NCBI GenBank assembly: GCA_022813865.1
Contig: JALDZX010000099.1
Span: 1-43,820 of the forward strand
From: Xylographa opegraphella
Taxonomy: Eukaryota
Direction: 5' to 3'
Length of the DNA stretch: 43,820 nucleotides
The notes under the pieces are model-generated. The model was not told the DNA's origin and did no database searches. It saw only the letters and a program-made list of their open reading frames with translations. Of this stretch, positions 1-43,820 are shown piece after piece (position 1 is the stretch's first letter; every line of letters begins with the position of its first letter). The translations under genes were made by a program, and so were the position numbers.

Positions 1-60
1 TCGTCCACCTAAAGCTTACGTTCTAGGCGTGCTTGTGTGGTGAGTTGATGAGCCGTAACA
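1..60 (+). mobile_element. 3' part of a 183-bp LTR (family A), cut by the window edge
   Basis: Nearly identical to the last 60 nt of the copy at 6934..7116; ends ...GAGCCGTAACA. Confidence 0.85.
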
Positions 61-684
61 TTAAACGTGCTGAATATATTGAATACGCAAAATACATACA
101 AAGAATATACAAAAATTAAAGATTTTGTGTTAAATTTATAATTTATTAAATAAATAAAAATACTCATTTGATCGAATTTTCGTTTTTTTAATGAAAAAAG
201 TAAAAATTTCGCTTTTTTCGATTTCGCTAAGCGATTATTGAAATAAAATAATAAAATTTTTACGCTTTAAATAAATATAGTTTTTTATAATTAAATATTT
301 TATATAATTTTTAATCGATAATTTCGCGCAAGTTTAACGACGTTTATTTTATAATAAATTTCGTAATTTATATTTTAATATTCTCTTACTTTTTTATATA
401 TATAAAACAGCGTTTAACGCGTATTTTATATATTCGTATTATAAAAGTAAAAGCTTTGCGTTTTATTATATTTCGTTATTATTATATAATTATTACGATT
501 ATATTTTTATTTGCGTTTCGCGTATTTCTCGATCAATATTTAACTTTTTTATTAAAAATAAATATTCATCCCCAGCATCACGCGAAAATATACGGCCACG
601 CTGGGGGTATAAATAAAATTATTACATATTTACAGTTTTTATTTTCGAAAACGCCCCCAGACTTTTTAATGGAATAAAAGAATT
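61..684. repeat. AT-rich hypermutated (RIP-like) transposon relic
   Basis: Very AT-rich, with residual C/G largely in CpG; no credible ORF; flanked by recognisable TE ends. Confidence 0.7.
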
Positions 685-1198
685 CAGCGAATTCCTCGGC
701 TGACGCTGGCGCACCCCCGTAATTCCCCCGCTGTACCCTCTGTCCCCTATTTTATCATTATTCCTCGGCTGACCCTAGTTTGAAGCCCTAAAACGCGTAA
801 TCCTTCATAAAAGTTACGCACGCAGTACCATTATTATTCGCAGCTTTCGCAGCCTTCGCAGCCTTCGCAGCTTCGTAGCCCTCATTCGCAGCCCCTATTC
901 GTAGTTCCCTTCTTCCTTTATAAAACCTTATAATTCCGTCGCAATTTAAGCTTGACTCTTCCTATTTCGAGTTTTAAAAAGGACTTTTTCTAGGCGTAAA
1001 ATATATAAAAATAGCGCGTAACAAGCATGTAACTAAGACAAAAGTATGATAAAAAATATTATTAACTGGTAATCGTAGTAATAAACCAATTAGAATACGA
1101 GAAGCGGGGGTCAGCCGAGGAATAATGACAAAACAGGGGACATAGGGTACAACGGGGGAATTACGGGGGTGCGCCAGGGTCAGCCGAGAAATTCGCTG
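685..1198. mobile_element. Non-autonomous Mutator-like (MULE) MITE, 514 bp
   Basis: 91-bp terminal inverted repeats at 685..775 and 1108..1198 (CAGCGAATT...). Flanking 10-bp duplication TAAAAGAATT (675..684) / TAAAAGAGTT (1199..1208). A 9-11 bp TSD with long TIRs is typical of the Mutator superfamily. Internal TTCGCAGCC-type tandem array at ~837..905. Confidence 0.8.
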
Positions 1199-1534
1199 TA
1201 AAAGAGTTACTGGGGTTTTGGCCAAAAATCCTGCGCTAACAGGCCTGTTTCAGCCAAAGGAGTCTGGGCATTCGAGGCAACGAGCAATGGGCCGTGCACT
1301 ACCTCGGAAAAACTTTTAACAAAGCGGAAGACTGTTATTTACACAACTTGTAACAAGGATTAGCTTCCAGCGACAATATCATAACTTAAGATCCAGAAGC
1401 CTTGGTATTGACCGTGACGCTAATCCTTTCTTGATATCAATTTCTTTTCAATCTGCACGCTTTGCCAAATGAATGCTATAGCTTGAGAAATTTGGATCTT
1501 GGTTCGTCTTGCTGTGGATGGAGGCGTGCAAAGC

Positions 1535-4500
1535 ATGTCCTATGCTGTGCAGACACCAAAACGACCGCTTCCAGGTGGATTTCCAACAACTCCTGCATCA
1601 GGTCGATTCCAGACCGGGGCTTTAAGACCAGTTTTCCGACAAGCAGGTTCAAATTCGGCATTTCAACAATCCGAAATCGTTCTTCAGAATGCCCCGCAGC
1701 AGCAAGCGCAGTCGTCACAACAAAATGGTCAAGTTGCTGCCAAACCTACAACAGGAACTCTTGACCCAATAACGCGTGCCTCAAACACTATTAATGAGAC
1801 TCTAGACCAGGACTCAAGATATCCGGAGCTGGACACGTATCTTGGCCGTAAGTGTCACAAACACCCCATCTCTTCCTCCGAGCCACTCTTAAAAAATCAT
1901 AGAAGGTATATCTTCCGAATATGAAGTCTCGGCAGAAAATGGATGGGCGCCTTTCCAAAAGATCAAAACGTACCCTATACCAGATAGGATTTTTGAACAG
2001 TATAATCACTCACAGCTTCGTACAATGATGGGCCTGTTTGCCGAGTTCAATCATGCCTGGGTGACCATTGATAATGCTTGCTATCTATGGGATTATACCC
2101 ACCCGAATCCTGATCTTGTCGGGTTTGAAGAGCAACCGAACAGCATCACAGCGGTACGGCTTGTCACACCGAAACCTAACATGTTTGTACCATCGGTCAC
2201 GAGACTCCTGGTTGTGGCCACTACTGTAGACTTGATTCTGGTAGGACTATCATCTGACTCGGTACCTACTGGCGGCCGAAAAATATCGTTATACCAGACC
2301 CGCATGTCGCTTCCAATCAAGGGGATGAACGTGGACCTGATCGAAGGTTCGGCAGCTACCGGACGCATATTGTTCACCGGAAGCAGTGACAATGACGTCT
2401 ATGAATTTACGTATCAGCAAGAAGAGAAATGGTTTCAAAGCCGTTGTGGCAAAATCAACCATACAAGCAAGGGAATCACAACGCTGACGCCTTCGTTCCT
2501 TTTCACGCAAAGACAGGAACAAGAACACACCGTGCAGATGGCAATTGATGATTCCCGAAGTCTATTATACACCTTATCTTCGAGATCTACCGTTCGCGTC
2601 TTTCATATGAAATCCGATACAAAGCTCGACCTGGTCATCACAAAGACGCTAACAGATGTTCTTAACAACATAGGCCATATGACCTCTGCTACTGATCTCA
2701 TATCCCGGGATATGGCTATCGTGTCGGTTGCCACAGTATCGGCTCAAGAAGCATCTAAGATACACCTGATAATGACTACATCCACCGGATGTCGATTATT
2801 CATGAGCGCCACAACTTCATATGGCTATGTGATCAAAGACCCGTCCAATGCGCCCACAAGCATGCAATTGCAACATATTAAATTCCCACCACCGATGCAG
2901 CAACAGCCTCCGTCTCATTATACAGTTGGAAACACACAAGGACTGAACACTTCTTCGAGAGCTTCGATACAAACACGGACCGCCTCTAGGTATGCTCCCG
3001 GTTACTCCTTCAGCTTCGTTTCGCGAGAACAGCAAACGCAAACGGATATGCTGTTCATCTCGGCACCAGATGCAGGCCGTATCGCACGGCCTCAAGATCC
3101 GGGCGCTCCGGCACGATTTGCAGAATTGGGGCTATGGTTGAACTTGGGAAGTCGTGCAGAAGATGTCGGTCTTGCGACGCGGCCGTTTTCGGCTTCCTCG
3201 ACCCCAAACGGGTTTGCAAATGAACTTGCTGTACAGTATGATAAGCCTGCGAGCGAAGTTGCGGTTTTGACGAACACTGGAATTCAAACATTTCGCCGAA
3301 GACGACTCGTTGATATGTTCGCCACTATTATCCAGGGACGAGGTGGCACAGACGGCCTAGAAGCAGAAGTGAAGAACTTCATTCGTCTTTACGGTCGTAG
3401 TGAGACAGCTGCGACCGCTCTTGCTGTCGCTTGTGGGCAGGGTCTTGATGTTACCGCCGATTCCCGAGTTGCAAGTATTCTAGATCCAGAAGTCCTTGAG
3501 AAAGCACGGACTGCGTTCGTGGAGTATGGAGGAAAACCTATGCTTAATGAAAATCTGCTTGTCGACCATTTACTGCCTTCCATGGACATGGTCCGTCCTT
3601 CACCTCGCCATGATGGGTTAGCTTTGTACATCGCTCGTCTAGTGCGATCGATATGGAAAGCTCTAGTGGCAGAGGAGTCTGTTTACCCTACCGGAGGCCT
3701 GGCAGTATTGCCAACAGTAAGCTTAACAAAGTTGCGGGAGATTCAGCGTGACTTAACCAAGCTGCAAGAGTTCCTGAAAAGCAACAAGAGTTTCATCGAC
3801 GGTCTGGCTGGACCTGAAGCCTTAGGGAGAGTCACCACTAAGCAAGAAGAGCTGTCTCTACGAGCTGAGCACAGAGCCTTGCACGGACTTGTTCTTCTCC
3901 TTTCCAATATCATTGAAGGTATAGCCTTCGTACTGACCTTATTCGATGAACGTATTGAAGAACTTGTTCTGTCTCTCCCCAACGAAACAAGGCAACAATT
4001 GAGAAATCTAACTTATGCGGGGCTATTTTGCACTACAAACGGCAAGGAGCTAGCAAAAGAATTGGTCAAATCCATTGTCGATCGCAATATTGCAAATGGC
4101 TCTAACGTCGACACGGTAGCGGAAGCTCTAAGAAGAAAATGTGGCAGCTTCTGCAGTGCTGATGATGTGGTCATTTTCAAAGCCCAAGAACAACTGAGAA
4201 GGGCTTCCGAGACTGGCAGTTCCTCAGAACTTGGCAGGAATCTGCTCAACGAGAGTTTGAGGCTATTCAAGCAAGTCTCGGAGACCTTATCGATGGAGCA
4301 ATTACAGTGGGCAGTTGAACAATACCTCCCAATGGAGTTTTATGCTGGTGCAATACAGCTCGCTTTGTCGGTAGCCAAGGAGTCAGATAGAAGTAACAGT
4401 GCTCTAAGCTGGATACAGGAAGGCCGGTCACCATCGGTAGGTCGAAAGTGCATCAACTAACATTTTGTGGTTTTCTAATCCGTCCTAGGATATCCGGGCT

Positions 4501-5773
4501 ATTGCGTTTGCTAACCGCAAGAAATGCTATAATCTTGTCCACCAAGTTATCGCTTCTTTAGATGCAGCCTCCCAGCAGTATCCTGGAATGGTGAATGAAC
4601 TGGAAACAGTAGTATCCAAACGGAGAGCAGAAGCTTATACTGTCATCGATACTTCTGATGACCGGGTATTCCAGATCGACCTATTTGACTGGTACCTTTC
4701 GCAGGATCTGGCGGACCGGTTGCTTAATGTCCAGTCTCCGTATCTCACTACCTACCTTGAAATAAAAGCAAAGGAAGACATTACTCACGCAGATCTGCTG
4801 TGGAGGTACTACAGCCAATGGAGTCGACCTCATGACGCTGCTGTCATTCAATTGAATCTTGCCAAAAGCTCCTTCCCACTTACACTGGATCAACGAATAG
4901 AGTATCTAAGCCAGGCGAAGACCAATGCTTCGGCTTACGCAGCCAGCGTTGGGCGTCAATCACGCCAATCATTATTACGAGAAGTGTCCGTTCTGTTAGA
5001 CATTGCCAATATTCAGGACGACGTTCTACAAAAGCTTAAAGGCGACATTCGAGTCTCACCTGACCGCAAATCAGATGTCCTACGACAAGTCGATGGCCAG
5101 ATCCTTAGTCTTACTGAGGTACTTTATTGTTTGGATCTCCTTGATATCTGCTAACACAGTTCGGTAGCTTTATAACAATTACGCAGACCAAGCCGGTTAC
5201 TACGAAATCTGCCTAATGATCTACCAGGCGGCTGACCACCGTAATCCAATTGACATAAGAAATACGTGGCGGAACCTGTTCGAGAAAAAACACCAAGAAG
5301 CCCTTGATAACGGAGGCGCGTACCCTTACGAGGTGGTCGCCGATACCGTACGCTCCCTTGGCACCCGCTTAGGGCTCTCCGAGTCTACCTTTCCTATTGC
5401 TGATTTAATTCCGCTTCTCGAGCGATACGCGTTCGAGTCACAGCGTGGGATCGGCCCTACCAGTTGGGTGGTCGATACATTCCTTGCTCTGCAAGTACCA
5501 TACGAGATACTGTTTAATGTCTTGGAGGGTATGCTGTATAACGATGAAGCGCCATTCCACGGCGCGAATAAAAAGATAATAGCGGGAGACATGCTGTATG
5601 TTGCGCAGCAATGGTTCGCCGAAACAGCTCGCACTGGGAGAGTGCTTGGCAGTGAGGCCAATGCGGGAGCAATCTCGTCGACACTGGGTACTTTGATGAC
5701 GAATGGACTAGTTGGACAACAGGTAGAAGATTGTAGAGAATTGAGAAGGAATATCGAGCAGTCCCTAAGGTAA
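1535..5773 (+). CDS. NUP170: Nucleoporin Nup170/Nup157 (Nup155 family)
   Basis: Exons 1535..1847, 1903..4436, 4489..5118, 5168..5773 join in frame across GT-AG introns 1848..1902, 4437..4488, 5119..5167. Family motifs: MMGLFAEFNHAWVTIDNACYLWDY, YGRSETAATALAVAC, LRRKCGSFCSADDVVIFKAQE. Confidence 0.95.
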
Positions 5774-5966
5774 CACATGGAAGAGGGTCCTGTTTATAGA
5801 CTAAAAATGCCACTTTTAATGCAATAGGCTTTGCTTGGTTCTATTGAATCCTCGGACAATGAGGACACCTTAATTTTGGTGAGCACGATCGCAGCCTACC
5901 GTACTTCCTGTTACACCAACACGGGTTATCCGAACATCTGTACTGTGCAAAGCATGACACCGTATG

Positions 5967-6046
5967 ATTGCAGCGTAGCTGCTATTAGGATGAGGGGGTC
6001 CAAATCGAAGTTCGGGCGCTAGTGATGCAGTATTTCCGTGCCGAAT
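5967..6046 (-). repeat. Family B dispersed repeat, one half of a split copy
   Basis: Reverse complement of ~11570..11648; the other half resumes at 7455..7588 after the inserted TIR element. Confidence 0.8.
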
Positions 6047-6048
6047 TA

Positions 6049-7452
6049 CTGTGGTTGCAGGGGTAAATAATGTTAGTATACCTTAGCGTCTTGGTACACA
6101 TATATATATGATAACTATATTATTATTATATGTTTATTACAATAATAACACTTTTATTAATACTAAATAAGCAGATTTTAACCCGCGATCAACGTTTTAA
6201 AGTTTATATATTATGTGATTTAAAATTGATTATTTATAAATCGCTAAAATTTTTAATATTATATATCAACAAGTTTAATAAACGTATTATTATAAAACTA
6301 TACATCAGCAACTCCGACGAAATTCAAAATTAGTATTTACAACTTTTTTCGCAAAAATTTAATTAATTCTGTATATAAAAACAAGGAAAATCGACGATTA
6401 TTATTGTTTTTTATTCCTTCCAGATTGAATTTTAATATTTTTAAATTTACTATTCGCAGCGTATTTTAAAAAGTAAAATTTAAACGTTATATCGTACGTT
6501 AAAAAAATAATATTTAAAATAAATCGTTTACTGTGGCTAGTTTGGGCATATTAATATTTTAATTAAATCAAAGAATAATAGTATATTATATTATAAAGCG
6601 ATAAAATTCGAATTTATTTAATAAAATACAAAAAGGTATATATTACACGACGTGTGAACGAAGTTTTTTATTTTAATTATTTACCGTTAAAAGGGTTTAA
6701 TAAAAGCGAATAAATGTTTTAAAGTTATTTTGCAGACAATATTAAAAAATGTAATATTATTATAAAAAAATTGAGGCTTTGTTACGACGATTATTTATTA
6801 TAAAGAAATAATATTTTTTATTAACACGTTTATAAAAATAATTCCTGATTTATTATTTATATAGAATAATACGTTAATATACAAATCGAAAGCGATTTAA
6901 TTAAAATTTTCAACGAGAAGTATTTACGCAATATGTGACGGCTATGACATCAGTCACAAGTAATAGGGGTCGGGCTGGATCAGGACTAGCACCTTTAGTA
7001 TATAGTCTCGCCCATGGAGCAGCCTCACCGCTTCTCCATCTTAATCTGGGTTAAAATCGTCCACCTAAAGCTTACGTTCTAGGCGTGCTTGTGTGGTGAG
7101 TTGATGAGCCATAACACAATAAAATAATTAGTTTCTTTAATTTATTTAAACTTTATTCAGAAATTATAAAGTTAAATAAAAAAATTAATTCAAAATATTT
7201 ATAAAATTCTGAATAATATTTCTAAAAGGCGTTTAAAAATTATAATACAAAAAGCCTGGGATATTATTATACTTAATATATTAAATAAATTTATTAATAG
7301 AATACTTTTTCGCTGTTAAACAATTATAAATACGAAAGGCAAAGTTACAAAATAATAAATACCTTGATATTATTATTGTATATTATATATTATTATATGT
7401 GTAAATGCCAAGACGTTAAAGTGTATTAACATCATTTACCCCTGCAACGAAG
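6049..7452. mobile_element. Degenerate TIR DNA transposon with TA target duplication (Tc1/mariner-like)
   Basis: ~50-bp imperfect TIRs: CTGTGGTTGCAGGGGTAAATAATGTTAG... at 6049 and ...TTAACATCATTTACCCCTGCAACGAAG ending 7452. TA at 6047-6048 and 7453-7454. It interrupts a family B repeat. Interior is AT-rich with no intact transposase. Confidence 0.75.
6934..7116 (+). mobile_element. Solo LTR, 183 bp (family A)
   Basis: TG...CA ends with short inverted termini (TGTGACGGCT / AGCCATAACA), perfect 5-bp TSD CAATA (6929..6933 and 7117..7121), internal TATA-like GTATATAG; two other copies in the window. Confidence 0.9.
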
Positions 7453-7454
7453 TA

Positions 7455-7588
7455 GTACAATATTCCCTTTTTAGGTTTAGTTTCAGCGGGGCCTTGGCTT
7501 TCCACAGCGCTGCATATTTAGCGAGAGGTCCCCTCACGCTGAACCGCGCTGGATCACCTGGTAGTATCGTACGCATGAGATTGCTCGA
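7455..7588 (-). repeat. Family B dispersed repeat, second half of the split copy
   Basis: Reverse complement aligns with 11444..11568 (CTACCAGGT.ATCC...CCTCTCGCT.AATATGCAGCG...GCCAAG.CCC). Confidence 0.8.
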
Positions 7589-7611
7589 AAGCAAGTACAA
7601 ACATAAATATT

Positions 7612-7663
7612 CAGCGAATTCCTCGATTGACCCTGACGCATCCCCGTAATTCCCCGGCTGTAC
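7612..7663 (+). mobile_element. Truncated copy of the MULE TIR
   Basis: CAGCGAATTCCTCGATTGACCCTGACGCATCCCCGTAATTCCCCGGCTGTAC matches 685..736 with a few substitutions; no partner TIR found downstream. Confidence 0.75.
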
Positions 7664-9514
7664 GAAATCACACACCAAAAGTTCTTAAAGTCCGCTAGTA
7701 AAGGATAGCCCCTGCTTACATAATAATATATATACCCCTGTATATATGAATTCTTATATTAATATTCTTTTATAAATATAATTAACAGAGATTACAGTTA
7801 AAATTTACTCGTTAATTTTGTTTAATTATTCTTTAACTCGTTTTAAAATTTCTCCGCTATTTTTGTTAATTTCGCCTCTTTTACCTTTTTGAATTTAAAT
7901 ATTTCATAATTTGTTTTCTCGTTTCAAGCGACCATTTTAAGAGTTTTTTGCCGCGTTTTTTTACGCTTACGGAATTTTTTTAATAAAATATTTCTTTGAC
8001 GAGATAATTTTTTTCGTGTATTTATTTCCTTTTTTAAAATTAATAATGCGTTGAATATAAAAAAGTATTTTCTTAATTGATTATCGATTTTTTATAATAA
8101 TTATTTTAATACAATTTTTATCGTTTATACGCGTTTATTCGAGTTTACGATGCGTTTTATTTAATAATACGTTTTAAAAAAAATTCAATCATAAATTTTA
8201 ATCCCGTTGAAAAATTAAAAATTGCCGAATCAAAGAAGCCTCGTAATTGAATAATTATAAAATATGTATTTAAATATAATATACGTATACGAGCGCGCTG
8301 TTTTTTTATACGAATTTTTTAAATATTTATTAATATACTATTAAATCAAAAAAAATTGGAAATTTTATATTAACATTTTTTCAATCGATTTTTTTATTAT
8401 TACGAGTTAATTTATTAATATTTACTTGCTATTTTTGAATGTATTTTATTCCGAGTTATATTTGCAATTTTAATTTACGAAATTTAATTTTTAATTTATA
8501 TTTCGTTTATTTGAATTTATCACCGCGTTTCATTTCGTAATCGCCGTCGTTGTCGTTTTTTGATTTATCGCGGTCTTTTTCTCTTAAATATAGTAAAGCT
8601 CTTTTTAATATTAAATTTTTTTAAAATTTAAATTTAAAGTATTTTTTCCAGCGCGCGCGTACGTAAATTTTATACAATCGTTTATTAAATTGTCGTTATA
8701 TTTGCGTTAAACCTCGATAATATTCAGAAATAATTAACGTTTTATTCATTTAAATTACTTTTTTAATTTTTGAAGATTTAATATCAATAAACGAGCGCGA
8801 ATTCGTGACGAGTTTTTTTATTAAAACGATAAAAAAAAATTGTTTAATTTACGTTTATTTATATTTAAATTTTTTTAATAATTTTCGTGCGAACGTAATT
8901 AATATTCCTGTTTTTAAATCGATTTTATTTAAGTTTTTATTACGATTTTTATAAACGTATTTTCGTATTCGTTTTTTATTCGTAAAATCGAATTTTTAAA
9001 TCGACCGCTACGAGGCGCGTTTTAAACGTAATAAAATTTATTATTTATTTATTATTTTCGAGATTTTATCTTTTGATTTTCGCACGTTTTTGGAATTATA
9101 AATAAATAATAAAACGATTTTAATGATTTCGCAAATTTATTAATCGTTAATATTTCGATTATAAAAAACGAGAGTTTAAACTTTAAATTTCAGATCGTAA
9201 ATTTTATTACCAGGGAATAGAATAAAAAATCAATATTTAAATAAAATAAAAGCAAAAAGAAATGATAATTTAAATAATAATTCCAATATTTTTTGAATAA
9301 AATTCGATAATTTAAAAACTTGATAATATTATTAATCATTTACTAAATTGTACAAAATTAATATAATATTTCTTTATATATATTATTATTAATTTAATCG
9401 TTCAAATAATATTATTTTAATTTATATATATATAATATTTTTATATGTATTAACAAAATTTATATATATATATATAATATCGCGCGTTTTAACCCTTGTA
9501 AAAATTTTTGTATA
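7664..9514. repeat. AT-rich hypermutated element relic, family not identifiable
   Basis: ~1.85 kb, extremely AT-rich with CpG retention; no ORF of 60 codons or more lies within it. Confidence 0.7.
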
Positions 9515-9697
9515 TGTTACGGCTCATCAACTCACCACACAAGCACGCCTAGAACGTAAGCTTTAGGTGGATGATTTCAACCCAGATTAAGATGGAGAAG
9601 CGATGAGGCTGCTCCATGGGCAAGACTATATACTAAAGGTGCTAGTCCTGATCCAGCCCGACCCCTATTACCTGTGACTGATGTCATAGCCGTCAGA
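9515..9697 (-). mobile_element. LTR copy, 183 bp (family A), inverted orientation
   Basis: Reverse complement differs from 6934..7116 at 7 positions by my manual alignment; no TSD (GTATA vs AAATT). Confidence 0.88.
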
Positions 9698-10046
9698 AAA
9701 TTAAACGTTTAAATTTAATTATTTTAAAGCTTTACGTGCGCGAGGCCTTTTCAGCGACAAAACGCGTAAAATATTTTTATTTTATTTAATGTTGCGAGAA
9801 GAACGAGTTAATACTCTTTAAATATTTAATTAAATTCAATTCGAAATGGGCGTTCGAAATACAATTTACAGCTTTAGAAAGCGAACAGATTTTTAAAATT
9901 CGACGCCAGGTATTATTAAATGTAAAAGCAAGCCTGAAGTAATTACATATTTTACAGACACGAGCATTTATAATAATAATAAATATTTTTCTTCCTTTAA
10001 ACTAAACTATAAACTAAACTATAATATTATAAACAGAGGCTGCAAT

Positions 10047-10171
10047 GCCAAGACCCCCTGAAGTTAAACCTAAAGAGGGAATATTGTACTGATCAAAACG
10101 GATTATTCTACTTCATTAGCGCCCGAAGTTGAATTTGCACCCCCTCATCCTTAGAGCAGCTACGCTGCAAT
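10047..10171 (+). repeat. Family B dispersed repeat, left-truncated copy
   Basis: GCCAAGACCCCCTG...CCCCTCATCCTTAGAGCAGCTACGCTGCAAT matches 11526..11648. Confidence 0.8.
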
Positions 10172-10194
10172 AAAACTTGCATAGCTGTACAGTT

Positions 10195-10587
10195 CCACGA
10201 GATAAACAACAGTATCAGGCCATATCTACCCTTGACGGAGAGACTTGTGAGATTGAGCAAAAAGAAAGGGCTAGGGTGCGAAGATTCCTGCATTCATGAT
10301 AGAATATAATCAACGCCTTCATAAACGCATCAAGGGCGACGATCGAAGAGTCAAAACAACAATGCTCTAAAAGGGAAATGAGAAATGCTTAAACTGAAGA
10401 GGTAGTTGTTGATCTGGAAGAAGGCAAAATGACGGTTGAGTTTTAATCAGTTTTCCATGAAGCAAGTATACGAAATTTGAACCAATAGTTTACAGCTTTG
10501 CGCAAGTCTCCGTATGGTACTTTGTTCTGGCATTCGTTGTGTTCGAGAAAGTTGGTGTAACAACAACACCGGTAGCGGCAGCATCTA
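10195..10587 (+). pseudogene. Possible decayed ORF of unknown origin
   Basis: The frame starting at 10201 reads protein-like (DKQQYQAISTLDGETCEIEQKERARVRRFLHS**NIINAFINASRATIEESKQQ...) with internal TGA, TAG, TAA, TAA stops; no family recognised. Confidence 0.25.
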
Positions 10588-11443
10588 ATCACCTAAACTG
10601 CTTAGGTCCTAGCGTAAATATAGCAGTCCAGCTCACTCGGATCCGACAGCCACACAAACTCGAGACCTATCTTACCTACCAAGTAGCAAATGTCTATTTA
10701 GACGTACCTAGTATTTCTACATCTGTCCTTTTCGACGGCTCAAGGCATAGCGGGCTCGCTTCTTAATCTCTGCAGTTGCTGTATGTATGGTTTCGTATTA
10801 CAAGACTTGCTAGAGAGAAAGACTAGGATTGGCCTTGATACCCTATGGACCTTTTAAGTCCTTCTTTATTTCGACTTTCCCTTCCTAATGGCGAAAAATA
10901 CATTGGCCCTAACCCCAACTTGGCCATCTTCTATTGCTGTGTTTTATCTCATTTTCTTCAGAATAAATGTTGAGTATTTGAGTATTTCATGCCATTTCAG
11001 CTCACTTCCCTACGCACGATGTCCTTCCATTTGTGCTGAGCATTTAATACTAAATACAAAGATATCACTGCACATGTCTTTGTGTGCGTAAGCATATTGA
11101 GTAACCTGGGAGTTCTCCAGGATGAGTCGCAGGAACGTTCGAAGGTTCTGAAAAGTCTCTCGCAATAATGGATCGCATGGTTTTGGTCCTAATAAGACTG
11201 AGTCTTCCAGAACTCGTTGTTGTTTGCGCAGTTTTGTAGTAGCACACCTGAAATCAATTTGTCCTTAAGGCCGCTTTACGGATCTGCTTCATTCCATATT
11301 CAGTTGAAGGGGCATGAGCGAGAATTCTCACCTAAACAGAAGGCAGCAACTCTACTGCGATAACCTGGTCGTCGATTGTGGCGGGTGGGCGATGTTCGCG
11401 AAGTGCTGAAAGACTGCCACCATCTCAGAGAGCCTTTTCAGTA

Positions 11444-11648
11444 TCGAGCAAAAATATTCAAGTCTTCAGCTACCAGGTTATCCGGCGCGAGGGGGCCTCT
11501 CGCTCAATATGCAGCGTTGTGGAGAGCCAAGACCCCCTGGAGCTAAACTTAAATAGGAAATAAAGTACTGATCGGAGCGGATTATCTGCCTCATAGCGCC
11601 CGAAGTTCAATTTGGACCCCCTCATCCTTAGAGCAGCTACGCTGCAAT
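11444..11648 (+). repeat. Family B dispersed repeat, most complete copy (~205 bp), unclassified
   Basis: Homologous to 10047..10171 and to the split minus-strand copy; contains an internal inverted pair TGCAGCGT (11510..11517) / ACGCTGCA (11639..11646). Confidence 0.8.
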
Positions 11649-12285
11649 TATTCGTATCATAAAGCCTCTGCTTACCTATATTGAAGTCCATCCACTGGAA
11701 TAACCATGATCGAGACTCGGCAGAAACGGCAGTGTTATGTCATCTCAGCTGGGTGGCGTCACAAATTTAAAGTTCATAAACCAAAACAACAGATTCTTTT
11801 TCCGCACAACTATTGATTTTGTAACACTTGCGCTTTTCGTGCTCACCTATGCATTTCGGTTGCCCCACGATTGCTTGACTTGGAAGGTGATTATTATGTT
11901 TGTATACTAAGCCGAGGAATCCAATCTTTGAAACTTGCAAGTTGGTACGCTTACGATAGCTACCGTTTGACCTTTATCTTTCCAGCAAACGGGTCCATTA
12001 AGAGCACCACTGTACATTACGGGTTTTATCGAAGATCAACAATATCTATTTTACGCGACATTCACGTCATTACTTGAAAGTGACTTGATGTTTTCCCTGT
12101 AGCCACGGCCATGGTCCAGATCTGGACATCTGCGAAAAGTATGGATCAGGATCAATTGAGATCCAGATCACTCTAGGAATTCTGAGAGACTCACGTTGCC
12201 CACCAACCGCGACAATTGCTGCAAGGAGGCGCCTGGCAATCAGCTTGGTTCACGCATAAGCTGTCCTCCGTCGTGGTCAGGGATC

Positions 12286-15200
12286 ATGAGTTCATCCAAT
12301 CCCCCAACGCGGGCTCTTCCACCATGTCCACCACGTCCACCACTTGGTGACGCTACAACGCGAGTCAATAATCAGCAACCAGTCGAAGATTCTTATCAGT
12401 CCCTTGCTGTTATCTCACCAGATACTCTGCCTCATCATGACGATCACAAGCATGACAAGAATCTTCTAATACTCAACAAGCCGAGAGCTCTCAGGATTGC
12501 TGGGAACAAACATCTGACGACCATCGTGGACCAAGAACAGAAAGACTTGAATCGCCTATCTCAGATATCAAGTACGTCCACAAATACTCTTGGCAAGAGG
12601 AAGTGCAAAACCCATGTTGGACCGTGGCATCTCGGCAAGACTTTGGGCAAGGGGGCCACGGGGAGGGTGAGATATGCAAGACATCAGCTTACAGGGCAAT
12701 CGGCAGCCATCAAGATAGTTAGCAAAGTCCAGGCCGTGAAGATGCAAAGCAAGAGTATAGCGGCGATGGACGAGATCCTTGCGAATGGCCTGGTAACTTT
12801 GGACGGACCAAAAACAATGCCGTCTAGTATTGAAAGAGAGGTAATCGTTATGAAACTAATCGAGCATCCAAACATCATAAGTCTTTACGATGTGTGGGAA
12901 AATCGATGTGAAATGTCAGTCTTTCTTGTTGGCCGTTTCCTCAAAAGTAGACTAACGTGGATCAGATACCTGATTATGGAATTTGTTGAAGGCGGTGAAC
13001 TCTATGGACACATCGACAAACATAGACGGCTTACGGAGTATGAGTCAGTCCGTATATTTCGACAAATACTTTCTGGGCTTGCGTATTGCCACGGCTTGAA
13101 TATATACCATCGGGATCTCAAACCAGAAAACATTCTGTTGGATAAGGATAAGAACGTCAAGCTTGTCGACTTCGGAATGGCAGCACTACAGCCGCAGGGA
13201 AAGTGGCTGAAAACTTCTTGTGGCAGTCCACATTATGCTTCACCCGAAATCGCCTGGGGCCACAAGTATCGTGGTGCCCCTGCAGATGTATGGTCTTCTG
13301 GCGTGGTTCTATATGCCATGCTTGTTGGTCAACTCCCTTTTGGTACTGGACAGGAAGGCGAAGACCCAAGAGATGTGCTTAAGGAGGTTGTCAAGGCCGA
13401 AGTCCATTTGCCCGAAGACCTAAGCGAAGAAGCGAAAGACCTTATCGTAAGAATGCTACAGCTTAACCCGAATGACCGGATAACAGTTGAAGAAATATGG
13501 CAGCATCCACTCATGCGAAAATATGAGCCGTTTACAAGATACCAGACTCACTCATCAAAATGGATAGGCGGTCCACCAGCAGAGATTACCGAAGGAGACC
13601 GTGGAAAGCAAATGGAGAGCCGTATCGAGATTGACCGAGAGCTTCTGAGGAGCTTGTGTACCTTGTGGCAGTATACAGATGAGGAGATCTTGATTGCAAT
13701 ACTTCTTAGTAACCAGTAAGTGCAGGCCATCCAGTCGCACTATCATATACCACGTCGAGTTTATTAGTCTGACTACATACTGATAAATTTTAGACCATGC
13801 TACGAAAAGGTTTTTTACAGTAAACTAGTTAAGTATCGTGAGGAGCAGCTAGAGAACTATCAGGGATCGATACTTGAATTTTCAAATAGTGATTGTCATC
13901 ACATCAGCAAGCCTGGAATCAGGAGGTCCTCGATCCAACTCTATCCACAGACACCTGGCCATAGCGCCATATTTCGAGATACTCCATTTCAACAAATAGC
14001 GTTCGACGTCCTAGTCAAGCTCCTGCTCGACAATCGAGTGAGGCAGGAACAGAGCAGAGCTATGATCCATACAAATCCTCACGTCAACAAATGAGCCATA
14101 CAGAAGCCGATCATGCTATGATCACTGTCCTTCGAGGTCAATCAGACTCCTTACGTAGCCGGAGGACACCCAGTTGTGGTGCCCAATCACTCTGTATTTC
14201 CCACACTAGGAAGAGTCGAAAGTGGTACTGTTTACAGTATACCAAGTTCTCCGCCTCCACTACCGATGGATGCGAACGACCGGCTTTGCAAACTTCAAAG
14301 AGATAATGTAGCAAGAAACCACTCTAGGAGCTCCCTTACAAGTTCACACCGTTCTTCCCGGCAAGGTGAATCGATCGCAGCACGGGCGTCGCTCAGTTAC
14401 AAGCGCGGTGTGAGCTTCAATCATGCTGGTAAACGTTCTTCGAGTGTAATGAGCTCTTCGCCACGAATATCCCAAGCGAAGGTGGCCTTGACGTTACAGG
14501 AAAGGTATTTCAAAGACAGGTTTTCACAGTGTGGTCCTTCGTCTACAAAGAATAACAGTCCTCAGTCCAATCAATCTCAAGAGGCACACTTCCGCAAAGC
14601 AAAGTCGGCAAAATCATATGCTGAAGAAATCACTGCTAGGAAGTTCAAGAGGGGTAGTCAATATTGGAAAGAAGACGCTCGGAAGGTCAGTAGCGAGCTA
14701 GAGAATCTTTGCGATGAAGCATTCAATCCGCCATTTGCGCCTGTAGAGCCGCACGACGTCTCAAAACTCAAGGATGAGCGACATGCAATATATGAAGAGG
14801 TTCAAACAACCCAGGTCGCTAATGAAGCTCGATTGGCCTCGTCTTCTATCATGTCGCCGCAGTGCACGGCGCCTGGTACCACTGAGAAGAGCAAGTCTCG
14901 AGAGCGACCGCTTCCAAGGCCTTCCTTGAAAGATCAGATAGAGAGCAAAGCGAAAGACGAATTGACCAAGGCAAGAGATCTGCTAAAGAGGCGAGCAGAA
15001 GATCTTACCCCTGGTGCTCTGGACGAAATAATAGCGCAAATAGATCGCTTGATGCAGCAGAATAGTCTTGGACTTTCTGATCAGGAATACCGAAGACGGG
15101 TCACTTCCGTGCCTGCCAGATCCGTAGATCCCAGACTTCTGTCACCAGTCAAAGAAACTGACGAGAGGAATCGACATCGGGTTGCAGATGTCTCAACAGA

Positions 15201-16655
15201 CCAAAGCCATCATGGTCCTCGTATTGCTTCGGAGCCAATCCCAACTGAATATAGTAAGTTGACGTTTAGAACAGAACGCGATGGAAGTAGGCCGAGAATA
15301 CGGTTAGCGGATCTCGACACTGTGCCCCGTCCCGAGCCATTAGTGATTCGCAGACATAGTGATGATCTTGCCAATACGGAGAAAGTTATTAAGAAGAAAA
15401 GCTCTTTGGAACAGCTATTCAAATCAGTCACCCACAGTGGGAAAGCACAATCCCCTCTTGACGAGGCAATACTAAGACCTAAGACGAGGCTAGGCTACAA
15501 TGGCGACCGCGATTCCGGAAATCAGAGTCTTCTCGATCCCATTATAGAGACCGAAAACAAAGAAAACGAGGACCCAGCGTACGCAAAGAGGCACTCAGCT
15601 GGCTTGGATAGTAAGAAATGGCCGTGGTTCAAAAAATATCGGACAGATCTAGGCAGTGTAGCTAGAGATCCACCCCCGACTCCGCCTTTGAAGAATGAAT
15701 GGATGGTTAAAGAAGAGTATAAGAACCGTGTTATACAGGAACAGCGTACGTCCGAAATGCTCATCGAGGACTCGAGTCAAAGTGAGCATAAGCAAGGAAC
15801 ATTTGGGAGACGTAAATTCTTCAAGATCTTTGGTATGAGAGATACGAAAGGGTCACCCGATACTTCTAAGCTAGCACTGACAGGTAACTCAAAACCCTCT
15901 GATACAGTACATACCTTCGAGACACTGATCCTGCGGCCTTTCATAGGTCGAGATCTGGACGATACTGAGAGTATCAATCGCTCTAGCACCACTTCCACTG
16001 CCCGGACAAGCAGGCAACTGGACACCGACGCTACCTCCAGGGTCAGTCTTCGCCACGACCGATCGCGAAAATGCTCTAATGATATACCCATTGCTCGACG
16101 GGTCCAGCCTCGACCACAGAATTGGGTCGCTCGTTTCCTGCACATTAAGCCTGCAAGCAAGGTCTTCGCTTTTCAAGTCTCGAGCATAAAAGCCCGAAAG
16201 GACATCGCGAGTATCTTGCGTGATTGGAAACGCTATGGCATACGAGACGTGGTAGTCGATAAAGTTGCTGGGAGACTATGGGCACGTGTCGCACAAGAAA
16301 ACCGTATGTTATACCCTTTTACTACATTTCAAAGGTCATTGCCACCGCCACCCCATCTCATCAAAGCAGGACTTTGTTAGTTTATAACACGGAGATCATG
16401 CTTGGCTACCCATATCGTTCTTCTCAACTAGTTCTCGATATCAAGCCAGTCGCGCTGGCCCTTGAGCTCTTCCCCATCTTTGTACGAGGCCGCCGTGCCA
16501 ACTTATCTGTTGGTCGCTTCACCCAGGAGACGGGCGCAAAATCAAGCTTCGAGCGCGTAATTGTAGCTTTGGAGGAGGTGCTGAGACGGAGAGGCCGCTT
16601 GATAAAAGAGAAGAAGCGGGCGCGGGAAATGGCGAGATGCTTGTATGGAAGGTAA
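12286..16655 (+). CDS. GIN4: Gin4/Hsl1/Cdr2 (Nim1-related) Ser/Thr kinase with C-terminal KA1-type domain; reading frame broken near 13963 and again at ~14122-14230
   Basis: Kinase motifs LGKGATGRV, AAIK, HRDLKPEN, DFG, TSCGSPHYASPE. Introns 12915..12965, 13716..13793, 15884..15946 (likely), 16304..16431. C-terminal QNWVARFLHIKPA...RFTQETGAKSSFERV. Stop TAA 16653..16655. Confidence 0.85.
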
Positions 16656-18587
16656 AGTAGTGTGTTCAGCCCTGGCCAAAGGTAAGGCAGGTGGGAGAGG
16701 TGGAGATTTGAGAACGATTTGGGGTTAGACTACGAGAATGGCCAAAGAAGTGCAGCAAGCGACTGAAAGATCATGGAACCTATGAAATGAAAGCAGCCTT
16801 GGACACGATGTACGGCAGGTTGGTAAGGCAGCAGATTTGGATGCGTGGGAGAGGGCTGAGTTGATATCGTTGTCATTTTTGTGGCGAGCGACTGCGGGAT
16901 AGAATCTGGACTCGATAACTGATGATTGGGTTCAAGCAAGGTAGAAGAACGAGGACCACTGCGTTACATTAAGAAGTTTTGCAACCATGACTTGTAGCCG
17001 AAGCCGCTTCTGAAGGTGGTGGCGAACGTCCACGAATCAAAGTCGGCGGTAAACCCGTTCGTGTGGACGCATTTCTTTTCCCAGAGTCTTCTTTATTTAT
17101 GCTATTTGACGAAGATGGTAGCAAATCCTTGCCATCCAGCACCTTCGGTCGTACCCCCTCCGCCCCCCCTCCTTCCCCCGTTCCCGCCAACCCCCACACC
17201 CCTCCTCCCCCTCCTCTCCTCCAGATAGATCCCGCATGTCTTGGTGAGAGGAATTGCGGCCATCGCGCGGTCCGCATCACGCACGCTTGTTCCTCCTCCT
17301 CCTCCTCGTCGGCCGTGCTCGAAACCCACTTCACCACTGCATAAGAGCAGCCGTGACGCGCACAGTGGGCTGTGGCATGGGAATACTACGCCGGAGACAC
17401 CAAAGGCCGTTTCCTATCACCCGACACAAAACGGTGGGCAGGATCTTCCCCCTCCCTTGCCGGCAGCCGCCGTGCCTGGCAATTCGGTTGTGAAGGTTAC
17501 GGACCAGATTGAGTTCAGACGAGAAGTCGGTAGAAGCAGCAATATAATATTACCAACTACGGAAAACATGATCGAATGAATACAGAGTGCCCCCGATCCA
17601 ATTCCGATCCAGTCCTCCTCCTCCTCGTCACCCATGGCCGTATCGTGCCCCTCATTTTCCCATCACCTCAGACCCTCTTGCCTGCGTGACCACGTGATGC
17701 CATGCCTCGAGACGCCAGGACAGGCGGGATGGAGACGAACCGCGCTCCTCGTGGTGGGTTGTTCTTGCGGTCTTTCCTATCCTGCTTCTTACAATCGATG
17801 CTATGCAAGGAGTAAGTCTGCGCGGTGTATAGCGAACGGTAGCGACAAGAGCCAAAAGTGATTCATAAATCCCAAAACTATGACCGCAAAATTAAGAGCC
17901 CAAATAAACCGCGAATGTCAAAACAAGAAAACCAAACGGAGAAGTCAAAGTAGTTTCTCAGCATGATGAAATAACCCTCCCGACCCATCAAAACGTCCAA
18001 GAACCCAACGCCAGAAGCTTCTCCGCCTGAGCGTTCAGACATCAACCGAAGCCGATCCTGATGTTATCCGCATTATCTCCGTCCCATGATATGATGGATA
18101 TTTTTCTTTTGTGACCGCCCATGAAGCGCCTCCAAAGCGCCACGCTACAGCATCGAGAAAAGGGATTAGAATTACACATCAAGAGTATGTCTGCCATTCG
18201 TACATGATCGCGCAGAAAGCAAATATTCGTCTGAGCTGTGTCTGTGTGCGTGTAGGATATCGGCACCAGCCAGTAGTAGTTCAGGTAGCGGCCGCGCAAG
18301 CTAGAATCTGCAGACCAAGGAAGAGTTTATGCAAGAAGTTGTCGATACGCCTGGTCTTACCATTGTGCTTATACTACCCACTGTACTTCTTGAGCGGTGA
18401 GAGTTCCGGTTGGAAGGGTCCATGTCGGCTACCGGCCAGCTCCAAGGAATCGGTGTAAATGCGATGTGCATGAAATTCCCGTCCGCCGCTTAACGGATCT
18501 GGAGGTGAGGCTGATCGTACAGAGACGGGGACAGTCGTGAACACGTAGATCTGGAGCGAAGCTGGAGGCTTCCAGAATCGGGTAGGC

Positions 18588-20004
18588 CTAGTTGTTGCCG
18601 CTCAGCATCGAGCTATCCTCCTCATCGCTGTCCATCTGTTCCGACTTTGCGATGGGCGAATTGGACTCTTCCTTCCTTCCCAGGCCGGCCGCGAGTGCTT
18701 TGCCGCAGCCTTTTACCAAGATGTGTCTCTGGCGCTTTGTGTCAGCAAATGGGTTGGGGTAGGTTTGGGAGATGGACATCGGGGTGAGAACAGACCTTGA
18801 GTGCATCTTTCCTCGAAAAGCTCTTCTCACAATGGCCGCACGGAAATGGCTTTACAGCCAAATGGATCCGCTTATGCCTTTTCAGGTCATGGTTGCGGTT
18901 GAAACTCTGGGGGCACTGATCACACTTGAACGGGCGATCGTTCGGTGGCGCTTGCGGTTGGTTGCCGTACATTTGCATGTGAGCGACATGGCCGCTGTTG
19001 AACGGGGGTATCATGCCTCCCATCCCGCTCACGAGCTGCAGATTACCTCCAGGGCTATGAAGGTTGGACATGACTGGGCCGGGCATGCCGGACATGCCCG
19101 GTAGCGGGTAATTGTAAGGTCGTGGATACTGCACTTGCTGTGCGGATAACGGCTGCATCATAGGAGGTTGCGTCGACGTTGGCGAGAGTTTGGGCCCCGC
19201 ACTCATGGGGCTCTGTTGATGAGGAGATGGAATGGTAAAGGCCGGGAAATGGGTTTGATGCGGAGTGGACGATGGATTCGATCCATTGTAATACGTCGGT
19301 GTCGGAGGTGGACGTTGCATGTACGCTTCCGCCGGGTTTCCCGGGGATGGCTGAGTAGTGACCGCTGGCATTGGTGTCTGTGCGTTGATGAAACTCAACT
19401 GTGGGTGTGGCTGAGGAGCCGGAGCGGGAACGCCCCCGGAACCAGACATCGAGCTTGTTGAAAATGGTGGGAGCGAGGAGAACTCGTATGGTGGAGGCGG
19501 AGGCAGACCATCCGAGGTCGCGGGGGAGTTGGTGTTGTTCCGGACCATCGTATTGAGCGAGGGAGAGAAAAGTCCCCTTGGCGGAGGAAAGAGAGGGTTG
19601 CTGAAAGCGTTTTGTGACCACGGCTGTGGAGTGTTCCCCGTCGGGAACGCGAATGGTGTCAAGCCGCTGCCGGGTAAGGGCCAATAACCGTTCGGAGTAA
19701 AGGGCGGTTGACCGTGGCTGGCCGCAGTGACGTTGCCGCTGCTGGCACCCGATAGCATCGGAGTGAGGCTGTCGCCCGGTACTTGGCCGGGAGGGGTCAG
19801 CAAGTTCCCCGGGTTGAACACGCCTTGTCCCATTTGAGGCACAGCGACGGTGGAGATTGGAGCGAACTTTCCCGACAGCGGAGGCGGGGGGAGTTCAAAA
19901 TTCGGGAGATTCGAAGCAGCACTCCGGCGAGCGGTAAAGCTTGATGGGGCTGCCATCGGCTCCATGTTCGAGCTCATACCGGGCTGCTGCATGACGGTCG
20001 TCAT
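18588..20004 (-). CDS. C2H2 zinc-finger transcription factor (two C-terminal fingers, Pro/Ser-rich N-terminus)
   Basis: RPFKCDQCPQSFNRNHDLKRHKRIHLAVKPFPCGHCEKSFSRKDALK|RHILVKGC across intron 18729..18795. First in-frame ATG at 20004; the frame stays open up to 20346 (possible ACG start at 20289). Confidence 0.92.
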
Positions 20005-21006
20005 TGTGTATGGCTGTCTCGTCCCGGTCGACGGCTTGTATGGATCGCTCTCCAGACCTGGCGGAGTGGGGAGTGTATGTACGGGAGGATTTGATAATGA
20101 CGAGGAAGCCGAACCAGGCCAGTATTGACCGGCCTGCGTTTGTGTGAAATCCAGCGAGGGCAACTTCGATCTGGAGCCCAGCGCGGGCTTCAGCACGGGC
20201 GAATAGCCTTCCGATATTGATCCGCCAGTAAGGGTCGGCGGAAGTCGAAGGAGGAGGCTACCTACTGGATTCTCGAAAAGGGTCGCCGTGGTGGATGGGT
20301 TCTGAAATGAAATGTCTAAAGAAGTTCGATACTGCTGCGGTGGGTTTCAATAGCAGACTCGAGCGAATGCTTTGTCCTGAAAGACACCCGTCGACCTTGT
20401 TAGGTCCAGCTTTGTTCGACCAGCTCCCGTGCACACGACGGCCGTGTCTCCGATGGCAACGCAATCCAATCCACCTTTCACGTCAAATCGGGTACAAGGT
20501 AGGATTGTGACGGGCGTGTGGAGGAATGGCACGCGAAAGGCAGTGGATCGCAGTGTGGTCGAGCCGAGAGATTGACGTGGACGCGCTGAAGCAGGTGAAG
20601 TGAAGTCGAGGCTACCTACCGTTCACGAAGCCTGCGAGGGTTGGTGATGCAGAACGAAGCGATGGCAACAATGCGGACGATTGAAGATATGGCTAGGATG
20701 TTTCTTGGTCGCTTCAGTTGCGGAGGGCAAGCTCTGGGCCCAGGATTGTGGTCGACGGCGGGCGATCGCAACGAGATCCCGGTTTTGAGTTTGAGGATGA
20801 TCTTCGCTGTGGACGACGAGACCGAGATTGCTTGGAATATGGGATGAGCGCAGGCGCAACACTGGTGGGCCCCTTGTTGCTCGCACCTCTGCCGGTCGGG
20901 AGAGGAGTCGCAGATTCCTGGGAGCTGTGAAGCGTTAGGTCTTTGTGTTTGTCTTCTGGCGGTCGAGCTTGTCTCCCGGGCCTGGCGCTCTTAGAGGAAC
21001 GGAAGG

Positions 21007-21123
21007 CGGTAGGGTTAGGGGGGAGGAGGAGGGGAGGGGAGGGGAAGGCTGGACGCGGGCCTCTCGCGAAGGGGTTAGGGGGGGGGACGGTGGAGGGTTA
21101 GGGGGGGAGGGGGAGGGGGGAGG
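21007..21123 (+). promoter_or_regulatory. G-run tract (G-quadruplex-prone) with three GGGTTAGGG units upstream of the C2H2 gene
   Basis: Many runs of 3 or more G; TTAGGG at 21015, 21075 and 21098. Regulatory role is inferred. Confidence 0.4.
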
Positions 21124-21484
21124 AGATGCGGTACGCACGAGACTTTTTGTAGTAGTGTGCGAGGGCTTTGTGTTGAGTTGATTGCCGGCTTCCAATGCTT
21201 TCGCGTGGGATGAGAGATCCCTTTCATTTGCTCCCCGAACGCGCTAAGATGATAGCTGTGGCCCAAAAGGGGAGTGTGGACGGGAGGTAGGGAAGAGCAG
21301 GGGCCGTGGGCGTGGTGTGTGGGATGGGAAAGTGATCTGAGGGTCCCACGCAGGCGACGCTGCCCACCAGGCGACACGATCCAGCACCAGGCGCGTGCGC
21401 CAGACCAAAAGTGAGAGAAGGAGGGGGGCGAAGCGAAAGATGGACGTCCAACACAGTGACTGTACGAGTCCGTAAGACCGTGGA

Positions 21485-21511
21485 GAAGAAGAAGAAGAAG
21501 AAGAAGAAGAA
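21485..21511 (+). repeat. (GAA)9 microsatellite
   Basis: Read directly from the sequence. Confidence 0.9.
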
Positions 21512-22889
21512 CAAGAAAATTATGATCAATGCTGTCGGTCGATATCTTAATGGACCTACCTTACCTGGCCTTACCTTTCGAGTGGAGTTTCTTGATCGAG
21601 GCAGCCTGCATCGGCCTCTGCATCTGACAGCGCGTCGTGGTTGGCTCCGAGCCGATCGAGGAACAAGGTTGAGTGCAGCTGCATCACCAATACTTTCCGG
21701 GGGGTGGTGCCCCAGGGAGAGTGCCGGGCTAAGGTAGTTGGCTGGAGTGACGACGGTGATTGGGCCCCGCAACGCAAGGGCCCAAAGGGGGGAGGGGGCA
21801 AGAGACACACGAGCTAAGCAGCGTCACGCAGTAGGTAGCGTGGAAGACCGACCTGGCCCCTTCGGAATTGCAGATGGGAGATGTGCGAACTCGCTTGCCA
21901 GAATAAGGTAGGGTAGGGTAGGGTAGAGAAGTACTGCCTGATGCAGTCGTAGAGCACGGAGTAAGGTACCTGATCGTACTCGACATCCGACTGCTTACTC
22001 CTACCTACCGTCGAGTATGTCCCGAGAGCAGGCGGCGGGAATGGCTTGGGCCCTCGGGCACGGCGGAGACTTTGGGTTCGAGACAAGAAGACTGCCAAGA
22101 ATACGGTGCTCGAAAAGGGATTAGTGTCGCGGGAGATGAACAGCCGCATATCACCCACTCTTCCTCGGTCCGATCGTGCGGTCCCGATAGACTACGGTGC
22201 ACGCGTAATAATAATAATGATCACCAGAAACAACAGCTGAGCATCCGAGAAGAGCCGTACTGGGTATGCTACCTTTATACGTCCTAATCCAGGAGCGGGC
22301 GTCATGCGCGCGACCATTCCGACTCTCTTTCGAGACCCGCCCACTTATTGCCCGATCCTCCATTATTCTCTTCCCCTCCCCATAAGATCCTTCTCCTCCA
22401 CCACCCGTGCACTCAGACTGTTCCGGAAAAAGCACGCGCACGATCGTCGGATCTCGAAGCTTCGTCGGTTGTGAAGTATGGCGCCTCCGGTTCGTGTCAA
22501 GATGAATTGCCCGTCGTGCTGCTCTCACGACATGCGGTGAATAATGCCGCGGGCGTTCTGCAGAAATCCATGATTGCCAGAGCCATCCTCGTCGAGGGCG
22601 GAATCATGGTGACTGGTAACAGTCCACACTCGACGGGAAACATCATCCGTTCGTTTGACGGGGACATCGCGCGGCCAGCGATGATTGGAGCATCTCCCTT
22701 CACGAAGCGGCGCTTGGCATGCCCGCTTCGAACTGATTACCACGGTTGTTACCCACGAGCCTCGAGGATTCCGCAAGACAGTGTGAGCTGCAGAGTATCT
22801 TGGTAGTCTACTGTTAGTGGTCCCAGGGATCATCTGCATGATCGTCCGTGGATGCCAGCCGCCAAAGGGCACACTAGTGACTCTATCCC

Positions 22890-22920
22890 CCAGGCTCCAG
22901 GCTCCAGGCTCCAGGCTCCA
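22890..22920 (+). repeat. (CCAGGCT)4 tandem repeat
   Basis: Read directly from the sequence. Confidence 0.9.
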
Positions 22921-25028
22921 TCAATAATCTTTTGCATCTTCTCGCTTCTCGCTTCGGGGGAGTCGGTGGTGAGCAAGGCGTTGTCGAGCCTCTCTGCCAA
23001 TAGTGTGGACGGTTACCGCTTACTTTAGTCCCGACTTAGTCGGAAATGTACTGTAGGCCAAAGGGCTGCTTGCCCAGAAAGAATTATAGCTCTGCTCGGG
23101 CGATGGTCAGATTCACTCGGCAGCCAATAGAAAGCACGGCGTAGCGAGAGCACATGGTCATCTCCAGGCCCCCCGTGCCACCGCCCAGCCCCGGTCGTGC
23201 TGAACAATACGCGTGCCGCGAGTAAGTGGAAGCATACAGGACTACGGCGAGCCCTCGAGCACTCATGATTTCCTCGCGGGCTTCCGGGCCTGCCAACTCT
23301 TGGGAAAGTGGTACTGGAGTCTCGAGAGAAGCACGAAGGAAGAAGCCTCATCATCTTCGCGGCTCTCCAACCTTTCGATCGTTTCATTTTTTAGTGCTGC
23401 TAGCAATTCCCGCGGGACGAAGGGTGCTTACGGCCGTACGAAAAGCAACCGCTGGCGTGAGCCGAGGCCCTTGTAAGCTGTTCCCCGTCGGTCGGCCAGG
23501 ACCCTTGCACTTGCGTGCTCGGCCCAGCCCCAAGCTTGGGCCCTTTCAGCGAAGATGCCTGCAAGCGACTTGTCGACCGGTGCGCAGACGGACGTGTGTA
23601 AAAAGTACAGTAGAAGCGTTGGGTGGAAAGGCTGGGAAGGGATGGGAGGAAAGAGAGAGGAAGGGAAAGAATGGAAGCTAGCCAGTCGGTACCCAGCCAG
23701 CCACGGCTTCAACTCTCGTACCTATCGGAATACTCACGTACGGAGTATAACTGCGTATATGTCCAAGGAGCGATAATGCCTCACCGTCTGATTGGGTCGG
23801 TCGCGCCTCGGAGTCGGTTGGTGCACGGGACCCGAGCCTTCGTCCGTCAGCCTGCGGGCCGATTGCAAGCCCCTCTGCCGATCCCGGCATGTGTCGTGAG
23901 GCGGCAGGGAATGCCTGCAGGCTGCACTCCAATCCACCACCATGGTACGGGCGCAAATCAGGGAATGCGCGACTGAACCATACCCGCGCTTTCATTCGAC
24001 CGCATCCACGAGTACCGACCGAGTCCGGTGACAAATCTGGGGATGATACGGAGTACACCAGTAACAAGGGACGGGGGCACATGTTTCCAGGCTCCATGCA
24101 AACGTGCCATGCGGCCGGACCCGAAAAGTTGTCGCCGCCCGTCAAAGCCAGCCAGCGGACGGGGGGCAAGTCATGTACGAGCAAGGCTGTCGACCACTAG
24201 GGCGGTGTGTAGCCTCGAGACCAGGCCATGCCAGATGCCTGCACCCGAAATCCCACCGCGTCTGGCCCACGTGCGGATCGTCCGCCGCTCCGCCACCATC
24301 CCGACGAATGGGAACAGAGGCGTCCGCCATCGAAAGGCCACTGGCGCCCACGTTGTAGATCCCGGTGCCTGTTGATCATTGCCGGGACAGAGACGAGCAA
24401 AAGCGGAAATGCATCGGTGCTGACTCAGAATGGTCCACCGCTGATGTGAAGGAGCTGGATCTGAATGATGAGTACCACTGTACTGTGTATCCCCTGGGTC
24501 GGGACATCATCCTCCATTGGATCTTTCGTTTCACTATCCTGTTACATTGTACAATCAAGTCACTGTATTCTGCCAGCCTTCCTCCCAGAGCCACAGCAGC
24601 CAAATCAAACAAAATCACCAGGCGAGATCACAAACTTGGGAAGGAGCGAGCGCACGTTCGTTGCTTGTTTTCTATGTAGCGCATTCACCTACACATCTAA
24701 CTATGCCTATGCTGTCGAGCCAAACTCTCCTTGTCTAATGCTCAAGTAGCTTTCGTGAGGAGGTCCAGAGAGCGCCCGTCACTGGAGCCAAGGTCACATT
24801 CCAACCGTCCTTCGTCCGAGGGTGGCGATCTACAAGCTTTTGCCATGATAGAGGGCCCGTGAGGATCTCACAACTTCCTGGCTTCCCCTTTGGCCAACTG
24901 GGTTGCATCACAAAAACAAGTAGCCTACCATGAAAATATCGCTAGTCAGTGGGAGAGTCTCCGCCGGGTGCACTGTGCAGTCTCCAGAAGCCTGTAATGG
25001 TGGAGGTCCTTGTCCCGTGCTTCGGCCC

Positions 25029-28000
25029 TCACTGCCGACGCTGTCTAGGCACTCCGGCACCCTCAACATCGGAATCGATTCTCCGAGGTGCTGCGGTCCC
25101 AATGGCTGGAAGGGTGCCCAGATCCGCCGCGCTTATCGAAGATACCCGGCTGTGCGTTCCGGGAAGATTGCTGGTCATCGCAAAGATGCCCGTTCCGGAA
25201 AAGGTGCTGGCGGTGGGAGACTTGCTGGGCATGAAGAAGCTGGCCCGTGATTGGTGCTTACTGGTCCCTGGAAGATAGCTCGGACTCGAGGAGTTACTCG
25301 GCCCGGAGTCATTGTTGGGCACAGGAACCTTCATGCTTGCTGGAGTGCTGCCGGTACCGACGGGGAGGTTTGGAGTCGGGCAGTGGCTCATCGTTGCATG
25401 AATACCTGTCGCTGTAGCTTCCGTGATGGTTGGAAGTTTGCCAGTAGCTGTAGAAAAGCTTGCTTGCGGAAAAGCATTCCTTGCTAAATTCTGGCCCACG
25501 GATGGAAGATTATTGCTCGTCGTGAGAAAGTTCTCGGTCCCTGAAAACTGATTCGTCTTATGGAAATTACTCGTGGCAGCGAAACCGCCAGTGACTGGAA
25601 CGTTGCAGGCAATTGCAGGGTTCGTCGGAGCTTGACGATTGATCGATCCCTGTGCGCAGTTCGCTTTCTCGTGGGAGTCCGTCGCAGCAATGTGGTCCTG
25701 ACCCGCACAAAAGCTGGCAAGTGGACCATTGTGCATCACCAATACGTCATTCGTACGGGAATCTTTGTCTTTCTCTGCACGAATCCTCGTTTTAGAAAAG
25801 TCGTTCGTGGCTGCATCACCCTTTGTAGTCGAACGCTTATTCCTTATTCCACCGTCCTCCTCAAATTGATGACTCAGCACCAGCTTGACCAAATGTTTGA
25901 AATGCTGCCATTCGGTTCGGGCCGCAGCTTCGAGAGACACGTTTACACTGACATGCAGCCCGCTTGTCAACATGTCACCGAAAAAGGACTCATTCGGCGC
26001 GTTGGGACTGATTCCTTTCTGGTTATAGGCGTTGAGTATCTGTGCATAGAACTGTGTGACGAACGGTTAGCAAGCGGATATGTGCAAAGAATCAGTTAGT
26101 TCCAAAAATGTATATCCCGATATGCTGGATAGCTTACCATAATCACATCGTCGTCCCAGTCCGGTTTTCTAGCCAAAACCAACCACGGCCATCCCCTTGT
26201 GAGCGGGCTAATTGCCACCGCCTTGGCTGCCCAATCGGCTACCTGACAAAGATCCCACTTCTGTTTCTCGGAAAATCCAGGGGCATTGAGGCCGGCGTAG
26301 AGCAGGTCTGTAAGTAACTCGGAGGTGAGACCGAATGGACTCGTTGGAGAGACTGATGCCATGAGGCTACGCAGCATCTTCAATGTGGCGTTGAATAGTT
26401 GATCCCGCTGAAACAAAGTATAGAGGTGTATGGCGAACCATGGAAACTAAGAGAAGTTAGAGGTGCAATGGCAGGTGGGCTTACTTGTACTTGGGACCAG
26501 GTAGCGTGTCCCAATCAACCTGTCATGATATCTAAAGGATGCGGGCAACATACCTTGTGTAGAGTGCTTATCATATTCTCATATGGGCGGCTGGGGCACT
26601 GTCTGCAGAACATAGGCTACCGTGAACCCATTAGCATGCAAAGAATACCGAGCACCGTCCTCAGAGGAGATGCGAGCGGCAACTTACCCCATTGGAACTA
26701 TCGACCAACTTCGTGAGTGTATGCAATTCTTCTCCAGAAAGGAAGGACTTGAATCCGGAATTGAATGGATCGTCGGGCGGAATGATGACCGGGATCTGAC
26801 CATTCCAGCGAACATTCTTCGCTTTTGGGAAGAGGTCACGCATCAAAGCATCTTGTGAGCTTAGCTCTACCTTCACATGCCTGTCCATCATCCTGAATGA
26901 ACGATCTTGCTCCATCCTGCCTCTCATGAACTTACTCACGGCTGCTTGGGCATCAGCATGACTAAAGAATTCAACATATGCATCCATCGTTTTGCCCGTC
27001 GCTCTCTCCATGATGATATGGATTGGCTCCCCATAGTTTGGTGTAAGAATTTTAGCATTCCGCCCAAGAAATGCTAGAATATCCTGTTTTGACACAGCAT
27101 ACGGGATCTATAACGCATCAGCCTGTGCGAGATAATGCAAAATTGAGGTAGTAAGTGAATGCATAAAAAAGGGGTAAGGTTGCGAATACTATAGCAGCCT
27201 GCGAATATGTACAAAAAAACCACGATGCTTCGGTCAATGAAGAATAGGCCGGGTAACAATGATCGAACCGGAAAAGCTGACACGAATATTGGAATCGTGT
27301 AACGATAGCAAGGAATTTCGCATTCAGTGAAGCAGCATACTTACACCGGTAAACTTCATTACGCCCCATAAAGCGGGCTTTCTAAATCTTGCAGCTTCAT
27401 AAAATGGTTGAAACTCATCGTTTGTAGCAGTTTCGTAGTTCGGTTGACCACAACATGTCAGTCGTCTATATCGTGAACTTGGACGCTCCATTGGTATTGG
27501 AAACATAGTATCAACACCAGGGCGATAACATAACATCGCTGGCCTGTGATTGCTCCTGTAAGACCCTAGTGTAGAATCAGAATAGCCCGGCCCACTGCTG
27601 TTTGGAACAGCCAGAGCTGATGGACCTGCAAGAGCCGGTGCAGAGACCGAGGTACACCTGGCAGTTTGGGAGGCGGATGCGCTTATCATTGGACTAAGAT
27701 CTGGAATCTGTGTCGAAGGAACTCCATCCTCGATTATCACCAGAGGTCCAGTTATGCTAGGGACAAAACTTCGGACTGCGTGTTGTTCATAGTTGATCGC
27801 ATTATTTGTACAGAGGCTTTCATCTCCAAATTCCATGGTTTGAGGGTGTTCATTTTCCTGCTGAACATTCTGAGTGTTAACGGGTGAATGATTTTTAGAC
27901 TGACTCGTGACGAACTGCTGAAACCTATGCAGAACAGAATCGAGCTGCTGCAACTCGTTCTGGGTGCTGGTAAAGCGGTCGCAATTCTCGACCTGAGGCG

Positions 28001-30389
28001 CGCTGTGAACTTGGTTGCCAGAGCGGGAATTTCCAAATTGGCTCTGCGTCTGAGTTGAGATCTCCAGAGAGTTGATATTGCCGAGTCCTGAAGAAAGCCA
28101 TCGATAATGAGCACGAACAATTTCATCAGTACAATCTATGGGATGTGAAACGAAGAAACCTTTAGGATGAGCCTCGAGATATAATAGCTGCTCAGGCTTA
28201 TGACGTGCCTTATAAGCAGGAGAGCCCTCCACGGGAGGCCATGGGAGTATGTATGGTCTATCATGTAGGTCTTTCATTTCATAGTATAGCTTTTCGCCTG
28301 AGGCAGCTCGCAGACTATGGGAACGTTGCTGTTGTCCATACGTGTCTTGAATAGTGATATCTGTAGACAGCTGGGTTTGGAGGATACCAAGAGTTTTAAC
28401 ACGCTCTTCTTGCTCTCGTATATTTGTCATGCTCATGGTTGCTGACAAGTGGCTCGAAAATGCACCAGTGTGTTCATTAGTCTTGTTCATCTCAGGGCGT
28501 GGCTCGGGTTGAAAATGATTCTTGTTGTAGGCTTTTAGTGAACGTCTCATTGTGTGTCCTGCGCTAGATGTCTCAAAAGTCGAGATGTCATGTGCAGTAA
28601 CACCCGTGCTTATCTGAGGTGAATTTGTGTTCGGAGTAAGGACGACTGATGGTAGATCTTGGCCCGTTATACTAGCATAGAAACCGGCGTGATGTTTCCC
28701 ATTAACCCCGATCTCCTCCATCTTACGCACTTGGGACAATACTCGACGCTGTTTTGCTTGCTCTATTAGCGGAGACATCCAAGCAGTATCGTCACGGCTG
28801 CCAGACCCAGTTTCGACCAGATCGAAAAGCTGATCATGATGACCCGATTCTTCCAGAGCTAGCGCTGCATCTTTCGCCATGCCTTTCGCAATCTCCAGCT
28901 GTCTATCCGAAGTTGAAAAAGAATTTATGGAGCGTTGCGGACTTGAGGAACGCGGCACAGGGACACGTACAGAGGAATCCAGGCTCTCCCATTTGAGCCC
29001 TGCCAGGGCTTCTTCAGATGCATGTTGCGAAGTTAACGCTTTAGCCTCCGAGTTTCCTTCGTAAGAGTTGTCTTTCCCGGTATAACTCGTGTACGTTCTC
29101 AAGTGCTCAGATGCCTCGTTGTTCTGACACAACACATCAATCGAGATATCTTGAGCAAAATTTTCAGGATATTTTTCAGCTTGGTGTTGTTCATTATGGG
29201 CCATTGAAACCTTGACTCCTTTCGTATCACATTCTTCAGAAAAAGTATGTGCTGGGGTGTACCTCGAACTTAGTGATATTCCGCCTTCAGCATTTGGCCC
29301 AACGGCATCCAGCCAGGATTCTAGACTCTCAGAAGGATTTGCGTGTGCAATAATAGAACTCGGATGCATGGTTGCATTTACGAAAGAGGATTGACCCGAG
29401 ATTGAGCCGCTCGATACATATTCGCCCTCGCTATCAGTGGCGCTTTCTCCCGGAGAAATAGTCAACGGCGAAGTGCGTGTTGTATTGGTGTTCCACATTT
29501 TTTCAGGATTCTGAACCCAGCGCTCGTCGAACGACCCAGGAATAGCTGAATTCTGTTTGTTTTGAGAATCAGAATGGGATGAATTCAAGCGAGCGTACTG
29601 TTCATAACCACTGGGTTGACTATCAGCTGTCATATGTGGTGGCGACTCTACAAGCAGCCGGGCATTGCAAGAGACGTTTGACACTTTAGCCGCTGAGTAG
29701 CAAGGGTAAGAGTGGTTGAGGTTGTCTGAGGAAGCAATCTGATTTTGCGATGAAGCTTTAAAATCATATGCAGCTAAATCAGTACGATGGAAGGCCTGCC
29801 ATGCTCGATCTTGAGCATCCATTAATATCTCCCCGCCGTGCTCATTAGATAAGGGTAGACTGCGCAATTTAAGTCCACTATTGGGAACTACGGGAGTTCT
29901 CCGTGGCACAAGCGAGACACCGCCTTGATCTTCATCGTGCGATGGTCTAGTAATCTAGGGAGTGTTACTAAAATCATGTATCGACATAAATTGCAGCATT
30001 CTGGAGGCACTATAATCAGACATGAGAGACGCTTCGATATGCAAGCACACGAGTGTTTGACATTGAAAGAGGCTTCAGTGTACGTATAATTCAAACACGG
30101 CGGAGAAAGTCATCTAACTCACATTGACTTGGTTCATGATTCTGTTGAAACCCTCTCGTGAAGCATACACAGCTCCTGGGATAAACTCAGGTGCAGTGGG
30201 TGAGAAGGGCCGCGACGGCAATCCAACTTCAGTACTTGGAGCTCCAAATCGCGCAGTCGGTGATCGCACAGAACTGAAACCTAAGTCTGGTTCAACACCA
30301 ATTGCAGACAAGGTTCGGTTCGCGACACGCAATTCAGTTGCAGGATTATCAGCAGCTTCTCTTGCACGCGGTATTACTGAGTTGGACAT
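25029..30389 (-). CDS. Large RNA-binding protein with one hnRNP F/H/ESRP-like (quasi-)RRM and long low-complexity arms, ~1560 aa
   Basis: Exons 30389..30123, 29954..27345, 27107..26688, 26616..26554, 26446..26138, 26051..25029 join in frame via GT-AG introns. Core: WGVMKFTG|IPYAVSKQDILAFLGRNAK...IHIIMERATGKTMDAYVEF...RHVKVELSSQDALMRDLFP. The 5' end is uncertain; an acceptor-like site near 30450 may indicate another upstream exon. Confidence 0.8.
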
Positions 30390-32388
30390 TGCGAGTAAAT
30401 CTGCATGGAGATAGCCTACGATTTGGACGGAAACCTTTAGCGGCTTATCTGAGTCGAAGACAAATGTTAAGCAATGTGTGAGATTGGTGAATCGGTATGG
30501 TTTTGAGCATGAAGGTATGTGAAAGGTATGTAGCCTACCTTGAACAAAACATAGCCGAGGTCTGATGATTGAAACATATACTTACTTGGAGTGATAATAC
30601 TTGTACCAAGACCTGAGAAGGAAATCTGCCTTTGGACGATAGTAAAAGCATGGGAAAACCTGACGATCTGGGCAATGGTGAACTGGACGAAAGCAGTTGA
30701 AGCGTTTAGCGTGTCAAGCACGGAGGAGCCGGTGCCCTTGTAGTACTCTGCGGAATCCTTACGGACCTTGAAGTGCTAGAGGTGATAAAGGTGAGCGAGA
30801 AGCTGTAGCAGTGAAAGAGAGAATGAAATATGGGGAAGTGAGCAATGAAGAAATACCCGATCGATTCACTGATAAGGTTAATGTTACGCCAAGCCCATTG
30901 CACGTCTGAGGAGAGGTTTTGACTGTGAGAAATGATGTTGACCATGAGCAGGAGATCTTCGCGCTCGCTGAGTGCTCAACTTGCCGTGAGCTGGATATCA
31001 GTCACGTTGTTCGACCCAGATATTCTAGAACTCTTCGCAAAGTATTCACCGGACCTGGTGAATTCTTACAGTTCGATGCCGCTTTTCCGGCATTATGTCT
31101 ATTGCTATTCTTGATAGGATTGCCCGGCTTTGTGAAGTGCCTTCGTTCTGCCTGCCCCGATCAGTATGTTCTCGTTGCTTTATCGGCTATAGGGCATTAC
31201 GCCCGAAATGTTTTCATGTACCTTGCAATGTTGCCAGAAGAAACCACTGAGCTTTTTGATCTCTTTGAGCTTTCTGGCTTGAGCTTTCTGATAATTTGAT
31301 ATCTCAGATTGGAAAAGAGACGAGCATCTCAAATCACGAACCTGGTATCATCAGTGATCGAGCTTCTGAGGCTGTCAGACTGACTTTACAAGACCTTCGA
31401 AGCCATTTCGAGACATAGTCGACATCAGGCATCCGCTGTCATGAACTATCATTACTTTAGCATATACAGGGGCGGAACTGCGCCATACCCAGTCACACGC
31501 TTATCCATGGTTAGATCATCGTAGAGTTTCTGCGTAACGTCTGGATAGCAACCCGCTTAAATCCAGAATGACCGACCGTACGGCAGCCCAAGTAGCTCAG
31601 CATATTTGCAGCTATCGCGACCACCAAACCACATGCGAGACAATAGGGACCGTTAATAAATCAAGTATAGAAAGCTATCGCAGCGAGAAACTCAAGTGCA
31701 GGTCATCCAATACATATTGAATCGCATTTGTTGATGGTAGAGAAGGGGCGAGTCACAGGAGAGGAAACGGCATATCCTGAAAGTCCTCGGATGCATTTTT
31801 TTGATGCTGAAGACAATCACGTGATGCTCACCTCTGTCAATTCAGACTTCTAGCCATGCTGGCGGAGGTGCTGAAAATGCCTTACAAAAACCGGATAAAG
31901 CCCGAGGCGTGTTATGTCTGCAAACAGAAATGTATCAAGTATGGTAGTAAGGAGAGCAGTCGTTGCGAGATCCAGATGCACGATCGATGAGTCGGGAAGA
32001 CATGGAAGCCTGATCCTGAATACTAGTAACGATGTGCTACCCATACCAGATTCTCCCATAAACGGTAGAAGCGACTCCTACGAGATGAAATCTAATTCAC
32101 GGCGCCTCCCTGGACTGCGTTCCAGCAAGGAGCCTGAATGCTAGAGAGCCCGCAGCCGTTGCATACAGTCGGTCGATTTCGTAACTTGCCCACAAAGCAC
32201 ACTTTGCCGCTTCGAGATATGATATGTACGGCATATCATATTGGCGATCATATCATTCATCAATAGGGTATCTGTTACACAGGAGGAGCTTAATAGAAAT
32301 AGCATTACGTGTAATTCCCACCACGTAGCCAATAGCTATGTCTGAAACTTTTTGATCTGTAACGTCGTCGAAGAAGTCCGGAACAACG

Positions 32389-33101
32389 CTAATCAAACTA
32401 GAGGTTCATACTTAGTCAAGACTCTTCTCAGTAATAAGAGAGGTCTTCGCTTACAGGAGTGAGGAACGCTTCAGCAACAAAACGCGCTCTTGCGTTTAGC
32501 TGGGAATAGTCAGCATAATTCACAGTGGGCCCTTCTAGGATCGGAGGCCTCACGAAAAGCTTCATTTCTGAAATTTCCTTGTCTACTTCCTCCATGAATT
32601 GGATGATAAAGTCCACCAGCTTGTGTTTGAGCATCTCCTCTGTATGGAGATTGGTGATGAGAAAGGAGATATCGTAACCCTGTTTGCCGTCAGCTATGCC
32701 TCCTAATGGTAACCCGTTTGGCTACTTTGATAGCCTTTCTCCGGAGAACGAAGAATGCCTCCGCTCTTTGCGTCAGAAACCTGGTAAACTTGTGCACCAA
32801 TATATTCTCGATCTCATCTGCTTGTTTTATTTTGATGCTGACCCGGACACTGTTCACACTGGGCTCGATCAGAACCTTCTCGTTCTCATTTCTCGACACT
32901 ATTAGCGGGTTGAGAAGGACTTCAGGTGAACTGGCTGCTTCAATCTCGGGAACGTTGTGACGTTCCGAAGTCTGGGACGCGAAATTTGAGAGAGACAGGG
33001 CTGCAGTCAGTGACGACCGTACGCATTGAAGATATGGCCGTAGCGATTGCGACTGTAGGGGATTAGCGGTTTGGAGTCAATGACGGCACAGGACTAACCA
33101 T
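32389..33101 (-). CDS. ARC19: Arp2/3 complex 20-kDa subunit (ARPC4)
   Basis: Exons 33101..33099 (ATG only), 33052..32726, 32679..32554, 32499..32455, 32397..32389 give [13 protein letters not shown]...ERHNVPEIE...[23 protein letters not shown]...[10 protein letters not shown]...[17 protein letters not shown]. Confidence 0.97.
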
Positions 33102-33593
33102 GATGTTCCAATTGCTAGGTCAAGGAATCGTTCAACAAATAGTTTGGGTCCTGGCCCTAGGGCTACAAGCTCTTCACTGGCATTTGCCTTTAATCGAAAG
33201 CTGGTAAAATTCGATGTTGGATGCCTTATTGTTCGTCAAAATGGCATAGGCATGCATACAATACCTACTCTGCCGTTCGTGAGTGTAAGAGTTCATGCGG
33301 TGTTACCGAGAACTGTTGTTGCAGGTGTATACGAGAGTATTTCTGAAAGTACCTGGCGGCTGGCCCCGAGGAGGAATTGTATGCTCTCGACCCTACCCTA
33401 CCGAGTTTAGACTAGGTACTCCGTACATACCTTACTAGATCGGGTTCAAGGCTCTACTGCTGTGGGACCTAGTGCCCAGTGGCAGACTCGTGTTTGCACT
33501 GCCTGCAAACACATATGGTCATTTAGACGTTGAACTTTCTTCAGTTTTTGATCACCATATCACATTGTATTTCAGTACGATTACACCATCACT
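33102..33593. promoter_or_regulatory. Short divergent (bidirectional) promoter region between ARC19 and UBP6
   Basis: 492 bp between two head-to-head start codons. Confidence 0.6.
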
Positions 33594-35472
33594 ATGGCTT
33601 CTATCCCAGGTACGTATTCAGTTTCAAAACTCTGCCATATGTTATGTAGTAGCTTGCTTATCTCTAAATTAGTCGTCGTGAAGCATCAAGGCAACCGTTA
33701 TGCTGTCAATCTGGACCCTACCTCGACAGGCGAAATCTTCAAATACCAGCTCTTTTCCCTTACCGGGGTAGAGCCAGAAAGGCAAAAGATTCTGGTGAAA
33801 GGTGGTCAGCTCAAAGATGATACTAATCTGGCGTCTCTCAAGGCGAGGCCTGGCCAAACATTCATGATGATGGGAACGCCCGCCACTGGGGACGGAGCAG
33901 TCGCCATCGAGAGACCGAAGGACAAGATTGTATTCTTGGAAGATATGACTTCTGCCGAGGCAGCCAAAATTGAAGGGGCTTTACCCGCCGGACTGCAAAA
34001 TCTTGGAAATACTTGTTACCTAAACTCAACTCTACAGACACTGAGATCTATTCCCGAATTACAGGCCCAACTAGCAAAGTACCCGACACCTACTGCAGCC
34101 AGTAGTACCAGCGGGGTTAACTTAAGTCAGTTTGGTCTCGGAGCCATGAGTAGTTCCTTGGACCTTACAGCGTCCTTACGCGATCTCTACAAGCAAATGT
34201 CGGAGACCCAAGAAGGGTTTCCTCCCCTAGTCTTCCTCGCAGCCTTGCGTGAGCTCTTTCCTCAGTTCGCACAAAGATCTCGCACAGGTCAAGGTTATGC
34301 ACAGCAGGATGCAGAAGAGGCTTGGTCGCAGATTGTCTCTCAGCTTCGACAAAAGCTTAAGATCAAAAAGTCGACCGCCGAGGGTACCGACGCAGATACT
34401 CAGCCATCCCTTGACATATCGTTTATCGATAAGTATTTTGCTGGCCGCTTCGAGACGGTGACGGAGTGCGACGACCAATCCGCCCGAGAATCAGGAGAGG
34501 AAAAAATCAAGGGGGAAGACGTATTCCTCAAACTAGATTGCCACATCAACAAGGACACGAACCACTTGCGGGATGGTATATCAGCTGCTCTTGAGGAGAA
34601 GCTTGAGAAAACATCCCCCGTGCTGGGCCGCGAAGCTGTTTACACAAAAACCTCGCGCATAGCCCGTTTACCGAAATATCTTACAGTCCACTTCGTACGC
34701 TTTTTTTGGAAGCGAGAGGCACAAAAGAAAGCAAAGATTATGCGCAAGGTCACCTTTCCGCCCGAACTCGATGTCGTTGAATTCTGTACCGAGAGTCTAC
34801 GATCTCAACTCGTCCCTGTTCGCGACAAGGTCCGAGAGATTCGGAAGGACGAAGAGGATGTCACACGGGCAAGAAAAAGGCAAAAGACTGCACATAAACA
34901 TGAAGTGGACAGGCAGGCAGAAATGAAGGCGCAAGAACGGACGGACCCAACGAACACCGATTCAGAGCACAAGGGTGAGAAGAAGGTGGACGGCGATGCC
35001 GAAATGACGGACGTGACCTACAAGACGGATGCGGAGTACGAGGCCGAGCGGACCAGATCGATCATGGCAGCCAAGAGAGAATTACTCTCCATCATTGACC
35101 CCGAGTTAGCCAAGGACAATGGAGCGAACAAGTCGGGGGTGTACGAGTTGCGCGGTATCGTCACGCATCAAGGGGCGAGCGCCGACAGCGGGCACTACAC
35201 GGCGTATGTCAAGAAACAAGGTATCCTGGACGCAAAGACGGGCACGAGGAAGGAGGAAGATGGGAAGTGGTGGTGGTTCAACGACGACAAGGTATCCGAA
35301 GTCGAGGCCGAGAAGATCGAAACGTTGTCCGGTGGTGGTACGTTCCCTCCCGTGCGGCTCCTCTCCGTCGGGCACGATTACTGAGGCCTTGTTAGGTGAG
35401 AGCCATTCGGCTCTGATCCTGCTCTACCGAGCAATCGAACTGCCGACGGCGGAAGACATGGCGCAAGAATGA
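33594..35472 (+). CDS. UBP6: Proteasome-associated deubiquitinase Ubp6/USP14
   Basis: N-terminal UBL domain (FKYQLFSLTGVEPERQKILVKGGQLKDD), Cys box GLQNLGNTCYLNS, QQDAEE, His box HQGASADSGHY, WWWFNDDKV. Introns 33610..33672 and 35338..35395. Confidence 0.97.
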
Positions 35473-38400
35473 GACCATTTGACGCGATGGAATGAATCAG
35501 AGATGTACAACACCAGAGATGCTTGGAAGCACGAGTCCGCTGCGGAGATCGACTGACCAGGAGGAAGCGCCTCAACGAAGACGGCGGTTGGGATCAAGCA
35601 GCGTGGGCCGAGGAGGGTTAAGGTTTAGCGCTAGGAAAGGTCCTCCTCCACCGGGATTAGCTTCAGGGCTTGTCGGCGTGATGATGTGGTGTCCATCGAG
35701 CATAAGGTAAGGTAGGTATGTACGGAGTAGGTACCTAGGTAACTTTAGAAAGGTACCTCCTCCATTGTACCGTAGTTGCAGGATTCTGGTCGCCCATCGC
35801 TGTGCAGTGCTGCGTGTGTCCGATGATTCAAACCTCAGACCGGTGCCCCGTGTTTTGGGTGCTGTGGGGGTTGACTTGTCGAGTTTCGCGCCGGGCGGTT
35901 CAGACACGACAACGAGAGGTCGGAGTGCACGGGGATCATCTTCAAAGCCCCAGTCCGCGAGTGAGGGCAGGGAAGAGATCGTCCGTGCGTTACGGTCCGG
36001 TGCTTACGTGCATCGTACATTCAAGGGAAGGTAAGGTAGGTAAGGCAAGGTCAGGTTACGGTACCCTCCCTACCTTACCTTGATGAGATATCTAACGCTG
36101 CTAGGAGTACTTTAGTTCCGGGTGGGTGGTGGAGTGCCGCTAGCAGAGGAGACGCTAGGGGAGGTCGGCCGTCAGTCCACTTGACCGGCCAACCATCACC
36201 TGGCCCCCGGTCCGCTCTTTAACGGACCTTCGTTCGGTGGGCGACACGACACGGTCGGCAGCCAGCAAACATTTCCATGTGCTTGTCACCCACGATAATC
36301 TTTTGGAATAGCCGATGCCGCACGCGGTAGACGGACTGATGATTAGTGTGGCCTGCTGCAGCTGCTGCAACGCTCCCCTCCCTTGCTTCCCTCCGCGCGC
36401 GACGCTCCCTGACCTTACCTTACGTACCTCCCGTTAACCTTTTCTGCCCCCCCCGGAGGCCCCGCATACGCTATCAGTCATCTGACTCGCGCCCCCCTGC
36501 CTCTAGCTCTTGCCGATCCTGAGGTAGTATTATTGCTCTCCTGATCCTGGGGCGGTGGAAGTGCTGCTCGCTCCCTGCTCAGTTGCTCACAGCGCTCTCA
36601 CTGCTCATTGCTCACTGCTCACTGCTCACCACGGCCGATGGCGGATGACCACATGCCATGGAATCATCCGCCCCGTGCTCAAGGACGACTGCCTTGGCAC
36701 CAGTCCCTCTCCCATCGCGACTCGACGAAGCGCCCCGCTAAGGGAGCCAAGTGCAGGCATTCGGTCCAATCACATGCGATACCAATCGGGCGCAGGCGGG
36801 CGGGCCGTCCATGTCCTGTTATCGGAAACAATCTGATGAGCCGTCGCCGTCGCATCCTCCCAGCTGTCTCTCTCCCCTTCTTCCCTTGCTGTTGGCGGTG
36901 GCGGCGTCGGAACTTCCATCTGCGCTAGGCCCTGGTCGGGCGCCCGTTTCGCACCATGGATGCCAGGGCCGGGCGGCTGATGTGCACCGCATCCACTGCA
37001 TCGACCACATGCATTGATCGGTCATAGCATCCTTCCTACATTACCTTATTATCCTTCCATCCTTGATGCCGTGTCACCACGGGGAGGATCTACATCAAGC
37101 GACCCGGCCGCCAGCTTGGACCACCGAGACTTGGTGCAGTTCATTGGCGGACGCCGGTCTAGGGGAAATGGACGCACCTCGTAGGTTAGGTGGTCAAACA
37201 GCCGGACCGCAACCTTGCGATGCAGCAGCACCGCAGCGCAGCGCTAGGGAAAAAGCGACAGGTCACATCAAAATGATAAAGGTAAGGTAAGTACGTAGTA
37301 CCTCCCTAAGCGGTAGGACCTTGCCTCCACCCACATCGCGCGAAAGAGTTCCGGTCGCAGCCTTTTTCTCCAGTCGCGATGGCGGGGCACGGGGACGAGG
37401 GTCGTTGCCTCTCACCGCCTCCCCGAGGTGGAGGTCGGATAGGACGTCAACGTTGGCCCTTGGGTTACCGCTCTTCGTTCACGTGATGACTGAGACGCGC
37501 TTCCGACGAATAGCTTCGCAAATGTGACTTCCACCTCGGGCCCGGTTTCCCCTTAGCCGTCCCACCAACTCGAGTAGTCTCCTGCGTCTTGTCGTGCGTG
37601 CCGATCCGAGACCAATGTGATGGAATTTCAGCCACGGGCAGCAGCTGGGCGGATTCGTAGGCCAGAAACGATATAGCATGTACAGTCCGTCCGTAGATAC
37701 CGCCTCGAAGAAGAGAAGTAAGTGGAGGTGGGGTGTGTTCGCGTCCGACATGACCACCGCCAAGGCAGGTCAGTCCCTCCGTCACTCGGTATTATCATGA
37801 CAGCATGTACTCTGTACGTACTCTGGACACCTATAATAAGGTAAGGTAAGGTAGTCTTAGACCCAGACCCAGATCCTGACCGGCCCCGTTCAAGGTCAAA
37901 CTCTGTGCCCCTTTCCGTCCTGTGCTTCGAGCCCATCACCGATCTCCCACCTCACTCTCACCTCACTCTCTCCCCCCAACCCCCCAACTTCCAGTGGTCT
38001 GTAGTTGGGCGCCGATGATATATCGTTAGATTATTGCGATTCCATCAATTACTTATGAATCCGACCACGCTTTCCGCCCCAACGACATAATCCCCTCACC
38101 ATTATTACGTCGTGGTGGGAAACTTGAAGTTGGGCAGCCGATCCCTCACGTGGCACCCCTGGCTCCGCCCCGCCCCCAACCCGGTCCGCGATCGATGTTT
38201 CCTCCGTCATCGTGCTTGGCTGGCGTGGTTGCCGTATTGTCGTGTGCTTTTGTCGCAGTTGCATGGTCCGCGAAAATACCCGCCCGGGCGAGGCAGTGGC
38301 CCAACTGGCCCAGTCCCTCTCCCCCCGCAGTTCGAGCCAGCTCCCAGCGTAAGGTAAGTACTGGGGAAAGACGAAGGTCGATCATGCACCCAGCGCATGC

Positions 38401-40122
38401 ACAGCAAGCATGCACGCTCGTTCCAACCCTGGCCGTACCATCCGTAACCTGCATCTGACAAGCACGAGAATCACCGCCCACGTTGGGGGGGTGGGAGGAA
38501 AGGCTGGGAAGGCTGGCAAGCTGACAGGCCGCCACACCGCTCGTGGTGTTTCGGCGCCTGTGCGATGAGATCAAGTCTCTCGATGGTCACGGGCCACGGG
38601 GGCCACGGGCCACACGCATCTTCAGCCTCCGACCGACGGCCCTGCGACCTTGGTGCTTCATGCGTCGAGCGTCGATACGGTCGAGCGTCGAGCGTCATGC
38701 TTCAATAGCAATGCTTCATGCTTCATGCGTGCTGCTGGTCGCTGCTACTGACCATGTACATGTTGCCGTGACCGCCCAACGGCGGCTCCGACACCGCTCC
38801 CCTAAGCGTCCGCGCCCCACGTCCCTGGAAGACGAAGAATAATTGCCAATTGACTCAGATGCTCCATCTCTCCTGTCGCCGTGCCCTGACCTCTCTTCGT
38901 CCCTTCGTCCCCCGTTCCCATGTCCTCGTCTCGTCAGCCAAGATGGCCTTTCTGCCCGAGCACAGCTCGCATTGGCTGGACGCGCAACCGGACTACCGAT
39001 ACATTCTCTAGCCTCTCGAGCATTCCTGTCGAGGGACGTTCCCCAACAGTAGCCCCGTCAGGCCTCGCAACTGGCCCACTTTCGAAACTCCGTCGAGGGG
39101 CCAAGAAGTCACTTGCGTCGCAGGCCTTTGCCCCGTCCGCTCGACCATCTCCTCAGCTGTGAGCCCGGACCCATGAACCCTCCCACCTTTTGCCTCCTGC
39201 CATTCTGGTGTCGCGCATCAGCTCCCGCTCCGCTTCGGATTCGGATGCATGCCTGACCTGCCATTTCGTGCTGGAACGAAAAAGGTAATCTGGAAAAATG
39301 TGGACCGCGCTGGTGGCGCAGCTGGGGTCGGGTCCCGGCCTGCCCGCCTGGCTTGTCGGCGGCCATGTGTTTGGCACGACTCCCGCACCAACCTAAACGG
39401 AATCGATGCGCAACCAATTTCGAGGCGCTCCCGACGCCGGTGCGCAGGGCCAGTCACCGACGGCCAACGGGACCGAGATTGATGGAGCATCAGATGATTC
39501 AGATCCCAGTCCCGCCGTCTCGCTTCGGCGAAAGAGTGGGTCGACCTCAGCTGGTGTGGCGTGTACCTTCGTACCTGTGCCTAGGTACCAACTCCCTAGT
39601 CCACTATGGACGGCCGTCGTCACCCTCCAGCAGCAGGTAGTAGGCCTCGCACAGCATACGACATCCTCGAGACGGGATCAAGGGGGACCGCACGCTGCTG
39701 CCTCGGCACCAAATATCTCCCTCGGCGACTCAGCAGCAGCAGCAGCAGCAGAGTTTCGCGGTGTCTCCCCATGCAGGCGTCGGTGGAGCCTTTTCTTCCA
39801 ACTGGCAACAAGCAGCTTTTTCTGCGCCGATGCGGCGGGCACGGAACGGGACCATCCTTTAGCAGAGCCCGACTGGGAACCGGCGAAGAGACTACCCAGG
39901 TAGTCAGTCTCATCACGAGCAGCCGCTAACGAAAAATTAATCATAAAAGTAATAATAGTACTCCGTAGTGGACGTCGGCCTCGTGCTGGATGTCGCTAAG
40001 CCGTTCGCTGGGTTGTGGGGAGGGAAGGAGGGGATGGGGGGTGGTGGCACAAACACGACCGGGGGCCAGCCCAGTGAAAGTGAAAAGATGAAGTTGAAAA
40101 GTGGTGTCCTGGTGTGTTAGTA

Positions 40123-40159
40123 GTGTCGTGTCGTGTCGTGTCGTGTCATGTCGTGTCGT
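40123..40159 (+). repeat. (GTGTC)n pentanucleotide microsatellite
   Basis: About 7 units, one imperfect. Confidence 0.9.
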
Positions 40160-41061
40160 TGACGGCCTGAAGTTGAATGCCATCGTCCCACGGCTTGGGC
40201 GCCGGCGAGCAGCATCGACCACAGACTCCTCCTTACTGCCCACTAAACAGCATTTAGCGGTAGAGACCGCCGCTGGCGGTACCTATACGTAGAACGGTGG
40301 GTGTGGTACGAAGTACTGTGGTATGCTCCAGGGCCCGCTAGCCCTGCTCATGATTAACGGACCTTGCCCCCCTTGAGCCCCTACCCCGGCTGCCCCCCTT
40401 CCCCTCTCACCCCCCTCCCTCCCCCCCCTCCCAAGATCAGAGGTGAAGTTAGCTTGGCTTAGGTTGCTAAGTTAGGCGTCACAGCCAACACTGGGACTCT
40501 TTTGTTGCAGTGAGTGGTGGAAGGATTCGACGAACCGGACCCACGACGTCCACGAGGTGAGCAAGGTTGATCTAAAATACCGAACCTGTCCCCTGGGTCC
40601 TGTCCATCCAGACATCGTGCGCGACACACCTGCTGCCCGTTTCCCATCATTTGTTTTCCCTCCCGTCCATCTTCGCCGCCACCCACGACCCACCATCCAC
40701 CTGCCTGCACTGACTTTCAAAGCCTGCCTCCGTCCGAATGCCGATAGCTGAAGAGAAAAGGCATCGCAATCTCTGACCGCTCCAACTTTTCACTTTAACC
40801 TTTCTCACTGCCGCCTGCCTGTCTTCCCTCTTCCGACCTGGCCGCTTCCCTCTCTCCCTTCGCCCTGCAACTTTTGACGACCTCACACAGGCCGTTCGGT
40901 GGACCGACTCCTCCCGCAAGTGTCCATATCCCCGTCCCTACGCCGCACCTCAACCCGCTTGACGGCAGGAGAATTATGACCATTATCTGATTCCGCACCC
41001 ATCTTGTACACGAGTTGTGGCCGCGACGACCGTTCAACACTCGTCGGCCTGCCATCTGCAA

Positions 41062-42498
41062 ATGTCCAAAGACCACGACCAACAGCAAGGCCAATATCCG
41101 CCTCCACAGTGGGAATCACACACTGCTCGAGGCCCATATCCTTTGCCCCCTCAACCGGGCCCGAACTATTCGGTGAGTACCCCAGCGACGCCTCGTCTGG
41201 CCACGTTCGAGCTCAGGCCCTAAATCTTGCGTGTAGGGGCCTCCGACCTCACAGCCTTATTACCAGCCCGCACCGTCTGTACCGGGCGAAATGGTCACCC
41301 TTCCTCCCCCTCAGTCGCAGCAGCAGCAAGATCTCTACCGTCATCCATCGTACGACATGTATCCGGGTCATGCCCAACACATGCCCTATCCACCCATGCC
41401 ACACGATCCCCACGGCAATCCTCAACCACACGCTCCGATGAACTTCAGCCAACCGGCGCCGCGGCAGCGGACTGCAATCGCATGTCGGTACTGTCGAAGG
41501 AGAAAGGTGAGGCGTCTCTGCGGCGGGTGCGGTCGGTAACGAAACACTGATTCAAAAACCAGATCCGGTGTCACGGCTTTGACTCGTCGCCCGATGGGCG
41601 CTGTACGAACTGCATCCGATTCCACCAAGAATGCATCTTCACCCCAGTCTCGTCGCAAGCACACGCTTTCGTGCCCGCCCACACGGCATACCCTCATCTT
41701 CGAAATACAGGAAGAATTCCCACCCATCCTGACGGACGACCCATCTACCCACCTCCAGGGCAACCGATGATCTACGGGGCGCATGGGCAGCCCCTGGGCC
41801 CGATGCCTCACGATCCAAACTATCCGGTCCCGCCTCCAGGGTACGGCATGGGGGGTCCGTATGCGGGAGCTGTGTATGATGATCGAGGCCCTCCACAGCC
41901 CCCTCATCCCCAAGATCAAGTGAGTCGCAAGCGTCCTCGTTTGGACGAACCCTCCAATCCTCTTGCTTCTGCCCCAACACAAGGCTCGTCCTCACATCCG
42001 TATCCTCAGCAGCAACGTTTGTCCGCAACGAGTGGCGGTCGTCGTGGATCCGGCGGTGGTACCTTTGAGTACCCCGATCCTCCGCAGCTGGCGCCGGTCT
42101 CGCCTGCGTCGTCTACGACATCGTATCAGTCTGCACCCTACCCCCAACCACCAAAGCAACAACCGTACTACCCTAATCCAGGCTCTGCACGCCGGTCATC
42201 TCCTCAATCCGCTTATTCGTATGAGCAGCGTGCATCTGGCTCCCCACATGGGAGCACATCGTCTGCCTCCGGGTATACAGGCTACACAGGCGGCTTACAT
42301 CCTCCACAGGTCCTGCCTCCCACGCGCGAGAGTGGACGGACTCCACCACCGGGTCCAGCGCAAGAGGGGTCGAGTGCTGGAAACGGGTCTCGGGCCGGCA
42401 TGAGCGTGCGAGACATGCTGGGTCCCGGCGAGAGTCAAGGAGGACGCACGAGTGCCGACAGTGATATGCTAAAGGCACTGAATAAGAGAGTCATGTGA
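41062..42498 (+). CDS. mcrA: Zn(II)2Cys6 transcription factor, McrA-like (no fungal-TF middle homology region, Pro-rich)
   Basis: Exons 41062..41172, 41237..41506, 41563..42498; APRQRTAIACRYCRRRK|IRCHGFDSSPDGRCTNCIRFHQECIFTPVSSQAHAFVPAH. The Zn2Cys6 call is firm; the McrA name is from my recall of that motif and is less certain. Confidence 0.85.
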
Positions 42499-43632
42499 AG
42501 GGGTAAGGAGTGGGCAACCGCCGACGCGTGTGGGCTGCTCAAAATGTCACTGTTTGGGATTGGTTATGCAGTCCCTGTCGGCTCGGCTGCTCGAATTACA
42601 ACATCCCGGTTTCAGAGACTCGACCCTGTTCTGAGCTTTCGACATTGCACCACGCCGCTACGGCTCCACACGCGAACCCTGAGTTCTATCCGTCACCACA
42701 CCCCTTCCGGATCCACGTTCGCCGCGAGCTTTCCTTGCGCTTTTCCTGGTGGCATTTGTATTAATACTACGGCACGACGAACGCGGGGCGGCTGTTTGAA
42801 TGTGCATTTTGCAAGCAATAGTACCTCTGGTTTCTTCCTCTTCCCGTCATCAGCTGGAGTTATTGTGGCCAACTCGTTACAACCGCTACTCTGAAGTAAA
42901 TACCGATCCTTGAGCCTGCTGTCTGGTTGATCCAGAGTCGATTGCAGCCCTACCGTTTCATGAGAGAGTGCACAATGCTGCTTGCGAGCATTTTAGCTGG
43001 GAGTGGGCCAGGTTATCTGCTGTTCGAGGGCGCATGGGTAGGTAGGATCCTGTTAATAAGTTACTTTAGTGTGGTACATCGAGGTACCTCATTTGTATTT
43101 AGAGCTCGTGCCGTGTCTATGAGAAGGTGTGCAACCGATCACCAACGTGATAGAGGCAAACACTTTCATTTTCGGCTGGCCCATCGAGTGTCACTACACC
43201 AGATGCTTGATATGAGTCCGAGTTCGAGGCTGTGCGACACAGACTCTGCGGTGGAGAACCAATGTGGAAAAGGAACGCGGACGACGACAACATTTGGTTG
43301 CAGATCTGCAGGTTCGCATCATCCATTCGCTCGTTGACCTCGTAACGTTCCATCAAGTGCTCTGCACGTTTCACCTCATCCTCTGAAGGCGCTCTGTGCC
43401 ACTTGCATTCTCCCTCCCGGTACACCAACAGCTGTCCTGTCCACTCAATCTCCCCACCCCTCGCCTCCACCCCTCGCGTCCCACACGTCTCTCTCACTGT
43501 ACTTTGCTTCACCTCTCTTGTATCCCCTGCTTTTTTCCGCCTCGGTGGCCCTGCGTGACCTGTGAACGCGTGATGGTTGGTGGTGGAGACGGGGAACGCT
43601 CGGATCGTTCGGACTTCGACCCCTTGCCCCTG

Positions 43633-43757
43633 TAGTAAAATCAAAAAAATCGATTACAAAAACCCAAAATCATAATCGATTTTGATTTTAAAAATAATAA
43701 TTATATTCGAATAAAATTTCAAAAATCGTAATCAAAATCGAATAATAAAATCGATTT
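43633..43757. mobile_element. Start of another AT-rich, CpG-retaining repeat; possible DNA-transposon end
   Basis: Abrupt drop in GC at 43633; repeated AATCG motifs; inverted pair 43637..43656 / 43673..43689. Confidence 0.45.
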
Positions 43758-43820
43758 AAAATAAAATAAAATAAAATAAAATAAAATAAAATAAAATAAA
43801 ATAAAATAAAATAAAATAAA
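43758..43820 (+). repeat. (AAAAT)n microsatellite running to the window end
   Basis: At least 12 units. Confidence 0.95.

Follow-up and report, generated by a model that had tools for sequence, protein, structure and literature searches.

Clutterbuck is said to have surveyed, in 2011, the contexts of RIP in about 49 ascomycetes. RIP is usually scored by CpA-based indices, and a preference for CpA is thought to be common across fungi (PMC12543289, in part). The context order in Neurospora is CpA>CpT>CpG>CpC (passages of PMC5496416), which agrees with the original prediction for the DNA described here that Neurospora RIP prefers CpA. CpA and CpT, and not CpG, are given as the targets of RID-type RIP (passages of PMC4352252), and ascomycete RID and DIM-2 are described as favouring non-CG sites (PMC13297926, in part). 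Hypermutation directed at CpG is also on record, at TpCpG in Microbotryum, CpG plus CpA in Aspergillus and CpG in Tuber (passages of PMC4352252 and PMC2621366). Among lichen fungi, Cladonia rangiformis carries RIP relics at GC 10-20% together with RID and DIM-2 homologues (passages of PMC12542154), and large RIP-affected regions occur in Xanthoria (passages of bioRxiv 10.1101/2025.11.25.690456). The context preference is not described in these two reports, the term "CpG" occurring 0 times in their main texts. Literature searches and the passages of the cited papers gave no account of CpG-sparing RIP or of a CpG excess in RIP relics.

We analyzed one 43,820-nt stretch of DNA (contig JALDZX010000099.1, here called the window) from Xylographa opegraphella, a lichen-forming Lecanoromycete with AT-rich blocks in its nuclear genome (Table 1). 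One protein encoded in the window matches, at 100% identity, a protein recorded at NCBI under this species name. The original prediction held that the surviving C and G of these blocks reside mostly in CpG, and our counts confirmed it. The region 7700-9514 (1815 bp, GC 20.0%) contained 90 CpG (observed/expected ratio, 4.97), which accounted for 48% of its C and 51% of its G. The 60 positions from 8941 to 9000 held 6 C, 6 G and 6 CpG as predicted, the surviving run noted near 8650, GCGCGCGCGTACGT, begins at 8651, and the same pattern recurred at 61-560, 6130-6930 and 43640-43757 (obs/exp of 6.43, 3.94 and 7.29, respectively). CpG obs/exp in five AT-rich blocks (GC 17-27%) was 2.4-7.5, which was 4-19 SD above 2000 mononucleotide shuffles per block. 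When the six blocks were pooled on both strands, G followed C in 344 of 760 cytosines (45% versus 10% expected), and CpG obs/exp was 4.65 relative to 0.92 in the GC-normal DNA of the window (10201-43600), the AT-rich side of this comparison being 3.9 kb from a single contig. The density of CpG in the blocks was 44.7/kb as compared to 63.1/kb in GC-normal DNA, meaning that 71% was kept. The corresponding values were 45.4 versus 134.5/kb for CpA+TpG (34%), 46.0 versus 129.1/kb for CpT+ApG (36%) and 16.6 versus 134.7/kb for CpC+GpG (12%). The claim that CpC had been erased therefore stood for absolute density, but relative to base composition CpC was only mildly low (obs/exp 0.80-0.85), with CpA at 0.57 and CpT at 0.56-0.58. 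TpA, at 0.94, was not enriched. GC content changed abruptly at the block borders, from about 50% to 20%. Short CGCG runs were present in the blocks, and GpC, which the original prediction had not mentioned, was likewise in excess (obs/exp 2.25).

Table 1. AT-rich blocks and repeats in the window
Feature	Position	Strand	Remarks
Block A, AT-rich, CpG-retaining	61..560	.	GC 18%, 26 CpG, obs/exp 6.43, z = 12.0; CC and GG absent
Block B, AT-rich, CpG-retaining	6110..6935	.	GC 19.6%, 31 CpG, obs/exp 3.9, z = 9.2; inside the 1.4-kb TIR element
Block C, AT-rich, CpG not enriched	7130..7393	.	GC 15%, 3 CpG, z = 1.3
Block D, AT-rich, core of the finding	7720..9501	.	GC 19.8%, 90 CpG, obs/exp 5.18, z = 18.7
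Block E, AT-rich, weaker CpG excess	9696..10053	.	GC 27%, 16 CpG, obs/exp 2.39, z = 4.1
Block F, AT-rich, contig end	43637..43757	.	6 CpG, obs/exp 7.5, z = 6.4; followed by (AAAAT)n to 43820
1.4-kb element with block B, c copy and block C	6054..7448	+	55-nt inverted repeats at 6054-6108 and 7394-7448
c element, GC-normal short repeat (~194 bp) amid AT-rich DNA	6936..7129	+	not hypermutated
Third c element copy, flanked by blocks D and E	9502..9695	-	
c element copy, truncated at contig end	1-61	+	
e element, MITE-like	685..1198	+	91-nt TIRs, one at 685-775 and the other at 1108-1198
e element, partial copy	7600..7663	+	about 55 bp left of the block D edge
a repeat family, intact copy	11485..11654	+	depth ~3,400, roughly 20 copies
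a repeat, further copy	10041-10176	+	
a repeat copy, interrupted by the 1.4-kb element	5961-6044 plus 7454-7539	-	

A lichen sample contains the DNA of several partners, and the mitochondrial DNA of fungi is rich in AT. We considered whether the blocks could stem from inserted mitochondrial DNA or from a wrongly assembled piece of a different lichen member, and rejected this as extremely improbable. The unitig depth of the blocks (162-179) was the same as that of the genes (150), indicating that both belong to the same genome, and the unitigs extended out of the blocks into flanking repeats. Furthermore, a Pfam search of translated 5950-10200 and 1-1300 (E <= 1) gave no mitochondrial gene, and an Rfam search of 1-12000 (E <= 0.1) returned 0 matches.

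The index thresholds used to score RIP are a TpA/ApT of at least 0.89 and a (CpA+TpG)/(ApC+GpT) of at most 1.03. Blocks A, B and D lay within this range, with TpA/ApT of 0.96-1.05, (CpA+TpG)/(ApC+GpT) of 0.58-0.66 and CRI of +0.32 to +0.44 (0.96, 0.63 and +0.32 for block D), relative to 0.71, 1.19 and -0.48 in GC-normal DNA. The dominance of CpA-to-TpA changes that marks canonical RIP was not found, since CpA and CpT were equally depleted (0.57 and 0.56) and TpA was 0.94. The blocks also lacked the CpG depletion that methylation-driven decay, whether MIP-like or by 5mC deamination linked to Masc2 or Dnmt5, leaves in repeats, given the pooled CpG ratio and the density noted above.

In forward simulations, the GC-normal DNA of the window was subjected to C-to-T changes until its GC content reached 20%, an approach that presupposes ancestors resembling the present GC-normal DNA. 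Decay of CpA only halted at GC 41%, while context-free decay gave a CpG obs/exp of 0.9. Decay restricted equally to CpA and CpT left CpC at 2.5 and reached a floor at about GC 21%, so CpC must also be a target here. With Neurospora-like context weights of 64/18/13/5 for CpA/CpT/CpG/CpC, the simulated DNA had, at GC 20%, a CpG obs/exp of 1.8 (18 CpG/kb), CpC of 2.0 and TpA of 1.26. CpH decay in which CpG was weighted at 0.05 and the 5'-G factor was set to 0.4 yielded CG 4.4-4.6, GC 2.2-2.4, CA 0.53-0.55, CT 0.68-0.70 and CC 0.51-0.64 as compared to the observed 4.65, 2.25, 0.57, 0.56 and 0.80, respectively. This two-parameter model matched ten symmetrised dinucleotide ratios, the GpC excess being fitted only by the extra parameter of 5'-G protection. 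The spectrum was fitted only when CpA, CpT and CpC were all targeted, when the relative CpG rate was ~0-0.1 and when a 5' G protected ~2.5-fold.

Block A was covered, at a likeness of at least 80%, by 2-8 further contigs from the sequencing run, indicating that it is a multi-copy repeat. Relative to its paralogues it had transitions at 280 (CpT), 329 (CpA), 453 (CpT) and 536 (CpT), with at least 8 differences and at least 4 transversions, among the 40 of 244 difference rows listed. All the paralogous contigs over 1-12000 taken together gave 127 transitions and 67 transversions. Block B lies in a 1.4-kb insertion whose host site is an a-family repeat, and paralogous contigs connect 6045 straight to 7454. 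The TIRs of this element differed by 6 transitions (3 CpA and 3 CpT) and were otherwise identical in the counted columns. At the block margins, families e and b showed 12 transitions (CpA 3, CpT 5, CpC 4, CpG 0) versus 2 other differing columns, with 34 CpG copy-sites at risk (one-sided Fisher p = 0.03); counts for family a (16 CpG, 16 CpC, 6 CpT, 3 CpA) were excluded because a half-copy was misplaced (columns 72-100). The partial e copy next to block D kept its CpG sites intact and had 4 private transitions (CpC x3, CpT x1). Block D itself had a depth of 205-295 relative to a single-copy depth of ~150 and is thus mostly single copy at a likeness of at least 80%. Self-comparison of the window gave no credible AT-rich paralogue pair, only low-complexity matches at 62-69%, and among the sequencing runs only the probable source run contained the stretch. 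Two others, X2 and X3, yielded short fragments that were for the most part less than 90% alike, with no long piece across an AT-rich block. Neither the self-comparison nor the sequencing runs contained an unmutated progenitor of any AT-rich block, and the support for C-to-T change in the blocks is indirect. Twelve six-frame translations of 5950-10200 and 1-1300 (stops as X) matched 0 Pfam families at E <= 1, so that protein homology lends no support to a transposon origin.

Some of these results would also fit blocks that were never hypermutated. They could be non-coding DNA that has been AT-rich from the start, for instance the inside of a non-autonomous element, an old intergenic stretch or a satellite-like sequence, in which CpG and GpC were kept or made by another force, for example selection on protein-binding sites that contain CpG or local (CG)n slippage. 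Neither a progenitor nor a coding relic was found, block D is nearly single copy, TpA is not raised, GpC is enriched along with short CGCG runs and block C is AT-rich without a CpG excess, all as expected of such DNA. We consider this origin improbable because, in line with C-to-T decay, CpA/TpG and CpT/ApG are scarcer than ApC/GpT and TpC/GpA, and because a two-parameter decay model fits ten dinucleotide ratios. The multiple copies of block A, the position of block B within a mobile insertion, the divergence of the insertion TIRs solely by CpA and CpT transitions and the abrupt GC steps also argue against it, as does the finding that the AT-poor stretches of 80 related loci have no such CpG excess. 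The missing progenitor and Pfam match, the near single copy of block D and the ordinary CpG content of block C nevertheless count against the RIP reading as well, and so do the TpA of 0.94, which is unlike CpA-dominant RIP, and the need for CpC as a target.

The CpG-sparing pattern was shared by 0 of the 80 related loci. The related locus L001 had the inverse pattern, with zero CpG and two copies that differed by 222 transitions versus 2 transversions. Its composite RIP indices were negative, CpG was lost first in its fungus, and 12 translations of its blocks matched 0 Pfam families at E <= 0.01.

The depth of the c element (20,800-50,300 versus ~150) suggests roughly 140-340 copies, and two of its copies in the window form a 194-nt inverted repeat that is 94% complementary (identity 94.8%). 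Rfam gave no match in 1-12000, so a SINE derived from tRNA or 5S RNA cannot be recognised in it. In this young, high-copy element CpG sites held 3 of 6 transitions, indicating that CpG is not immutable in the genome of X. opegraphella. The spared CpG of the blocks could reflect, as the original prediction proposed, methylation of CpG in repeats beforehand by a maintenance enzyme such as Dnmt5, if 5mCpG were not a substrate and only unmethylated CpH were converted. Such a shield would yield the observed footprint and would account for the CpG transitions of the c element as ordinary 5mC decay; Dnmt5 is found in many ascomycetes, with loss mainly in Sordariomycetes (passages of PMC12543289). However, spontaneous deamination should erode methylated CpG (PMC13297926, in part), yet the CpG density of the relics is 71% of that of GC-normal DNA. 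If RIP consists of methylation followed by deamination, we infer that pre-methylated CpG should mutate more, not less. CpG methylation also offers no explanation for the 5'-G protection behind the GpC fit, and it is less economical than an intrinsic preference given the non-CG preference of RID and DIM-2 (passages of PMC13297926 and PMC4352252), so we regard the shield as unlikely. An identical footprint would be left by context-specific repair, in which all C would be deaminated, T:G and U:G mismatches at CpG would be restored by a TDG/MBD4-type glycosylase and only the changes at CpH would be fixed. TDG and MBD4 do prefer the CpG context. Repair of this kind would explain neither the effect of a 5' G at non-CpG cytosines nor the CpG-first loss in the fungus of L001, unless lineages differ in repair, and it seems to us a rather remote explanation.

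We favour RIP by a mutator that intrinsically and strongly prefers non-CpG sites in X. opegraphella, a reading to which we assign a probability of roughly 60%. The mutator would convert cytosines preceding A, T or C, a 5' G would reduce its action about 2.5-fold, and its rate at CpG would be only about 0-10% of that at CpH. Such a mutator acting on CpH would remove ~60% of G+C while leaving CpG near its original density, so that the C and G that survive come to lie chiefly in CpG. The cause is most likely an intrinsic non-CpG substrate preference of RID/DIM-2-type enzymes and not a protection of CpG. The GC-normal ancestry of the blocks, RIP as the process and the responsible enzyme are all three what we infer from the composition, the simulations and the repeats. 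The original prediction was thus partly supported. Its first half, a repeat-directed C-to-T system that acts on CpH and spares CpG, found indirect support: the simulations, the RIP indices, the copies of block A, the insertion carrying block B and the 12 of 12 non-CpG transitions at the margins agreed with it, while the points counted above against RIP did not.

The two fungi may also represent Lecanoromycete RIP-type mutators with opposite rules, the Xylographa mutator acting on non-CpG only (at least 10-fold against CpG) and that of the L001 fungus exhausting CpG and CpC first. The flip would be a switch of enzyme or pathway (RID-, DIM-2- or Dnmt5-linked), perhaps combined in Xylographa with a shield that maintenance methylation gives to CpG; we hold this idea to be speculative and doubtful. 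If it were true, Xylographa RIP relics would still carry their whole complement of methylatable CpG, and the standard RIP indices would overlook part of such hypermutated DNA. Lasallia pustulata and Letharia columbiana, 2 of the 3 Lecanoromycetes among the rows listed, bear the label "no_rip" (PMC12543289, in part). With a footprint that leaves CpG almost untouched here and the reverse one, with negative indices, at L001, surveys based on indices or k-mers can give a wrong picture of RIP in these fungi. The context rule would directly reflect which substrates the RID/DIM-2-type enzymes choose, and the chemistry of these enzymes is not yet settled; naturally occurring variants that follow opposite rules would make good material for swapping experiments. 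A relic whose CpG is kept also retains targets of CpG methylation, which bears on the marking of heterochromatin after RIP.

The blocks resemble the products of RIP in Neurospora crassa, which depends on RID and/or DIM-2 and acts before meiosis, in that C:G-to-T:A changes would have turned repeats into sharp-edged AT-rich relics, the indices are positive and CpG is not the preferred context. They differ in that CpA does not dominate, CpC is targeted although Neurospora prefers it least, and CpG is avoided about 10-20-fold, as judged from the observed CpG of 4.65, CpC of 0.80 and TpA of 0.94 versus 1.8, 2.0 and 1.26 with Neurospora-like weights. RIP in Botrytis, Sclerotinia and Magnaporthe alters CpA as well as CpT, as here, whereas CpC is an additional target in our window and a CpG surplus is not reported in the passages of that study (Amselem et al. 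2015, PMC4352252). The sharp borders and the unmutated short repeats of the window recall Cladonia rangiformis, where the AT-rich regions are TE-derived and small DNA transposons inside them escape mutation (passages of PMC12542154). The hypermutation of Microbotryum, Aspergillus and Tuber would be similar in its repeat-associated C-to-T bias and its strong context rule; however, those systems deplete CpG, which L001 with its zero CpG resembles, whereas the window keeps it.

The window is one complete contig of 43,820 bp. We analyzed its base composition and identified six sharply bounded AT-rich blocks (A to F), in which the GC content dropped from ~47-60% to 17-27%. The long ORFs of the window encode ordinary fungal proteins, namely a Nup170-type nucleoporin, a protein kinase with a fungal KA1 domain, a C2H2 zinc-finger protein and a ubiquitin hydrolase. 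The ubiquitin hydrolase (33594-35384) was 100% identical to an NCBI protein of Xylographa opegraphella, followed by matches in other Xylographa species (86-87%) and then in further lichen-forming Lecanoromycetes. When the contigs of the probable source run, the only public run that contains this DNA, were aligned to positions 1-12000, the unitigs with AT-rich blocks had a depth of 162-179 relative to a single-copy depth of ~150, indicating that the blocks are part of the same genome. Both assembly breaks of the contig fall at hypermutated or repeated DNA: its start (1-60) lies inside a copy of the 'c' repeat, and its 3' end (43758-43820) is an (AAAAT)n run that follows an AT-rich block.

AT-rich blocks and repeats of the window and of the related metagenome locus L001
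Feature	Position (strand)	Description
AT-rich block A	61-560
AT-rich block B	6110-6935
AT-rich block C	7130-7393
AT-rich block D	7720-9501
AT-rich block E	9696-10053
AT-rich block F	43637-43757
'c' element, ~194 bp	1-61 (+); 6936-7129 (+); 9502-9695 (-, inverted)	GC-normal; short imperfect terminal inverted repeats
'e' element, MITE-like	685-1198	91-nt terminal inverted repeats, 93% complementary
'e' partial copy	7600-7663	just left of block D
'a' family	11485-11654; 10041-10176; split copy 5961-6044 + 7454-7539
1.4-kb element	6054-7448	55-nt inverted ends (6054-6108, 7394-7448); interior holds block B, a 'c' copy and block C
L001 AT-rich blocks	L001:6501-9600; L001:19001-21350	locus of a lichen-type fungus, ubiquitin hydrolase 72% identical
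L001 aligned copies	7278-9650 (+); 18949-21340 (-)	one 2.4-kb repeat, inverted, ~90% identical

The original prediction held that CpG was kept in 7700-9514, and we counted 90 CpG there, with an observed/expected ratio of 4.97. Its finer details were exact as well, since 8941-9000 has 6 C, 6 G and 6 CpG and the run GCGCGCGCGTACGT occurs at 8651. Relative to 2000 shuffles per block, the CpG counts were above expectation by 12.0 (A), 9.2 (B), 18.7 (D), 4.1 (E) and 6.4 (F) SD. Block C (GC 15%), unlike its neighbours, had no CpG excess (3 CpG, 1.3 SD in the same number of shuffles) and may have another origin or a CpG-poor ancestor. On both strands of the pooled blocks, G followed 344 of 760 cytosines (45%, against 10% expected), and the ratios for CpA, CpT and CpC were 0.57, 0.58 and 0.85; the CpG ratio of the GC-normal DNA (10201-43600) was 0.92. 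The density of CpG was 44.7/kb in the AT-rich blocks and 63.1/kb in the GC-normal DNA (71% kept), while the corresponding values were 45.4 and 134.5/kb for CpA+TpG (34% kept), 46.0 and 129.1/kb for CpT+ApG (36%), and 16.6 and 134.7/kb for CpC+GpG (12%). GpC was also enriched in the blocks (2.25). The retention of CpG in the AT-rich blocks is confirmed, and all of the block evidence comes from ~3.9 kb of one contig.

C-to-T and G-to-A decay was modelled by simulation, starting from 1-kb pieces of the GC-normal DNA of the window and ending at the observed GC content of 20%; the fits presuppose that the ancestors were similar to the present GC-normal DNA. Decay at CpA only stalled at GC 41%, decay at CpA and CpT left CpC at 2.5, and context-free decay gave a CpG ratio of 0.9 (9 CpG/kb). 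Decay with Neurospora-like context weights (64/18/13/5) gave ratios of 1.8 for CpG, 2.0 for CpC and 1.26 for TpA. The observed CpG ratio of 4.65 (47 CpG/kb) was reached only if CpA, CpT and CpC were all targets and CpG mutated at 0-0.1 of their rate. When a 5' G was also made to protect cytosine 2.5-fold, GpC reached 2.2-2.4 and the fit to ten dinucleotide ratios improved to a summed squared log-distance of 0.12-0.28, whichever ancestor set was used. The standard RIP indices were positive in blocks A, B and D, with TpA/ApT of 0.96-1.05, (CpA+TpG)/(ApC+GpT) of 0.58-0.66 and a composite index of +0.32 to +0.44, as compared to -0.48 in the GC-normal DNA.

A search of Pfam with 5950-10200 and 1-1300 translated in six frames (12 translations, stops read as X) and of Rfam with 1-12000 found no family match, and no GC-normal progenitor of any block was found within the window. 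We accordingly base the C-to-T origin of the blocks on their composition, on the modelling and on the sequence contexts. The predicted C-to-T change at CpH gained indirect support from the simulations, the RIP indices and the contexts at the block margins, which together suggest that the blocks arose in this way.

Short GC-normal repeats interrupt the AT-rich DNA and resemble short, recent insertions that evade the mutator. Such escape is described for small DNA transposons of Cladonia rangiformis (PMC12542154). The 'c' copies were 94-98% alike, with AT-rich DNA around each, and their depth of 20,800-50,300 in the source run suggests roughly 140-340 genomic copies. The element had no Rfam match and probably represents a young MITE, one that inserts into hypermutated DNA and itself escapes the hypermutation. 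Inside 'e', a CAGCCTTCG-like unit forms a short tandem array at ~838-880. The split 'a' copy was caused by the TIR-bounded 1.4-kb element; the depth over 'a' was ~3,400, and source-run contigs that join 6045 straight to 7454 represent 'a' copies without the insertion, indicating that block B lies within a mobile insertion. Block A was covered by 2-8 extra contigs and is thus a repeat, and block D was nearly single copy at a likeness of at least 80%.

We compared repeat copies for the context of their differences, leaving out the 'a' family, whose alignment was unreliable. Between the ends of the 1.4-kb element there were 6 transitions (3 CpA, 3 CpT) and no other difference in the counted columns; the 'e' copies differed by 6 transitions (4 CpC, 2 CpT), 4 of them private to the copy left of block D. 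None of these 12 transitions was at CpG, with 34 CpG copy-sites at risk versus 108 others (one-sided Fisher p = 0.03). Among the 40 of 244 difference rows listed, at least 8 separated block A from its paralogues: 4 transitions (CpT, CpA, CpT, CpT) and 4 transversions. The young 'c' element, by contrast, had 6 transitions, 3 of them at CpG, a context that made up 40 of 212 copy-sites (p = 0.08 for excess), indicating that CpG is mutable in ordinary divergence and spared by hypermutation only. This hints at ordinary CpG hypermutability in RIP-escaping repeats, possibly through methylation. Position 9572 holds one of the 'c' CpG transitions, and almost every other genomic copy has C there.

RIP by RID/DIM-2-type enzymes is the most economical reading, with a substrate choice in this lineage of H-C-H and near exclusion of CpG. 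DIM-2 and RID of Ascomycota are described as preferring non-CG sites, DIM-2 favouring CpT (2026 review, PMC13297926), and RID-type RIP as targeting CpA and CpT, not CpG (Amselem et al., PMC4352252). The same footprint is expected if CpG methylation shields CpG from the mutator, as originally proposed, or if CpG-specific mismatch repair restores it, and sequence alone does not separate these. However, methylated CpG should decay on its own, and the 5'-G effect is explained by neither shield nor repair, so we ranked both below RIP by RID/DIM-2-type enzymes.

Among relatives, we examined 80 metagenome loci (1.05 Mb) around ubiquitin hydrolase orthologues (54-73% amino-acid identity). Blocks of at least 300 bp with GC below 30% were present in 4 of the 80; a looser cut (36%, 250 bp) yielded 26 blocks in 15 loci, none with a CpG ratio above 1.7. 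Three loci (L022, L023 and L027) had the canonical pattern, with CpA of 0.31-0.37, TpA of ~1.5 and CpG of 0.38-1.34. A more distant locus (63% identity) has a 950-bp block of GC 18% (L055:4551-5500), with GpC 2.73, CC/GG 2.5 and CpG 1.69, which is a fourth kind of footprint. The blocks of L001 were the inverse of the window, with 0 CpG in 5,450 bp (GC 24%), CC and GG ratios of 0.03-0.05, CpA and CpT ratios of 1.2-1.4 and negative composite indices (-0.57, -0.69). Its copies differed by 222 transitions versus 2 transversions. On the de-mutated consensus, the differing sites were 24/24 CpG, 10/16 CpC, 92/325 CpA and 95/329 CpT, and 12 aligned CA/TG pairs represent former CpG mutated on opposite strands. 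These differences indicate true RIP-type hypermutation that exhausted CpG and CpC first, a type that standard RIP indices would overlook. Judging from these loci, related lichen fungi evidently follow sharply different context rules, and the rule of the window does not hold generally for AT-rich DNA of the group. The inverse footprint of L001 adds to the interest of the window's.

In the literature searched, as far as its sources were available, neither CpG-sparing RIP nor RIP relics with surplus CpG were described, and an earlier description is possible; the main text of two lichen-genome papers describing RIP does not mention CpG. We class the footprint of the window as RIP with an unusual context rule. 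It is unlike that of Neurospora, with the order CpA>CpT>CpG>CpC, and that of Trichoderma reesei, where CpA and CpG are about equal (both PMC5496416). It also differs from Stagonospora, whose repeats are CpG-depleted (PMC2621366), and from the CpA preference that a kingdom-wide survey found common to RIP-like defences (PMC12543289).
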